Positions 1-64,000 of a DNA stretch of 64,000 nucleotides are shown here, one piece after another. The position numbers were made by a program, and so were the translations under genes. The stretch is taken from NCBI GenBank assembly GCA_965214705.1, contig CBDCCI010000002.1:2112001-2176000 (forward strand), read 5' to 3'. Each line of letters starts with the position of its first letter. Within the stretch, counting starts at the first letter, position 1. Below the pieces are notes generated by a model. That model was given only the letters and a program-made list of their open reading frames with translations. It was not told where the DNA came from and made no database searches. The stretch comes from Alphaproteobacteria bacterium. Lineage in GTDB: Bacteria > Pseudomonadota > Alphaproteobacteria > UBA828.

Positions 1-113
1 GCCCGGCCCGATCGCCCTGCGGGCGCCATCGACATCCGTGTTCCCAGGCGCGCCGATCCTCTCCCGGCTCAGCCTCATCGATCCATCGATCGACTCGAGG
101 AGGCAGGGCCCCA

Positions 114-530
114 ATGAAGAGGATCGACACCATGAGCATCAGGGACATCCTTCGGCACCATCACGACCTGGGCTTGCCCCGGGCGGAGATCGCGGTGGCC
201 GTGAGCGTGAGCGCGGGGACAGTATCGAACGTCCTGGAGCGCGCGCAGGCGGCGGGTCTGTCATGGCCATTGCCGTCCGACCTCGACGATGACGGGCTGC
301 GCGCGCGCCTGTATCCGCCGGCGCCGCGCGAGAGCGGGTATGCACAGCCGGACTGGGATGATGTGCTCCGTGAGCTTCGAGCCAAGCGCAAGCGGCGCCG
401 GGTCCGTGTGACGCGCCGCAAGCTCTGGGAGGAGTATCGCGACGAGGCCCAGGCCCAGGGCGGGAAGGCGTACAGCTACAGATCCTATAAGGCGACTCGG
501 AGACCGGCGCTACGGTGCCGTCCTCTCTAG
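114..530 (+). pseudogene. istA: IS21-family transposase IstA, N-terminal fragment (truncated near 483)
   Basis: N-terminal HTH and the IstA-typical strings AAGLSWPLP...LRARLYP...PDW...LWEEYR...YSY. Similarity ends after about 123 aa, before the DDE core. Confidence 0.75.
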
Positions 531-536
531 CTTTCA

Positions 537-806
537 TCAGGAGATAGGAATGTCCTCCACAAATGTGCAATCATCAGGCAGGTGGGTGGGGCGGTCAGCG
601 CGCGTGCGTGCCTTCTCCCCGGTTCCCTTCCGGTTAGAATTGGTTCCTTCCGGTTCGGTGGACTCTGTGTCCGGTATCTTGGACAGAGAGTCCGGAGTCC
701 GGGACACAGTGTCCGGTATCGTTGGCGGAGAAGACGGTGCTTCACCGGGCTCCGTGTCCGGCTTCGGGTGCAAGCTCAGGCGGTAGGCCTTGCCCCGGCC
801 TCGAGC
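537..806 (-). pseudogene. C-terminal part of a phage-type replication initiator split by the IS4 element
   Basis: Removing 807-3154 plus one target duplication joins ...GLIARRARG to RGKAYRLSLHPKPDTEPG... in frame. Contains PDT/S repeats and RPTHLPDD; probably truncated near 567. Confidence 0.75.
660..767. repeat. Iteron-like 21-bp tandem repeats inside the initiator gene (probable replication origin)
   Basis: GGACTCTGTGTCCGGTATCTT (660), GGACAGAGAGTCCGGAGTCCG (681), GGACACAGTGTCCGGTATCGT (702), and a degenerate copy at 747. The first three contain GGAC-N5-GTCC. Confidence 0.65.
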
Positions 807-3154
807 CTCTCAACTACCCACTGTTGAGTCAGTTCCATGTTTGATCATGTCCAGGTCCTTCAAGGCACGGTAGGTGAGGGTGGCGTGTCGCAGGTAGACG
901 TAGCCCTTCCAGAGCAGTTGGGTTCCCGGCAGGGGCTGCCGTTTTCGTGGATCGAAGCCGGCGAACCTGGCGACATCGATGACGAAGGTGCGGATGTCCG
1001 GGGGCTTGTCGGGCGGCGGACGGGCGCGAACCATGCCGTAGGCCATCAGCCTGATGTAGAGGATGGCGATTTCGTCGTCCGAGACGACGTGGTTGGCCGG
1101 GGTGTCCGGCTTGTCGCGCGCGATGCGTTCGAGATCGAAGACGTGGCAGGCGGTGATGGCATCGAAGGCGACACACTTTCGCAGGTCGTCGGCGTGGTCG
1201 AGCTTTCGGTCCTCGACGCGGGTGCCGGTCTTCAGAACCTTGAAGTACTCCTCGATGGTCCATCGGCGCTCGTACCAGGTGACGACGGTCTGGGCGGTCT
1301 CGGCGTCGGCGCTGCCCTCGGTGCTCAGCAGCAGCCAGTTGAGCGGGTCCTTGCCGGCGGGCGGGTCGGGTTCGGTCGCGGACACGACGAGCATGTCGAC
1401 CGGCTCCCGGCTCTCGGCGTCGCGCGGTGGCGCCAGACTGACCCTGGCGGCGCGCAGCTCCAGCGTTGCCGTGCGCCTGGACCGCGCCCGCTTGCCGCCG
1501 CAGGCGCCGATCTCCACGGTCTTGCCGGCAAGGCGCGGGAGAGCGGCGACATGCTCCCACACGCTCTCCTCCTCGCCGCTCTCAAGGATCACCCGCCGCT
1601 GTGCCGACCGGCGCGCGCGCACCAGCAGCGCCGCGCCTTGCGATGCGGCCCTGGTGAGCAACGCCCAGATGTCGCCCTCCCGGTCGCAGACCGTGACCAC
1701 CCGCGTCGCAGGGCAGGCGCGGGCCAACTCCTGCGCCCGCTCGTGCCCGCGCAGCCAGCGTTCACTCTCGATTTCCCTGTCGTCGCCGTCGCGGAAGCTC
1801 GCATCAAGGGCGAACACGCCGAGCGGCCGCCCGGCCGCGTTGAGCGCCAGACCCACATGCGCCACCAGTCCGCACGTGCCCTTGCCGCCGCCGCCCACCC
1901 CGACGAGGCCTTCGGTCGCTTTGAGCCCGTCGTAGTTCAGCGTGGTGGTGTCCTGGATCGCGAGAACGATGTCCTCAAGCTGGCAGCGCTCCACCATCGT
2001 TGCCCGGTGCGGCTCCAGGATGTGCTCCATGCTCACCTTCCCGCTCGACAGCAGCCGGTAGGCCGCCTTGCGCTCCGGCCGGGCCGGAAAGATCGCCGGG
2101 ATCGCGGCCCCCGGGCGCTCCAGCCACGCCCGTCCCATGCGCTCGATCCGATCGCGGACCCGGCCGTCAGGATGCGTGCTGCGCGCATATTCCCGCCCCG
2201 CCCAGTCCGTGTCCTCGTCCATGTGCAACGCCGGCGCCGCACGGATGTCCCGGGCCGGCTCGGCGCACAAGATGGCCTGCCAATCCGCCGCCAGCGGCTT
2301 CATCCACACCGTCCGCGCCGCCCCGGCGGCGGACCCCGGCGGCTGGCCCGAGGTGTGCTGGGAACAGCACCGCCAGCCCGCCGCCCGGTAGCAGGTGCCG
2401 GCATGCTCGGGGCCGACATAGCTGTAGGCCAGGACCGGCCGCGCCCTGTAGGCCGTCTCCCAGTCCGCCGCCACGCGCCCGGCCGCCAGCTCCAGCACCC
2501 GCGAGGCCAGACCGTGGACGCGCACGCCGGGCAGAAGCAGGAAGCGATGGTTGTTGATCAGGAGCGGCAGGTTCAAAGCCCGCGCGTCCGCCGACCAGCC
2601 GATAAAGTCGTCGCGCGCCTTCTGGTGCCAGCTCGCGGCGCAAAACCCGATGCCGCCGAGGCGGCCGTGAAGCGAGGAACGCACCCAGTAGCGCAGCTGC
2701 CCGCCCGGAGCCCGCGCCCAGCCTTGCGGGTGGTGCGTCGCAATCATCGCTTGCCACAGTTGCCGCTCGGCATCGCCGTCGACCGGCTCCAGTGTCACCG
2801 AGCCCAGATCCGCAAGCCGGCAGCGAAGCGAAAGGTCGGGGTAGGCTTCGATGGGCGCACTCTCGCGACGCCCCCGGCCGAACGCCGCCCGCGCCGCCGG
2901 CAGCGCGAGCCCGAGCTTGTCCGCCAGAACCGGCAGAGCCTTGCGCGCGGACGCAAGACAGTGCTCGCCCCGATCGCCGGTCCAGTCCTCAAGCGCGCAG
3001 AGATCGCGGGCAAGAGAACTGCGAGTGCGGCCCTCCTCCAGGACCGCCTTGCTCAACCACTCGATCGTGTCGGCGTGAAACTGGTGAAGGCCAACTTGCA
3101 TGGCACGACATGTAGCCCACACCACTCATTGAGTCAACTGTGGACCGGTGTGAG
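807..3154 (-). mobile_element. IS4-family (IS50/Tn5-like) insertion sequence, 2348 bp
   Basis: Imperfect 25-bp terminal IRs (CTCTCAACTACCCACTGTTGAGTCA / CTCACACCGGTCCACAGTTGACTCA). 9-bp target duplication GCCTCGAGC at 798-806 and 3155-3163. Confidence 0.92.
810..3125 (-). CDS. IS4-family transposase with N-terminal DUF4338 (DruA/Mom-like) domain
   Basis: C-terminal DDE motifs QDTT, VCDREGD, YERRWTIEEYFKVLK. N-terminal HHPQG...GQLRY...ARDDFIGW...NNHRFLLLP...LASRVL...GTCYRAAGW is typical of DUF4338. Confidence 0.88.
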   Translation of the reverse strand: MVWATCRAMQVGLHQFHADTIEWLSKAVLEEGRTRSSLARDLCALEDWTGDRGEHCLASARKALPVLADKLGLALPAARAAFGRGRRESAPIEAYPDLSLRCRLADLGSVTLEPVDGDAERQLWQAMIATHHPQGWARAPGGQLRYWVRSSLHGRLGGIGFCAASWHQKARDDFIGWSADARALNLPLLINNHRFLLLPGVRVHGLASRVLELAAGRVAADWETAYRARPVLAYSYVGPEHAGTCYRAAGWRCCSQHTSGQPPGSAAGAARTVWMKPLAADWQAILCAEPARDIRAAPALHMDEDTDWAGREYARSTHPDGRVRDRIERMGRAWLERPGAAIPAIFPARPERKAAYRLLSSGKVSMEHILEPHRATMVERCQLEDIVLAIQDTTTLNYDGLKATEGLVGVGGGGKGTCGLVAHVGLALNAAGRPLGVFALDASFRDGDDREIESERWLRGHERAQELARACPATRVVTVCDREGDIWALLTRAASQGAALLVRARRSAQRRVILESGEEESVWEHVAALPRLAGKTVEIGACGGKRARSRRTATLELRAARVSLAPPRDAESREPVDMLVVSATEPDPPAGKDPLNWLLLSTEGSADAETAQTVVTWYERRWTIEEYFKVLKTGTRVEDRKLDHADDLRKCVAFDAITACHVFDLERIARDKPDTPANHVVSDDEIAILYIRLMAYGMVRARPPPDKPPDIRTFVIDVARFAGFDPRKRQPLPGTQLLWKGYVYLRHATLTYRALKDLDMIKHGTDSTVGS

Positions 3155-3379
3155 GCCTCGAGCCCGACGGGCGATCAGTCCGGCCGCCTCGAGCGCTTCC
3201 AGGTGCCGGCGCACCGATCGCTCGTTCATCTCGGTCTCGGCCGCGATGGTCTCAATCGCGGGAAACGGATCGGTGCCGGTCTCGTCGTTGTGATGGTCGG
3301 CGAGCGACAGAAGCACGAGCTTCGCCATGGGCGAGCCAACGCGCTGCCTGAACGCCCAGGTCATCGCGCGAACGCTCAC
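3155..3379 (-). pseudogene. N-terminal winged-HTH part of the phage-type replication initiator (IS-interrupted)
   Basis: MSVRAMTWAF...AKLVLLSLADHHN...FPAIETIAAETEMNERSVRRHLEALEAAGLI is typical of HTH_36-type phage initiators. Confidence 0.8.
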
Positions 3380-3384
3380 GGAAC
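3370..3384. promoter_or_regulatory. Possible alphaproteobacterial LexA (SOS) box
   Basis: GAAC-GCTCACG-GAAC matches GAAC-N7-GAAC exactly and overlaps the initiator GTG start. Short motif, could be chance. Confidence 0.35.
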
Positions 3385-3466
3385 GAATCCGGCTTGTTTC
3401 CGCACGCGCGTGCGGTTATCCGGGGTTCCGGAGAAGGGCGGGAGGCGGCCAAGTGATTGAAATAAA

Positions 3467-3511
3467 TGGTCGGAGTGAGTGGATTTGAACCACCGACCCC
3501 CGCCTCCCGAA
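3467..3511 (-). repeat. att site: 45-bp duplication of the 3' part of tRNA-Pro
   Basis: TGGTCGGAGTGAGTGGATTTGAACCACCGACCCCCGCCTCCCGAA is identical to 15594-15638 and lies next to the integrase. Confidence 0.95.
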
Positions 3512-3593
3512 CACCTATCCATACCGTTTGTTCTCGCTATAGTCGCCGCTTTTGCGCCGTTTCGTTCTCATTCGCGCCCGTTCACGAGGCAGG

Positions 3594-3616
3594 TTTCTGC
3601 CCCATGGGGCAGTTAT
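3594..3616. repeat. 23-bp repeat with 16-bp perfect palindrome (copy 1), probable recombination-protein binding site
   Basis: TTTCTGCCCCATGGGGCAGTTAT, identical at 15524-15546. Confidence 0.75.
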
Positions 3617-4653
3617 GACGCCCTTCCCGGGCGCCGGCCCATCGCCTCGACGGCGCTCTCCATATGCGCCGGGTGATGGTGCCCGTAGGTCGACTCGAGC
3701 ATGTCCACAGTCAGGCCGAAGAAGCCCGCCGCGTGCCAGCGATCGGCGCCGTTCTGCATCGCCCACGTGATCGCGGTGTGCCGTAGATCGTGCTTGGTCG
3801 CATGAGCGATGCCCGACTCGTTGAGCGCCGTTCGCCATGCTGTCTTGAGGCTCGCGACGCGCGCCCCCTTCACTTCCACGACGTGACGGGCGCCGAGTCG
3901 TTCCCACCGCTGCAGGTGCGCGAGGAGTCGGCGCGGCACTGGCACGGGCGGGGTCCGTTTCGTGGTCTCGACTTCGCCAGCCGCGCGGCGGTAGAGAACG
4001 CCCTTGTCAGTGTCCACCCATCCGCCGGACGTGTTCGGCATGTACTGGAGTCGCAAGATCGATTCCGTTCTCGTGCCGGTGTAGAGGGCTACAAGGATGA
4101 ACCGGGCAAGGTGCCGAGCCTTGGGGTTGCGGTAGGCAGCCCGGATCAACTTTGCCGCTTCCCCCCGGCTTAGCCAGCGATCACGGGGTGCTGGCTTGGC
4201 CGGGAGACGGACGCGGGGCGCCGACGTGATGTAGCCCTCCGCGTGGCAGTGATTGATCGCCGCCGCTAGGGTGCCTAGCTCTTTTCGGATCGTGCCGGGC
4301 GCCCGGTTGCGAGCCTTGCCGTATCGCCGGCAGACCTCGCCAGTGATCGTCGATAGGGGCAGCGGCCCCAAGATCGGCACTAGAGCCCGGATGCAATCGC
4401 CGATCCGGGCGGGGTCTTTGACGTGTGGCGCCCGTTCACGTGCGTAGATGTCGAGCGCTCGAGCGACCGTCACCCGATCCGGTGCACTTGGGCCGGTGGG
4501 CCGGTCTCGTTGTGCGATGTACGCCGCAAGGGCTTGCTCAGCTTCGCTGCGCTCGCCAGTGCCTGTTGACACTCGGTGCTCGCCGTCGCGGATGATGAAG
4601 ACGCTCCGGTCCGCGCGGTATTGGAGGCGCGCTCCTTTGCTTGGTCTCGACAT
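3613..4653 (-). CDS. Tyrosine recombinase / phage integrase
   Basis: Catalytic motifs YTGTR, KHDLRHT, TYGHH; adjacent to the att site. Confidence 0.93.
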   Translation of the reverse strand: MSRPSKGARLQYRADRSVFIIRDGEHRVSTGTGERSEAEQALAAYIAQRDRPTGPSAPDRVTVARALDIYARERAPHVKDPARIGDCIRALVPILGPLPLSTITGEVCRRYGKARNRAPGTIRKELGTLAAAINHCHAEGYITSAPRVRLPAKPAPRDRWLSRGEAAKLIRAAYRNPKARHLARFILVALYTGTRTESILRLQYMPNTSGGWVDTDKGVLYRRAAGEVETTKRTPPVPVPRRLLAHLQRWERLGARHVVEVKGARVASLKTAWRTALNESGIAHATKHDLRHTAITWAMQNGADRWHAAGFFGLTVDMLESTYGHHHPAHMESAVEAMGRRPGRAS

Positions 4654-4808
4654 AGCCTCACAAGCTCCTCTAGGTCGTTCGGGTCGATGCGGATGGCCCG
4701 GCCCATCCTCACCAACAAACCGTGCTCCTCGGCTGCCCTACGAAGGGCAGCGCGCGGCACGCCAAGCAAGGAGGCGGCTTCGGCGATGGTGAGGAGGCGG
4801 CCCGGCAT
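4470..4808 (-). CDS. Excisionase-like HTH protein
   Basis: LLTIAEAASLLGVP...RIDPNDL (HTH_17-like); overlaps the integrase 5' end. Confidence 0.75.
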   Translation of the reverse strand: MPGRLLTIAEAASLLGVPRAALRRAAEEHGLLVRMGRAIRIDPNDLEELVRLCRDQAKERASNTARTGASSSSATASTECQQALASAAKLSKPLRRTSHNETGPPAQVHRIG

Positions 4809-4812
4809 CGAG

Positions 4813-5187
4813 CTACTGCATCAACGGCGCAATCGCTTCGCGATCTACCTTTGGAGGCGTCAACGTGATCGGATCGCGTCCGTCGATCTGGACGATGTAA
4901 CCGCCGTCATCCGTCTGTCTTGCGCCGACCGCATCGACGCCAACCATTCGCAGGGCATCGACGGCGCCCGTCATGACGGCCTTGTCCATCAACGCTTGCA
5001 CTTGGTCGAGCGGCAACAGGCGACCTTCGCAACGTTCGATCATTAGAGCGAGTCCACCCGAGAGAACGTCCTGCACGGACAGCCGCACATTGCCCGGCGT
5101 GGCCCGCTCAAATGCGTCAATGGCTTGGTCGATCAGGTCGCTGCGCGCCCGGCACGTACGAAATTTCGGCGCTTCACGCTTGGGCAT
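4813..5187 (-). CDS. Hypothetical protein (possible ribbon-helix-helix N-terminus)
   Basis: Strong RBS (GGAGG) and AT-rich upstream region; co-oriented with xis and int. Confidence 0.6.
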   Translation of the reverse strand: MPKREAPKFRTCRARSDLIDQAIDAFERATPGNVRLSVQDVLSGGLALMIERCEGRLLPLDQVQALMDKAVMTGAVDALRMVGVDAVGARQTDDGGYIVQIDGRDPITLTPPKVDREAIAPLMQ

Positions 5188-5240
5188 AGAACCCTCCTAA
5201 TAGGATTATACAAGTATGTAGCATTTTTTATCGTATTGTA
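5188..5240 (-). promoter_or_regulatory. AT-rich promoter region with TATAAT -10 and RBS for the hyp-xis-int operon
   Basis: The minus strand reads ...TACTTGTATAATCCTATTAGGAGGGTTCTATG. Confidence 0.55.
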
Positions 5241-5459
5241 TCAACTCCGCTGTTCGGCACGACGAAGGTAGGCGGCACGATTGCGAACAGCCGGCTCTGT
5301 CCGGCCAAGCTCCCGCGCCAGCCATCGCCAATCTGGGTGCGCAAGGTCGAGGCGCGCCCGCACCGCGTCATCTTCTGCCCGCGTCCAGTGCCGCAGGTTC
5401 GGATTGCCCGAGCGGCCGGGTCGCCAGCGTGGCGAGTAAGCGCGTTGCGTCTCTCTCAT
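5241..5459 (-). CDS. Small Myb/SANT-like HTH protein
   Basis: WTRAEDDAVR...W..LARELGRTEPAVRNR pattern; start overlaps the portal stop. Confidence 0.65.
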   Translation of the reverse strand: MRETQRAYSPRWRPGRSGNPNLRHWTRAEDDAVRARLDLAHPDWRWLARELGRTEPAVRNRAAYLRRAEQRS

Positions 5460-6529
5460 GCTTCATCCCCCGCAATCAGCCCCGACGTGGCCAACGCTTC
5501 GTTCACTGCAACGCCCCCGGCCACCAACTTTTGAAACGCCTGCGCACGCCCGGCCAAGTCGAGTGGATACGAGTCGAAGCGCAACTTGATCGGCGTTTCG
5601 AGCTTCGCGGCAAGCTCATACTCAAGCTGCCTCGCGAGCGGCAGCACGGTCCCAAGGTGCCACTGCCGTAGCGCCTCACGTTTGCTCGTGCCGTCCGAGG
5701 CGTCGAACAGCGCCGGGCTGCATCCGCACGCCGCCAGCATTCGGGCGAACGCTTGGTCTGCCAAGTTCACCTGAGCTTCGGGAGCGGCCGGCCCAAGTCG
5801 ACTCGGACGCCAATCGCGGTGCGGCGCCGCAGCCTGCCCGTCTCCCCACGCCGCCGCCGTCGTCTCGACCAGCAGCGCCTTGCCTCGCGCCTTGCCGATA
5901 TCGAGCTTGAGCTTGGCGAGCGGGTCTTCGTCTTCGTCGCCGTCGCCGCCGTCCTGCGGAATGGATACCAGCTGTGCCAGCGGTCCGCCGGCTTCGTCGG
6001 CAAGAGAGCGCTCGACTTCGCTTTGCAGCCGCGCCGTCGTGGATGCCCAACTCGTCGGCGCGAGGCCGTGATACGGCCGTGCCGTCGAAGTTCCCCATGT
6101 GCAGAAAACGACGGATGCCATGGGTAGGCGCCAAGTGAAAGAACCGTCCGGCCCGTAGGCCGTCGCCGTCACTGTCCAAACGTTCGGATAAACCCCGCCC
6201 GACCAATACCACGTGCTGCACGGCACCAGGTCGACGCGGCCCATGTCGCCCATGCGGATCGCGTGGAGCGTTTCGCCGACGCGGACCAAATCACGCCCCA
6301 TCCGGCCCAGGACGGTCGGCGTGATCGATTCCTGCGCCCAGGCTTCCCCGACTACCTCGGCACTCGCAAAGGCTCTGCTGAGCGCCCCCGCGGCCGCCTC
6401 GATGGCAGCGGTGGAGCTTGCATCCGCAATGGTGGCGGACGCCTGCGACGCGGCCAACTGCATGAGTGCGTCGGTGTAGCCGCTTGCAGACTGGCGGGCT
6501 TCGGGCTTCGGCTGCCACGGCCAGCGCAT
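5456..6529 (-). CDS. Phage portal protein
   Basis: 357 aa from MRWPWQPKPEAR. Portal-like features (GLAP, TVLPLARQLEYELAAKL, GRAQAFQKLVAGG); lies in the head module. Confidence 0.8.
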   Translation of the reverse strand: MRWPWQPKPEARQSASGYTDALMQLAASQASATIADASSTAAIEAAAGALSRAFASAEVVGEAWAQESITPTVLGRMGRDLVRVGETLHAIRMGDMGRVDLVPCSTWYWSGGVYPNVWTVTATAYGPDGSFTWRLPMASVVFCTWGTSTARPYHGLAPTSWASTTARLQSEVERSLADEAGGPLAQLVSIPQDGGDGDEDEDPLAKLKLDIGKARGKALLVETTAAAWGDGQAAAPHRDWRPSRLGPAAPEAQVNLADQAFARMLAACGCSPALFDASDGTSKREALRQWHLGTVLPLARQLEYELAAKLETPIKLRFDSYPLDLAGRAQAFQKLVAGGVAVNEALATSGLIAGDEA

Positions 6530-6894
6530 CAACCGATCGCTCCCGCGCGGCGCACCTTCCACGGCGCTAAGAGCGCCTTCGCCCCAGAGTGCCGAAACGC
6601 CATGCCGTGATTGGCAGCGTGCTCGAAGCGAACTTCGCCCACTTGCTCCGCACGCACCCCGCCAAATTCAGACTGCGCTAGGTAGCCTGCGAAGCGGATT
6701 ACGGCTTCATCCTTGATCGCCTGCGGAGCGCCGGGCGCTTCCTTTTCGACGAACGCCCCCGCCATGGCGCCAAGCGAACTGGCGCGCTCATCGTCTTCGG
6801 CCGCGCCCGCCACCGCGGCCTTGAGGCGAGCGATTGCAGCCGACGATGCAACCGGCGTGGTAGGCCACGGGCTTAGCGCCTGCGCTACAGCCAT
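6529..6894 (-). CDS. Head-tail connector/adaptor (HK97 gp6-like)
   Basis: APQAIKDEAVIRFAGYL...GAKALLAPWKVRR pattern; 121 aa; next to the portal. Confidence 0.75.
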   Translation of the reverse strand: MAVAQALSPWPTTPVASSAAIARLKAAVAGAAEDDERASSLGAMAGAFVEKEAPGAPQAIKDEAVIRFAGYLAQSEFGGVRAEQVGEVRFEHAANHGMAFRHSGAKALLAPWKVRRAGAIG

Positions 6895-7364
6895 AGCCGG
6901 CGCTTCCCGCGCTTGCGCTCGCGAACTTCAACTGGCGTGCGGTAGCTCCCGGAGTCGACCAGCGCCGCGCCCAACAGACGCGCCGCGCGGACTTCGCGAA
7001 GCCCGCCCCGCACCCCTTCATGGACGGCCCGGAACTCGACAGATAGACCCGTCATGGTGCCGTTCTTCACCATGGTCGCCGCGTCGCGCCCGCGCTGCGT
7101 ATCGGGAAGCGCCACGTCTATACGAACCTCGCGACCGTCCACGGTCGGCGTAAAGCGCATGATCGGCGCTTGCCGATTGTGCTGTTCGTTCAAGATCACG
7201 CCTTCGTCTGGCCACGACAGGGCGCCGTCCGCGAACACTTCCGCGCGATCCTTCGCACGCTCGCCATAGGTCATCAGAACGCCCCGCAACCGACCGGGCG
7301 ACTGGCGGGTTTCGTCGGCGCGAAGCTCGACTGCGCACCGTAGCTCCCGAGTCTCTCGCGTCAT
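6885..7364 (-). CDS. HK97-family prohead protease (S78)
   Basis: E.FA.GAL, LNEQH (His) and GLSVEF (Ser) motifs. Confidence 0.85.
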   Translation of the reverse strand: MTRETRELRCAVELRADETRQSPGRLRGVLMTYGERAKDRAEVFADGALSWPDEGVILNEQHNRQAPIMRFTPTVDGREVRIDVALPDTQRGRDAATMVKNGTMTGLSVEFRAVHEGVRGGLREVRAARLLGAALVDSGSYRTPVEVRERKRGKRRLWL

Positions 7365-7798
7365 GTGCCGCGCCTCCGATACCAGCGGCCGATTGCCTGC
7401 GCGCAATCATCGGAAAGTTCACCCGTGGCAGGGTCCGCAAGGCGCGCCGACACCACGTCTTCGCCTGGATCAACGATCCGTTCCGTTGCCCCGGCGCCAA
7501 GTCGGCCTAGAAGCTCGCGACGGCGTTCGGGGTCGCCGTCCGAATTCGTGGCGATGACATCAATCTCGCGAGCGGTTGCGCCGGTAATAATCGCGCGCCG
7601 CGCGTACTCTGCGAGTGGTAGCAACCGTTCATCGCGAAGCGGATAGCGCCCGTTCGGCCCGCGCGTGTCGCCAGTCAAAGCCGCGTAGATGCTTTGGAAG
7701 TCCGCGATGACAACTAGGCCAGCGTGTTCCTCGAACAGCTGCCTTGCGAGCGCCGATTTACCAGCGCCGGCCGGCCCCGAAAGCAGGATCGACGCCAT
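7361..7798 (-). CDS. Small P-loop ATPase/kinase-like protein (AAA_33-like)
   Basis: Walker A GPAGAGKS followed by VIADF; ATGA overlap with the protease gene. Confidence 0.75.
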   Translation of the reverse strand: MASILLSGPAGAGKSALARQLFEEHAGLVVIADFQSIYAALTGDTRGPNGRYPLRDERLLPLAEYARRAIITGATAREIDVIATNSDGDPERRRELLGRLGAGATERIVDPGEDVVSARLADPATGELSDDCAQAIGRWYRRRGT

Positions 7799-7804
7799 AG
7801 CCGA

Positions 7805-9067
7805 TCAAGCGACGAACTTGACCCTGACGAAATTCGACGCCCTCGGAAGTGCGAAGCCCCACAAATAATTCAACGTCAGCGCGACTTCGCCCTTAGCAGC
7901 GCCGCCATACGGGTCACGGATCAGCTGGCCGGAGTCCCACACGGCAGCGACGGCCGCACCCTCGATTCCGCGCGCAAGACCGACGAAGCCACCAAAGTCA
8001 TTGGCGTCCGTGGCGGTCTCGATCTCGCCGCGCGTCACCCAGGAAAGGCCGAAGCGCCGCAGGAACTCCGCAATGGTCGTATCGACGCTCGCTCCCGTGT
8101 TCGCGAGGGTGTGGCTCCAAAGCGTGTTCGCTCCGACGGCAAGCACGGTACGCAGGTCGGACGGCGCCATGGCAGCCTTACCGTCGATCAACTCGGCGAA
8201 GGCTTTGAGCACGCTCGATCCCTTCACTTTGTTCGCTTGCGTGATGGTCTTTTCGGTCAGGCCGGCCGCAGTGGTCAGGCCGGTGATGTCCGCCGTCGCC
8301 TCGTTGGCGCCGTCATCGCCCAGGAAAATCGCTCGGTCGATGCCCTCGGTAAGCGCCATGCGCAGGTCGCGTTGCAGCGCGTCCTCAAGTCCCGGAATGC
8401 GGGCCGCATCCTCTAGCGTGAAGACCGCGCGAACGGCGTTACGGGTCGGCTTGATTTCCGTGACCCCGATGGTCCATGCCGCGTCGGCCACCGCTTCCGT
8501 CCTGCCCCGCTGCGCCGCCGACGCGCCGGCCGTGGTAACGGGGTGCGAACTCACACCCGGCTCGACCGACTCCATCGTGACTCCGACTGATGCGGCGGCC
8601 GTGCCGGCAAAGAGCCTGTCAATCCACCGACGCGGCCGGGTCGCCGTGTCAGTGTCGGTCGTGGCGCGTTCCTCAGCCCCCGCCAGCAAGTGAAGCGGGA
8701 AACGGTCGGCACCCATCTCCAGCGCTTGGTTGAACTCGGCCTCGGCACCCGCGACGGCGCGCATTTCCATGGCTGCCGATACATAGTTGCCCAGGCGTAC
8801 TCGGGAGCGCAGTTCGCGAAGCTCGCGGGCTTCCGCGTCCGGCTCACCCGCCGTCGCCCGCTCGCGCTGCTCGGCTTCCTCTTGTTCGACCTCGCGCATT
8901 GCTTGGCGTAGATCGCGCTCCAAGTCTGGTATACCGGCTTCGAGTCGATCAAATTCGGCGCTCTGTTCCTCGGAGCGGTTTTCAATCAGGCCCAACTCTG
9001 CCATGCGCCCGCGCTCTTTGGACTGACGCTCACGAAGTTCGCGGAGTTTCTTTTGTGTTTTCGTCAT
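7805..9067 (-). CDS. HK97-fold major capsid protein with N-terminal coiled-coil (delta) domain
   Basis: 420 aa from MTKTQKK with an RBS. Coiled-coil N-terminus, DRAIFLGDD, and C-terminal IRDPYGGAAKGEVALT. Confidence 0.85.
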   Translation of the reverse strand: MTKTQKKLRELRERQSKERGRMAELGLIENRSEEQSAEFDRLEAGIPDLERDLRQAMREVEQEEAEQRERATAGEPDAEARELRELRSRVRLGNYVSAAMEMRAVAGAEAEFNQALEMGADRFPLHLLAGAEERATTDTDTATRPRRWIDRLFAGTAAASVGVTMESVEPGVSSHPVTTAGASAAQRGRTEAVADAAWTIGVTEIKPTRNAVRAVFTLEDAARIPGLEDALQRDLRMALTEGIDRAIFLGDDGANEATADITGLTTAAGLTEKTITQANKVKGSSVLKAFAELIDGKAAMAPSDLRTVLAVGANTLWSHTLANTGASVDTTIAEFLRRFGLSWVTRGEIETATDANDFGGFVGLARGIEGAAVAAVWDSGQLIRDPYGGAAKGEVALTLNYLWGFALPRASNFVRVKFVA

Positions 9068-9075
9068 GTTTCCCT

Positions 9076-9474
9076 CTATTGCAAAATGCCGGGCGCGGGC
9101 GAAGCGCCTTCGGTCGGTGGGGACAAAATGATTTTCTTGCCGCAAAGCCGCACAATGATGGTTTGTTCTTCGGGGCACGCTGCAATCTCGAAGTCGTCCG
9201 CGACTGCATCGCAATGTTTAAGAACCTTAGCTAACGAATCGCATGTCAGTTCGAACGTTTTGACGCCAAGTATCTCCGCCATGCGTTTTTTCGAAAAAAC
9301 CACTGAATCGTGTTCGGGGTCAAGAACTTCACAAAACAATTCCAGTGCAGCCGCCACAACTTGCGTGCGCGCTATTGTTGGACTTCCTGGCGTGGATTCT
9401 TTGAGAAGTTTCCGCGCCCGGTCCAACGCTGCCGCGCCATCTCGGTTCAAATGGACAACTTTCGTGCGAGCCAT
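9076..9474 (-). CDS. Hypothetical protein (possible RHH DNA-binding N-terminus)
   Basis: Fills the gap between the terminator and the capsid gene; beta-alpha-alpha-like N-terminus. Confidence 0.55.
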   Translation of the reverse strand: MARTKVVHLNRDGAAALDRARKLLKESTPGSPTIARTQVVAAALELFCEVLDPEHDSVVFSKKRMAEILGVKTFELTCDSLAKVLKHCDAVADDFEIAACPEEQTIIVRLCGKKIILSPPTEGASPAPGILQ

Positions 9475-9539
9475 GACCCCGGACTAACACGAGAGTCTAT
9501 GGTTGTCCACAAGCGTTATATTGCGCTATATTATGGAAT

Positions 9540-9565
9540 AAACCTACGAGCGGGCCGTAGGTTTT
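9540..9565. terminator. Intrinsic terminator-like hairpin (bidirectional)
   Basis: AAACCTACG-AGCGGGC-CGTAGGTTTT immediately downstream of the HNH gene. Confidence 0.6.
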
Positions 9566-9574
9566 GTCTTAGGC

Positions 9575-9856
9575 TTAGGTCGTGAGTTCTCTTACTAAGC
9601 GGCGCCATTCCTCACGAGCCGGGTCCGCCTCAATTCCGCGCTCACTCGCCGTCTTGGCGATGTGGCAGGACCGACAGAGTGTCTGTAGATTCGCCAGATC
9701 GTAGGGAGCGCCGCCCCGGTCGAGCGGCACCACATGGTCGGCCTCGAGTCGCCCGGTCCGACCGCACGTGACGCAGCGCCAGCCGTCGCGCTCGAAGACG
9801 TCGCGACGGACAGCCTGCCAGCGGCGGCCGGGGAGGCGGGCATGGTGATGGCTCAT
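9575..9856 (-). CDS. HNH endonuclease (terminase-associated, HK97 gp74-like)
   Basis: CxxC...EADHVVP...GG...NLQTLCRSCH motif; 93 aa from MSHHHARL. Confidence 0.88.
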   Translation of the reverse strand: MSHHHARLPGRRWQAVRRDVFERDGWRCVTCGRTGRLEADHVVPLDRGGAPYDLANLQTLCRSCHIAKTASERGIEADPAREEWRRLVRELTT

Positions 9857-9863
9857 GCTATAG

Positions 9864-11477
9864 CCCGGATTATTCGTGGCGGGTCTGATTTTGGGGTGGC
9901 GGACGTAGCGTAAGCCGTTGCCATCGGGTAGGAATTCGTTGTCGAGGCGTCTTCCTCTCCGAACAACGAAAAAGCCACGCCCGCCATGACCGACGATAGC
10001 CTTCTCCCCTTCGATCTGCCAAGCGTCCAACGCAAGAGGGTGAGCGCCGCCTTCGACGGCGGCCTGATCTCGTCTGACGGCGGCCTGGTCCTGTTGCGCG
10101 AGGCGGAGCGCAGTTTACGTCTGGCCGAGACCCTGGCGGGCTGCATCCGCGACCGGCGCAATCAGGCGCAGGTGGTCCACCCGCTCTCCGCCATGCTGCG
10201 CTTTCGCATGCTGGCCATCGCCTGCGGTTACGAGGATGGCGACGACTGCGACGCGCTGCGCACGGACCCGCTGTTCAAGCTGGCCTCAGGCAAGGCGCCG
10301 GAAAGCAGCCGCGACCTGTGTTCTCAACCGACCATGAGCCGCCTGGAGAACGCGCCGTCTCGCATCGAGGTGGCGCGCATGACGGCCGCCCTGGTCGATC
10401 TCTTCTGCCGCTCCTTCTCAGCCCCACCTGCCGCCATCACGCTGGATATCGACGACACCTGCGATGCCGTGCACGGGCACCAGCAGCTGTCGCTGTTCAA
10501 CGCTCATTACGACACGCGCTGCTTCCTCCCCGTCCACGTCTATCATGTCGAGAGCGGCAAGCCGGTGGCGGTTCTCCTGCGTCCGGGCAAGACGCCGTCG
10601 GGGCCCGAGGTCCGCACCCTCATCAAGCATCTGGTCGGCCGCATCCGCCGCCACTGGCCGCACACCCGGATCGTCTTCCGGGGAGATGCGCACTACGGCC
10701 GCCCGCAAGCCATGGCCTGGTGCGAGGAGAACGGCGTCGACTACATCTTCGGCCTCGCGGGCAACCGCGCGCTCAACGCCTTGGCCTACGAGGTGGCCGA
10801 CGACCTCAAGGTCCGCCGCGCCGAGGCCGGCGCGGACAGGATGCGCAGCTTCGCCGCCTTCGCCTACGCCGCCCGCTCCTGGAGCCGCGAACGCCGGGTC
10901 GTTGCCCGGCTCGAGGCGACGACGCGCGGCTTCGACGCGCGCTATATCGTCACCTCGCTCAAGGGCGAGCCCCGCCGTCTCTACGAAGACATCTACTGTG
11001 CCCGAGGCCAGGCCGAAAACCTGATCAAGATGCACAAGGGCCAGCTCGCCTCGGACCGCACCTCCTGCCAGAGCCCGCTCGCCAACCAGCTCAGGCTGGT
11101 GCTCCACACCGCAGCCTACTGGATGATGCTCGCGCTGCGCGACGCCATTCCCCGCACGGCGCCGCTCGCCCGTGCAGAGTTCGCAACCCTCAGGCTGCGC
11201 CTCCTCAAGATCGGCACCCGCGTCATCGAGAAGGCCACCCGCGTCCGCATCCACTTCACCTCGGCCTGCCCGGACGCCGCTCTCTTCCGACTGCTCGCAG
11301 GCCGCCTCGCCGCAGCAGGCCCCTGAGCGCCGGGGCGATGTGCCCCGACAACCCAGGCTCGTTCAACCCTCAACCCAATAGCGACCCATCCTCAGATCCC
11401 GGCGCCAAACCGCGTCAGGCCACGACGCGACCCGACAACCCAGCCTCAACCGCAAGGTTCTCCGTGAATAAGTCGGG
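9864..11477 (+). mobile_element. IS1380-family insertion sequence, 1614 bp
   Basis: Terminal IRs CCCGGATTATTC / GAATAAGTCGGG; 4-bp target duplication ATAG at 9860-9863 and 11478-11481. Confidence 0.92.
9986..11326 (+). CDS. IS1380-family transposase
   Basis: FDGGLISSDGG, TLDIDDT, FRGDAHY and YCARGQAENLIK motifs. Confidence 0.93.
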   Translation: MTDDSLLPFDLPSVQRKRVSAAFDGGLISSDGGLVLLREAERSLRLAETLAGCIRDRRNQAQVVHPLSAMLRFRMLAIACGYEDGDDCDALRTDPLFKLASGKAPESSRDLCSQPTMSRLENAPSRIEVARMTAALVDLFCRSFSAPPAAITLDIDDTCDAVHGHQQLSLFNAHYDTRCFLPVHVYHVESGKPVAVLLRPGKTPSGPEVRTLIKHLVGRIRRHWPHTRIVFRGDAHYGRPQAMAWCEENGVDYIFGLAGNRALNALAYEVADDLKVRRAEAGADRMRSFAAFAYAARSWSRERRVVARLEATTRGFDARYIVTSLKGEPRRLYEDIYCARGQAENLIKMHKGQLASDRTSCQSPLANQLRLVLHTAAYWMMLALRDAIPRTAPLARAEFATLRLRLLKIGTRVIEKATRVRIHFTSACPDAALFRLLAGRLAAAGP

Positions 11478-11550
11478 ATAGTTCCCGTCCTGCCAAGATC
11501 TCCATCTCGGGGGGATGTACTGTGCACTCTTTTTGAGTTAGGTCATCATC

Positions 11551-12114
11551 ATGGTCAATTGGCAAATCTTGGCGACGGTGGCAGCGCCCATAATCACTCT
11601 CTTTGTTGGTGCCTGGATTGACCGTCGGTTCGAAAGTCGTCCCAGATTATTGACCCACTGGGGTCACGTCTCTTCTTTCAACTACACGAACCAAGATGGT
11701 TCTATAACCCAAGTGAACACCCATGCCGTTGTGCTCAGGAACGCAGGAAGACGAGCGGCAACAAACGTGCGAATGAGTCACCACTATTTGCCATCGTTTA
11801 GTGTTTGGCCGGCTGTTCAATATAATGTAGAGGATATACCGAATTCAGGTCAAGATATTGTTGTGCCAATACTAGTTCCAAACCAACAGTTAACCGTATC
11901 GTATCTATACTTTCCGCCAGTTACTTACGACCGAGTCAATAACGGCGTGAAGTGCGATCAAGGTTTCGCCATTGGGATACCAGTCTTGCTGCGACGGCAG
12001 TATCCCAATTGGGTCAAATACTTTGCGGCCATACTATTGATTGCTGGGGCCTCGACGCTGGTATATGGCCTTTTTGAGCTAGGCCAGTTGGTCGCCGGGC
12101 TGATTTCGGGCTGA
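11551..12114 (+). CDS. Cargo (moron) membrane protein with N- and C-terminal TM helices
   Basis: 187-aa ORF opposite to the structural genes, visibly AT-richer than its flanks, with a beta-rich central domain. Confidence 0.75.
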   Translation: MVNWQILATVAAPIITLFVGAWIDRRFESRPRLLTHWGHVSSFNYTNQDGSITQVNTHAVVLRNAGRRAATNVRMSHHYLPSFSVWPAVQYNVEDIPNSGQDIVVPILVPNQQLTVSYLYFPPVTYDRVNNGVKCDQGFAIGIPVLLRRQYPNWVKYFAAILLIAGASTLVYGLFELGQLVAGLISG

Positions 12115-12188
12115 TGGACTCTGGTTGGTCGCCCTCTATGCTGGCAAGGAACCGCTATGCTCCACGCTCAACCTAATATGCCTGTGGT

Positions 12189-13703
12189 TCAGCCCGCCAA
12201 GCCTCGATAGCGCCAACTCCGCTTCGGACGCTCACCCCGCCGTACGCCTTCCGCAACAGCCAAGATCGCAGCAGCAGCAGCGTCATCGCGCGCCCGCCGC
12301 CGCCGCCCGCCTTCGCTGCCCTTCGCCAGCTTCTCGTTCGCGGCCGGATCGGCAACCGTTGTCGCCTCCGCCAGCGCCGCACGAAGTAGTAGGGAGCGCC
12401 CCGGCGAGACGCACCCCTCCAATACAGCGCGCCGGAATGCCCTCACGTCTTCGGCGCCATCCTTGAAGCCTTGCCCGCGCGGCTGGAATGCCGCTTGCGG
12501 AAAGTGTGCTCGGTCTAGCGCCTGCCTTAGATCAGTCTCCCGGTAGCGGTCAGCAGCAATCGATGACGGCCGGCCCCACCGTGCCAGCACTTCAGATAGC
12601 AGCGCCTCGACGCTCACGGCCCGGCCGGCCGTCACGATCAACTCGCCCCTGTTCGCCATGTCGAGATAGAGCCGCCCCACGCCGTCACGGAGTCCGCGCT
12701 CGCTCAAGTTCGGATGTTCTGGGAACGCGGCTACCGCCTCCAGCCGCCCCGTCGCCGGCCAATAGCCCGCCGCCGCCGACATTGCGGCCCCGTCGCCCAG
12801 GTCCATGCCGAGCGCGTAGGGGCCGCTTCTCTCCGGCATGTCATCGGTCTCGACGCTTGCCCATGTCCCTGCGGTCAACAGCGTGTTCCGCACCACGTCG
12901 GAGACGCCTTGATTCAGTCGCAGCGCTCGGAACGTGGCGAGCAATGCGGGGTCGCGGCGCGCTTCGTCCGCTTCGTCACAGATCGTTTCGGCCAAGTCTG
13001 GCATATGGTCGAGCGCCGGATTCGCCTTGCGCCATGTCCGCTTTCGAAACGGCGGATCGTCCTTTCGCGCCGCGTGGCATTGGGCATAGTCGGCGCCGCC
13101 CGCCAGCATCTTCGCAAACCAGTGTTCATCGTCCGCAGGGCGCGTGCCAAGCGCCACGAAGCGACTCCCCGGTATCTTGCCCCGCGCCGTCTTGAGCGCT
13201 GCCAGCATCGCGTCACGGCTCGTGTGCGGCCATTGCGCCGGCTCATCGGCAAGAATCAATACCGGCGCCAGCCCGTGAGCGCGGCGCGGATCACTTCCGA
13301 TACAACGCGCCTTTGCGCCCGTCTCGCGACACTCTAATAGCGCTACATTTTGGCTGTCTTGAATGCGCCAGCGCTTCGGTTGCGCCTCCAAATACGGCCA
13401 CATAAAAGCGAGGATGTGTTCGAAAACAATGCGCGCTTGTGCGAAGGCCGAAGCGACAATTGTAACTTCGCCGCGCATTTGCATGAGAGGCCCGTCCAAA
13501 CACGCCGTCGCAATGCCCGCAACCAGAGTTGACTTACCGTTGCCGCGCGCGATTGCCAGCGCAGCCGAGCGCACGCCGGGACGGAAAGCCCCCCGAACAA
13601 AGCGACGTTCCCAAGGTAGTACGGAGAAGGGTTGCCCCACGTGGCATCCCTGAGACACCACGAGTCGGGAAAGCCAGGTCTCAAGGGCGTCTGTTTGTGT
13701 CAT
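12189..13703 (-). CDS. Terminase large subunit
   Basis: Walker A IARGNGKST, Walker B LILADEP, nuclease motifs GMDLG and RDDAAAA. Start taken at MTQTDAL. Confidence 0.9.
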   Translation of the reverse strand: MTQTDALETWLSRLVVSQGCHVGQPFSVLPWERRFVRGAFRPGVRSAALAIARGNGKSTLVAGIATACLDGPLMQMRGEVTIVASAFAQARIVFEHILAFMWPYLEAQPKRWRIQDSQNVALLECRETGAKARCIGSDPRRAHGLAPVLILADEPAQWPHTSRDAMLAALKTARGKIPGSRFVALGTRPADDEHWFAKMLAGGADYAQCHAARKDDPPFRKRTWRKANPALDHMPDLAETICDEADEARRDPALLATFRALRLNQGVSDVVRNTLLTAGTWASVETDDMPERSGPYALGMDLGDGAAMSAAAGYWPATGRLEAVAAFPEHPNLSERGLRDGVGRLYLDMANRGELIVTAGRAVSVEALLSEVLARWGRPSSIAADRYRETDLRQALDRAHFPQAAFQPRGQGFKDGAEDVRAFRRAVLEGCVSPGRSLLLRAALAEATTVADPAANEKLAKGSEGGRRRRARDDAAAAAILAVAEGVRRGERPKRSWRYRGLAG

Positions 13704-13758
13704 CGACACGCCACCCCACGGTCCCCGCGACAACGAGCCATCCGAGCGGTGCCATCGA

Positions 13759-14166
13759 TCAACGGATGATCTTGATGCCCAGCGACTTGAGCAAGCGCCC
13801 CGTGAACTCCAATGGATTCGACGGCTGTTTCCATGGTCGATTTCGAGGATCGCTAAAGGCGCGAACTTCGCGGTCCATCGCCCACAACATGACCCTGCCA
13901 ATGGCTTTCGCGTCGACGACTGTTACTGCGCCGTCCACAACGCGACGCGCGATCTCGCGGCGAACGTCATCAAGCGCCGTCGCAATGGCTTTGCGAAGTG
14001 CCGGCCGTTCGGGAATGCCGGCCTGCGGTAGCCCGAACTCGTTCACAATCGCGTCGATGGCAGCCTCACCGAAGACACCGACTTGAACGGCACGCGGCAT
14101 CGCCGCTTGCTTCGCCTGCGCTTGCCTCAGATACCGTTGCAGATTGTGTCCGCCCGTCACTGACAT
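13759..14166 (-). CDS. Phage neck protein (Ne1 / gp10-like)
   Basis: VQVGVF...AIVNEFG...IPERPALR...PLEFTGRLLKS pattern; 135 aa from MSVTGG. Confidence 0.7.
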   Translation of the reverse strand: MSVTGGHNLQRYLRQAQAKQAAMPRAVQVGVFGEAAIDAIVNEFGLPQAGIPERPALRKAIATALDDVRREIARRVVDGAVTVVDAKAIGRVMLWAMDREVRAFSDPRNRPWKQPSNPLEFTGRLLKSLGIKIIR

Positions 14167-14170
14167 GCGT

Positions 14171-14566
14171 TCACTCCCCTTGCGGTTGCGGCTCGATCCG
14201 CTCCGCAAGCGCCGTGTCGTACCCTTGCCAGCGCTCGACCACGCGCACCCTGTAGCGCGTGCCGTCGTAGAGGATGACATCGCCCACCGTCCCATCCCCG
14301 GCGGCTTGCAGCGGGGTCACCGTCCAAAAGACAATCGCGCCACTAAGCCGAATGCCCCCCTCTTCGACGTAGCGTTGAAACTGGGTCCAAGTCTTTGGCC
14401 CGCCAGGAGGCTGCGCCGTTACTCTGATCGGGGTTTCGACAGCTGCGCCAGGAACCCACTCGCCAAATGCGTTGCGGCTTCCGACACCCTCGCGAATCAA
14501 AGTCGCCGATGTTCCGAACGTCGCGCCTGTAATGCGAGAGCGCACGCTAAGGGGTCTTGTTCTCAT
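14171..14566 (-). CDS. Head-closure (stopper) protein
   Basis: GEWV.G...AQP...GDVILYDGTRYRV..VERW pattern. Confidence 0.65.
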   Translation of the reverse strand: MRTRPLSVRSRITGATFGTSATLIREGVGSRNAFGEWVPGAAVETPIRVTAQPPGGPKTWTQFQRYVEEGGIRLSGAIVFWTVTPLQAAGDGTVGDVILYDGTRYRVRVVERWQGYDTALAERIEPQPQGE

Positions 14567-15123
14567 TGCCCGTCCACAACCGTTCTTTGTGACTCTGCCG
14601 GCCCTTTGATTTCGATGTTGACGTGCTCCGCCGTCCCCACGTCTTGCGATGCAGGCTCGCGATATCTGTAAAGAACTATCAAGTCCAAAGCGGCCCGTTC
14701 CTCAAAATGATCGGAAATTATCTCATCCAATTGACGGGCAACAATAGGGCCGTCCAAACGAAAGCCCGCGCGATCTGCAGCTTGTTTCGCGGTTTCGGTA
14801 TCAACCCAAGACATGAAGTTTCGCGCTGCCGTCCGCGCGCCAATGCTTTCCGAGGTTTCTTCGCGAAAGAATTGAATGCTTAGCCTCGCTCTATGAGTTG
14901 TTACGGAATCGATGATTGTATTTTCCGCGTCCCCCGGTTGTACGCGATATTTCTCAAGTGCTGGCCCGTCCAATTGAGCGTCGATTACCAGCACGCTCGC
15001 ATACGGAGTTGACGGGCGACGGCCATTATCATTACCCGGAATGACAAGCTCCGCAGGAATGCCGCTTCCCTGCGCTACGAAGGCGCGGACGCGGCGCTGT
15101 ACAACTTGCGGCATCATGTCCAA
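14563..15123 (-). CDS. Neck/tail terminator (tail-completion) protein
   Basis: VIPGNDNGRRPSTPYASV...LSIQFF...FEERAALDL pattern; overlaps the closure gene. Confidence 0.6.
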   Translation of the reverse strand: MDMMPQVVQRRVRAFVAQGSGIPAELVIPGNDNGRRPSTPYASVLVIDAQLDGPALEKYRVQPGDAENTIIDSVTTHRARLSIQFFREETSESIGARTAARNFMSWVDTETAKQAADRAGFRLDGPIVARQLDEIISDHFEERAALDLIVLYRYREPASQDVGTAEHVNIEIKGPAESQRTVVDGQ

Positions 15124-15185
15124 ATCCTCGCGCTGTTCCGCGCTAGAGCGCTTGACAAATTAGGGCAGATTCCTACCCTTTCCGC

Positions 15186-15320
15186 TCTAGGCAGGCCCGG
15201 TCAGGGAGCCTAGTCCCCCGATCAAGGGGAGCCCGGCGCGTCACCGCTGGGCCGCGTAATCGGTGCCCTTCACCGCTCACCATCGGCGCCCGGCGGGAGA
15301 TCAACCCCGCCGGGTCCGCT
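15186..15320 (+). ncRNA. Candidate structured RNA, possibly C4/CI-type antisense RNA
   Basis: Upstream TTGACA-N16-TACCCT (15152-15179). Five hairpins, two with GATCAA loops, and an alternative long 5'/3' stem. Confidence 0.4.
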
Positions 15321-15523
15321 TATTGCCGGCGCTTGCCGTGGATATCGTCGAGACTGACGAGCACCGGGTCGCCAGGGTCGCGCGGGCGCAACTCCGCACG
15401 GGTGAGGTTCTCAGCGTTGCCCGGATTTTCGCGGATGGACGCGCGACCGCCCCCGCTCGCAGCTACTTTCCCAGCGCCACCGCCAAGGCGCACCGGCGCG
15501 CGTCCCGCCGGCCGAATGGTGGA

Positions 15524-15546
15524 TTTCTGCCCCATGGGGCAGTTAT
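15524..15546. repeat. 23-bp repeat with 16-bp palindrome (copy 2)
   Basis: Identical to 3594-3616. Confidence 0.75.
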
Positions 15547-15593
15547 TCGGCGATGGGGAGGGGAACGGGAGGCGGCTAAGTGCTTGAAATGAT

Positions 15594-15670
15594 TGGTCGG
15601 AGTGAGTGGATTTGAACCACCGACCCCCGCCTCCCGAAGACGGTGCTCTACCAGGCTGAGCTACACTCCG
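15594..15670 (-). tRNA. tRNA-Pro (CGG)
   Basis: CGGAGTGTAGCTCAGCCTGGTAGAGCACCGTCTTCGGGAGGCGGGGGTCGGTGGTTCAAATCCACTCACTCCGACCA: cloverleaf, anticodon CGG, encoded CCA. Confidence 0.97.
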
Positions 15671-15794
15671 ACCGAGGGTGCGCGCAGGCGGTGCAATCCC
15701 GGCCCTCGCGCGCGCTCCTTATAGCCCCAGGCGCCGGGAGCCGGCAAGCAATGTCGCAATCGCCTTGCGAATTAGACCCCATGAGAGACGGGCC

Positions 15795-17204
15795 TCACAG
15801 CGCCGGCCGCTTGTCCGCCCACGGGCGCGCCTGCTCGAAGGCGCGGGCTGCCTGGAGCACGGTCAGATCGGCGAAGCGCTTGCCCACGATCTGCAGCCCG
15901 ACCGGGAGCCCCGCATCGGTGAAGCCGCAGGGCACCGAGGCGGCCGGGTTCTGGCTGAAGTTGAAGGGGTAGGAAAACTCGGCCCACACGATCCAGTCCC
16001 ACGGATGGGACGGCCAGTGCTCGGGCTGCAGCCGCTCGGCCGGGAACGCCGCCACGGAGACGGCCGGCGTGAGCAGCAGGTCCCACTCCTCGAAGAAGCG
16101 GTGCACCGCCTCGACGTAAGCGAGCTTGCGCGCCCGCGTCTCCAGGTAGGTCGCGCCCGTCACGCCGTCGGCCGCGCGGATGCAGGCGACGAGGCCGGGG
16201 TCCATACGCTCCTCGAACTCGTCAAGCAATGGGCGGTAGGCGTGGAGGTGGATCGGCCACAGCATGCGGATGATTTCCGGCCCCTCCGGGCCGAAGGGCA
16301 GCGCCGGGCTCTCCACCGTGCAGCCCAGCGATTGGAACGCCTCGGCCGCGCTCTGCACCAGCGCCGCGACGTCCGCGTCGACCCGTGCATGCCCGAGGTC
16401 CGGACTGAAGGCGACCTTGAGGCCATCGATCCCGTCGTCGAGCCTGGCCGGGTAGTCGGCGGGCGGCGCCTCCAGGCTGGTGTGGTCCCACGGGTGCGAG
16501 CCTGCCATCGCCCTCAGCATTAACGCGGCATCGCCCACGGTGCGGGTCATGGGCCCCACGTGGGAGACCTGATCGTTGTTCGGCACCGGCCAGTTGGGTA
16601 CCCGCCCGTAGGTCGGCTTGAGGCCGAAGATGCCGCTGAAGTGCGAGGGCATGCGGATCGAGCCGGCGCCGTCCGAGCCCTGGTGCAGCGGCCCGTAGCC
16701 TGCCGCCGCGGCAGCCCCGGCGCCCGCCGAGGAGGCGCCCGCGTTGTAGCCCTCCTTCCACGGGTTCGACGTGATGCCGGTGAGCGGGCTGTTGCTCACG
16801 CCGGACCAGCCGAATTCCGACGTGGTGGTCTTGCCGAGGACGATGGCGCCGGCCTCCTCCAGCCGCGGAATCACCGGCGCGTCCAAAGTCGGCACGTGGT
16901 CCCTCAGCGAGTGCGAGCCGCGCTCGGTGGGAATCCCGGCGGTCTCGGTCAGGTCCTTGGTAGTGACGGGCAGGCCGAAGAGCGCGCCTTCGGCCACGCC
17001 CTTCATCAGCGCGGCCTCTGCGCGCCCTGCGGCCTCCCGCGCGCGTTCGGCAGTCAGCGTCGAGAAGGCGTTGATGCGGGGCTCGCAGGCCTCGATGCGG
17101 GCCAGTACCGCGTCGATCAGCTCGACCGGCGAGAGCTCCTTGCGCCGGATCAGGGGGCTGAGCTCGGTGGCGGGCGTGAAGCAAAGATCATCGGTCACCG
17201 GCAA
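15795..17204 (-). CDS. Amidase signature family protein
   Basis: KD, GASSAG and GSDGAGSIRMP motifs. Confidence 0.92.
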   Translation of the reverse strand: MPVTDDLCFTPATELSPLIRRKELSPVELIDAVLARIEACEPRINAFSTLTAERAREAAGRAEAALMKGVAEGALFGLPVTTKDLTETAGIPTERGSHSLRDHVPTLDAPVIPRLEEAGAIVLGKTTTSEFGWSGVSNSPLTGITSNPWKEGYNAGASSAGAGAAAAAGYGPLHQGSDGAGSIRMPSHFSGIFGLKPTYGRVPNWPVPNNDQVSHVGPMTRTVGDAALMLRAMAGSHPWDHTSLEAPPADYPARLDDGIDGLKVAFSPDLGHARVDADVAALVQSAAEAFQSLGCTVESPALPFGPEGPEIIRMLWPIHLHAYRPLLDEFEERMDPGLVACIRAADGVTGATYLETRARKLAYVEAVHRFFEEWDLLLTPAVSVAAFPAERLQPEHWPSHPWDWIVWAEFSYPFNFSQNPAASVPCGFTDAGLPVGLQIVGKRFADLTVLQAARAFEQARPWADKRPAL

Positions 17205-17258
17205 CTCCTCGGCAGTCGTGGCTTGGGACGCGGATCATGGAGGCTGCAAGCACCTGTG

Positions 17259-18377
17259 TCATCCCGCTCCGTCAACCAGCGTCTCGCGCAGAACGTCCTC
17301 GTCGAGTTCGACGCCGAGGCCTGGGCGATCCGGCAGCGCAAGCCACCCCTCGTCGTCGACCTTGATCGGCTCCTTGAGGCCGAAGTCGCGCCGCGCCGGT
17401 ACCCAGTCCGGCGGATCGAAGGGGAACTCCAGGTAGGGTGCGCCGCCGACGCCAACCGTCAGCTGCGCGTTGGCCAGGAGGCCTAGACCGCTCCCCCAGG
17501 TGTGCGGCGTGAACATCAAGCCGGCCTCGCGCGCGGCCGCGGCGATGCGCGCGCATCCCGTGATGCCGCCGACGAAAACACAGTCCGGCTGCAGCACGTC
17601 GAGGCAGCCGCGCTCGATCAGGGTGCGGAACTCGTGGGCTTCGCGGGTCACTTCGCCGCCTGCGATCCTGACTCTAGTCTCGGCCCGCAGCGCCGCCATG
17701 CCGGCGTAGTCGCCCCGATGCAGCGGCTCCTCCATCCAGTAGACGTCGAGCTCGGCCAGCGCATGCGCCACTGTGCGGGCGGTCGCGAGCTCCCACGGCG
17801 GCGCGGTGTCCCAGGACATGCGCCATGCTTGGTTGCAATCGACCATCAGGTCGATGTCGGACCCCACGGCGTCGCGCACGGCAGCGGCGCGCGCGATATC
17901 CCGGCGCCAGTCATCGGTGGAAAAGCGCAGCTTGATGGCCTTGAAGCCACGGGCGACGAGCCCTCGCGCAGTCTCGCGGCTCGCGGCCTCGTCGCGCCGC
18001 AGCGCCGTGGAGGCATAGGCCCGCACCCGGCCATCCGTGCCGCCCAGCAGCCGAAACACCGGCTCGCCCTCGATCTTGCCGCGCAGGTCCCAGAGCGCGA
18101 GGTCGAGCGGCCACCAGCGCCCGTAGTGGAAGCAGAGATTGTCGAGCACGGCGTGGTGGCGCTCCATGTCGCGGGGGTCGCGGCCGAGAAACAGGTCGGC
18201 GTGCTCGGCGAACCCTCCCATCGAGTCCCCCGCCGCCACGCCTTCGAGCCCCTGGTCAGTGCGCACGCGAACGAGGTTGATCGTGAAGCTCTCGCGCGGC
18301 CTGCTGTCCCACGAGACCGGCACGGGCGGGGCGAGCGGGATGCGGTGGTGCGTGATGTCGATTGCGGCGATCTTCAT
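17259..18377 (-). CDS. Mandelate racemase/muconate lactonizing enzyme family protein
   Basis: KAIKLR, MVDCNQ, WMEEP and AGGE motifs; start MKIAAID. Confidence 0.9.
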   Translation of the reverse strand: MKIAAIDITHHRIPLAPPVPVSWDSRPRESFTINLVRVRTDQGLEGVAAGDSMGGFAEHADLFLGRDPRDMERHHAVLDNLCFHYGRWWPLDLALWDLRGKIEGEPVFRLLGGTDGRVRAYASTALRRDEAASRETARGLVARGFKAIKLRFSTDDWRRDIARAAAVRDAVGSDIDLMVDCNQAWRMSWDTAPPWELATARTVAHALAELDVYWMEEPLHRGDYAGMAALRAETRVRIAGGEVTREAHEFRTLIERGCLDVLQPDCVFVGGITGCARIAAAAREAGLMFTPHTWGSGLGLLANAQLTVGVGGAPYLEFPFDPPDWVPARRDFGLKEPIKVDDEGWLALPDRPGLGVELDEDVLRETLVDGAG

Positions 18378-18397
18378 GGAGGAATGGAACGGGGCGA

Positions 18398-18823
18398 TCA
18401 GAGAAGATCGCGCAGCACGGGGATCAGTGGCGCGTCGGCCGGCGGCATGGGGTATTCGCGGAGCCGCGCCGGCCGCACCCAGCGGAGCTCCTGCCCCTCC
18501 TTCGGCGTCACAAAGCCGTTCCATATCCGGCAGACGTAGAGAGGCATCAGAAGGTGGAAGTCTTCGTAGCTGTGCGAGGCGAAGGCGAGAGGTGCGAGGC
18601 AGCTCTGCTCCGTATCGATCCCGAGCTCCTCGCGGAGCTCACGGATCAGCGCCTGCTCTGGCGTCTCTCCGGGCGCGACCTTGCCGCCGGGGAACTCCCA
18701 GAGCCCTGCCATGGCCTTGCCGGGCGGGCGACGCGCCAGCAGCACCCGGCCGTCCGCATCGACCAGCGCGACCGCCGCCACCAGGACAAGAGGACGCGCC
18801 CCATCAGGTGCGGTAGTCGGCAT
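18398..18823 (-). CDS. mutT: 8-oxo-dGTP diphosphatase (Nudix)
   Basis: Nudix box GGKVAPGETPEQALIRELREELG; downstream of argJ. Confidence 0.88.
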   Translation of the reverse strand: MPTTAPDGARPLVLVAAVALVDADGRVLLARRPPGKAMAGLWEFPGGKVAPGETPEQALIRELREELGIDTEQSCLAPLAFASHSYEDFHLLMPLYVCRIWNGFVTPKEGQELRWVRPARLREYPMPPADAPLIPVLRDLL

Positions 18824-20039
18824 TAATCTCGATGTAACCGTGGGTCAGATCGCAGGTCCAGACGGTCGCCGTGCCGGGGCCTGCGCCAGTTTCGACGGCG
18901 ATCTCGACCTCCTGTCCCTTCATGTGGCGGGCCGCCGCCGGCTCGTCGAAGGCGGGGTCGGCCACACCGTCCTTGGCCGCGCGCTCGCCGCCGAGCCAGA
19001 TCGAGAGCCGCTCCTGGTCGAAGGGCACGCCGGCCCGTCCCACCACCGCGACGATCCGCCCCCAATTGGGGTCCTCGCCGGCGATCGCCGTCTTCACCAG
19101 CGGCGAGTTGGCGATGGCGAGCCCGAGCTTGCGGGCTGCCGCCTCGGAGGCCGCGCCGCGCACCGTGATCGAGACGAGTTTCTGGGCCCCCTCCCCGTCC
19201 CGCACGATCTGTTGGGCGAGATCGGTCAGCACCGCCTCCAGCGCGGCGCGGAACCCTTGCAGCCGCGGGTCGCCGGCGCGCGCGACCGGCCTGTGCCGCG
19301 CAGCGCCCGTGGCGAAGAGCAGACAGGTGTCGTTGGTCGAGGTGTCGCCGTCCACCGTGATGGCGTTGAACGAGCGGTTCACGCCGCGCCGAACCAGAGG
19401 CCCCAGCGCCGCCGCCGGCAGGTTCGCGTCGGTGAACACGTAGGCCAGCATGGTGCCCATGTTGGGCGCGATCATGCCGGAGCCCTTGGCAATGCCAGCG
19501 ATAACCACCGGCACGCCGTCGATCTCGGCCTTGGCCGAGGCGCCCTTGGGGAAGGTGTCCGTGGTCATGATTGCGGCGGCGGCCTCGGGCCAGGCGTCGT
19601 CGGCGAGGCGGGCGTGAAGCGGGATCAACGCGGCGGTCAGCTTTTCCGCCGGCAGCTGCTCCCCAATTACCCCGGTCGAGCTGACGTAGACCTCGTCCGC
19701 CCGGCAGCCGACGAGCGCTGCTGCCGCCTCCGCGGTCCGGCGCACGGCGGCGTGGCCCTGGTCCCCGGTCGCGGCGTTCGCATTGCCCGCATTGACCACC
19801 AGCGCTCGCGCAGTGCCGTCGCCCTCCCCGAGCAGCGCGCGGCACCAGAGCACCGGCGGCGCGGCGGTGTGCGAGCGGGTCAGCGTGCCGGCGACAGTCG
19901 TCCCTGGCGCGAAGGACGCGAGCAAGAGATCGGGCCGGCCCTTGTAGCGCAGCCGCGCCTCGGCGGCGGCGAGCAGCACGCCCGGAACCGGCGGCAAATC
20001 TGGGAAGCGCGCGGGTGCAAGGGGGGATATCGCGGTCAT
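18804..20039 (-). CDS. argJ: Glutamate N-acetyltransferase / amino-acid acetyltransferase
   Basis: IMTTDT, KGSGMIAPNMGTML, DTSTNDT and WTCDLTHGYIEINADYRT motifs. Confidence 0.95.
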   Translation of the reverse strand: MTAISPLAPARFPDLPPVPGVLLAAAEARLRYKGRPDLLLASFAPGTTVAGTLTRSHTAAPPVLWCRALLGEGDGTARALVVNAGNANAATGDQGHAAVRRTAEAAAALVGCRADEVYVSSTGVIGEQLPAEKLTAALIPLHARLADDAWPEAAAAIMTTDTFPKGASAKAEIDGVPVVIAGIAKGSGMIAPNMGTMLAYVFTDANLPAAALGPLVRRGVNRSFNAITVDGDTSTNDTCLLFATGAARHRPVARAGDPRLQGFRAALEAVLTDLAQQIVRDGEGAQKLVSITVRGAASEAAARKLGLAIANSPLVKTAIAGEDPNWGRIVAVVGRAGVPFDQERLSIWLGGERAAKDGVADPAFDEPAAARHMKGQEVEIAVETGAGPGTATVWTCDLTHGYIEINADYRT

Positions 20040-20193
20040 CGACCTCTCCTGATGGCGGGCCGCGCCAAACATACAAGCAGAGCCGGAGCGATACGAATAC
20101 CGCGCCGCGTTGACAGGACCCGAGCGCACGCCTATCTCTCGGTTACTGGCGTCGCTGCATGCGGCGGCGGGCGACGGTTGTCGGGATGATGCC

Positions 20194-22992
20194 ATGCTTC
20201 AAGGCCTTTCCAAGAAACTCTTCGGCACAGTCAATGAGCGCATCGTCAAGGCCCATGCCGCGCAGATCGGCGCCATCAACGGCCTCGAGAAGTCGTTGGA
20301 GGCGCTGAGCGACGAGGAACTCCGCGACAAGACGCCTGCGTTCAGGAAGCGGATCGAGAACGGCGAGACCCTGGAAGACCTGCTCGTCGAGGCCTTCGCC
20401 GTCACGCGCGAGGCCGCGAAGCGCACGCTCGGCCAGCGCCACTACGACGTGCAGCTCGTCGGCGGCATCGTCCTGCACCAGGGCAGGGTCGCCGAGATGG
20501 CGACCGGCGAGGGCAAGACCTTGGTGGCGACGCTGCCGGTCTATCTCAACGCCCTCGAAGGCAAGGGCGTGCACGTCATCACGGTGAACGACTACCTGGC
20601 CCAGCGCGACGCCGCCTGGATGGGCGAGATCTATCAGTTCCTGGGCCTCAAGGTCGGCTGCATCGTGCATGGCCTGAATGACGATCAGCGACGCGAGCAG
20701 TACGGCGCCGACGTTACCTACGGCACCAACAACGAGTTCGGCTTTGACTATCTGCGCGACAACATGAAGTTCACGCTGGAGACCATGGTCCAGCGCCCCT
20801 TCAACTTCGCCATCGTGGACGAGGTCGACAGCATCCTGATCGACGAGGCGCGCACGCCGCTGATCATCTCGGGGCCGTCCGAGGACAGCTCGGAGATGTA
20901 CCAGAAGGTCGACCAGGTGATCCCCGAGCTTCTCGAGGGCGATTTCGAGATCGACGAGAAAGCCCGCGCGGCGACGCTTACCGACGAAGGGGCCGAGAGG
21001 GTCGAAGCGCTGCTGGCCAAGCACGACCTCTTGAAGAGCCCCAACCTCTACGACATCGAGAACGTCTCGGTCGTGCACCACCTGAATCAGGCGGTCCGCG
21101 CCCACAAGATGTTCGAGCGCGATACCGACTACATCGTCAACGACGGACGCGTCGTCATCATCGACGAGTTCACCGGGCGCATGATGCCGGGGCGCCGCTT
21201 CTCCGAAGGGCTGCACCAGGCGCTCGAGGCCAAGGAGCACGTGCGGGTCCAGCAGGAGAACCAGACGCTGGCCTCGATCACCTTCCAGAACTATTTCCGC
21301 ATGTACCCCAAGCTCGCCGGCATGACCGGCACCGCGGCGACCGAGGCCGCCGAGCTCGGCGACATTTACCGCCTCGACGTGATCCAGATTCCGACCAACG
21401 AGCCCTGCATCCGGGAAGACCGGGACGACGAGGTCTATCGCACTGCAGACGAGAAGTGGAACGCGATCTTAGAGCTTCTGCAGGACTGCCAGAAGCGGGG
21501 CCAGCCGGTGCTCGTGGGCACGACCAGCATCGAGAAGTCCGAGCTCCTCTCCGAGCGGCTGAAGAAGGAATCGGTTCCGCACAACGTGCTCAACGCCCGC
21601 TATCACGAGCAGGAAGCGCACATCATTGCGCAGGCCGGCCGTGTCGGCGCGCTCACCATCGCGACCAACATGGCGGGCCGCGGCACAGACATTCAGCTGG
21701 GCGGCAACATCGAGTTCCGCATCGCCGACGAGCTTGGAGAAGAGGAAGACGAGGTCGCGAAGGAGCGGGCCGCCGCCAACATCCGTGCCGAAGTCGCGGC
21801 CGGGCGCGAGAAGGTGCTCGCAGCCGGCGGGCTGCTGGTGGTCGGCAGCGAGCGCCACGAGGCCAGGCGCATCGACAACCAGCTACGCGGCCGCTCCGGT
21901 CGACAGGGCGACCCCGGTGCTTCGCTCTTCTTCCTCTCGCTGGAAGACGACCTCATGCGCATTTTCGGCTCCGAGCGCATGGACTCGATGCTCTCCAAGC
22001 TCGGGCTGAAGGATGGCGAGGCGATCGTCCATCCGTGGATCAACAAGGCGCTCGAAAAGGCGCAGCAGAAGGTGGAGGCGCGCAACTACGAGATCCGCAA
22101 GAACCTTCTGAAGTTCGACGACGTGATGAACGACCAGCGCTCGGTGGTCTACGAGCAGCGCAAGGACCTGATGCGCACGGACGATGTTTCGGAAACGGTC
22201 GTCGACATGCGTCATGAGGTGGTCGAAGCGATCGTCGACGATCACATCCCGGAGAAGGCCTATCCTGAGCAGTGGGACCTGGACGGTATGCACGACTCAT
22301 GCCGGCGGCTGCTCGGCATCGACCTGCCGATCAAGGACTGGGCCAAGGAAGAGGGTATCGCCGACGAGGAGATTCGCGATCGAATCGTCAAGGAAGCGGA
22401 TGTCCACGCCGCCGCCAAGCTCGCGACTTACGGTTCCGAGGTCTGGCGTCTCGCCGAAAAGAGCCTGCTTCTGCAAATCCTCGATCAAAGTTGGAAGGAC
22501 CACCTGCTGACCCTGGATCACCTGCGCCAGGGAATCGGCCTCAGGGCCTACGGCCAGCGCGATCCGCTCAACGAATACAGAGGCGAAGCCTTCAGCATGT
22601 TCGAGAACATGCTCGCAAGCCTCAGGGAACAGACGACTCAACTGCTCAGCCACGTCGAGCTCAGGCTTCAGGGCCCCGACGAGGAGGAGTCGCCCGTGCC
22701 CGAGCGGACTGCACCGCAAATGCAGGAAACCCGCCGCGACCCCGCGCTCGCCGCCGCGGGAGCGGGAGCGATGGCCGAGGAGGCGCCTGCCCTGGCGGCC
22801 GCCGGCGGTGGCCGCGCGCCGGTGCGGCGCGAGGCAGCTCAACCGGCTCAGGCGGCAGCGGGCGGCAGCACGGTTCGACGCGCTGCGTTCGACCCGAGCA
22901 ATCCTGAGACCTGGGGCAGAGTCGGCCGCAACGCCCCCTGCCCCTGCGGCTCCGGCCTCAAGTACAAGCGCTGCCACGGCAAGCTCGCCTGA
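20194..22992 (+). CDS. secA: Preprotein translocase subunit SecA
   Basis: [28 protein letters not shown]-terminal [17 protein letters not shown]. Confidence 0.98.
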
Positions 22993-23049
22993 GCGGCCGG
23001 GGCCTCGTCCTCTCGCATAAAGCCTGGCCTGCGGTCTGCGGGCAGCGAT

Positions 23050-23658
23050 TCAGATGATGATGCCGCCGAGCAGGCGGCGCCATTTGCTCTCGTGGTCGGT
23101 GCCCAGCACGAGGTCGGGATCGGCGTCGATCACCGCCCAGTCGCCCCGCGCGAGCTCGCTCTCGAGCTGCGACGGCCCCCAGCCGGAATAACCGAAGATC
23201 AGCAGGCTGCGGCGCGGCCCATGACCGAACGCCACGTCGACCAGCACCTCGAGGTTGGTGGTGAGCGCGAACGCGCCAGAGAGCACCCTGGTTCCGCGGA
23301 TCGCGTACTCGGCCGAGTGCAGCAGGAAGCCGATTTCCGGCTGAACCGGGCCGCCGTAATGCAGGGTTATGGGGCCGCTGCGCAGTGCGTCCAGGCCCTC
23401 ATCGTCGAGGTCGATGCCAAGCCGATCGAGAAGTCCCTCGATCGGCGCGGTGCTGATCGGCTTGTTGACGACCAGTCCGAACGCGCCGTTCTCGTCGTGA
23501 TCGACGAGATAGATCACGGTCTCCTGGAAGCGCGGGTCGGGCATGTGCTCGCTTGCGACCAGCACCCGACCGGCCAGCCACGAGTCGGCCTGCGCAGCGC
23601 CCGCTGCAGCGCCTGCTGCCAGGAACACGATCAGGCTGAGGGTTCGCAACAAGCGCAC
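23050..23658 (-). CDS. YqgE/AlgH family protein with signal-peptide-like N-terminus
   Basis: MPDPRF, GGPV and GYSGWGPSQLESEL motifs. Confidence 0.85.
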   Translation of the reverse strand: MRLLRTLSLIVFLAAGAAAGAAQADSWLAGRVLVASEHMPDPRFQETVIYLVDHDENGAFGLVVNKPISTAPIEGLLDRLGIDLDDEGLDALRSGPITLHYGGPVQPEIGFLLHSAEYAIRGTRVLSGAFALTTNLEVLVDVAFGHGPRRSLLIFGYSGWGPSQLESELARGDWAVIDADPDLVLGTDHESKWRRLLGGIII

Positions 23659-23668
23659 GGCGTGGCCC

Positions 23669-24358
23669 TCAGGCGACGCCCAGCAAGGGAGGAAGCTCCG
23701 CGAGAGTCTTGATCTCGGCGTCGGGCGCCTCCGGGATACGCTCTTGCCCTTGACCGAAGCGGTTGCACCAGGCGACACGGAAGCCGAAGGCCGCCGCACC
23801 ATTGGCATCCCAGGCGTTGGACGACTGGAAGCTCACCTTGGCCGGAGGCACGCCGAGTCGATCCACCACCAGTTGGTAGACCGAAGGATGAGGCTTGAAG
23901 ATGCCGACCTCCTCGACGGAGAGCACGGCGTCGAGACTGTCACCGATTCCTGCAGCCTCGACCGCCGCCTCCAGCATCTCGGGCTCGCCGTTCGAGAGGA
24001 TGGCGGTCTTGAGCCCGTGCGCCCTGAGCGTCGCCAGCGTCTCCGGCACCTCCGGGTAGGCGTCCAGGGTGCGGTAGGCCTCCATCAGCTTGGCGCGCAG
24101 CGCGTCGTCCTCGATACCGAGCTCCCCCATGGAGAAGTCGAGCGCGTCGCCCGTGACCTGCCAGAACCCTGTGTAGCGGCCCATCAGGCTGCGCAGCCAG
24201 GTGTACTGGAGCTGCTTGTGACGCCAGAGCTCGGCGAGCGGAGCGGCCTTGTCGCCGAGCGCCGCCACGTGGCGACCGGCCGCCGCGTTATAGTCGAACA
24301 GCGTGCCGTAGGCGTCGAAGACGCAGGCCGCGATATCGCCGAAGCGTGGATGGGCCAT
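23669..24358 (-). CDS. Haloacid dehalogenase type II
   Basis: FDAYGTLFD, LSNG, FKPHP and SSNAWD motifs. Confidence 0.92.
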   Translation of the reverse strand: MAHPRFGDIAACVFDAYGTLFDYNAAAGRHVAALGDKAAPLAELWRHKQLQYTWLRSLMGRYTGFWQVTGDALDFSMGELGIEDDALRAKLMEAYRTLDAYPEVPETLATLRAHGLKTAILSNGEPEMLEAAVEAAGIGDSLDAVLSVEEVGIFKPHPSVYQLVVDRLGVPPAKVSFQSSNAWDANGAAAFGFRVAWCNRFGQGQERIPEAPDAEIKTLAELPPLLGVA

Positions 24359-24458
24359 GCCCCTCTTCCTCCCGATACCTCCCGATCATACCAGAGCGCC
24401 GGGAGGCGTGCGGACGGGAGGCTCCGCCCGTTGCGCGCCCTACTCGCCTGCTCTTGGC

Positions 24459-24677
24459 CTACTTGTGGCGGAAGATGATGCGGCCCTTCGACAGATCGTA
24501 GGGCGTCATCTCGACATCGACCCGGTCGCCGACGAGCACGCGGATGCGGAACTTGCGCATCTTGCCCGCCGGGCGCGCGATGATCTCGTGGCCGTTGTCG
24601 AGCGCCACGCGGAACATCGTGTCCGGCAGCTTCTCGCGAACCGTGCCGGAAAACTCGAGCAAGTCCTCTTTGGCCAT
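24459..24677 (-). CDS. infA: Translation initiation factor IF-1
   Basis: 72 aa MAKEDLLEF...[30 protein letters not shown]. Confidence 0.96.
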
Positions 24678-24975
24678 AGGCGAAGGCGCTGCTTTTCGAT
24701 TCAAAGGGCGACGGGCCGAATTGCGGGACTTCTGAGCCACGCCAACGACCGTCGGGGCCGGGTTGTTGCATAGCGGGGCCGCTTTGTTAAGCGCCATTCG
24801 GACTACACGCGGAGGCAACCGCTTGTCGTAAGGATAGGAAATGCTCGCTGCACGTTTGGCAGGCGAGACCGGGATGCTATTGTGCGCGCGCGAAACGCAG
24901 CCGAACCTGGTCCTTGTGGAACTGCTCGGCCGCCGCTCGCGCGTCTGGGAGAATTCATCGGAGCGGGCACATCGG

Positions 24976-26070
24976 ATGGCGGAGGTACGCCTCTCGGGGC
25001 TGACCAAGAGCTATGGCTCGGTGCATGCACTGCGCGGCGTGGACCTTGAGGTCGACGACGGCGAGTTCTTCGTGCTGTTCGGCCCGAGCGCGGCCGGAAA
25101 GACGACCACGCTCCGCGTCATCGCGGGCCTCGAGAGGCCGGACGCCGGCACGCTCATGGTGGACGGGCACGATCTCGCGGGCGTGCCGGTCAAGCGGCGC
25201 GACATGGCGATGGTCTTCCAGAGCTTCGCCCTCTACCCCCACCTGACGACGTTCCAGAACCTCGCGTACCCGCTGCGCGAGATGAAGATGCGGCGTGCCG
25301 AGATCGACAGCCGCGTGCGCGAGACCGCGGAGCTGCTGCGCATCACCCACACGCTCGACCGCAGGCCGGCTTCGCTCAGCGGTGGCGAGCAGCAGCGGCT
25401 CGCCATCGGGCGCGCCATCATCCGCCGTCCGCGGCTCTTCCTCTTTGACGAGCCGCTCACCAACCTCGATGCCAAGCTCCGCCACGACATGCGGGCCGAG
25501 TTCAAGCGCCTCCATCGGGAGCTTGGCACGACCACGATATACGCGACGCCGGATCAGCTGGAGGCGCTCAGCATCGGCGAGCGCATCGCCGTGATCCAGC
25601 ACGGGCAGATCACCCAGGTCGATACCCCCGACCGGCTCTATGCCAAGCCGGTCGACCGCCACGTCGCCTCGCTGATCGGCGACCCGCCCATCAATCTGGT
25701 CAAGGGCACGCTCAAGCTGGGCGGCAACACAGGGCCTGCCATCGAGCTGCCGTTCATGGAGCTGGACGGCAATCCGTGGCACGACAGATTGCAGGCGCTA
25801 GATGCCGGCACCGAACTTCTGGTCGGCATCAGGCCGCACGACCTTTCGCTGGTCGAGGAGAACGGAGACGGCGTGCCGGCGACGATCGAGATTACCGAGC
25901 CCCAGGGCGACATCACGATTCTCGACCTTTCGGCGGCCGGCGTACCGCTCCGCATGGTGGTGGCGGAAGCGACGGGCGCCCGCTATACAGCCGGCGACAG
26001 CGTGCGCATTGCGCTCGCCGGCGCCGATACACGACTTTTCCTGAGCGACTCCGGCACCATGGTGGCGTAG
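24976..26070 (+). CDS. CUT1 ABC transporter ATP-binding protein (MalK-like)
   Basis: [21 protein letters not shown]; H-loop replaced by YATPDQ. Confidence 0.92.
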
Positions 26071-26160
26071 GATGCGGCGCGCCCGCCGGAGCGGCCGGCC
26101 GACACGATCGACGGCAGGCACCGCCGCGGTTCGCGAGTAGACCGAGTGAGGGAGACAAGC

Positions 26161-27594
26161 ATGAGACTCATGACAAAGGGCAAGGCGGCACTGCTCGCCG
26201 GCGCGGTGGCGCTGGTCGGCTCCGCAATGTGGGGAGGCCCCGCCCAGGCCGAGGACATCACCATCAACATGGCTGCGCCCGACTGGCCGCCGACGCGCAT
26301 CATGCAGGACATGGCGAACGCGAGCTACAATGCGCCGAGCGGCAACAACGTGAAGCTCGTGATCGACTTCATCCCGTGGCCCGACTACTACACGCGGCTC
26401 GCGGCCTCGCTGACCTCGGGCGAGGAGAAGTACCAGATGGCGGTCAGCGACAGTCAGTGGCTGGGCGCCAACATCGAGGGCGGCTACTACATGAAGATCA
26501 ACGAGTTCATCGATGCCGACCCCGGTCTGCAGGCGGTGTTCGAGGATCTTCATCCCAACCTCGTCGCGTCCTATTCCACCTATCCGCATCGCACGGAGAA
26601 CTACTACGGCTTCCCGCAGATGCCGGACGTGCTGGTGGTTTATTACCGCCAGGACCTGTTCTGCCATGAAGGCGAGATGGCCGCGTTCAAGGAGAAGTAC
26701 GGCTACGACCTGCCGTGCTCGCCCGAGGAACAGAACGAAGTCCATTGGGGCCAGGTGCGTGACTTCGGCGAGTTCTTCCGTCGCAGCTCCGGCGAGTCGC
26801 TGGGCGGCGAGACCCTGAACGACGATTTCTACGGGATCGCCTACCAGGCCGGTAAGGGCTACGACTTCTCCAGCATGCAGATCAACGGCTTCATCTGGCA
26901 GCATGGCGGCAGCATCTGGGACGAGACCCAGGAGCCCGAGGGCCAGGCCATCGGCGTCGTGAACTCCGACGTCGCGGTCGAGGCGTTCGAGCACTATCTC
27001 TCGCTGACCGAGTTCATGCCGCCGGTGGTCCAGACCGGCACCATGGACATCTTCAAGGTCGACGAGTTGTTCCGCGAGGGCAAGGTGGCCTGGATCATCC
27101 AGTGGATCGGCTTCGGCGAGTCCGCGATCGCGCCGGAACTCTCGAAGGTCCACGACAAGGTCAACTTCGCGCGGATGCCGGGTCTGCTGGTGGGCGACGA
27201 GATCGTGCGCTGGTCCAACATCGGCGGGCAGCCCTTCGTGCTGACCACCTGGAACAGCGACACGGTGATCAAGGAGGCACTCGACTTCTGCAAGTGGTGG
27301 CTGTCGACCCCGGTGCAGCACGAGTTCGCCTCGCGTGGCGGGCAGAGCGGGCTCCAGAGCGTCTACACCACGCCCGAATACATGGAGTATCGGCCGTGGA
27401 ACCACGCCTTCGGCCCGAGCCTCGACTGGCAGAGGGACGTCTGGCACATCCCCGAGTTCTTCGAGCTGCTGGTGCAGCAGCAGGAAGAGTTCGACAAGGC
27501 GATTACCGGCCAGATCTCCGCCAAGGAGGCGCTGGACAACATCGCCGTCTTCCAGGATGAGCTCCTGCGCGAAGCAGGACGCATCGAGGACTAG
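26161..27594 (+). CDS. ABC transporter substrate-binding protein (carbohydrate family)
   Basis: Signal peptide, SBP family 1-like sequence, operon context. Confidence 0.9.
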   Translation: MRLMTKGKAALLAGAVALVGSAMWGGPAQAEDITINMAAPDWPPTRIMQDMANASYNAPSGNNVKLVIDFIPWPDYYTRLAASLTSGEEKYQMAVSDSQWLGANIEGGYYMKINEFIDADPGLQAVFEDLHPNLVASYSTYPHRTENYYGFPQMPDVLVVYYRQDLFCHEGEMAAFKEKYGYDLPCSPEEQNEVHWGQVRDFGEFFRRSSGESLGGETLNDDFYGIAYQAGKGYDFSSMQINGFIWQHGGSIWDETQEPEGQAIGVVNSDVAVEAFEHYLSLTEFMPPVVQTGTMDIFKVDELFREGKVAWIIQWIGFGESAIAPELSKVHDKVNFARMPGLLVGDEIVRWSNIGGQPFVLTTWNSDTVIKEALDFCKWWLSTPVQHEFASRGGQSGLQSVYTTPEYMEYRPWNHAFGPSLDWQRDVWHIPEFFELLVQQQEEFDKAITGQISAKEALDNIAVFQDELLREAGRIED

Positions 27595-27610
27595 CGATCG
27601 AGGCGGTAAC

Positions 27611-27643
27611 GGGGGCGGCTCCGCATAAGGGGCCGCCCCCTTT
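27611..27643 (+). terminator. Stem-loop after the SBP gene
   Basis: GGGGGCGGCTCC-GCATAA-GGGGCCGCCCCC followed by TTT. Confidence 0.6.
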
Positions 27644-27691
27644 CCTTCCCACCGATTGCCCGGAACATAGAGATTGACCGGCCCCTGACGC

Positions 27692-28612
27692 ATGGCCGTC
27701 ACCACGTATCACGCCGAGCACGGTACGCTGCTGGAGCGCTTCTTCGAGCGCAACCGCGGGCCGCTCCTGGTCTCGCCGGCGCTCGCCGTGCTTTTCATCA
27801 TGAACATCTTTCCGCTGCTCTGGTCGTTCGGCCTGAGCTTCTATCGGTATCGGGCGAACCGTATCAAAGAGCCGGAATTCGTCTGGTTTAAGAATTACCA
27901 GAAGGTGCTGACCGACCCGGTGGTCTGGGAGCGCTTCCAGACCACGGCCATCGTGGTGACGGTCGACGTGTTGCTGCAGCTCGTGGTGGGCTTCCTGCTG
28001 GCGCTGCTCTTCGAGAAGACCTTCCCCGGACGCCGCGTGCTGCTCATGCTGGTGTTGACGCCGATGATGCTGAGCTTCGTCGCGGTCGGCGCCTTCTTCC
28101 GCTACTACTACGAGCCGACCTTCGGTCTCCTGAGCCAGGGGATCAAGGCGATCACGGGCGAACCCTTCATATTGCTGGGCTCCGAGGTCGGCGCGCTCGC
28201 CGGCATCATCTTCGCCGACGTCTGGATGTGGTCGCCCTTCGTGATGCTGCTGGTGCTGGCCGGCCTCGTCAGCGTGCCCAAGCACCTCTACGAGGCTGCC
28301 GAGATCGACCGGGCCTCGTGGTGGCGGCGGTTCTGGACGATCACCTTCCCCTACATCCGGGGCCTGCTGCTGCTGGCGATCCTGTTTCGCACCATCGAGG
28401 CGTTCAAGCTGTTCGACATCGTGTTCCTGATCACCGAGGGCGGGCCCGGCACCTCGACGGAGACCATCGCCGTCTACGTCTACCGGGTGGCCTTCCAGTA
28501 TTTCAAGACCAGCCAGTCGGCGGCGCTCGGCTATATTCTGCTCTTCGTGGTGATCGTGCTGACCAACCTCTATCTCTTCTTCGTCAGACGACGGGACGTG
28601 GAGGATCAATAG
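27692..28612 (+). CDS. Carbohydrate ABC permease
   Basis: TM helices and EAA loop LYEAAEIDRAS. Confidence 0.92.
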   Translation: MAVTTYHAEHGTLLERFFERNRGPLLVSPALAVLFIMNIFPLLWSFGLSFYRYRANRIKEPEFVWFKNYQKVLTDPVVWERFQTTAIVVTVDVLLQLVVGFLLALLFEKTFPGRRVLLMLVLTPMMLSFVAVGAFFRYYYEPTFGLLSQGIKAITGEPFILLGSEVGALAGIIFADVWMWSPFVMLLVLAGLVSVPKHLYEAAEIDRASWWRRFWTITFPYIRGLLLLAILFRTIEAFKLFDIVFLITEGGPGTSTETIAVYVYRVAFQYFKTSQSAALGYILLFVVIVLTNLYLFFVRRRDVEDQ

Positions 28613-28615
28613 GTC

Positions 28616-29485
28616 ATGGCGCGCAGACGGCGTGAAATCGGCAAAGCAGGCTGGGGGCGGACCGCGTTCTCGACGGTCATAAGCTTCATCTATTTCTTCC
28701 CGGTGCTGTGGATCATCCTGACCGCGTTCAAGAGCCACACCGACGCGCTCTCCACCCCGCCCAAGTTCATCTTCACGCCGACGCTTGACAACTTCGTCAG
28801 CGTCTTCGCCCGCGCCTACGAGCGCGGCGGCGCGGCGGTGGACACCCACTTCGATCTCTTCTTCTTCAACTCCATCTTCATCGCCGGCGCCTCGGTCGGG
28901 GTCGCGCTCATCATCGGCACAATCGCGGCCTACGGCTTCTCGCGCTGGCCGCTCCGGGGCAACGAGACCTACCTCTTCATCATCCTCACGACGCGGATGC
29001 TGCCGCCGATCATCGTCATCATTCCGATCTTCATCATGTTCCGTCTGAGCGGGCTCTCGGGCAGCTACATCGGCATCATCCTGCTCTACGCCGCCTTCAA
29101 CCTGCCCTTCACCATCTGGATGATGAAGAGCTTCTTCGACGAGATTCCGCGCGAGGTGGAAGACGCGGCGCGCATGGACGGCAGCTCGGAGATGAAGATC
29201 TTCTTCCGCATCTGCCTGCCGCAGGTGAAGGCCGGCATCGCGGCGACCGCCGTCTTCGGCCTGATCCTCACCTGGAACGAGTTTCTCTTCGCCCTGCTGC
29301 TCACCGGCCGCGACACGCGAACGGTGCCGGTCGCCATGGCGCAGACCATCGGCGGCGATATCGGCGTGCGCTGGGGGCTGCTGGCGGCGATCGAAACGCT
29401 GTTCCTGATCCCCGTGGTGTTCGTGACGTTCCTGCTGCAGAACCAGCTGCTGCGCGGCGTCACCTTCGGCACCATCAGGCGGTAG
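28616..29485 (+). CDS. Carbohydrate ABC permease
   Basis: TM helices, EVEDAARMDG, TWNEFLFA. Confidence 0.92.
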   Translation: MARRRREIGKAGWGRTAFSTVISFIYFFPVLWIILTAFKSHTDALSTPPKFIFTPTLDNFVSVFARAYERGGAAVDTHFDLFFFNSIFIAGASVGVALIIGTIAAYGFSRWPLRGNETYLFIILTTRMLPPIIVIIPIFIMFRLSGLSGSYIGIILLYAAFNLPFTIWMMKSFFDEIPREVEDAARMDGSSEMKIFFRICLPQVKAGIAATAVFGLILTWNEFLFALLLTGRDTRTVPVAMAQTIGGDIGVRWGLLAAIETLFLIPVVFVTFLLQNQLLRGVTFGTIRR

Positions 29486-29492
29486 CGGGTCC

Positions 29493-30593
29493 ATGGCCGA
29501 TATCGAGCTGCGCAACCTAAGCAAGCATTTCGGCACGCTCGCCGCAGTCGACGACATCGACCTCGACGTGGAGGCCGGCGAGGTGGTGTGCCTGCTCGGG
29601 CCCTCCGGGTGCGGCAAGACCACGACGCTCCGCATGATCGCGGGGCTCGAGGACGCGACGGCGGGCGACATCTTCATCGCAGGTGCGCGGGTGAACGAGC
29701 TCGCGCCGCGCGATCGCGACATCGCCATGGTGTTCCAGTTCTACGCGCTCTATCCGAGCTTGACGGTGTCGGAGAACCTGGCCTTCCCCCTCCATGCCGA
29801 GCGCATCACCAAGGAGGAGATCGAGCGTCGGGTGAGGGAGATCGCAGGCCTGCTCGACCTCTCCCACGCGCTCGGCCGCGTCCCCGGCCGGCTCGCGGAG
29901 GGCGAGAAGCAGCGCGTCGCGGTCGGCCGGGCGGTCATCCGGGACCCGCAATGCTTCCTCTTCGACGAGCCTTTGAGCCGCCTCGACATCGCCGTGCGCC
30001 AGGAGATGCGCGGGCAGATCAAGCAGCTCCTCAACGGCCTGCACAAGGCGACCGTGATCGTGACCCACGACCAGATCGAGGCGCTCACCATCGCCGACCG
30101 GATCGCGGTGATGCGCGATGGCATCATCGAGCAGGTGGCGAGCCCGCACGACATCTTCGCCAAGCCCGCCAACGTCTTCGTCGCGGGCTTCATCGGCACG
30201 CCGCAGATGAACTTGGTCGAGGCCAACGTCATCGACGCGGACGAGGACACGGCGACCGTCAACATGCTGGGGCAAGAGGTGGCCCTGCCGCTGCATGCGG
30301 AGATCTCCCTGCAGGGCACCGTTGAGCGGCGCAATGCTCCGGTCACCGTAGGCGTGCGCCCGCGCGGACTGGCACCCGCATCCGAGGCCGGACCCACCAC
30401 GATCTCAGGCCAGATCGACCTGATCGAGCCGATGGGGGCGGAGACCCTGATCCATCTCCGCATCGGCGAGGACGACCTGCGCGTGGTGACGAGCCGTGGG
30501 CACCCGGCCGCGGTCGGCGAGACCATGCACGTGGCGCCGACGCCAGGGCAGGTCCATCTGTTCGACCACGACGGCGTGAGGATCGCCTCATGA
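29493..30593 (+). CDS. CUT1 ABC transporter ATP-binding protein
   Basis: GPSGCGKTT and VTHDQ; degenerate signature LAEGEKQR. Confidence 0.92.
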   Translation: MADIELRNLSKHFGTLAAVDDIDLDVEAGEVVCLLGPSGCGKTTTLRMIAGLEDATAGDIFIAGARVNELAPRDRDIAMVFQFYALYPSLTVSENLAFPLHAERITKEEIERRVREIAGLLDLSHALGRVPGRLAEGEKQRVAVGRAVIRDPQCFLFDEPLSRLDIAVRQEMRGQIKQLLNGLHKATVIVTHDQIEALTIADRIAVMRDGIIEQVASPHDIFAKPANVFVAGFIGTPQMNLVEANVIDADEDTATVNMLGQEVALPLHAEISLQGTVERRNAPVTVGVRPRGLAPASEAGPTTISGQIDLIEPMGAETLIHLRIGEDDLRVVTSRGHPAAVGETMHVAPTPGQVHLFDHDGVRIAS

Positions 30594-30919
30594 GCGAGGC
30601 GCAGGTGGAGCCCCAGGAGGCACCGGCGCAGGAGAAGCCGGCACGGCGCAACATGTCCCGCCGCACGGCGCGGCTGATCGTGATCGCGATCATCGCGCTC
30701 TGCCTGCTCGCGCTCGTCTTCATCTTCCAGCCCGTCTACCGGCCGCTTTTCTCAGCCGGCTGCATCATGGTGGTGGCCGGAGGGCTCCTCTTCAATCTCA
30801 TCCCGTTTGCCAATACGCAGAACCCGGTGAGGCGGGTGGTGCGGGTCACCGCCATCGTCGGCGCCATCCTGCTCACCGCCGTGCTGGTCGCCCTCGGCTT
30901 CGTCGAGATCTTGCTCTAA
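30590..30919 (+). CDS. Small membrane protein (3 TM)
   Basis: ATGA overlap with the ATPase gene; hydrophobic segments. Confidence 0.7.
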   Translation: MSEAQVEPQEAPAQEKPARRNMSRRTARLIVIAIIALCLLALVFIFQPVYRPLFSAGCIMVVAGGLLFNLIPFANTQNPVRRVVRVTAIVGAILLTAVLVALGFVEILL

Positions 30920-30944
30920 AACCGGCACGCCGGAACTGCGCACG

Positions 30945-31409
30945 ATGACGAGAGACGACTACGTGGACCTGGTGGAGCGGCGCTACTTCGGCAGCGTCGC
31001 GCGAGCCGACATCCCGGCGGTGGTTGCCTGCTTCACCGACGACGCTTCGGTCACGATCTATCACGGCGATGCCGCGCCGCGCCTCTTCAAGGCCAAGCCC
31101 AGCGCCGGGGAAACGCCGCTGCCGCGCTTCTTCGAGCATCTGCTCGCCAACTACGAGCCCCAGTTCACCGAGTTCGTCCATTACGTGGACGTGGCCAACG
31201 AGCGCTGCGCCGCGATGTTTCTCGTGACGCTGACGCCAAAGCCCGGCTCGCCCTACCGCGACGCCGGTGTGCAACGCCTGCGCAACTGCAACTTCTTCCG
31301 CTGCCGGGACGGTCTCATCCACGAGATGACCATCTACTACAGCAATCCCGGCACCGCAGGCGGCACGGACGCCCACGGCTCCCGCCCCACCGGCTTTCCC
31401 CAGGCCTGA
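30945..31409 (+). CDS. SnoaL-like / NTF2 family protein
   Basis: RYF...DIPAVVACFTDDA...DGLIHEMTIY pattern. Confidence 0.8.
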   Translation: MTRDDYVDLVERRYFGSVARADIPAVVACFTDDASVTIYHGDAAPRLFKAKPSAGETPLPRFFEHLLANYEPQFTEFVHYVDVANERCAAMFLVTLTPKPGSPYRDAGVQRLRNCNFFRCRDGLIHEMTIYYSNPGTAGGTDAHGSRPTGFPQA

Positions 31410-31417
31410 CGCCGGGC

Positions 31418-32302
31418 CTAGCCCTCGCCGCTCCAGCCCTGCGGCGGGCGCGCGAACCAGACGTGGACCTGCCCGGTGCCCGCCGCGTTTTCGTAGTCGC
31501 TGACAAGCGTCCCGGGTGCGGTGCATGCGCGTCCACCCAGCGCGGCGATCATCATCAGGTAGTGGCCGAACAGGCCTTCCGGCTTGTGGGGGCGGAAGGC
31601 GTCCATGGAGTCGATGACCGCCGCGTGGTCGCCTTGCGCCCACCAGGCCAGACGCTCGAGGTCCGCGGCGCGCGCTTCGGGCGTGCGGATGTGGATCGGG
31701 TCCGAGGCTTCGTGCCGGTCGATTTCCGAGAGCGGCCAGAAGCGGTGGCTCATGCCCCCGCTCGCGAGCAGCACCACGCGCTCTTCCGACGCGATGATCG
31801 CCCGTCCGAGCGCGGCCCCCACCGCGAGAAAATCCTCGTCGCGCGCGGTCTGGCAGATGCTGACGGAGACCCACCGCTCGCCCCGGTTCAGGTAGTGGGC
31901 GAGGTTGACGGTGGGATAGTGGATCGGCAGGTGCGCGTCGTCGTTGGCAATGCAGGGTATGCCGGCGTGCTCGCGCACCACCGCCGCGATGCCCGCGGCC
32001 AGTGCCGGGCTGCCGGCAAGGTCGAAGGGCAAGCCGTGAATGCCGCGGGGGAGCTCGCCCGAGGTGTAGCGGCCCTGCCGGCGCTCATGGGCGCTCACGA
32101 TGAACTCCACGGTGGTGAACCAGTGGGTGTCGAACACCACGAAGGTGTCGGGCCTGAGCGCGTCCAGGACTTCGCTGCGCAGCCGCTGGAGCCCGGTCAC
32201 GAGGCTCAGCTCGCGCCCCTCGTTCAGCGCGAGCCGGACCTCCTTCGGCAGCATGATCGTAGGCACATGCGACAGGAAGCCGGCGCCCGCGATGTCTCCC
32301 AC
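31418..32302 (-). CDS. Extradiol ring-cleavage dioxygenase, LigB/HpaD-like
   Basis: SHVPT, FDTHW, ASGGMSH and GTGQ motifs; GTG start with GAGGAG RBS. Confidence 0.85.
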   Translation of the reverse strand: MGDIAGAGFLSHVPTIMLPKEVRLALNEGRELSLVTGLQRLRSEVLDALRPDTFVVFDTHWFTTVEFIVSAHERRQGRYTSGELPRGIHGLPFDLAGSPALAAGIAAVVREHAGIPCIANDDAHLPIHYPTVNLAHYLNRGERWVSVSICQTARDEDFLAVGAALGRAIIASEERVVLLASGGMSHRFWPLSEIDRHEASDPIHIRTPEARAADLERLAWWAQGDHAAVIDSMDAFRPHKPEGLFGHYLMMIAALGGRACTAPGTLVSDYENAAGTGQVHVWFARPPQGWSGEG

Positions 32303-32388
32303 GTCTCCTCCTTTGTCGCCTCGCCCGCGCCCCGTAGCCGACCCGCCGGCTCGGGCTGGCACGCACAGCGAACGACTTCGGTGGACAG

Positions 32389-32408
32389 ATCGTTCGTATC
32401 CGAACTAT
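32389..32408. promoter_or_regulatory. Palindromic operator 1 (probable MarR site)
   Basis: ATCGTTCG-TATC-CGAACTAT in the spacer of TGGACA...TATCAT, between divergent genes. Confidence 0.6.
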
Positions 32409-32409
32409 C

Positions 32410-33705
32410 ATGATGCCAACCGGTTCGCAACAAAACGAGACCGCCATGTCCGCGCTTCTTTCTCCCGAGCCGGAGGGGATCGCCGACCTCTCCTCCCACG
32501 ACTCCTTCGTCGATTGCGTGCCTCACAAGACCTTCGAGGCGCTGCGGCGCGATGACCCGGTTGCCTGGTTCGACGAGCGCGATGCCTCCGGCTTCTGGGC
32601 CATCACCCGCCACGAAGACATCGCGGAGATCAGCAAGAACTTCCGGCAGTTCACGACCCGGCACGGCATCCGGCTCGAAGAGATGACGGAAGAGGAGCGG
32701 ATCGCGCGCCTGACCATGATGGAGCAGGACCCGCCCGAACACACCCGCCTGCGCCGCCTGGTCAACCGCACCTTCTCGCGCCGCTTCATCGAGACCTACC
32801 GGGACCGGGTCCGCGCCATCGTCTCCCGCGTGCTCGACGACGCCCTGAAGCAGGACGAGTTCGATTGCGTCGACGCCATCGCGAAGCCCCTGCCCATGCT
32901 CATGCTGGCGGGCGTGCTCGGAGTGTCGGAAGAGGACGGCGCCTGGCTCGCCGACAAGGGCGACGAAATGATGGCGAACAGCGACCCGGACTTCACCGAC
33001 CACGTGGTCGACCAAACCGACACCGATGCCTTCCGCCTCATGCCCTTCCGCTCGCCGGCCGGCGCGGAGGTCTTCGAGTACGCGGAGCGCCAGGCCGCGC
33101 TCCGGCGCGGGAAGCCGCGCGGCGACGTGATCAGCCTTCTGCTCGAGCCTGATCGGGACGGCGAGCCGCTCACCGATCACGAGTTCAAGAATTTCTTCAC
33201 GCTCCTGGTGGTGGCGGGCAACGACACCACGCGCTACGCGGTCGCCTCCTCCGTCGACCTGCTCGCCCGCGAGCACCGGCTCTTCGAGCAGCTTCAGGGC
33301 GCCGACGACGCGCTTTGGAACACGGCGGTGGAAGAGCTGCTGCGCATCTCGTCGCCGACCATGCACTTTCGCCGGACCGCCGTGGAGGACTGTGAGATGC
33401 ACGGGCGCACCATCGCGGCGGGCGACAAGGTGATCCTGTGGTTCATCTCCGGCAACTTCGACGAGCGGGTCTTCGACGATCCCTACAACGCCGATTTCGC
33501 GCGCGATCCGAACCCGCAGATGGCCTTCGGGCGGGGCGGGCCACACCTCTGCCTGGGCCTCTGGCTGGCGCGGCTGGAGCTGCGCATCGTGCTGGAGGAG
33601 CTGACGCGGCGGGTGCGCACGCTCCGGCCGGCCGGTGACGCGCTCCGGCTTCGCTCCAACTTCATCAACGGCATCAAGTACCTGCCCGTGTCGGTGACCT
33701 GCTGA
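32410..33705 (+). CDS. Cytochrome P450
   Basis: DPPEHTRLR, VAGNDTT, EELLR and heme ligand FGRGGPHLCLG. Confidence 0.95.
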   Translation: MMPTGSQQNETAMSALLSPEPEGIADLSSHDSFVDCVPHKTFEALRRDDPVAWFDERDASGFWAITRHEDIAEISKNFRQFTTRHGIRLEEMTEEERIARLTMMEQDPPEHTRLRRLVNRTFSRRFIETYRDRVRAIVSRVLDDALKQDEFDCVDAIAKPLPMLMLAGVLGVSEEDGAWLADKGDEMMANSDPDFTDHVVDQTDTDAFRLMPFRSPAGAEVFEYAERQAALRRGKPRGDVISLLLEPDRDGEPLTDHEFKNFFTLLVVAGNDTTRYAVASSVDLLAREHRLFEQLQGADDALWNTAVEELLRISSPTMHFRRTAVEDCEMHGRTIAAGDKVILWFISGNFDERVFDDPYNADFARDPNPQMAFGRGGPHLCLGLWLARLELRIVLEELTRRVRTLRPAGDALRLRSNFINGIKYLPVSVTC

Positions 33706-33735
33706 CCGGCGCGGCCGAGTGATAGGGCGCCTGGC

Positions 33736-35022
33736 ATGAGCGACTACGAACGCATTCGGGTCCTGTTCTGCGACCACCTGAACCTCGCGCGCGGCAAGTA
33801 CGTCCCGCGCGCAATCGCCGAGTCCGGCACGCTCCGGCAGTGCGTCGGGGTCTACGCCGTGGACTACGAGCGTGCCTTGATCCCCGCCCCCGGATCGGGT
33901 GTGCCCGAAGGCCTGCCGGACATGGAGGCGGTGTTCGACCTCGACGGAGTCCGGCCCGGCTGGGAGCCTGGCACCGGCGTGGTGGTGGCGAACCTGGAGA
34001 AGGAGGGTCAGCCGCTCGGGCTTTGCTCACGGGGCGCGCTCGCCCGCGCGATTGCGGCGTGGCAGAAGGCCGGCCTCGCGCCTTTCCTCGGCATCGAGCT
34101 CGAGGCCTTCGTCTTCGAGCGCGATTCCGCCGGCAACTGGGTGCCCTACGACACCCCCGGCGCCTACGTCTACGGTACCGGCACAGCGGTCGACCCCGCC
34201 GGCCTGGTCGACGACATCTGGTTGCAGGCAGGGGCCTGCGGCTTCCCCGTGGAGGCGATCAACTCTGAATTCGACTGGCCGCAGTTCGAGTTCACGCTGC
34301 GCTACCGGGACGCGCTCGGCGCCATCGACGATATCTTCCTCTTCCGGCTGATGGCGCGCGAGGTCGCGGCGAAGCGGGGCTATCTGCTCAGCTTCATGCC
34401 GAAGCCGCTCTCGGATCGCGGCGGCAGCGGGGTCCACCTCAACCTCAGCTTCGGCGACAAGGACGGCAACAACGCCTGCGCTGATCCCGCGCAGGAGGAC
34501 GGCCTCTCCGAACTCGCCCGGCAATGCATCGCGGGGCTCATGCACCACCACCGCTCCATGGCTGGGCTGATCGCGCCCACCGTCAACTCCTACCGCCGCC
34601 TCCGACCGGCGAGCCTCGCCGGCTACTGGGCGAACTGGGGCTACGACCACCGCGGCGTCGCGGTGCGGGTGCCGGGCGAGCGCGGCCCGGCGACGCGCAT
34701 CGAACATCGCGTCGCCGACGGCGCCGCCAATCCCTACGTCGCCGCCGCAGCCATGCTGCAGGCGGCCCGGCTCGGGGTGGAGAAGGGCTATCCGCTGCCG
34801 CCGGCGGAGACCGGCGACGGGCTGGAGAGCGTCGATACCGACGTCACCGTGCCCGAGAACCTGGGCACGGCGCTCGACGCGCTGGAGCAGGACGACGCGC
34901 TGGTCTCCGCCATCGGCGCGCTGCTGGTCGCGAACCACGTGGGGATCAAGCGCAAGGAGTGGGACGACTACCTCGGCAGCACGACGGACTGGGAGATGTC
35001 GCGCTACCTCAACTTCCTCTAG
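33736..35022 (+). CDS. Glutamine synthetase-like gamma-glutamyl ligase (PuuA/PauA-like)
   Basis: GIELE, E...QFE, FMPKP, GSGVH, NSYRR and RIEHR..DGAANPY motifs. Confidence 0.9.
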   Translation: MSDYERIRVLFCDHLNLARGKYVPRAIAESGTLRQCVGVYAVDYERALIPAPGSGVPEGLPDMEAVFDLDGVRPGWEPGTGVVVANLEKEGQPLGLCSRGALARAIAAWQKAGLAPFLGIELEAFVFERDSAGNWVPYDTPGAYVYGTGTAVDPAGLVDDIWLQAGACGFPVEAINSEFDWPQFEFTLRYRDALGAIDDIFLFRLMAREVAAKRGYLLSFMPKPLSDRGGSGVHLNLSFGDKDGNNACADPAQEDGLSELARQCIAGLMHHHRSMAGLIAPTVNSYRRLRPASLAGYWANWGYDHRGVAVRVPGERGPATRIEHRVADGAANPYVAAAAMLQAARLGVEKGYPLPPAETGDGLESVDTDVTVPENLGTALDALEQDDALVSAIGALLVANHVGIKRKEWDDYLGSTTDWEMSRYLNFL

Positions 35023-35062
35023 CCCCGCGCCTCCACCAGCCCGGCAGAGAGCGGAAGAGCCG

Positions 35063-36526
35063 ATGACTGCGCCCCGGATCGACATCGACGGCGTCTCCGT
35101 CTCACCCGATCATTACGTCGCAGGGCGCCGCGTGCCCTCGGAACGCCGCTTCGAGGATCGTTCGCCGCTCGACTGGACCCGGAAGCTCGGCGACTTCGCA
35201 GCGGGCGATGCCGCGACCGCCGAGCAGGCGGTCGGCGCGGCTGCGGACGCCTTCCCGGACTGGTCGGCGAAGAGCCCGGCCGAGCGCGCCATCTACATGC
35301 ACCGTCTGGCCGAGCTCATCGACGCGAACGTCGCCACCCTGGCCCGGCTCGAATGCCTCGACATGGCGATGCTCCAGGAGAGCCTGGAACTGCGGGTGAT
35401 CCCCCGAGGGGCGCGGAACTTCCGCGCCTACGCCGACCTCGCCTGCGACTACGAGCCGCGGGCCTGGTCCTCCAACGGCACCGCCAACCGCATCCTGCGC
35501 ATGCCCGCCGGCCCCGCGGTGATCATCACGCCCTGGAACGCGCCCTTCATGCTCGCAACCTGGAAGTGCGCGCCGGCGCTCGCCGCTGGCAACACCGTGG
35601 TGCTCAAGCCGGCGGAGTGGTCGCCGATCACGGCCTCCCTGCTCGCCGATCTCGTGGACGAGGCGGGCTTTCCGCCCGGCGTCTTCAACGTCGTCCAGGG
35701 AATCGGCGAGGAGGTCGGCGCGGCGCTGGTGGCGGACCCGCGGGTGCGGCGCATCTCGTTCACCGGCTCGCCCGAGGCGGCCCGGCAGATCGGCGCCGCC
35801 GCCGCCCGCAACATCGTGCCCTTCACGGCGGAGCTCGGCGGCAAGAGCCCCTTCATCGTGTTCGCCGACGCCGACCTCGATGCCGCCGCCCGCAAGGCCG
35901 CCGGCCAGTACGACGACGCGGGGCAGGTTTGCCTGGCCGGCACCCGCCTGTTGGTGGAGGAGGCGGTCCGCGAGGAGTTCCTTGAACGGATGCTGGCCCA
36001 CACCGACGAGCACGTGGCGGGTGACAGCCGGGAGTCGGGCACCACCCTCTCTCCGCTCATCCATCCCGAGCACCTCGAGCGGGTCCATGGTTTCGTCGAG
36101 CGGACGCGGGCGGCAGGAGACCGGGTGCTGAGAGGCGGGCACGTCACCAAGGAGGGCGGGCTCTGGTACGAGCCGACCCTGATCGAGCCCCGCAGCAACG
36201 AGGCCGAGATCGTGCAGCACGAGGTGTTCGGCCCGGTGCTGACCCTGCAAACCTTCGCGGACGAGGACGAGGCGGTGGCGCTCGCCAACGGCACGCGCTA
36301 TGGGCTGGCCGGGATCGTCTACACCGGCGACGCGGCGCGGGCCGAGCGCATCGGCCAGCGGGTACGCGCGGGCACGGTGTGGGTCAACTGCTTCCTCGTC
36401 CGCGACCTGAGCGCACCCTTCGGCGGCTGCGGTATCAGCGGCATCGGCCGGGAGGGCGGCGACTACGCCCTCGACTTCCACAGCGACCTGAAGACCCTGC
36501 AGATCCTGGAGGGCTCCACCGCCTGA
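35063..36526 (+). CDS. Aldehyde dehydrogenase (HpaE / 2-hydroxymuconate semialdehyde dehydrogenase-like)
   Basis: PWNAP, FTGS, ELGGKSP, GQVC and EVFGPV motifs. Confidence 0.92.
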   Translation: MTAPRIDIDGVSVSPDHYVAGRRVPSERRFEDRSPLDWTRKLGDFAAGDAATAEQAVGAAADAFPDWSAKSPAERAIYMHRLAELIDANVATLARLECLDMAMLQESLELRVIPRGARNFRAYADLACDYEPRAWSSNGTANRILRMPAGPAVIITPWNAPFMLATWKCAPALAAGNTVVLKPAEWSPITASLLADLVDEAGFPPGVFNVVQGIGEEVGAALVADPRVRRISFTGSPEAARQIGAAAARNIVPFTAELGGKSPFIVFADADLDAAARKAAGQYDDAGQVCLAGTRLLVEEAVREEFLERMLAHTDEHVAGDSRESGTTLSPLIHPEHLERVHGFVERTRAAGDRVLRGGHVTKEGGLWYEPTLIEPRSNEAEIVQHEVFGPVLTLQTFADEDEAVALANGTRYGLAGIVYTGDAARAERIGQRVRAGTVWVNCFLVRDLSAPFGGCGISGIGREGGDYALDFHSDLKTLQILEGSTA

Positions 36527-36533
36527 CGCGGCG

Positions 36534-37382
36534 CTACGACTTGCGCGGTGCGCGAATGCCGCGGAACTCCCAGTCGCCGCCGAGCGCGGTGGACATCACC
36601 TCCTCCGAGCTCGCGGGCTGGGCGCCGACATCGTTGCGGATGGGCACCGGGCCCTGGACGATTTCGTTCTCCAGCGCCCCCAGCCCGTCCACCTCCACCC
36701 GCACCACGTCGCCCGGCTCCACCGGCCGGCTGTTGGCGGGCGTGCCGGAGAGCAGCAGGTCGCCGGGCTCAAGGGTGATGTTGCGGGCGATGTCGGCGAC
36801 GAGATAGTGCATGTCCCACGCCATTTCGTCCGTGTTCCCGTCCTGGGCGAGGGCGCCGTTGACGTAGGTCCGGACGGCCTTGCCGCGAAAGTCCCAGCCG
36901 CTCACCAGCGCAGGGCCGACCGGGCACAAGGTATCCGATCCCTTCACCCGCAGCATGGAGCCCGCGTCGGTGTCGCGGAAGTCGTGCAGTCCGTAGTCGT
37001 TCGCGATGGTGTAGCCCGCGATGTAGTCGCCGGCCTCCTCGCGCGCGATGTTCCGGCAATGCCGGCCGATGACGATCGCGATTTCGCCCTCGTAATTCAG
37101 CCACCGGCAGCGCTCGGGCCGCACCACCTGGGCACGGTGCCCGCAGAGCGCGCTCACTGGCTTGTGGAAGTAGGTCGGCGTCGCCGGCAGCGTCACCATG
37201 AACTCGTCCACCCGGCTCTTGTAGTTGAGGTGCACGCAGATGATCTTGCGCGGCTCCGTCGGCGGCAGGTGGATCGCATCCTCCACCGCGACCGAGCGCC
37301 CGTCCTTCGCGTGCAACCGCTCGCCCTCTCTGGTCGCGACGACGGGATAACCGTCCAGCAAAATGCGCCGGTGCTCCCTCAT
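36534..37382 (-). CDS. Fumarylacetoacetate hydrolase family protein (HpaG-like)
   Basis: NYEGE, GYTIAND and LEPGDLLLSGTPA motifs; start MREHRRILLDG. Confidence 0.9.
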   Translation of the reverse strand: MREHRRILLDGYPVVATREGERLHAKDGRSVAVEDAIHLPPTEPRKIICVHLNYKSRVDEFMVTLPATPTYFHKPVSALCGHRAQVVRPERCRWLNYEGEIAIVIGRHCRNIAREEAGDYIAGYTIANDYGLHDFRDTDAGSMLRVKGSDTLCPVGPALVSGWDFRGKAVRTYVNGALAQDGNTDEMAWDMHYLVADIARNITLEPGDLLLSGTPANSRPVEPGDVVRVEVDGLGALENEIVQGPVPIRNDVGAQPASSEEVMSTALGGDWEFRGIRAPRKS

Positions 37383-37401
37383 GGCTGGTCCTCGGCTTGA
37401 A

Positions 37402-37421
37402 ATCGTTCGGTCCCTGACGAT
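37402..37421. promoter_or_regulatory. Palindromic operator 2 (probable MarR site)
   Basis: ATCGTTCG-GTCC-CTGACGAT in the spacer of TTGAAA...TAGGAT, between divergent genes. Confidence 0.6.
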
Positions 37422-37476
37422 AGGATCGCGGCTCACGAAAGACAAGGAATCGTCGAGATTCCGGGAGTGATTCGTC

Positions 37477-38298
37477 TTGTCCCTCAAAGGCTTCATGTTC
37501 CCGCGCTCCGGCAGCGGCCGGGCCTCCCTGCTGCCGCCCGTGCCGTGGCACTACTCCGGCCAGATGCTCACGCTGGAATACCGCACCGACCCGGACGCGG
37601 TGGCGGCGCTGATCCCACCGGGGCTCGCGCCGGCGGACGAGGACCCCGGCGCCGTGGCGCTCATCTGGGCGGAGTGGCAGAGCTGCTCCGACACGTTCGA
37701 GGAGCTGCTCGATCCGATCCGCGCGCAGTATCGGGAGATGTTCGTCGTCATTCGCTGCAAGTACCGGGGCCGGCACTACTCGCGCTGCGCCTACATCTGG
37801 GTCGATTCCGACTACGCCATGGTGCGCGGCCATCACCAGGGCTACCCCAAGAAGCTGGGCTCGATCTATCTGACGCGCCCGGTCACGGTGGGCCGGGCGG
37901 GACCGCGCCTGGAGCCCGGCGGGCGCTTCGGCGCGAGCCTCGCGGCCAACGACCGCCGCCTGCTGCACGCGACCTTCGAGATCGAGGCCGAGAGCGACCA
38001 TGCCGGCTTTGTCAACGCGCTGCCGATGGTGCACAACCGGTGGATGCCCGCGATCGAGGGCGACGGCAGCGACAGCCTGGACGAGCTGGTGACCATGTCC
38101 GCCTACGAGGGCGAGGTCGGCCGCTGCTTCCGCGGCAGCTTCGAGCTCTGGATCGGCGACTCCCCGGTGGAGGAGCTCACCCGGCTGCAGCCCCGCGAGA
38201 CGATCGCGGGCTACTGGCGTGAGGTGGCGATGTCCTGGCGCAGCGGCACGACGCTGGAGCGGCGCAACCTTCCCGAAATCGGGGGCGCCGACGCATGA
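37477..38298 (+). CDS. Acetoacetate decarboxylase family protein
   Basis: PWHYSG, YRE and GYPKKLG (Schiff-base Lys) motifs. Confidence 0.88.
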   Translation: MSLKGFMFPRSGSGRASLLPPVPWHYSGQMLTLEYRTDPDAVAALIPPGLAPADEDPGAVALIWAEWQSCSDTFEELLDPIRAQYREMFVVIRCKYRGRHYSRCAYIWVDSDYAMVRGHHQGYPKKLGSIYLTRPVTVGRAGPRLEPGGRFGASLAANDRRLLHATFEIEAESDHAGFVNALPMVHNRWMPAIEGDGSDSLDELVTMSAYEGEVGRCFRGSFELWIGDSPVEELTRLQPRETIAGYWREVAMSWRSGTTLERRNLPEIGGADA

Positions 38299-38789
38299 GC
38301 AGGGAGGTTGCGCTCACGTGGGAAGAGCGCGAGGCGCGCGCGCGGGTCGAGGGGCTGGGCATCGATATCGACGCCTTCGCGGCAGTCTCCAACGTCTTTC
38401 GCGTGGCCAACGCGGTGCGCAACTACATGGAGCGGAACCTGCTCGCCGAATACCGCCTCTCCTTCTCGGGCTTCACGGTGCTCTGGGTCCTGTGGGTGTG
38501 GGGGCCCAAGGAATCCAACGTCCTCGCCGAGGAATCGGGAATCTCCAAGAGCACGCTCACCGGCGTGGTGAAGACCCTGGAGGGACTGGGCTTCGCCATT
38601 CGCCGCCCCCATGCAGCCGACGGCCGGCGGGTGCTGGTGGAGGGGACCGAGACGGGGATGGCCACCGTGCGCGAGATCTTTCCCCGCTTCAACGCGCTGG
38701 AAGGCCAGATCACCCGCGACCTCTCCACCGCGGAGAAGGAGGAGCTCGCGCGTGCGCTCCGCGTCATGCTCCACACCGTCGAGGCCTGA
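38295..38789 (+). CDS. MarR family transcriptional regulator
   Basis: Winged HTH with DGRRVLV..TETG. Confidence 0.9.
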   Translation: MSREVALTWEEREARARVEGLGIDIDAFAAVSNVFRVANAVRNYMERNLLAEYRLSFSGFTVLWVLWVWGPKESNVLAEESGISKSTLTGVVKTLEGLGFAIRRPHAADGRRVLVEGTETGMATVREIFPRFNALEGQITRDLSTAEKEELARALRVMLHTVEA

Positions 38790-38816
38790 CCGCGTCCGCA
38801 CGACGAGAGGAATCCC

Positions 38817-39212
38817 ATGACAGCACCGATCTTCCACATGGCGGCCGGCGCACCCACGCCCGTCGCGCCCTTCAGCCACGCGGTCGAGGCCGATGGCTGG
38901 GTGTTCGTCACCGGCCAGATGCCCAACGACCCCGACGACGAGGCCGCGCCGCTCCCCGAGAGCATCAAAGGCCAGACCCATAACGTCATGGCCAATCTGA
39001 AGATCGTGCTCGCGTCCCTCGGCCTCGGGCTCGAGCACGTCATCGTCGCGCGGGTCTATCTCACGCACTTCAAGGAGGACTACGCGGCGATGAACGCGGT
39101 CTACGAGACCTATTTCGATCCCGAACAGCGCCCGGCGCGCACGTGCGTGGGCGTCACCGGACTCGCCCTCGATGCCCGTGTCGAGATCGACCTGTTGGCA
39201 AGGCGGCCCTGA
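38817..39212 (+). CDS. RidA family protein
   Basis: FSHAV, VTGQ, MNAVY, PARTCV and VEID motifs. Confidence 0.9.
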   Translation: MTAPIFHMAAGAPTPVAPFSHAVEADGWVFVTGQMPNDPDDEAAPLPESIKGQTHNVMANLKIVLASLGLGLEHVIVARVYLTHFKEDYAAMNAVYETYFDPEQRPARTCVGVTGLALDARVEIDLLARRP

Positions 39213-39231
39213 GGCGAATCGGCGGCGGCGA

Positions 39232-40104
39232 TCAGGGCGCGGAGTCGCCGGCCTCCTCCTGCACCGCGAAGAACGATGCGCGTATCGGCTGCTCGGGGAG
39301 CTCGATGGTCGCCTCGGCAAGGCGGGCACGGCGCGTAGGCCGGCCGCGCACCATCATGCCCTCGTTGCGGTTCGGCATGGGGTTGCGGGCGATGGGGAAC
39401 GCGTCCGCGGCGCTGTAGACACAGATATAGAGACCGCGCGGCGCTGACGAGCGGTTGGGCTCGGAGCCGTGCGCGAGCCGGGTGTGCATCAGGCAGACGC
39501 TGCCGGCGCTGCCGAGAACCGGCACCTCGTGCTCCCGTAGCGAGCGCTCCACGGTCGGCGCGACGAAGCCGGTGAAGCGCTCACCGTCGAAGAGCGAGTA
39601 CACCGGGCCGCGGTGGCTGCCGGGCACCGCCATGAGGCAGCCGTTCTCGGGCGTCATGTCGTCGAGCATGAGCAGAGCGGTCACGACATCGTCGTTCGTG
39701 TGCGGCGTGTAGGCGAAGTCCTGGTGGTAGCGCACCTCGGTGTTGGAGCCGGGCAGCTTGAGGTTGATCTTGCAGTGATGGTGCTTGACGTCGGGGCCGA
39801 TGAGGGCGGCGACCATGTCGGTCATCGCCGAATCGCGCATCACCTCCATGTAGGCGTCGTCGATCTCACTAGGGTTATTGACCCGTCGGAGTGCGGGCTG
39901 CTTCGCGTTGTGCTCGGGCGCCAGGTCGAAGCGCGGCCGCCCGTCGGTGGTCGGCTCGCCGAACGGCGCATCGTGGTCGCGGCTATCATCGACCCACCCC
40001 GCCAGGGCGCCCCGCAGGCGCGTGAGCTGGCGGCGGTCGACCGCGTTCTCGGCAACAATGAAGCCATCGCGCCAGAACGCATCGACTTCGTGCTTCGCGA
40101 TCAT
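39232..40104 (-). CDS. PhyH-family Fe(II)/2-oxoglutarate dioxygenase
   Basis: YHQD, ENGCL..VPGSH and HGS..NRS..PR motifs. Confidence 0.88.
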   Translation of the reverse strand: MIAKHEVDAFWRDGFIVAENAVDRRQLTRLRGALAGWVDDSRDHDAPFGEPTTDGRPRFDLAPEHNAKQPALRRVNNPSEIDDAYMEVMRDSAMTDMVAALIGPDVKHHHCKINLKLPGSNTEVRYHQDFAYTPHTNDDVVTALLMLDDMTPENGCLMAVPGSHRGPVYSLFDGERFTGFVAPTVERSLREHEVPVLGSAGSVCLMHTRLAHGSEPNRSSAPRGLYICVYSAADAFPIARNPMPNRNEGMMVRGRPTRRARLAEATIELPEQPIRASFFAVQEEAGDSAP

Positions 40105-40188
40105 GATCCGACCCTTCCCGCGCGCATGCGTCCCTGCCGTGCTCGGCCCGGCCCGGTGGAGGCGAACGATCTGGCGCAGGCCGAGGAT

Positions 40189-42309
40189 CTAAACCGCGCT
40201 CACCTCCACCAGCGTGTCGGAGAAGGTCGGCGCGTTGCCGTAGTCTGCGAAGGCCGGCGGGTTGATGGCATTCACCGTGCGGCCGTTGGGGCTGCTCTTC
40301 GCCCAATAGCCGAGCGGTGCGACCACCACACCGGGGCTCGCATCCTCGCTGACGTGCGCCACCGCATGGAAAGCGCCTCGATCGTTGAAGACCTGCACCG
40401 CGTTTCCGTCAGCGATGCCGCGGGCGCCCGCGTCGCTCGGATTGATCATCACCATCTGCTCGCCGGCGTGATGAAGCTGGGTATCCATATTGGCGTAGCA
40501 CGAGTTGAGGAAGGCGTGGGCCTTCGGTGAGAGCATGTTGAGCGGATAACGCGCGGCGAGCTCGGGGTTGGTGCGCGCTGACTCGTTCTGCGGAATGAAG
40601 TTTGGCAACGGGTCCAGCGGCTCGCCCGACTGATCGGCGGCATAGCCCTGGCGAAACAGCGGTAGCACCATGTTGCCGGCGGCCTCGGCAACCGACGACT
40701 TGAACTCCATCTTGCCGGAGGGCGTCGGGAAGTTGCCCTCGCGGTGCGGCACGAACTCCTCTGGCGAGCCGACCTTGAGCCGGGCATAGCCGGTCTGGCG
40801 CAGGACATCGAGGTCGATCCCCTCCAGCACCGGGTTGTCCCAGTCCAAGGCATCGAGCGCCATTTGCTCGTCCGACCGATCCCAGAAGGGGTCGTTGAAG
40901 CCCATGGCGCGGGCCAGGCGCCGGAACAGCTCGGTGTTGGATACCGCCTCGCCGAGCGGCGCGATCGCCGGCTCGTTGAGGGTCAGATAGAGGTGCCCCC
41001 ACGAGAACATGAGATCGAACTGCTCCAGCTGCGTGGTGGCGGGCAGCACGATGTCGGCGTAGAGCGCGGTATCAGTGAGGAAGTGCTCGCTCACGACAGT
41101 GAACAAGTCCTCGCGCGAGAGACCCTGCAGCATCTTGTCCTGCTCCGGCGCCACCACGACCGGATTCGAGTTGTAGACGAAGAGCGAATTGACCTTGTGG
41201 TCGAGCTCGCCCGCGAGCGCCGGGCCGAGCCGCCACTGGTTGATCACCGGTGTGCCTTCGCGGATCCAGTCGGGGCGACTGAGATCGTCCCACTTCATCG
41301 GAAACGCCCAAATCGGCATGTGCAGGATGCCGCCGCCGCAATGCCGCCAGGAGCCGACCAGGGCGGGGATGCAGGACATCGCCCGCACGGCGTTGCCGCC
41401 GGAGGCGTTGCGTTCGATCGCCACCCCCATGCGGATCACCGAGGGCTGCGTGGTCGCGAACTCCCGCGCCAGCGTGTGGATGTCGTCCGCCGCAATCCCG
41501 GTGATCTCAGCGACCTTATCCGGCGGGAAGTTCGCTGCGCGCTCGGCCAGTTCGTCGTAGCCGACGGTGTACTTCTCGACGTAGTCGTGATCGACCAGGT
41601 CCTCGGCGATGATCACGTTGATCATACCGAGCGCCAGAGCGGCGTCGGTGCCGGGCTTGATCGGCAGGTGCCAGTCGGCCTGCTTTGCCGTGCGGGTCGC
41701 GACCGGATCGATCACTACCACTTTGGCGCCGCGGCGCTGTGCCTCGGCAATGAAGGGCCAGTGGTGCAGGTTGTTGCTGATGGTGTTGATCGCCCAGAGG
41801 ACGATGTACTTCGAGTAGACGAAACTCTCGGGATCGACCGCGGCGGTCGGCCCGCAGGACATGAAGAAGGCCGTGATCGCGGCAGAGTCGCAGAAGGTCC
41901 GTTCCGAGACCGCAGCGCCGAGCTTGTTGAAGAAGGCATCGCCGGAATTGAGACCGTTCAGGATGCCCTCGGTGCCGAGATAGCTGTAGGGCAGAATTGT
42001 GCTCGGCCCGTCCTTGTCGATGATGTCGTTCCACCGGCGCGAAATTTCCTCAAGCGCGTCGTCCCAGGAAATTTGTTCGAATTCGCCGGCGCCCTTCGCT
42101 CCCGTGCGGCGCAGCGGATGCAGCACGCGATCCTTGCTATAGACCCGATTCTGGTAGTCGTTGACCTTGACGCAGAGACCGCCCTGAGTGAACGGGTGAT
42201 CCGGGTTGCCGCGCACCTGGGTCACCTTGCCGTCCTCGACGGTGGTGAGCATGGCGCACGTGTCTGGGCAATCGTGAGGACAAGCGCTGAAGACGGTGGT
42301 CTCTGCCAT
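40189..42309 (-). CDS. Molybdopterin oxidoreductase (DMSO reductase superfamily)
   Basis: N-terminal CPHDCPDTC...C Fe-S motif, TDTALYADIVLPAT, C-terminal dinucleotide-binding domain. Confidence 0.92.
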   Translation of the reverse strand: MAETTVFSACPHDCPDTCAMLTTVEDGKVTQVRGNPDHPFTQGGLCVKVNDYQNRVYSKDRVLHPLRRTGAKGAGEFEQISWDDALEEISRRWNDIIDKDGPSTILPYSYLGTEGILNGLNSGDAFFNKLGAAVSERTFCDSAAITAFFMSCGPTAAVDPESFVYSKYIVLWAINTISNNLHHWPFIAEAQRRGAKVVVIDPVATRTAKQADWHLPIKPGTDAALALGMINVIIAEDLVDHDYVEKYTVGYDELAERAANFPPDKVAEITGIAADDIHTLAREFATTQPSVIRMGVAIERNASGGNAVRAMSCIPALVGSWRHCGGGILHMPIWAFPMKWDDLSRPDWIREGTPVINQWRLGPALAGELDHKVNSLFVYNSNPVVVAPEQDKMLQGLSREDLFTVVSEHFLTDTALYADIVLPATTQLEQFDLMFSWGHLYLTLNEPAIAPLGEAVSNTELFRRLARAMGFNDPFWDRSDEQMALDALDWDNPVLEGIDLDVLRQTGYARLKVGSPEEFVPHREGNFPTPSGKMEFKSSVAEAAGNMVLPLFRQGYAADQSGEPLDPLPNFIPQNESARTNPELAARYPLNMLSPKAHAFLNSCYANMDTQLHHAGEQMVMINPSDAGARGIADGNAVQVFNDRGAFHAVAHVSEDASPGVVVAPLGYWAKSSPNGRTVNAINPPAFADYGNAPTFSDTLVEVSAV

Positions 42310-42411
42310 GTGTCTATCCCCCCTTTTGTGACGAGCATGATATAGGCAAGTCCGCGCGGCTGGCTACGCGCATCGCCGCGCTAACCGGTATCGGAGAGGG
42401 GCGGCGCGCAC

Positions 42412-42924
42412 ATGGCTGACGGAGACGGCGGCAGAGGCATAGACAAGGGTCTCTTCACGATGGCCTTCGGCCGCGACGTGGACTTCCACGATACATATCC
42501 GCAAGTGGTCTACCTCGACCGGCAGACGGGCGGCATCGTCTGGCTCTACGAGACGGACGACAACGCCTACATGGAGGTCGGCATACCCGCCGAGGAGAAT
42601 CGCCAGGAGCGCGAAGCAGTCGACGCTGCGCCGGAGCGTTATCTGGAGATACCCGGCCTCGATCACGACGATCACCATCGGATTCTCAGGCGATTCCTGA
42701 TGTCGGATTGGACCCGCGACAAGGAGCGGAGACAGCGGGCGGAAGACGCCTACAGGGGCTCGATCGGCAAGTGGAAACGGGACGTCAGAGACGAGGCCGC
42801 CGTCGACGCCTTCTATGCGTTCCGGGAAGCGGAAATCGTGGCGATGGCCGAGGAGTTCCTGCGGGAGAACGATATCGAGCCGATCTGGAAGTCGTATGGC
42901 GAAGGGTCGCCCGCTGAGGGATGA
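42412..42924 (+). CDS. UPF0158-like protein
   Basis: YLDRQTGGIV...RYLEIP...EFLRENDIE pattern. Confidence 0.7.
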   Translation: MADGDGGRGIDKGLFTMAFGRDVDFHDTYPQVVYLDRQTGGIVWLYETDDNAYMEVGIPAEENRQEREAVDAAPERYLEIPGLDHDDHHRILRRFLMSDWTRDKERRQRAEDAYRGSIGKWKRDVRDEAAVDAFYAFREAEIVAMAEEFLRENDIEPIWKSYGEGSPAEG

Positions 42925-42956
42925 GGACCGGCGGACGCCCGGTGGAACGCCACAGT

Positions 42957-43772
42957 TTATCCCAGCGACGGACTGCGGCGTTCCAGAAAATCTCTGAGGG
43001 CGCCGGCACACTCCGGCCCGTGCGAATAGGCAACGCCATGGCGAGCGCCGGCAACCACGTGCATCTCGCAATCGGGCATGGCACGCAGTCGCTCGACCTG
43101 CGTCTCGAGTGACACGAATGGGCTGTCGTCGGGCGCGATCAGGAGGGTGGAAACCTGGATGTCGCCAAGCGCCTCCGTGAGATCCACCTGCACCAGCATG
43201 TCGACGAGGTCGACGCAGGCCTGTGGCGCCGAGGCGCGTTGCGTGTCGTGGAACCAGCGCTCCATCGCGGGTCTCAGGCAACCTGCGGGGAAGCGGAGCG
43301 GCATGAGCTTGGCCGACCATTCGTCCATCCCCAGCCCGTGGACATCGTCCCGGAGCGCCTGCGCCCGCCCGATCGTGCCGCCCCGGTGAGCCGCCGAAAC
43401 CATGGTCAGCGTTTGAAGGCGTCCCGGATGATGCGCGGCGAGATGGAGGCCCACGGTGCCGCCCGTCGATTCGCCGACGAAGTGCACCCGCTGCGGCCCG
43501 AGCGCGGCGAGCACGTCGAGAACATCGTCGGCCATCGCGTCGATGGACCAATCGGCGCCCTCCGCCGGGACGAAGGACCGGCCGAAGCCGCGCAGGTCCA
43601 TTCGGATGATCCGATAGCGGTCCGCCAGGATCGGCAGCCACGTGATCCAGATGTCGGAATCGACGGCGAGCCCGTGGAGAAAGAGGATGGTTTCGCGCGG
43701 CTCCTGCCACGGGGGCACGATGTCGCAGAGCTCGTAGTGGATGTCCCCTTCGGAACGTTCCAGCATCGGCAT
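42957..43772 (-). CDS. Alpha/beta fold hydrolase
   Basis: LHG, DLRGFGRS and nucleophile GESTGG. Confidence 0.88.
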   Translation of the reverse strand: MPMLERSEGDIHYELCDIVPPWQEPRETILFLHGLAVDSDIWITWLPILADRYRIIRMDLRGFGRSFVPAEGADWSIDAMADDVLDVLAALGPQRVHFVGESTGGTVGLHLAAHHPGRLQTLTMVSAAHRGGTIGRAQALRDDVHGLGMDEWSAKLMPLRFPAGCLRPAMERWFHDTQRASAPQACVDLVDMLVQVDLTEALGDIQVSTLLIAPDDSPFVSLETQVERLRAMPDCEMHVVAGARHGVAYSHGPECAGALRDFLERRSPSLG

Positions 43773-43787
43773 GGCATCGCCTCCGGC

Positions 43788-44102
43788 TCAGGGTTCGACG
43801 AGCGCGTAGATCGCGCCGTCCTCGACGACGAGGTCATAGCTCTGAATGGGCTCGGTGCAGGGCGGCTCCACCGGCTGGCCGGTCTTGATCTCGAAGCAGC
43901 CGCCGTGGAGCGGGCATTCGATGATGTCGCCGTCCATGAAACCCTGGGAGAGCCAGGCCTGGCTATGGGAACACGTGTCGTCGGTGGCGAAGAACGCGCC
44001 GTCCAGGTTGTAGACCGCGACCGGCGGCAGGCCGTCGGTCTCGACCCGCAGGATCTCGCCCGCGTAGACTTCATCGACGCGGCAAAGCAGGATCTTCGCC
44101 AT
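43788..44102 (-). CDS. Rieske [2Fe-2S] ferredoxin (dioxygenase-type)
   Basis: CSH...CPLH ligands. Confidence 0.92.
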   Translation of the reverse strand: MAKILLCRVDEVYAGEILRVETDGLPPVAVYNLDGAFFATDDTCSHSQAWLSQGFMDGDIIECPLHGGCFEIKTGQPVEPPCTEPIQSYDLVVEDGAIYALVEP

Positions 44103-44227
44103 CTTCCGCGTATCTTCCGGCCTGGCGTTATGTTGCGGCCCCAGCGCATGTTCCGGCGCCGGGTCGTGTCCGGGCGATGGAGTGTCTGAATTCTGCGATC
44201 GGTTGACAAGCGAGCGACGCGCTGGCG

Positions 44228-44435
44228 TTGCGCGGCTTCAGGCCGGGCGCTACAGTCGCCGCGCCGATGCGGCCTTAGCGGGCCGAGTGACCGCCCGAAC
44301 GACGGAACGGTCGGTCCCCGTCGGCGACGGCCGAGGCGCCGTGGAGGTGCGGGAGCGCTCGCTCCAGTCGGAACCAGCCTCATGCACGCAAGTTAAGGAA
44401 GAGGCGCGAGCCCCGCAGGGGCCGCGACGCGCGAC
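44228..44435 (+). promoter_or_regulatory. Sigma70 promoter and long structured 5' leader of modABC (candidate riboswitch/ncRNA)
   Basis: TTGCGC-N17-TACAGT; 44269-44284 can pair with 44410-44425, enclosing several hairpins. Confidence 0.4.
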
Positions 44436-45239
44436 GTGTGGCATGGAAGTGGCAACCGGCGGCGGCGGCGATCCTCGGTGCTTCGGGCGGCATGGCTAGT
44501 GCTCGCCGCGCTCTCCGCCTGCTGCTGGGCGGGGCCGGCGGCAGCCGAGCGGGTGATCGTGCTCGCGGCCGCGAGTGCCGCACACGTGATCGACGAGGTG
44601 ATCGAACGTTTCGAGGCGGGTCCCGACTACAGTGTCGTGGCCTCCTATGCGGGCACCTCCGCGCTCGCACGCCAGATCGAGAGCGGTGCGCCCGCCGATA
44701 TCTTCCTCGCCGCCAACGCGGCCTGGATGGACCATGTGGAGGCGCAAGGCCTGATCGAGCCCGGTAGCCGGCGCGTGCTCGCCGGCAATCGGCTGGTGTT
44801 CGTCACCGGTCTCAGCGACGTGGCGCCCTTCGAGCCCTCCGCGGCACTCGATCTTCCCGCATTGCTGGACGGCGGGCGGCTCGCCATCGGCAACCCCGAC
44901 CACGTGCCGGCTGGCATTTACGCACGCCGGGCGCTGGAAGCGCTCGGTCTATGGCCCGACCTGCAGAGCCAACTCGCGCCGGCGGCCGACGTGCGTGCGG
45001 CGCTCGCGCTGGTAGCGCGTGGCGAGGCGCCGCTCGGCATCGTCTACGCCACCGATGCCGCCCTCGTCGAAGGGGTGCATGTGGTGGGGACGATCCCGGC
45101 CGCGCTGCATGAGCCCATCGTGTATCCGGTCGCCTTGATCGAAGGTCGCGACACGCCGCTCGCGACGCGCTTCTTCGAATTCCTCACTGGACCCGAGGGC
45201 CGGGCGGCCTTCGCCCGCGCCGGCTTCCTCGTCGACTGA
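44436..45239 (+). CDS. modA: Molybdate ABC transporter substrate-binding protein
   Basis: AAAS, ALARQIESGAPADIF, VPAGIYA and GIVYATDA motifs. Confidence 0.93.
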   Translation: MWHGSGNRRRRRSSVLRAAWLVLAALSACCWAGPAAAERVIVLAAASAAHVIDEVIERFEAGPDYSVVASYAGTSALARQIESGAPADIFLAANAAWMDHVEAQGLIEPGSRRVLAGNRLVFVTGLSDVAPFEPSAALDLPALLDGGRLAIGNPDHVPAGIYARRALEALGLWPDLQSQLAPAADVRAALALVARGEAPLGIVYATDAALVEGVHVVGTIPAALHEPIVYPVALIEGRDTPLATRFFEFLTGPEGRAAFARAGFLVD

Positions 45240-45251
45240 GAGACCGGACGG

Positions 45252-45941
45252 ATGGCGCTCACGCCGCTGGAGGTCGAAGCGATCCAACTCAGCCTGCGGG
45301 TGGCGGGCTGGGCGGTTCTGATCAGCCTGCCGCTCGGCATCGCCGTCGCCTGGCTGCTGTCGCGCTATCGCTTCCCCGGCCGGGAGTTCCTCAACGGAGT
45401 GGTTCACCTGCCGTTGGTGCTGCCGCCGGTGGTGGTGGGCTTCGTGCTGCTGTTGCTGCTCGGCAGGCGGGGACCGCTCGGCGCATGGCTCGACGACTGG
45501 TTCGGCATCACCCTCGCCTTCACCTGGCAGGGCGCGGCGGTGGCCTCGGCCGTGGTCTCCTTCCCGCTCATGGTGCGCGCGATCCGCCTCTCCATCGAGG
45601 GCATGGACCGGCGGCTGGAGACCGCCGCGCGCACGCTCGGCGCCCCGCCCGTCTGGGTGTTCGTGACCATAAGCCTGCCGCTCATCGCGCCCGGCGTGCT
45701 CACCGGCGTCATCCTCGCCTTCGCCCGTTGCCTGGGCGAGTTCGGCGCGACCATCACCTTCGTCTCCAACATCCCCGGCGAGACCCGGACCCTGCCGCTC
45801 GCGCTCTACACCTACACGCAGGTGCCGGGCGGCCTCGACGGCGCCTTCCGCCTTATGGTGATCGCCATCGTCATCGCCTTCGCCGCGCTGATCGGCTCCG
45901 AGTTCTTGGCGCGCATCGTCAAGCACCGGCTGGAGGGGTAA
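45252..45941 (+). CDS. modB: Molybdate ABC permease
   Basis: LPLVLPPVVVG and GEFGATI motifs. Confidence 0.95.
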   Translation: MALTPLEVEAIQLSLRVAGWAVLISLPLGIAVAWLLSRYRFPGREFLNGVVHLPLVLPPVVVGFVLLLLLGRRGPLGAWLDDWFGITLAFTWQGAAVASAVVSFPLMVRAIRLSIEGMDRRLETAARTLGAPPVWVFVTISLPLIAPGVLTGVILAFARCLGEFGATITFVSNIPGETRTLPLALYTYTQVPGGLDGAFRLMVIAIVIAFAALIGSEFLARIVKHRLEG

Positions 45942-47044
45942 TGCTGACGGTCCAGGCCCGACTCACCCGCGGCGAGTTCACGCTTGATGCGTCCTTCGGC
46001 GCAGAGGCCGACGGCGTGGTGGCGCTGTTCGGTGTCTCGGGCGCCGGCAAGACCACGCTGGCCGATGCCATCGCGGGTCTCGTGCGGCCCGAGGCGGGGC
46101 GGATCGCGCTCGAAGACCGCGTGCTCTTCGATGCGGAGGCCGGGATCAACCTCAAGCCGGAACGCCGCCGGATCGGCTACGTGTTTCAGGACGGGCGCCT
46201 CTTCCCCCACCTCAGCGTGCGCCGCAACCTGCTCTACGGGCTCCGCTTCGCGCCGCGCGACCGGCGCTACGCGACGCTGGAGAGGATCGTGACACTGCTC
46301 GGCCTGGAGGCGCTGCTGCAGCGCCGGCCCGGCACCCTCTCGGGCGGCGAGCGTCAGCGCGTGGCGCTCGGGCGCGCGCTCATGGCACAGCCCGAGCTGC
46401 TGCTCATGGACGAGCCACTGGCCGCGCTTGACTTGCCGCGCAAGGCGCAAGTCATCGACTACATCGAGCGGCTGCGCGACGAGATCGGCGTGCCCATTGT
46501 CTTCGTCAGCCACGCGGTGGACGAGGTCGCGCGCCTCGCCGGAACGATCGTGGTCATGGCGGGCGGCAGGGTCGCCGCCGCGGGCCCCGCCGCAGAGGTC
46601 ATGGCGCGGCTCGACCTCGACCCGCTCGCCGGGATCGAGGCCGCCGGCGCGGTGCTGGACGCGACAGTGCAGCGCCACGACGCGGCCTATGGGCTCACAG
46701 AGCTCGCGGTGCCGGGCGGCATCCTCCGCGTGCCGCGCCTCAGGCTTGCGCCGGGACGGCGGCTCAGGGTCCGCGTGCGGGCGCGGGACGTGTCACTCGC
46801 GACCGCCGAGCCGCGCGAGACCAGCGTCCTCAACGTCTTCCGCGGCCGGGTCGTGGAGATCGGCCCGCGCCGCGGCGCCTCGGTCGACGTGGCGGTCGAT
46901 ATCGGCGCCCGTCTGACGGCGCGGATCACGGCGCGATCGGCCGATGCGCTGGGCCTTGCCCCCGGCTCCGAAGTCTATGCGCTGGTCAAGAGCGTCGCGG
47001 TCGATCCGGCGTCGCTGGTGCAGACCGAACAGAACGACGCCTGA
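45941..47044 (+). CDS. modC: Molybdate ABC ATP-binding protein
   Basis: GVSGAGKTT, VFQDGRLFPHL, C-terminal TOBE/Mop domain. Confidence 0.95.
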   Translation: MLTVQARLTRGEFTLDASFGAEADGVVALFGVSGAGKTTLADAIAGLVRPEAGRIALEDRVLFDAEAGINLKPERRRIGYVFQDGRLFPHLSVRRNLLYGLRFAPRDRRYATLERIVTLLGLEALLQRRPGTLSGGERQRVALGRALMAQPELLLMDEPLAALDLPRKAQVIDYIERLRDEIGVPIVFVSHAVDEVARLAGTIVVMAGGRVAAAGPAAEVMARLDLDPLAGIEAAGAVLDATVQRHDAAYGLTELAVPGGILRVPRLRLAPGRRLRVRVRARDVSLATAEPRETSVLNVFRGRVVEIGPRRGASVDVAVDIGARLTARITARSADALGLAPGSEVYALVKSVAVDPASLVQTEQNDA

Positions 47045-47144
47045 AGCTGCGCGGCAACGCGAGAAGCCGGCGCGCCTGTTGCCGTCGCCGATTTGTTCCC
47101 CTTACCATCCCGAGGCGGGGCAATTGCCAGACTGGGAGGGCAAC

Positions 47145-47651
47145 ATGAGAGCCAGCAGAGGACTTGCCGTGGCGGCAGCAGCCATGATGGGCGTTCTATG
47201 CGCAGCCCCGAGTACGTTCGCGCAGGAGAGCGGCAGCTTCAGCGCGATCGCAACCTATGTTCGCGACTTCACCTCCATAGAGCACGCCGACGGCGCGTAT
47301 TTCGGCGGCAGGCTGGAGGGCACCATCACCACCCTCGCAAGCAGCGGCGAGCCCTTCGTCGAGGGCGGGCACAGCCTGTCGACGTGCGTGATCTTCGGCA
47401 AACGCTCGGCTGCCGGGCTCGATCTTCAGACCGCGTGCACGTCCACCAACCCCTCCGGCGACACGCTCTATCTCACAGCCGAGAGGCGCGCAGGCGACGT
47501 GGATGCAGGTGGCGGCGGGCAGGGTCAGCTGGAGCTGGCAGGCGGCACCGGTGTCTATGCCGGGATGGCAGGAAGCTGTGCCTACGAGACCAGCTATCTG
47601 GCGAACAATCAGGTCGTCACGACCACGGATTGCACCTGGCACAGGGATTGA
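47145..47651 (+). CDS. Secreted hypothetical beta-barrel protein
   Basis: RBS GGAGG, signal peptide, GGTGVYAGMAG motif. Confidence 0.7.
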   Translation: MRASRGLAVAAAAMMGVLCAAPSTFAQESGSFSAIATYVRDFTSIEHADGAYFGGRLEGTITTLASSGEPFVEGGHSLSTCVIFGKRSAAGLDLQTACTSTNPSGDTLYLTAERRAGDVDAGGGGQGQLELAGGTGVYAGMAGSCAYETSYLANNQVVTTTDCTWHRD

Positions 47652-47744
47652 TCGTCGCGAGACAGCGCAGCCGCGCGCGGGCTTGCGCAGGGCCCGCCAA
47701 CCTGCAACGCTTCGCCGCGGCTATTCCTTGCAGTGGAGGTGGCT

Positions 47745-48026
47745 ATGGGCGCGGCAACGCCGACCGTGCTAATCGACAACGACCGCGTGCGCGTCACCGA
47801 GTGGCGATTCAAGCCCGGCGAGGCGACGGGTTGGCACCGGCACGAATACGACTACGTGGTGGTGCCGGTAACGACCGGACACCTCCACCTCGTGGAGCCC
47901 GACGGCGAGCGCACAGTCCAAATCGTCCACGGCTCGCCCTATTACCGGGATGAAGGGGTCGAGCACGACGTCATCAACCCGAGCGACACCGACGACGTGG
48001 TCTTCGTCGAAGTCGAGGTGAAGTAG
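47745..48026 (+). CDS. Cupin domain protein
   Basis: WHRHEYDY...GVEHDVIN. Confidence 0.85.
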   Translation: MGAATPTVLIDNDRVRVTEWRFKPGEATGWHRHEYDYVVVPVTTGHLHLVEPDGERTVQIVHGSPYYRDEGVEHDVINPSDTDDVVFVEVEVK

Positions 48027-48047
48027 GGCGTCCCGGCGCGGGGCATA

Positions 48048-48091
48048 GAGTCAACGAACCGTCACATATCCGTATTATTTCCATCTTCGCC
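48048..48091 (+). promoter_or_regulatory. Pho boxes upstream of pstS
   Basis: 11-bp phased repeats GAGTCAACGAA CCGTCACATAT CCGTATTATTT CCATCTT. Confidence 0.6.
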
Positions 48092-48179
48092 CGGCGTTAG
48101 GGTTTGCCTGCCATCCCGGGCGGCCGCGCCGGCGCGCGGTCACGACCGTCGGGATGAGAGCGAACCCGGAGGAAGCGCC

Positions 48180-49226
48180 GTGACCAAGACACCCCTCGCC
48201 ATCGCCGCGGCGGCAGCTCTTGCGCTGACCGCGTCAGTGGCGCTGACCAACGCCGCGGAGGCCCGCGACCAGATCAGGATCGTAGGCTCTTCGACCGTAT
48301 TCCCCTTCGCCACCGCCGTCGCCGAAGAGTTCGGCAAGACCACGGGGAACAAGACCCCGGTGGTCGAGAGCACCGGCTCGGGCGGCGGGCTCAAGCTCTT
48401 CTGCGCCGGCGTCGGCGTCGCTCACCCCGACATCACCAACGCCTCGCGCCGGATCAAGACCTCGGAGGTCGAGCGCTGCGCCTCGAACGGCGTGACCGAC
48501 ATCACCGAGGTCAAGATCGGCTACGACGGCATCGTGCTCGCCAACTCGAAGTCGGCGGAGCGGTTCTCGATCACCCTGCAGCAGCTCTTCCTCGCGCTGG
48601 CGAAGGACGTGCCCTCCGACGGAGGCATGGTGCCCAATCCCAACCAGACCTGGAGCGACATCGACGCCTCCCTGCCGGGGGCGAAGATCGAGGTGCTCGG
48701 CCCGCCGCCGACCTCCGGCACGCGGGACGCCTTCGTCGAGCTCGCCATGGAGGGCGGCTGCAAGACCTTCCCCGGCATCAAGGCGCTCAAAAAAGAAGAC
48801 AAGAGCGCCTACAAGGTCATCTGCCATTCAATTCGTGAGGATGGCGCCTTCGTCGAGGCGGGCGAGAACGACAACCTCATCGTTCAGAAGCTCGAAGCCA
48901 ATCCCTCGGCGCTCGGGATCTTCGGCTACAGCTTCCTCGACCAGAACCGCGACAAGGTTCGCGGCAGCATCATCGACGGCGTCGAGCCCGACTTCGACAC
49001 CATCGCCGACGGCGACTATCCGGTCTCCCGCTCCATGTACTTCTACGTGAAGAAGGCGCACGTGGGCGTGATCCCCGGAATCGACGAGTACGTCGCGACG
49101 TTCACCGACGAGGATGCCTGGGGTCCCTACGGCTACCTCGCCGACAAGGGACTGATCCCGCTCCCCGATGCGGATCGCGAGGCGATGCGCACCCAGGCCA
49201 CCACCTTTGCTCAGCTCTCCATGTAA
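48180..49226 (+). CDS. pstS: Phosphate ABC transporter substrate-binding protein
   Basis: GSSTVFPF, STGSGGG and PPPTSGTRDAF motifs. Confidence 0.93.
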   Translation: MTKTPLAIAAAAALALTASVALTNAAEARDQIRIVGSSTVFPFATAVAEEFGKTTGNKTPVVESTGSGGGLKLFCAGVGVAHPDITNASRRIKTSEVERCASNGVTDITEVKIGYDGIVLANSKSAERFSITLQQLFLALAKDVPSDGGMVPNPNQTWSDIDASLPGAKIEVLGPPPTSGTRDAFVELAMEGGCKTFPGIKALKKEDKSAYKVICHSIREDGAFVEAGENDNLIVQKLEANPSALGIFGYSFLDQNRDKVRGSIIDGVEPDFDTIADGDYPVSRSMYFYVKKAHVGVIPGIDEYVATFTDEDAWGPYGYLADKGLIPLPDADREAMRTQATTFAQLSM

Positions 49227-49260
49227 CGGGGCTCGCCACAAGACCCTGAAATAATGCTAC

Positions 49261-49298
49261 AGCGGCGCCCGTTCCTCACCGGGAGCGGGCGCCGTTTT
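49261..49298 (+). terminator. Intrinsic terminator after pstS
   Basis: AGCGGCGCCCGTTCC...GGAGCGGGCGCCGTTTT. Confidence 0.7.
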
Positions 49299-49354
49299 CA
49301 ACCAGCGCCGCAAGACAATAGCCAACCGCAGGGAGAGCGACAGGAGCATGCGCG

Positions 49355-50044
49355 ATGACGGATAGCCCGCTCATCCTCGTGATCGAAGACGAAACCTCGC
49401 TGACAACCCTGCTCCGTTACAATCTCGAGAGTCACCGGTTCCGCGTCGCTTCGATCGAGAACGGCGGCGACGCGATGGGCACGATCGCTTCGATAAAGCC
49501 CGATCTGGTACTGCTCGACTGGATGCTGCCCGGAGTCTCCGGAATAGAGATTTGCCGCAAGATCCGGCGCGATCCGGAGACTCACAGCCTGCCGGTCATC
49601 CTGCTCACCGCGCGCGGCGAGGAAAGCGACCGCGTCCGCGGCCTCGACTGTGGTGCCGACGACTACGTGGTCAAGCCATTCGCAATTTCGGAACTCATCG
49701 CACGCATTGGCGCGGTGCTGCGCCGGGCAGCGCCGACGAACGCCGCCCAATCACTCGCCAGCAGCGACATCACAATGGACCTCGCCAGCCATCGCGTCAG
49801 CCGCAACGGGCGCTCGATCCACCTGGGGCCGACCGAATACCGCCTGCTGCGTCACTTCATGGAGCATCCCGGTCGGGTGCTCTCCCGCGACCATCTGCTC
49901 GAAGCGGTATGGGGGCGCGCGGTGCATATCGAGCAACGCACCGTGGACGTGCACGTTCGCCGTCTGCGCCAGGCGCTTAACCGCGACGGCGAAGATGACG
50001 TGATCCGGACAGTGCGCGCGGCAGGCTACGCCTTCTCCGGTTGA
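49355..50044 (+). CDS. phoB: Phosphate regulon response regulator PhoB
   Basis: LLDWMLPG, HLGPTEYRLL, RTVDVHVRRLR and IRTVRAAGY motifs. Confidence 0.88.
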   Translation: MTDSPLILVIEDETSLTTLLRYNLESHRFRVASIENGGDAMGTIASIKPDLVLLDWMLPGVSGIEICRKIRRDPETHSLPVILLTARGEESDRVRGLDCGADDYVVKPFAISELIARIGAVLRRAAPTNAAQSLASSDITMDLASHRVSRNGRSIHLGPTEYRLLRHFMEHPGRVLSRDHLLEAVWGRAVHIEQRTVDVHVRRLRQALNRDGEDDVIRTVRAAGYAFSG

Positions 50045-50060
50045 TCGAAGCGCCGCTCTA

Positions 50061-50684
50061 TCAACCGAACTCGGGAACCGTTGCGACCGCGCTCTCGCGC
50101 TCGTCGATGGCGGCGTGCCAGCGGGCGATGTTGGCCCTGGGAGCCAGCAGCGTCTCGCCCTCCGCCGTCATCTTCAGATAGTGGAGGACGGGCAGCACCA
50201 TGTAGTCGGCGATCGAGGCCTCGCCGCCGGCGAAGCAGGCATTGCCTTCCAGCGCCCCGTCGAGCGCGATGAGCGCCTTGTCGGACTTTGGCACGCTGCT
50301 CTCGACCAGGGCCTCGTCGGGCTCGCCGCCCTGCGCGGGCACGATCAGGCGCTGCAGCACGATGTCGATCGCAGGCCGGTAGAGGTACTGGATGAAGACC
50401 GACGTCCACTGCCAGCAGCGGGCGTTGGCGACCGGGTCGTCCGGCTGCAGGGGCGGCCCGTCGAACGCATTGTCGATGTAGTTGCAGATCGCGAGCGACT
50501 CGTACATGCGCACGTCGCCGTGGGTCATGGCCGGCACCGACCCCCAGGGCTGCATCGCCAACTGCTCCGCCGACTGGGGCATGACGGGATCGAGCTCGTA
50601 GGGCACCCCCTTCTCCCTGCACGCCATGCGGCAGGTGCGGACATAGGTGCTCAGCGGTATGCCATGAATAATCAGTGTCGCCAT
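50061..50684 (-). CDS. Glutathione S-transferase family protein
   Basis: PWGSVPAM..ESLAICNY motif. Confidence 0.88.
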   Translation of the reverse strand: MATLIIHGIPLSTYVRTCRMACREKGVPYELDPVMPQSAEQLAMQPWGSVPAMTHGDVRMYESLAICNYIDNAFDGPPLQPDDPVANARCWQWTSVFIQYLYRPAIDIVLQRLIVPAQGGEPDEALVESSVPKSDKALIALDGALEGNACFAGGEASIADYMVLPVLHYLKMTAEGETLLAPRANIARWHAAIDERESAVATVPEFG

Positions 50685-50864
50685 CGTTCGCTCCCTCACT
50701 CCGGTCGGCGCGGCAGGGCCCTCCCCCGACCGCGCGCGCCTATCTTGCATATCCCGCTCGGGGTTGCACCGGGACCGCACCGTGAACGCATCGGGGCACG
50801 TTGTTCGCCGCCGGGCCCCTGACTATGCTCGCGGCATGAGGATGGCGCAGCGCGGAGGCGCAGC

Positions 50865-53117
50865 ATGCTGACGATCACCGGCTATCCCGACCGGATCAGC
50901 GTCCGGCCGGGCGAGACCATCAAGTTCCATGTGAACTGCGAGCATCCCACCTATCAGGCGGACATCGTGCGCCTGATCTGCGCGGACGACACGCCCGCCG
51001 GGCCCGGCTTCAAGGAACGGCCGATCCGCACCCCGGTGAGCAAGCGCCACAAGGGGCGCCGGCAGGTCATCCACGCGGGCTCCTACGCCCTGGTGGAGAG
51101 CCGGCCGCTGCTGGAGACGCTCGGCAGCTTCACCGTTCAGGCGATGATCTGGCCGACCACGCCAGGCAAGGGCGAGCAAGGCATCGTCACCAAGTGGGAC
51201 CCGCGCACCAAGACCGGCTTCGCGCTCGTCATCGACGATGCGGGCTCCGTCGCGCTCCGGCTCGGCATGGCCGACGGCACGGTGGAGACGGTCTCGGTCG
51301 GCAAGCCGCTGCTCGAGCGCCACTGGTATCTCGCCGCCGCCAGCTACGATGCCGAGTCCGGCCGGGTCACGGTCTATCAGGAGCCGCTGCTGCCCTACGC
51401 CCGCGTCGACGACGGCGGCACGAAGACGCGCAAGGTCGGGGCAGCTTCCGTCCGCAACGGCGCGCCCATCGTCATGGCCGGCATCTACAAGCGGCGCCAG
51501 AAGGGCCGCGCGCTGGTGGAGGGCCTCTACAACGGCAAGATCGATTCGCCCCGGCTGGTCGGCCGCGCGCTGGATCGTTTGGAGATCGAGCGCGTGCGGA
51601 ACGAGGCGGTCCCCGCCGGGCTCGCGCCCGACATCCTCTGCGCCTGGGATTTTTCGCGGGACATCACGTCGATCAAGATTTCCGACCGCTCCCCCAACCA
51701 TTGCCACGGGGAGATCGTCAACCTGCCCGCGCGCGGCATGACCGGCTGGAATTTTTCGGGCGAGGAGATGTGCTGGCGCCACGCACGGCACGAGTACGGC
51801 GCCATCCACTTCCACGACGACGATCTCTACGACGCCGGCTGGGAGGTGGACTTCGAATGGACCGTGCCGGCGCGCATGGCGAGCGGAGTCTACGCCGCGC
51901 GGCTCCGGGCCAAGGGAGCCGAGGAATACGTGCCCTTCGTGGTGCTGCCGGCGCCGGGGCGGGCCAATCGCGTGGCCTTCCTGCTGCCGACGGTCGAGTA
52001 CATGGCCTACGCCAACGAGCACCTGGCCTTCGACGGCCCGCTCGGCGAGCTCCTCACCGGCCAGCTACCCACGCTCAATGCGCAGCAGCTCTTCCTCAAC
52101 GAGCATCGCGAATACGGCTCGTCGCTCTACGACACCCATTCGGACGGCAGCGGCGTCTGCTACTCGTCTCGGCTGCGCCCGATCCTCAACATGCGCCCCA
52201 AGGCGGAGACACCCTGGGCCTGCGCCGGCGAGGACTCCACCAACGCGCGCGAGTTCATCCTCGACATGTACGTGGTGGACTGGCTCACCCACTTCGGCAT
52301 GGAGCACGACGTCATCACCGACGAGGACGTCGACCGCGAGGGCATCGACCTGCTCAAGCCCTACAACGTGCTGATCACCGGCGGCCACCCGGAGTACTAC
52401 TCCAAGGCCATGCGCAACGTCGTGCACGGCTTCACCCAGCAGGGCGGCCGGCTGATGTATCTCGGCGGCAACGGCTTCTACTGGCGCGTCGCCATGCACA
52501 AGGAGCTGCCGGGCGTGATCGAGGTGCGCCGCTGCGAGGCCGCGATCCGCACCTGGGAGGCGGACCCCGGCGAGTACTATCACAGCTTCACCGGCGAGTA
52601 CGGCGGCATCTGGCGCCACCAGGGGGACTTCGCCCCCCAGCGCCTGGCGGGCGTCGGCTTCGTCGCCGAGGGCTTCGACAAGTCTTCCTACTATCGGCGC
52701 ATGCCGGGCAGTTTCGACCCTCGCGCGCAGTTCATCTTCGAGGGGATCGGCGCGGACGAGCTGATCGGCGACTTCGGCTATCACGGCGAGGGCGCGGCCG
52801 GCAACGAGCTGGACGGCACCGACCCCCGTCTCGGCACGCCACCGCACGCGCTGGTCCTCGCGCGCTCGGAAGACCACACCGACCTCTACCTGGTGGTGAA
52901 CGAGGAGGTGCTGGTGAACCATGCCGGCCTGGGCGGCACCGAGCACGAGAAGGTCAGGGCCGACATGGTCTTCTACGAGACGCCCAACGGTGGCGCGGTG
53001 TTCTCGGTGGGCTCGATCTGCTATCCCGCGAGCCTGCCGTGGAACGGCTACGACAACAACATCGCGAGGCTTACGACCAACGTACTCCGCCGCTTCGCCG
53101 ACCCCGAACCGTTTTGA
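50865..53117 (+). CDS. N,N-dimethylformamidase large (beta) subunit family protein
   Basis: YMAYANEH, SLYDTHSDG, HPEY and LGGNGFYW motifs; LamG-like insert. Confidence 0.88.
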   Translation: MLTITGYPDRISVRPGETIKFHVNCEHPTYQADIVRLICADDTPAGPGFKERPIRTPVSKRHKGRRQVIHAGSYALVESRPLLETLGSFTVQAMIWPTTPGKGEQGIVTKWDPRTKTGFALVIDDAGSVALRLGMADGTVETVSVGKPLLERHWYLAAASYDAESGRVTVYQEPLLPYARVDDGGTKTRKVGAASVRNGAPIVMAGIYKRRQKGRALVEGLYNGKIDSPRLVGRALDRLEIERVRNEAVPAGLAPDILCAWDFSRDITSIKISDRSPNHCHGEIVNLPARGMTGWNFSGEEMCWRHARHEYGAIHFHDDDLYDAGWEVDFEWTVPARMASGVYAARLRAKGAEEYVPFVVLPAPGRANRVAFLLPTVEYMAYANEHLAFDGPLGELLTGQLPTLNAQQLFLNEHREYGSSLYDTHSDGSGVCYSSRLRPILNMRPKAETPWACAGEDSTNAREFILDMYVVDWLTHFGMEHDVITDEDVDREGIDLLKPYNVLITGGHPEYYSKAMRNVVHGFTQQGGRLMYLGGNGFYWRVAMHKELPGVIEVRRCEAAIRTWEADPGEYYHSFTGEYGGIWRHQGDFAPQRLAGVGFVAEGFDKSSYYRRMPGSFDPRAQFIFEGIGADELIGDFGYHGEGAAGNELDGTDPRLGTPPHALVLARSEDHTDLYLVVNEEVLVNHAGLGGTEHEKVRADMVFYETPNGGAVFSVGSICYPASLPWNGYDNNIARLTTNVLRRFADPEPF

Positions 53118-53128
53118 GGACGCCCGAC

Positions 53129-53671
53129 ATGCCAGGCTATGTGATCGCCGATGTGAGCGTGACCGATCCCGAGACTTACGCGGACTACCGGGCGCTGACG
53201 CCGGGCTCGATTGCGGCGTTCGAGGGGCGGTTCCTCGTGCGCGGCGGCGAGCACGAGGTCATCGCCGGCGGCTGGCAGCCCGGCCGGCTGGTGCTGCTGG
53301 AGTTCGAGAGCCCAGCGCGTGCCGCAAGCTGGTACGATTCGCCGGCCTACGTAGAAGCACGGGCTATTCGCCAGCGTGCATCGACCGGCCACATGGTCCA
53401 TCTCGAAGGCGACGGGGCTGCACAGGGTGGCGGCCACTACCTGATCCTGCGCGGAGCGAGCGGCGAGTCCGACATCGATCCCGCCAGCATCGCCGCTTGC
53501 GGTGGGCGGGTGCTGTCGAGCGGTCGAGCGCCAACGGTCAAGGAAGGCACCTGGCCCGACGGCAGCATGATGGTGCTCGAATTCGACGACCGCGCAGCGG
53601 CGGAGGCCTGGCGCGAGTCGGCAGACGCCCAGCGGCTAGAGGGAGCGGCAGTTCTGGTCGAGGGCGCGTAA
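53129..53671 (+). CDS. DUF1330 domain protein (tandem domains)
   Basis: GRFLVRGG...LEF...WYDSPAY, followed by a second degenerate copy. Confidence 0.8.
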   Translation: MPGYVIADVSVTDPETYADYRALTPGSIAAFEGRFLVRGGEHEVIAGGWQPGRLVLLEFESPARAASWYDSPAYVEARAIRQRASTGHMVHLEGDGAAQGGGHYLILRGASGESDIDPASIAACGGRVLSSGRAPTVKEGTWPDGSMMVLEFDDRAAAEAWRESADAQRLEGAAVLVEGA

Positions 53672-53680
53672 GCCCTTGCG

Positions 53681-54898
53681 TCAGGCAGGCGCGCCGACGA
53701 TACCGCGATCGTGTAGCGCGCCGATGGCACCGTCGCTGAGGCCCAGCACCTCCGCCAGAATCTCGTCGGTGTGCTGGCCGAGCTGCGGCCCCGGCGCGAC
53801 CTCCCCGCGGGGAGACGCGGCGAAGTCCAGCGGCGAGCCCGGCGTCAGCACAGGCCCGATCCCCGGCTGATCGATCCGCTGAAACAGCGGATTGGCGGTC
53901 GAGCAGAAGGGGTCTTCCTCCACCATCTGGCTGTGGCTGCGGAACGGCCCCCAGAGCACGCCGGCTTCGGTGAGACGGGCGCCCACCTCCTCCAGGCTGA
54001 GCGAGGCGAACCAGGGCTCCAGCGCAGCGCGAAGCTGTTCCCGCACCTCCCAGCGGTCGGCCTCGTCGGCAAGATTGACGCCGTGCTCCGCCTCGATCCG
54101 AGCGAAGGTCTCCGTAAGTCCGGCCGCCTGCCCCAGCGCCTTCACGTGGCGCGGCGTCACCACCACCAGCATGACACAGCGGCCGTCGCGGGTCGCGAAG
54201 TCGCCGCCGAAGGTGCCGTACATGTCGTTGCCGATACGCGGCCGCTCGGCGCCGTTGATCTCGACATCGCCGATGTAACCCAGCGAGCCCGTGATGTGAT
54301 AGGCGACGTCGGCCAGGCTGAGCCGCACCTCCTGCCCCTCGCCGGTGCGACTCCGGTGGCGCTCGGCGGCGAGCAGGCCAATGGCGGCGGTAAGCCCGCA
54401 GGTCAGGTCCCAGCCCGGCAGGACGTTGTTCACCGGCTCGTCCAGGTCCGCCGGCCCGGTCACGTAAGGCCAGCCCATGCGCGCGTTCACGGTGTAGTCG
54501 ACCGCGACCGTGCCATCCGGATTGCCGATGATGCGCAGCATGATGAGGTCTTCGCGCCTGGCGCTCAGCGTCTCGTAAGAGAGCCAGTCTCCCACCTGCA
54601 GATTGGTCAGAAAGATGCCGGCCTCCGGCCCCGGCGCGGTGATGAGGGCCGCCACCAGCTCTCGCCCTTCGGCCTCGCGCAGATTGACGGCGAAGGACCG
54701 CTTGCCCTTGTTCATGCCGGCCCAGTAGATGCTCTCGTTCTCGGGCGTGACCGGCCAGCGCCGGTAGTCGAGGCCACCGCTAAGCGGGTCGAAGCGGATC
54801 ACGTCCGCGCCCATCTGGGCGAGAGTCATGCCGCCGAGCGGGGCGGCGACGAAGGCCGAGCCTTCGACCACACGCAGGCCCTTGAGAATACCGTTCAC
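53681..54898 (-). CDS. mct: Family III CoA-transferase, mesaconyl-CoA C1-C4 transferase (Mct)-like
   Basis: N-terminus GILKGLRVVEGSAFVAAPLGGMTLAQMGADVIRFDP..GGLDY.RWP and VLPGWD closely match the Chloroflexus Mct sequence as I recall it. Confidence 0.75.
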   Translation of the reverse strand: MNGILKGLRVVEGSAFVAAPLGGMTLAQMGADVIRFDPLSGGLDYRRWPVTPENESIYWAGMNKGKRSFAVNLREAEGRELVAALITAPGPEAGIFLTNLQVGDWLSYETLSARREDLIMLRIIGNPDGTVAVDYTVNARMGWPYVTGPADLDEPVNNVLPGWDLTCGLTAAIGLLAAERHRSRTGEGQEVRLSLADVAYHITGSLGYIGDVEINGAERPRIGNDMYGTFGGDFATRDGRCVMLVVVTPRHVKALGQAAGLTETFARIEAEHGVNLADEADRWEVREQLRAALEPWFASLSLEEVGARLTEAGVLWGPFRSHSQMVEEDPFCSTANPLFQRIDQPGIGPVLTPGSPLDFAASPRGEVAPGPQLGQHTDEILAEVLGLSDGAIGALHDRGIVGAPA

Positions 54899-54985
54899 GC
54901 CCTCTCCTCCCCGCTCTCTCCGCTTCGCCGAGCCAGGACGCCCGGCTTTGGCTAGGGCGCTGTGTAGTGGTCGCGTGGGCTGCGA

Positions 54986-57900
54986 TCAACCGTCGCTTTC
55001 GCGCAGCCTGAGAGCCGGTGACGCATCGTCCTCGACGGCCCTCTCGCCTCCGGCCGTCGGGCGGCCGAAGAGAGCGGCGATGTCGCCCTGAATCGCGAGC
55101 AGGCACGGCACCAGGATCAGCACGATCAGGGTCACGCCGAGCAGGCCGAAGACGATGGTGACCGCCATGGGCTTCAGGAACTGCGCCTGAAGGCTGGTCT
55201 CGAACAGCAAGGGCGTGAGGCCGAAGATCGTGGTCACCGAAGTCAGAATGACGGCACGCAGACGATCCCTCGCGCCGCCGACCAGGGCCTCCATCAGCGG
55301 TTCGCCGGCGTCGAGACGCTCCTGGATCGCGCGCACGAGGATGATCGAATCGTTGACCACGATGCCGCTCAGCCCGAGCAGCGCCATCATGCTCAGAACG
55401 GTGAGGTCGTAGCCCAGAACGAAATGGCCGAAGACGGCGCCAACCGCACCGAAGGGAATCACGGCCATGACGAAGATGGGCCGCGAGTAGCTGGAGAACA
55501 CCCAGGCCAGAATGAGATAAATCGCAACCAGGGCGACCACGGCGCCGGTCATCATGTCGCCCATGGTCGTCGCCTGTTCCTCGGCCTTGCCGCGCAGCAG
55601 GACGCCGACGCCGTACTTTTGCGCGGTCTCCGGCAGACCCTCAACCTGGAGCGCGTCCAGGACCTCGTCGGTGTTGGTGGTCGATTCGTCGATTTCCGCC
55701 GTGACGGCGATCATGCGCTGGCCGTCCTCGCGGCGGATGCTCGCGAACCCGGTTGCCTCGTCAAAGTCGACCACTTCGGCGAGCGGCACTTCGACGCCTG
55801 CGGGACTGCGCAGATAGAAGCGCCGCAAATCGCCTTCGGTGAGGGCTTCGTGCGGCAGGCGGACACGGATCGCGACCTCTTCGTCGCCCCGCGCGAAACG
55901 CCTCGCGATCACGCCCTCGAAGGCGGCGCGCACCTGGCGCGCGGCGCTCTCCGTGGTGAAGCCGAGGGCGCGGCCGCGCGCATTGACGGTAAGGATCGCC
56001 TCCTGCTTGCCGTAAGGGGTGTTGTCCTCGATGTCGCTCACACCTGGGAAACGGCCGAGCAACACGCTCACCTCGCCTGCCGCCGCCTTGAGCGCCTGCA
56101 CGTCGTCGCCCGCGATCCGAATGTCGATCTCGCGGCCGGGTGGCCCCGCTGCACGCTCGAGGATCGTCATGGTCTCCAGCCCCGGCAGCGGGCGCACCCG
56201 CTTGCGCCATTCCTCGATCAGCGCCTGCGTGCGGATGGTGCGCCGATCCGATGGCTGCAACTCGACCCGCATGGCGCCCACGTGGTCGCCGGTGCCGAGG
56301 AAGAACGTGTTGGGACGGGACGCCGGCTTGCCGACCTGGCCGAGGCTCATGACCACGAGGCCGCCGGCGCCCTCTGTCAGCGCGCGCTCGGCCTCGTCCA
56401 GCGCCCGCCCGAGCTCGTCCACCATGGCGGCCGTGGTCTCCCGCTTGGTGCCCTCGACGAAGGTGACGTTGGCGACCACAGAGTCCGCTTCGGGCGAGGG
56501 GAAGAAAACGAATGAGATACGCCCGCCCCCGATCAGCCCTATGAACAGCAGCAGCAGGCCGATCGCGACGGCGACGGTGAGGTATCGCCAGGCGACGCAG
56601 GCCCGCACGGCGCGGGCGAACAGCCCGTCGCGGAACGCCTCGAAGCGCGGGTTGAACCATCGTGCGAATCTGTTTTCCCCGCGTGGATCGGTCTTCAAAC
56701 CGATCCGCAGATGGCCGGGCAACACCAGGAAGCACTCGATCAGGCTCGCGACGAGCACGGCCACGATCACCAGGGGAATGGCCCCGATGATCTCGCCGAT
56801 CTGGCCAGACACCATGAAGAGCGGCAGGAAGGCGGCGACGCTTGTCAGCGTCGCCGCCATCACCGGCGCCAGCATTCGTCGGGCGCCGAGTTCCGCCGCG
56901 TCGGCCGGGCCGGCGCCCGCGGCGCGCTGAGTTACAGCATGCTCGCCGACCACGATGGCGTCGTCCACGATGATGCCGATAGCCATGATGAGCGCGAACA
57001 GGCTCACCATGTTGATCGTCTGGCCGGTCAGCATCATCACGCCGAGGGTGGCGAGCAGCGAGACGGGAATGCCGACCGTGACCCAGAAGGCGACCCGCGT
57101 GCTCAGGAAGATGAACAGCACCAGCACCACCAGAGCCAGCCCGCTCGCGCCGTTGCGGAGCAGCATGTTGATGCGGTCGTCGATGAGTTCGGCCGCATTG
57201 TCGTAGTGCTCGACGACCAGAGTCGGTGGCAGCGTCGGCCGCATCTCCTCGAGAAAGTCATCGAGGATGCCCGCCTGCTCCAGCGCATCGGACGTGCTCG
57301 CCCGCCGCACCTGTAGCTCGATGGCGGGGTAGCCCGCCCTGTACGCGACAGCATCCCGCTCGTTGAAGCGTTCGCTGATGGTCGCGATATCGCGGAGGTG
57401 GACCTTGGCCCCGTCCTCGCGCGCGATGATCTCGACCTGGCCGATCTCATCGGCCGATCTGGCAAGGCCCAGGCTTCGGATCTGCTTGTTGGTGCCGGCA
57501 GGGACGATGCCGGAAGGCTGGTCGGCCGAGCTCGTACCGATCCGCGACGCGATATCGCCGAGCGTGAGGTCGAGCTGGCGCAGACGCCCCTCCCCGACCT
57601 CGACCCAGATTTCCTCGCGCCGGCTGCCGAACAGGTCAACCTTGTCGACGCCAGCGGCAAGCAGACGCTCCCGGATGTCCTTGGCGTGGGCACGCAGCGC
57701 CGCCTCGGAGAACGGGCCGGAAACGACGATATTGCCTATGTTCTCGTAGAAGTAGAGGCGGTTGACGACCGGCCTCTCAGAGTCCTCCGGCAGCGTCTCG
57801 ACCCGATCCACGGCGTTCTCGACATTGGCCAGCGCCGTATCGAGGTTCGTCCCCGGCTCGAACTCCACGACGACCGAGCCGATGCCTTCCACGGACTGCG

Positions 57901-58159
57901 CGAAGACGCGCTTGACCCCGTCGAGGAAGCGGACCTCCGGCTCGATCGCCGCGACGATGTTGGTATCCACGTCCTCGGCGCTGGCGCCGGGCCAGGTCAC
58001 GCTGACCGAGACCCATTCGACGGCGAAGGTAGGGAAGAACTGAGTGTTCATGCGCGCGAGTCCGAGCGCGCCGAACAGAATCATCAGCACCATCACCAGA
58101 TTGGCGGCCGTGCGGTGGCGCGTGAACAGCGCGATCAGACCGCGACCGGTCTGGCTCAT
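54986..58159 (-). CDS. RND efflux transporter permease (AcrB family)
   Basis: 1057 aa; GIIVDDAIVVGE and RLRAVILTS motifs. Confidence 0.93.
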   Translation of the reverse strand: MSQTGRGLIALFTRHRTAANLVMVLMILFGALGLARMNTQFFPTFAVEWVSVSVTWPGASAEDVDTNIVAAIEPEVRFLDGVKRVFAQSVEGIGSVVVEFEPGTNLDTALANVENAVDRVETLPEDSERPVVNRLYFYENIGNIVVSGPFSEAALRAHAKDIRERLLAAGVDKVDLFGSRREEIWVEVGEGRLRQLDLTLGDIASRIGTSSADQPSGIVPAGTNKQIRSLGLARSADEIGQVEIIAREDGAKVHLRDIATISERFNERDAVAYRAGYPAIELQVRRASTSDALEQAGILDDFLEEMRPTLPPTLVVEHYDNAAELIDDRINMLLRNGASGLALVVLVLFIFLSTRVAFWVTVGIPVSLLATLGVMMLTGQTINMVSLFALIMAIGIIVDDAIVVGEHAVTQRAAGAGPADAAELGARRMLAPVMAATLTSVAAFLPLFMVSGQIGEIIGAIPLVIVAVLVASLIECFLVLPGHLRIGLKTDPRGENRFARWFNPRFEAFRDGLFARAVRACVAWRYLTVAVAIGLLLLFIGLIGGGRISFVFFPSPEADSVVANVTFVEGTKRETTAAMVDELGRALDEAERALTEGAGGLVVMSLGQVGKPASRPNTFFLGTGDHVGAMRVELQPSDRRTIRTQALIEEWRKRVRPLPGLETMTILERAAGPPGREIDIRIAGDDVQALKAAAGEVSVLLGRFPGVSDIEDNTPYGKQEAILTVNARGRALGFTTESAARQVRAAFEGVIARRFARGDEEVAIRVRLPHEALTEGDLRRFYLRSPAGVEVPLAEVVDFDEATGFASIRREDGQRMIAVTAEIDESTTNTDEVLDALQVEGLPETAQKYGVGVLLRGKAEEQATTMGDMMTGAVVALVAIYLILAWVFSSYSRPIFVMAVIPFGAVGAVFGHFVLGYDLTVLSMMALLGLSGIVVNDSIILVRAIQERLDAGEPLMEALVGGARDRLRAVILTSVTTIFGLTPLLFETSLQAQFLKPMAVTIVFGLLGVTLIVLILVPCLLAIQGDIAALFGRPTAGGERAVEDDASPALRLRESDG

Positions 58160-59412
58160 CGCACCTCGACTTTGACGCCGGGTCCGATCTCGGGGAAGCG
58201 CGTCGTGGCGACGCTCTCGCCCTCGATGATCCCGCCGGATACCACGACGTCGTTGCCGACGCGCGCGAGCAGCGCCACCGGCCGGGGCTCGAGCCGGCCG
58301 TCTATGACCGCGTAGACCGTATCGCCGCCGACCAGCGCCGTCTCCGGCAACTGCGTGGCCCCCCGGTACACGCGGTCCGGTATGCGAACTTCCACGAAGG
58401 CGCCGGGGCGGAGCGGCAGCGCAGCCGCGTCATGCTCGATCCGCGCATACACGCGAACCCCGCCGCTCGCCGCGTCGACCTCGCCGTCGGCCCTCTGGAT
58501 CACCGCGCGGAAGGGGAAGTTGCGGTCGCCCGCACGCCACGTCACCTCTACCGGGCGCCCGCGAAGACCCGCGGCAGAGGAGATAAGCCGCCCGTAGTCC
58601 GCATCGCTCAGATGAATTTGGATGTCTAGCTGGGCTTGATCCAGCAAACGCACCACGCGATCGTTCACGCCGAGCCGCTTGCCGAGTGCCGCGGAAATTG
58701 ACGTCAGATACCCGTCGAAGGGTGCGACCAGCCGTGTGTTCGAAAGGTCTCGCTCGGCTCGTTCCAGCGCTACGGTGCTGCGCGCAATCACCGCCTCCTG
58801 CCGCGCGATCCGCGCGCGCAAGCCCGCAATCCGGCGCTCCGTCGCCGCCAGCGCCCGCACCCGCTCGCTCCGGCGCACCAGGGCATCGTCGACCGTCTTC
58901 TGTGCGGCGGTGCCTTTGGCGAGCAGTGCCTCCCGCCGTTCCAGCTCGCGCTCCGCCAACGCCAGTTGGGTGCGATCTGCCGTGAGTCCCGCCTCTTCCG
59001 CTCCCAGCTCCGCCCCGGTCTCCGAAAGCTGCGCCCGCGCCTCGGCCAGTGCCGCCTCCGCCTCCGTGACCGCTGCGCGATACTCGAAGGGGTCGATCTC
59101 CACCAGCAGCTCGCCGGCCTGCACCGTGCCGCCGTTCACGAAGTTCCGGCCCACGGCCACCACCGGCCCCGCCACCAGCGCCCGCAGCTCCACATCGCGG
59201 TGCGCCACCACCTCGCCGTAGGCACCGATGGAGGGCTGCACGTCGGCGATACGCACGGTCGCGGCGGCGATCGGCCGGGCACGCTCCGCCGGGCCGGTGC
59301 GCTCGATCTCGGGCCGCGTCGCCTGCAGGTAGCCGACCGCCAACACCGCGCACACCAGCGTGAGCAGCGGCAGCACGACCTTCAGCGTGCGAAAGCGGCG
59401 GCGTTTGGCCAA
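58156..59412 (-). CDS. RND periplasmic adaptor (membrane fusion protein)
   Basis: N-terminal TM, coiled-coil hairpin, APFDG, LRPGAFV. Confidence 0.9.
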   Translation of the reverse strand: MAKRRRFRTLKVVLPLLTLVCAVLAVGYLQATRPEIERTGPAERARPIAAATVRIADVQPSIGAYGEVVAHRDVELRALVAGPVVAVGRNFVNGGTVQAGELLVEIDPFEYRAAVTEAEAALAEARAQLSETGAELGAEEAGLTADRTQLALAERELERREALLAKGTAAQKTVDDALVRRSERVRALAATERRIAGLRARIARQEAVIARSTVALERAERDLSNTRLVAPFDGYLTSISAALGKRLGVNDRVVRLLDQAQLDIQIHLSDADYGRLISSAAGLRGRPVEVTWRAGDRNFPFRAVIQRADGEVDAASGGVRVYARIEHDAAALPLRPGAFVEVRIPDRVYRGATQLPETALVGGDTVYAVIDGRLEPRPVALLARVGNDVVVSGGIIEGESVATTRFPEIGPGVKVEVR

Positions 59413-59518
59413 CTGCGGCCTCCCCTTACTCCCCTACTCGGCAACCTGTGGTGGGCGGCCTTGTGCCGCCGCCATACCGCGGCGACAATCCCCGCCCGCC
59501 ACACGGATGGTGACGCGA

Positions 59519-60688
59519 ATGTCCGGCACTCATTACGATCCCATCGAAATGATCGAGCGACTCGTGTCTTTCGACACGACAAGTCGCGAGTCAAACCTCG
59601 CGTTGATCCACTTCGTGCGCGACTATCTCGCCTCGCACGGTATTGATTCTACACTTATTCATGACGAAACGGGAAACAAGGCGAATCTTTACGCCACGGT
59701 CGGCCCCAGCGATGTGCCGGGAATAGCACTCTCGGGCCACACCGACGTGGTGCCGGTGGATGGCCAGCCCTGGGACACGGACCCGTTCAGCGTCGTAGAG
59801 AAAGACGGCCGCCTCTACGGGCGCGGCACCTCTGACATGAAGAGCTTTAGCGCCATTGCGCTCGCCCTCGTGCCCGAATTCACCGCCCGTCCGCTCAAGA
59901 CTCCCATTCATTTCGCGCTCTCCTTCGACGAGGAGGTCGGCTGCTTAGGCGCGCCGCTGATGATCGACCGGCTTGGCCACGAGCTGGGCGTCAAGCCGCA
60001 TATCGTGATCGTGGGCGAGCCGACGAACATGGCGGTGGTGAATGCCCACAAGGGTGTCTATAGCTTCGAGACCCGCGTGCGCGGGCTGGAGGTCCATTCC
60101 AGCGCCACCCATCTCGGCGTGAACGCGGTGCAGTACGCCGCGATGTTGGTCCACTTCCTGACCGAAATCGCGGACGAAATGGCCGCGCGTGCCGAACCCG
60201 AGAGCGGCTTCGATCCGCCGTACACGACGGTCCATGTCGGCACGATCCGAGGCGGAACGGCCCAGAATATCGTGCCGCTCGACTGCAAATTCACCTGGGA
60301 ATACCGGCTGGTACCGGGGGCGAACCCTGACGAGATTCGCAGCCGCTTCGAGCGTTTCGCCGAGGAGACCGTGCTGCCGCGCATGCGTGCGGTCGATCCG
60401 GCGACCGGAATCTCCACGAAGGCCCGCGCTGTCGTGCCAGGCCTGGTGCCGGAGGACGGCTCGCCGGCCGAGGCGATCGTGATGGCGCTGGCGCGCACCA
60501 ATCACACCGAGGTGGTGGCCTACGGCACGGAGGCGGGGCAGTTCCAGGAAGCCGGGATCCCGACCGTGATCTGCGGGCCGGGCAGCATCCGCCAGGCGCA
60601 CCAGCCCAACGAATACATCGAGATGAGCGAGGTCCGCGCCTGCGAGGCCTTCATGCGCCGCCTGCTCGACGAGGTGTGCGCGGCCTGA
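59519..60688 (+). CDS. argE: Acetylornithine deacetylase (M20)
   Basis: SGHTDVVP, GRGTSDMK, DEEVGC, GEPT and AHQPNE motifs. Confidence 0.9.
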   Translation: MSGTHYDPIEMIERLVSFDTTSRESNLALIHFVRDYLASHGIDSTLIHDETGNKANLYATVGPSDVPGIALSGHTDVVPVDGQPWDTDPFSVVEKDGRLYGRGTSDMKSFSAIALALVPEFTARPLKTPIHFALSFDEEVGCLGAPLMIDRLGHELGVKPHIVIVGEPTNMAVVNAHKGVYSFETRVRGLEVHSSATHLGVNAVQYAAMLVHFLTEIADEMAARAEPESGFDPPYTTVHVGTIRGGTAQNIVPLDCKFTWEYRLVPGANPDEIRSRFERFAEETVLPRMRAVDPATGISTKARAVVPGLVPEDGSPAEAIVMALARTNHTEVVAYGTEAGQFQEAGIPTVICGPGSIRQAHQPNEYIEMSEVRACEAFMRRLLDEVCAA

Positions 60689-60700
60689 TGGCGGGGCGGA

Positions 60701-60765
60701 TTTTCCACAGGTTCTCCACAGGCATTTGACAGCGTTATCCACAGCTTATCGACAGCTTCTCCACT
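60701..60765 (+). promoter_or_regulatory. Array of six co-oriented DnaA-box-like 9-mers
   Basis: TTTTCCACA, TTCTCCACA, CATTTGACA, TTATCCACA (perfect, 60735), TTATCGACA, TTCTCCACT at 11-12 bp spacing. Confidence 0.7.
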
Positions 60766-60786
60766 AAGGACAGAGGAACGCGAGGA

Positions 60787-62886
60787 ATGAGCGGCGCGAG
60801 CTTGGAGCGCGAGGGCGCGGTCGGCGTCATCACCATCGACAACCCGCCGGTGAACGCGATGAGCCCCGGCATACCGGGCGCGATTCTGGACCGGCTGGCG
60901 GAAGCGCAAGCCGACAACGCGGTCGAGGCGGTGGTGCTGCGCTGCGCGGGCAAAGGCGGGCTCGCCGGCGCCGACATTCGCTCGTTCGGCAAACCGTGGC
61001 CCGAGGGCGAGCCGACGCTGCGCGACGTGATCCCGGCGATCGAGCGCTCCGCCAAACCGGTGATCGTCGCCCTCAACGGCTATTGCCTGGGCGGCGGTCT
61101 CGAGTTGGCGCTTTCCTGCCACTACCGGGTTGCCAGCCGGAAGACCGAGGTCGGCCAACCGGAGGTGCTGCTCGGCTTCCCGCCCGGCGCGGGCGGCACC
61201 CAGCGCCTGCCCCGGCTCGCCGGCGTGGAGACGGCGCTCGCGATGATCGTCGACGGCACACACGTCGCTGCCGAAGAGGCGGCCAACAGCGGGATCATCG
61301 ACCGGGTGATCGACGGCGACCTGCTCGAAGGCGCGCTCGCCTTCGCGTCGGAGCGCATCGCCGCCGGGCCGCCGCATTCGCTCGCCCGCGAGCGAGAGCC
61401 GGTGTTGAAGGACCCGGATGTCTTCGCGGCCACGCGCAAGCGCCTTGAACGGCGGGCGCGCGGCCAGCGGGCCCCGATTGCATGCCTGGAGTGCGTCGAA
61501 TCGGCGCTGACGCTCCCCTTCGACGAGGGGGTCCGCAAGGAGCGCGAGACCTTCGAGGAATGCATGGCCTCGCCGGAATCGACGGCGCTGCGCCACGTGT
61601 TCTTCGCCGAGCGGGCCGTGCGCAAGGTGCCGGGCATCGGCAAGGACACGCCGGCCCGGACCGTCCAGCGCGCCGCCATCATCGGCGCCGGCACCATGGG
61701 CAGAGGCATCGCGACCTGCTTCGCCAACGCCGGAATCCCGGTGCGCCTTATGGATTCCGACTCCGAGGCGCTCGAACGCGCACTAGCTGCGATCCGCAGC
61801 GACTACGAGCGTCGAGTCTCGCGCGGCCGCCTCGGCGAAGCGGACGCCGAGGCCCGCGTCAAGCTGATCGAGCCGATCGAATCGCTGGAAGGAGTGGGCG
61901 GCGCCGATCTCGTCATCGAGGCGGTGTTCGAAGAGATGCCGCTGAAGGAAGACGTGTTCCTGGCCCTCGATTCGGCGTGCGACGAGGGGGCGATCATCGC
62001 CTCCAACACCTCCTATCTGGACGTCAACCACCTGGCCGACATCGTGCCCCGCCGCAAGGGCAACGTGCTCGGCATGCACTTCTTCAGTCCGGCGCAGGTG
62101 ATGCGGCTCCTGGAGGTCGTGCGCACCGATTCGGCCTCGCCCGAAACGCTGACAACGGTGCTCGCGCTCGGCCGGCAACTCGGCAAGATTGCGGTCGTGG
62201 CGGGCGTCTGCCACGGCTTCATCGGCAACCGCATGCTGGAAGGCTACACGCGGCAGGTGCGCTTCTTGCTGGAGGAAGGCGCGAGCCCGACCGAGATCGA
62301 CGCCGCACTCACCGGCTTCGGCATGGCGATGGGGCCCTGCGCCGTCGCCGATCTCGCCGGCCTCGACGTGAGCTGGCGCAAGCGCAAGGCCGACGCGCAT
62401 CTGCGCGATCCCTCCAAGCGCTATTCGGCGGTGGCCGACCGGCTGTGCGAGCGCGGCCGATTCGGCCAGAAGACCGGCGCCGGCTACTACCGCTACGAGC
62501 CCGGCAGCCGTACGCCCGTGCCGGACCCGGAGGTCGATGCGCTGATTGCCGAGGTCGCGGCGGAAAGCGGTATCGAGCGCCGCGCCATCGGCGCGGACGA
62601 GATCGTCCAGCGCTGCCTCTATCACCTGGTGAATGAGGGCGCGCGCGTGCTGGAAGACGGCATCGCGCTCCGCGGCAGCGACATCGACATCGTGTGGATC
62701 AACGGCTACGGCTTTCCACGCTGGCGGGGCGGCGTGATGCATTGGGCCGACCACGTCGGCCTCGCCGCCATTCACGCCACCATCTCGGGCTTCAACCAGA
62801 GCCAGGATTACTGGGAGCCGGCGCCGCTGCTCGGCCGGCTTGCGGCGGAAGGCAGGAGCTTCGCCGACTTCGATCGTGCGGCGTAA
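60787..62886 (+). CDS. Bifunctional enoyl-CoA hydratase / 3-hydroxyacyl-CoA dehydrogenase
   Basis: GGGLELAL, PGAGGTQRLPR, GAGTMG, HFFSPA and GFIGNRML motifs. Confidence 0.93.
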   Translation: MSGASLEREGAVGVITIDNPPVNAMSPGIPGAILDRLAEAQADNAVEAVVLRCAGKGGLAGADIRSFGKPWPEGEPTLRDVIPAIERSAKPVIVALNGYCLGGGLELALSCHYRVASRKTEVGQPEVLLGFPPGAGGTQRLPRLAGVETALAMIVDGTHVAAEEAANSGIIDRVIDGDLLEGALAFASERIAAGPPHSLAREREPVLKDPDVFAATRKRLERRARGQRAPIACLECVESALTLPFDEGVRKERETFEECMASPESTALRHVFFAERAVRKVPGIGKDTPARTVQRAAIIGAGTMGRGIATCFANAGIPVRLMDSDSEALERALAAIRSDYERRVSRGRLGEADAEARVKLIEPIESLEGVGGADLVIEAVFEEMPLKEDVFLALDSACDEGAIIASNTSYLDVNHLADIVPRRKGNVLGMHFFSPAQVMRLLEVVRTDSASPETLTTVLALGRQLGKIAVVAGVCHGFIGNRMLEGYTRQVRFLLEEGASPTEIDAALTGFGMAMGPCAVADLAGLDVSWRKRKADAHLRDPSKRYSAVADRLCERGRFGQKTGAGYYRYEPGSRTPVPDPEVDALIAEVAAESGIERRAIGADEIVQRCLYHLVNEGARVLEDGIALRGSDIDIVWINGYGFPRWRGGVMHWADHVGLAAIHATISGFNQSQDYWEPAPLLGRLAAEGRSFADFDRAA

Positions 62887-62907
62887 GAAGCGCCGCCGGC
62901 ACCCGGC

Positions 62908-64000
62908 TCAGGCCGCAGGCATACTTGCCGCGTCGGCGCCGACACCCCGCCGTCGCAAGCGTGGCACGCTCGCCGACTTGAGCTGGCCGCATGCCGCCTG
63001 GATGTCGCGGCCGCGCGGTGCGCGCACCGGGGCGGCGTAGCCGGCCCGGTTGACGATCGCGGCGAACCTTTCGATGGCCTCCGGCGACGAGCACTCGTAG
63101 GGCGCGCCCGGCCAGGGATTGAAGGGGATCAGGTTCAGCTTGGCGGGAATGCCGGCGATCAGGCGCACCAGGTCGCGGGCTTCGGCCTCGGAATCGTTCA
63201 CGCCCTTCAGCATCACGTATTCGAAGGTGATGCGCCGCGCGTTGCTGGCGCCGGGGTAGCGGCGGCAGGCGTCGAGCAGCACCGCAATCGGGTATTTGCG
63301 GTTAATCGGGACCAGCTCGTCGCGCAAGTCGTCGCGAACGGCATGAAGCGAGACCGCGAGGCCGACGCCGAGCTCCGCTCCGCAGCGCTCGATCATCGGC
63401 ACCACGCCGGCGGTGGAGAGCGTGATTCGCCGGCGCGAGAGCGCGATCCCCTCGGGGTCCATGACGATGCGCAGCGCCTTTGCGACATTCTCGTAATTGA
63501 ACAGGGGCTCGCCCATGCCCATCATCACGATGTTCGAGAGCAGGCGCGGGCCCCGCGGCGAGGGCCATTCGCCGTAGGCATCGCGGGCCGTGAGGAACTG
63601 CGCGACGATCTCGCCGGCGTCCAGATTCCGCACCATGCGCTGGGTGCCGGTGTGGCAGAAGGTGCACGACAGCGTGCATCCCACCTGGGAAGAGATGCAG
63701 AGCGCGCCGCGATCCTCCTCCGGGATGTAGACGGTCTCCACCTCGCGGCCGTCGGCGAAGCGCAGCAGCCACTTCCGGGTGCCGTCGGACGCGCGTTGCT
63801 CCGTCGCCACTTCAGGCCGCGCCAGGGTATAGCGCTCGGCGAGCGCAGCCCGCAGCGCGCCGCTTATGGTCGTCATCGCGCCGAACTCGACGGCGCCCCG
63901 GTGGTAGATCCAGTGCCAGAGCTGCTTGGCCCGCATGCGCAGGCGGTCTTCCGGCACCCCGACGGCCTGCAGGCGCTCGCCAAGCTCGTCCCGCGTGAGC
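62908..64000 (-). CDS. rlmN: 23S rRNA/tRNA m2A methyltransferase RlmN (5' end outside window)
   Basis: [15 protein letters not shown] radical-SAM motif, [15 protein letters not shown]. Confidence 0.96.

Follow-up and report, generated by a model that had tools for sequence, protein, structure and literature searches.

The 3' end of a tRNA-Pro(CGG) gene in the window, that is the whole 64,000-nucleotide stretch of DNA that was analysed, is occupied by a compact integrated element. Alignment of its two ends revealed a 45-bp exact direct-repeat core at positions 3467–3511 and 15594–15638 with a repeat spacing of 12,127 nt, in agreement with the earlier note, which had placed both att repeats at tRNA-Pro; to the left of the core a weaker similarity (~70%) extends for another 70 nt. 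The repeat-bounded span of 12.2 kb includes an insertion sequence (IS), and the ~10.5 kb total given by that note without the IS corresponds to about 10,506 bp. G+C content is 0.56–0.68 within the element versus 0.70–0.73 in its flanks, and a scan of the element for promoters and terminators returned matches at chance level only. With the exception of the IS and orf187, the genes listed below all lie on the minus strand.

3467–3511, no strand: attR core, exact 45-bp copy of the 3' part of tRNA-Pro
3594–3616, no strand: 23-nt palindromic motif, copy 1, identical to copy 2
3613–4653, minus: tyrosine integrase, 346 aa (PF00589; phrog_1, E 3.5e-39)
4470–4808, minus: AlpA/excisionase-like HTH_17 protein, 112 aa (PF12728, E 3.7e-8; phrog_66, E 2.1e-7; weak small-terminase (TerS) match to phrog_57, E 0.0018)
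4813–5187, minus: orf124, no Pfam, PHROG or PADLOC match
5241–5459, minus: Myb/SANT-like protein, 72 aa (PF13921, E 0.0029, under the cut-off)
5456–6562, minus: portal, weak matches (PF04860, E 4.9e-4; phrog_12, E 2.3e-5)
6529–6894, minus: orf121, probable gp6-like head-tail adaptor, in a conserved position between protease and portal
6885–7406, minus: prohead serine protease, S78 (PF04586, E 1.4e-6; phrog_80, E 6.5e-10)
7361–7798, minus: AAA_33-type P-loop protein, 145 aa (PF13671)
7805–9070, minus: major capsid protein, HK97 fold with an N-terminal helical delta-like domain
9076–9474, minus: orf132, no match, absent from relatives
9575–9856, minus: HNH endonuclease, 93 aa, ATG at 9856, a start consistent with relatives (PF01844, E 5.5e-12)
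9861–11481, plus: IS, a secondary insertion of 1,621 bp (DDE_Tnp_1_4 transposase at 9986–11326)
11551–12114, plus: orf187, opposite-strand low-GC cargo gene, no family match (G+C 0.56–0.58)
12189–13703, minus: large terminase, TerL (phrog_9, E 2.1e-59)
13759–14166, minus: HK97 gp10-like tail-completion/Neck1 protein (phrog_222, E 2.6e-12)
14171–14566, minus: head-closure protein (phrog_939, E 4.8e-14; PDB 'Head-closure protein', E 0.049)
14563–15123, minus: neck/tail-terminator-like protein (PF23961, E 3.5e-15, 56.5 bits against a cut-off of 27)
15524–15546, no strand: 23-nt motif, copy 2, 47 nt inside attL
15594–15670, minus: tRNA-Pro(CGG), whose 3' 45 nt (15594–15638) form the attL core

The two copies of the 23-nt motif, which the related element L045 also carries close to each end, would flank attP in an excised circle and are candidate arm-type recombination sites or hairpins. 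The integrase is 82–85% identical to that of L044 and 68% identical to those of L045 and L059. An int and xis pair had been proposed; the integrase is confirmed by both profile collections, whereas the supposed xis is an AlpA-type HTH_17 protein, which may form a regulation module of the AlpA, MerR or Stl type as in the capsid-forming cf-PICI satellites. The N-terminus of orf124 weakly resembles orf132 (E 0.005). Hydrophobic stretches at both termini of orf187, judged by eye, suggest a membrane protein, and PADLOC found no defence match among the cargo ORFs. The ORFs were chosen by length cut-offs and greedy choice, a procedure that small genes could escape. Tail-tube, sheath, tape-measure, fibre, lysis and repressor genes gave no match among the 20 ORFs scanned with PHROGs or the 24 scanned with Pfam, thus bearing out the absence of tail, lysis and CI-type genes first read from the letters of the DNA. 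The same two collections identified no replication gene in any ORF of the element and no TerS beyond the weak phrog_57 trace in the AlpA-like protein.

An AlphaFold2 model of the capsid protein (pLDDT 91) adopts the HK97 fold and retrieved 356 PDB matches with Foldseek at E<=0.001, the top ones among the matches listed being phage and gene transfer agent (GTA) capsids and encapsulins. Similarly, a profile search of the PDB returned three matches, each of them a major capsid protein, while the sequence barely touches the PF05065 family (E 0.0064). Another model, built from a shallow 29-sequence alignment, reached a pLDDT of 42 and was discarded. The portal models are matched more strongly by other members of the family than by the tRNA-Pro copy. 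The family of orf121 matches PF05135 weakly in 3 of 15 members (best E 0.029). TerL has its best phage match in an HK97-like enzyme (27.7% identity). The P-loop protein, which scores 0.95 in the Atlas to AAA_33 clusters that are mostly viral, was found in seven related loci.

Two of the neck genes, those matching phrog_222 and PF23961, are tail-proximal and are present without tube, sheath, tape measure or baseplate. The terminator-like protein has 13 homologues, and PF23961 is recognised in all 13. In two other genomes PF23961 proteins lie inside myovirus-type structural clusters, the gene immediately preceding the tail-sheath gene in one and, in the other, being separated from baseplate genes by a few kb. 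No alignment was obtained by BLASTP between the terminator-like protein and the PF23961 protein of L086, no match was found with it in 400 other genomes of the class, a genome-contig scan with the terminator alignment returned nothing, and neither this protein nor Neck1 matched the phage collection. Comparisons of family profiles by hhalign with HK97 gp5, gp6 and terminator, and with the L086 head protein, were not significant.

The closest relatives of the capsid, 54–70% identical, keep the order TerL-HNH-capsid-protease-adaptor-portal, and the fuller core TerL-HNH-capsid-(P-loop)-protease-adaptor-(head closure)-portal recurs across related loci; L057, a circular permutation, is the exception among intact loci, and some others are truncated or degraded. 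Counting the tRNA-Pro element, 12 elements have tRNA-derived repeats at their ends, with spacings from 9,704 to 13,231 nt. Four of these exceed 12 kb; three of them carry an IS, and the fourth, L041, has a 3.8-kb insert. The PHROG 'tail' category was not matched in any of the 20 loci scanned, a set that lies outside the att-bounded L039, L040 and L041. An ORF upstream of TerL in L044 matches PF18352, a family taken to represent the N-terminal part of phage spike proteins; thus a claim that no relative has any tail-related gene would not be strictly true. The relatives also carry an integrase, an AlpA-like protein and a replication gene, the last being in many cases an O-like initiator, a primase-helicase or a Replicase/PriCT protein. 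The earlier statement that a primase or replicase is lacking therefore holds for the tRNA-Pro copy but not for the family. The hosts are mostly alphaproteobacterial metagenome-assembled genomes (MAGs), and a second such element (B) lies at tRNA-Thr in the genome studied here. The homologues are thus compact, att-bounded and free of a tail module in the loci scanned, with spacings of 9.7–13.2 kb as against the 10–12 kb named in the proposed check. Close homologues in tailed prophages of more than 30 kb had been named as the finding that would argue for a deletion remnant; the capsid matched none of 50,697 phage records, and its nearest homologues are the compact elements.

The element shares with cf-PICIs (prototype EcCIEDL933 of E. 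coli) an integrase, an AlpA-type regulator, HNH and TerL, its own HK97-fold capsid, protease, portal and head-tail connectors, and the lack of lysis genes and of a complete tail, as these features are described in the available parts of 10.1101/2022.09.08.507074, 10.1101/2025.02.11.637232 and PMC10085698. Its length, 10.5 kb without the IS and 12.2 kb with it, falls within the ~10–18 kb stated in the accessible text of 10.1101/2025.02.11.637232 for cf-PICIs, which are likewise integrated and bounded by att repeats. Proteobacterial cf-PICIs are ordered capsid-protease-portal-connectors followed by hnh-terS-terL in the portion of 10.1101/2022.09.08.507074 that was available. The capsid-protease-portal succession singled out in the earlier note is kept here. 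In contrast, TerL and HNH precede the capsid, the connectors are encoded either between the protease and portal genes or close to the att site, and the integrase gene stands at the distal end of the operon. The element also differs from cf-PICIs in having no recognised TerS or pri-rep, additional gp10-like and terminator-like neck genes, a marginal capsid likeness to PF05065 and, for the family, mostly alphaproteobacterial hosts. The packaging-module proteins of cf-PICIs are 50–90% similar to those of EcCIEDL933 and form a single family, according to the same partial text (10.1101/2022.09.08.507074); the tRNA-Pro element is set apart from them here by described features and gene order rather than by protein sequence comparison. 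The suggestion of a cf-PICI-like satellite with a different gene set is supported by the lack of a phage record matching the capsid, by the capsid-protease-portal order and by the compact relatives that show no tail module.

Other known systems resemble the element in part. It shares with HK97-like siphophages the TerL family, HNH-assisted packaging, the S78 protease, the delta-like capsid domain and a neck series of adaptor, head closure, gp10 family and terminator as annotated in HK97, but HK97 itself has the order TerS-TerL-portal-protease-capsid, a full tail and 39.7 kb. GTAs have tails and package host DNA, and they are not known to carry an integrase or att sites. Those of the RcGTA type are likewise alphaproteobacterial with small HK97-fold heads, and one of the best structural matches listed is the GTA capsid 6tb9; in contrast, the tRNA-Pro element encodes an integrase and is bounded by att sites, and its relatives occupy many different tRNAs. 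P4 is not known to encode a capsid, portal or terminase of its own; it resizes the P2 capsid instead. P4-like satellites are also integrated elements of about 11 kb (11.6 kb and a T=4 capsid for P4 in the available part of PMC13669383), and contractile tails may be used by both if the genomic context of PF23961 is a guide. VEIMEs and PICMIs, satellites of marine bacteria, are likewise small and integrative, and some occur in Alphaproteobacteria according to the accessible text of PMC9618062, although PICMIs encode no capsid-remodelling genes according to the PICMI abstract.

We conclude, with a probability of roughly three in four, that the tRNA-Pro element is an integrated capsid-forming satellite that works in the manner of cf-PICIs and belongs to a distinct, mainly alphaproteobacterial lineage. 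Since it encodes its own head, packaging and neck proteins and no recognisable tail, and is part of a large group of small elements like it, its spread most likely depends on tails borrowed from a helper phage. The tyrosine integrase would have placed the element in the 3' end of tRNA-Pro(CGG). When signalled by a helper phage, the integrase together with the AlpA-like protein would excise a ~10.5-kb circle, and, if the copy is still active, TerL and HNH would fill, by HK97-type cos packaging, small HK97-fold heads built from its own capsid with the delta-like domain as scaffold, the S78 protease and the portal. The adaptor and head-closure proteins would close these heads, to which the helper would supply tails. 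Because the gp10-like and PF23961 proteins are also encoded, the element may itself supply the complete neck, as far as the point where the tail begins. Extending this scheme, the satellites could have arisen independently of the three known cf-PICI clades, with their own tail-completion and terminator proteins shifting the head-tail boundary into the tail, capping and capturing unfinished tails of the helper, and relying on it for replication and perhaps cos recognition; the myovirus-type clusters around PF23961 point to contractile tails as the target. We consider this extension doubtful.

A satellite of the cf type that has become fixed cargo, through the IS and through loss of its replication and TerS functions, is a serious alternative, which we hold at somewhat below even odds. 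The IS lies between TerL and HNH in opposite orientation, 4 nt upstream of the HNH start codon, and breaks no ORF; it splits the operon and adds 1.6 kb (15% of the length), and it may therefore block expression, make the element genome oversized and have crippled the tRNA-Pro copy. Contigs of runs X1, X5 and X6 span its junction, which recurs in contigs from two studies; these public runs, represented by assembled contigs that are uninformative on excision, contained no circle, empty-site or IS-less joint. The lack of recognised replication and TerS genes and an IS66-type insertion in element B point in the same direction. However, the IS matches another copy in the genome at 99.94%, six more near-full copies being present, and the insertion is thus recent. 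Moreover, every ORF is full length in comparison with relatives, the two att cores match exactly and each copy of the 23-nt motif is intact.

An autonomous minimal virus or GTA-like particle producer, in which four neck proteins would form a DNA-delivering stub and no helper tail would be needed, is very unlikely. The neck set is complete (adaptor-like, head closure, gp10-like and terminator-like), and queries with PF10145, PF04984 and PF05065 for a resident tailed prophage, the potential helper, had no match in the same genome. Nevertheless, genes for receptor binding, lysis or ejection were not recognised, the extra neck genes are lacking in the nearest relatives L044, L045 and L059, and PF23961 proteins lie within myovirus-type clusters in the two other genomes mentioned above. 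Least probable of all is a tailed prophage that has lost its tail and lysis modules, as phage-type head genes beside an integrase at a tRNA, the IS and the absent replication gene might indicate, since the 12 independent elements occupy different tRNAs at a common compact size, no tail module was seen in the 20 loci scanned, the phage and IMG/VR collections yielded no tailed relative, and the tightly packed genes include no ORF that is broken relative to its homologues.

In the available portions of the literature, experimental demonstrations of capsid-forming satellites come from Enterobacteria, with predictions for other Proteobacteria and for Firmicutes, and a full-text search found no paper on such satellites in Alphaproteobacteria. 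If the elements described here are satellites, much environmental 'phage capsid' sequence would belong to tail thieves and not to phages, and the variable neck genes would provide a means of studying how a head is fitted to a foreign tail. A scan of IMG/VR returned no relative, and one of JGI metagenomes returned 13 loci, none being a complete contig of about 10 kb. The capsid family comprises 1,923 representatives at 50% identity (E<=0.001), its homologues being listed without a source name, and those members found in genomes are small tRNA-bound islands. One capsid homologue and one terminator homologue each lie on a contig of 9,704 nt, possibly not the same one.

The integrated unit at 3467-15638 is real and well bounded, and is most probably a tail-less satellite that forms its own capsids. 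Its limits are marked by a direct repeat of 12,127-nt spacing, whose exact 45-bp core (3467-3511 and 15594-15638) constitutes the 3' part of tRNA-Pro(CGG), the sole tRNA identified in the window by ARAGORN (15594-15670, minus strand), so that the attachment repeats described in the earlier note are present at both ends. The G+C content is 0.56-0.68 within the element and 0.70-0.73 outside. The ~70 nt to the left of the left core (3397-3466) display ~70% likeness to the element-side arm (15524-15593), with a hairpin in this region altered on both sides. The bacterial flank beyond attR (3397-3466) and the arm beside attL (15524-15593) carry different 16-nt palindromes within the same frame, TTTC...GTTAT. 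The likeness may be a scar left by an older occupant, or attP and attB may share homology over a longer stretch. A 771-aa ORF immediately to the left of the element (810-3125, minus strand) contains a DruA-like domain (PF14236, E 4.8e-22) together with transposase DNA-binding and DDE traces, and resembles a transposase more than a Druantia component.

The element genes are densely packed and all but one are located on the minus strand.

Genes of the element, from the tRNA side toward the integrase
15123-14563, minus strand, PF23961 'neck terminator' protein (56.5 bits, cut-off 27)
14566-14171, minus strand, head-closure-like protein (phrog_939 E 4.8e-14; PDB head-closure protein E 0.049)
14166-13759, minus strand, gp10-like tail-completion/Neck1 protein (phrog_222 E 2.6e-12)
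13703-12189, minus strand, TerL (phrog_9 E 2e-59)
9856-9575, minus strand, HNH
9076-9474, minus strand, orf132, between HNH and capsid
9070-7805, minus strand, capsid
7361-7798, minus strand, AAA_33 P-loop protein, between capsid and protease
after the P-loop protein, minus strand, S78 protease
between protease and portal, minus strand, orf121, a probable gp6-like head-tail adaptor
after orf121, minus strand, portal (weak matches only)
after the portal, minus strand, Myb-like protein, 72 aa
4813-5187, minus strand, orf124, after the Myb-like protein
between orf124 and integrase, minus strand, AlpA-type HTH_17 protein
4653-3613, minus strand, tyrosine integrase, last in the series

No element ORF matches a family of tail tube, sheath, tape measure, baseplate, fibre, lysis or repressor proteins, and the initial description of a unit lacking recognisable tail, lysis and repressor genes is thus upheld. 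Similarly, no replication family or clear TerS family is matched by any element ORF. The proteins orf132 and orf124 resemble each other weakly at the N-terminus (BLASTP E 0.005 over 33 aa) and are possibly small DNA-binding paralogues; no relative was found to carry either.

The sequence match of the capsid to PF05065 is weak (E 0.0064). A first structural model, built from a shallow alignment, had a pLDDT of 42 and was set aside, while the model obtained from a 71-sequence alignment (pLDDT 91, pTM 0.75) has an extended helical domain at its N-terminus and, behind it, a body for which Foldseek finds HK97-fold matches. A total of 356 PDB hits were obtained at E<=0.001, with T5-like, roseophage R4C, actinophage, RcGTA and HK97 capsids, and also encapsulins, among the top matches listed. 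When the capsid profile was compared with PDB sequences only three matches resulted, all to major capsid proteins.

A deletion remnant would have its closest homologues in full-length tailed prophages, and none came up in the collections searched. By tblastn, none of 50,697 phage records matches the capsid, a scan of IMG/VR gave no relative of it, the terminator-like and Neck1 proteins have no match in the phage collection, and the best phage TerL match is HK97-like with 27.7% identity. Capsid homologues amount to 1,923 representatives at E<=0.001. In the class sample, a capsid match at E<=1e-10 is found in 5 of 401 genomes, the element's own genome included. The profile scan of species genomes retrieved 29 capsid loci, every one in a MAG, labelled mostly as Alphaproteobacteria, Rhodospirillales or Paracoccaceae and in a few cases as Gammaproteobacteria, Immundisolibacterales, Longimicrobiales or Binatia. 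Metagenome contigs of ~9-11 kb, about as long as the element itself, carry many of the capsid and terminator homologues, a length compatible with assembled satellite genomes in free or circular form.

A common core order, TerL-HNH-capsid-(P-loop)-protease-orf121-(head closure)-portal, recurs across the related loci (L-numbers), although some are truncated or degraded and L057 is circularly permuted, its integrase immediately preceding the capsid. Of the 25 loci of sufficient length, 9 have capsid-flanking repeats that overlap a tRNA; L036, the sister element L018 and the window add three, giving twelve elements bounded at tRNAs for Lys, Leu, Arg, Pro, Thr and Met, with spacings of 9,704, 9,938, 10,148, 10,452, 10,584, 10,682, 10,741, 10,868, 12,114, 12,127, 13,037 and 13,231 nt. 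Among the four elements above 12 kb, an IS is present in three (the window; L018, where it is of IS66 type; and L044, with a transposase and an IstB-like gene within its integrase), and the fourth, L041, has a 3.8-kb insert. The twelve bounded elements are thus similarly compact. None of the 20 loci scanned with PHROG (L039, L040 and L041 lay outside) has a match in the 'tail' category. These scans took in the window, L018, L030 and L036, 77 of the 97 ORFs of at least 90 aa in L011 (20 overlapping core ORFs being left out), the non-core ORFs of L044, L045, L047, L056 and L059, and greedy ORFs of at least 100 aa outside the core in ten further loci. Besides the window, two further loci gave connector matches, with Neck1 immediately upstream of TerL in L047 and following the portal in L062, and Mu Gp37-like proteins are present in L059 and L040. 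One exception is an L044 ORF upstream of TerL that matches PF18352 (E 2e-18), the N-terminal domain of a phage spike protein.

The P-loop gene is retained between capsid and protease in part of the family (window, L012, L047, L052, L053, L057, L062 and L066). A second HNH-type gene (phrog_5351) follows the portal in L030 (13342-13875), L044 (14149-14520) and L045 (14271-14675) and is lacking in the window element. In L011, L039, L041, L043 and L061, and equally in L030, L040, L044 and L045, the capsid shares 60-70% identity with the window's, but TerL falls into two classes, of 29-36% identity in the former group and 45-77% in the latter; thus, the terminase module has been swapped within the family.

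The relatives combine an integrase and an AlpA-like protein with a replication gene of three kinds, an O-like initiator (L011, L030, L047, L053 and L018), a primase-helicase (L036, L056, L037 and L043) or a Replicase/PriCT protein (L059 and L055), a satellite pattern described for capsid-forming PICIs (cf-PICIs). Membership criteria and the proteobacterial gene order are given in the cf-PICI papers (PMC10085698; 10.1101/2025.02.11.637232; 10.1101/2022.09.08.507074). The proposed cf-PICI-like nature holds on most counts, but not in gene order or in a recognisable replicase. Marine VEIMEs are stated in PMC9618062 to be without capsid genes, and a full-text literature search, supplementary tables lying outside it, found no paper on capsid-forming satellites in Alphaproteobacteria. 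The element probably belongs to a distinct, largely uncultured lineage.

The nearest relatives, L044 (TerL 77%, integrase 82-85%), L045 and L059, also have the integrase at the far end and lack the three tRNA-side neck genes; several relatives have instead a head-closure homologue between orf121 and portal. The terminator-like protein has 13 homologues, all with PF23961 and mostly on 9-12 kb contigs, and it is therefore likely that further elements encode it. PF23961 occurs in 4 of the 401 genomes of the class sample. In the two contexts examined, both myovirus-type prophages, it immediately precedes a tail-sheath gene (L086) or has baseplate genes a few kb away (L087), which hints at a contractile-tailed helper; this link is at family level only, because pairwise BLAST gives no alignment between the terminator-like protein and the PF23961 protein of L086.

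The same genome (G000) contains a second tail-less element, element B (G000:C3:1920387-1932555; L018 4387-16555), at tRNA-Thr(CGT) between 55-nt repeats 12,114 nt apart. Its order is O-like rep, IS66, unknown ORF, TerL, capsid, portal, further ORFs, alpA and int; the integrases of the two elements share 60% identity. At G000:C1:3538416-3539601 (L019) an alpA-like gene adjoins an integrase 64-81% identical to the window's, matched in two overlapping blocks on one strand and possibly frameshifted; head genes and tRNAs are absent from its surroundings. The pair is probably a remnant. The genome has no match to PF05065, PF10145 or PF04984, and PF04860 matched element B only; thus, no resident tailed helper was found with these queries.

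The window element is interrupted by a DDE_Tnp_1_4 IS of 1,621 bp (9861-11481), without which it measures ~10.5 kb. The IS is 99.94% identical to one other copy, with six further near-full copies in the 7.9-Mb genome, and sequencing runs of two studies include contigs that span its junction. The insertion, oriented opposite to HNH and placed 4 nt upstream of its ATG, leaves every ORF whole; this copy of the element may be disabled by it. The low-GC ORF that separates the IS from TerL (187 aa, opposite strand) matches no family and is probably cargo.
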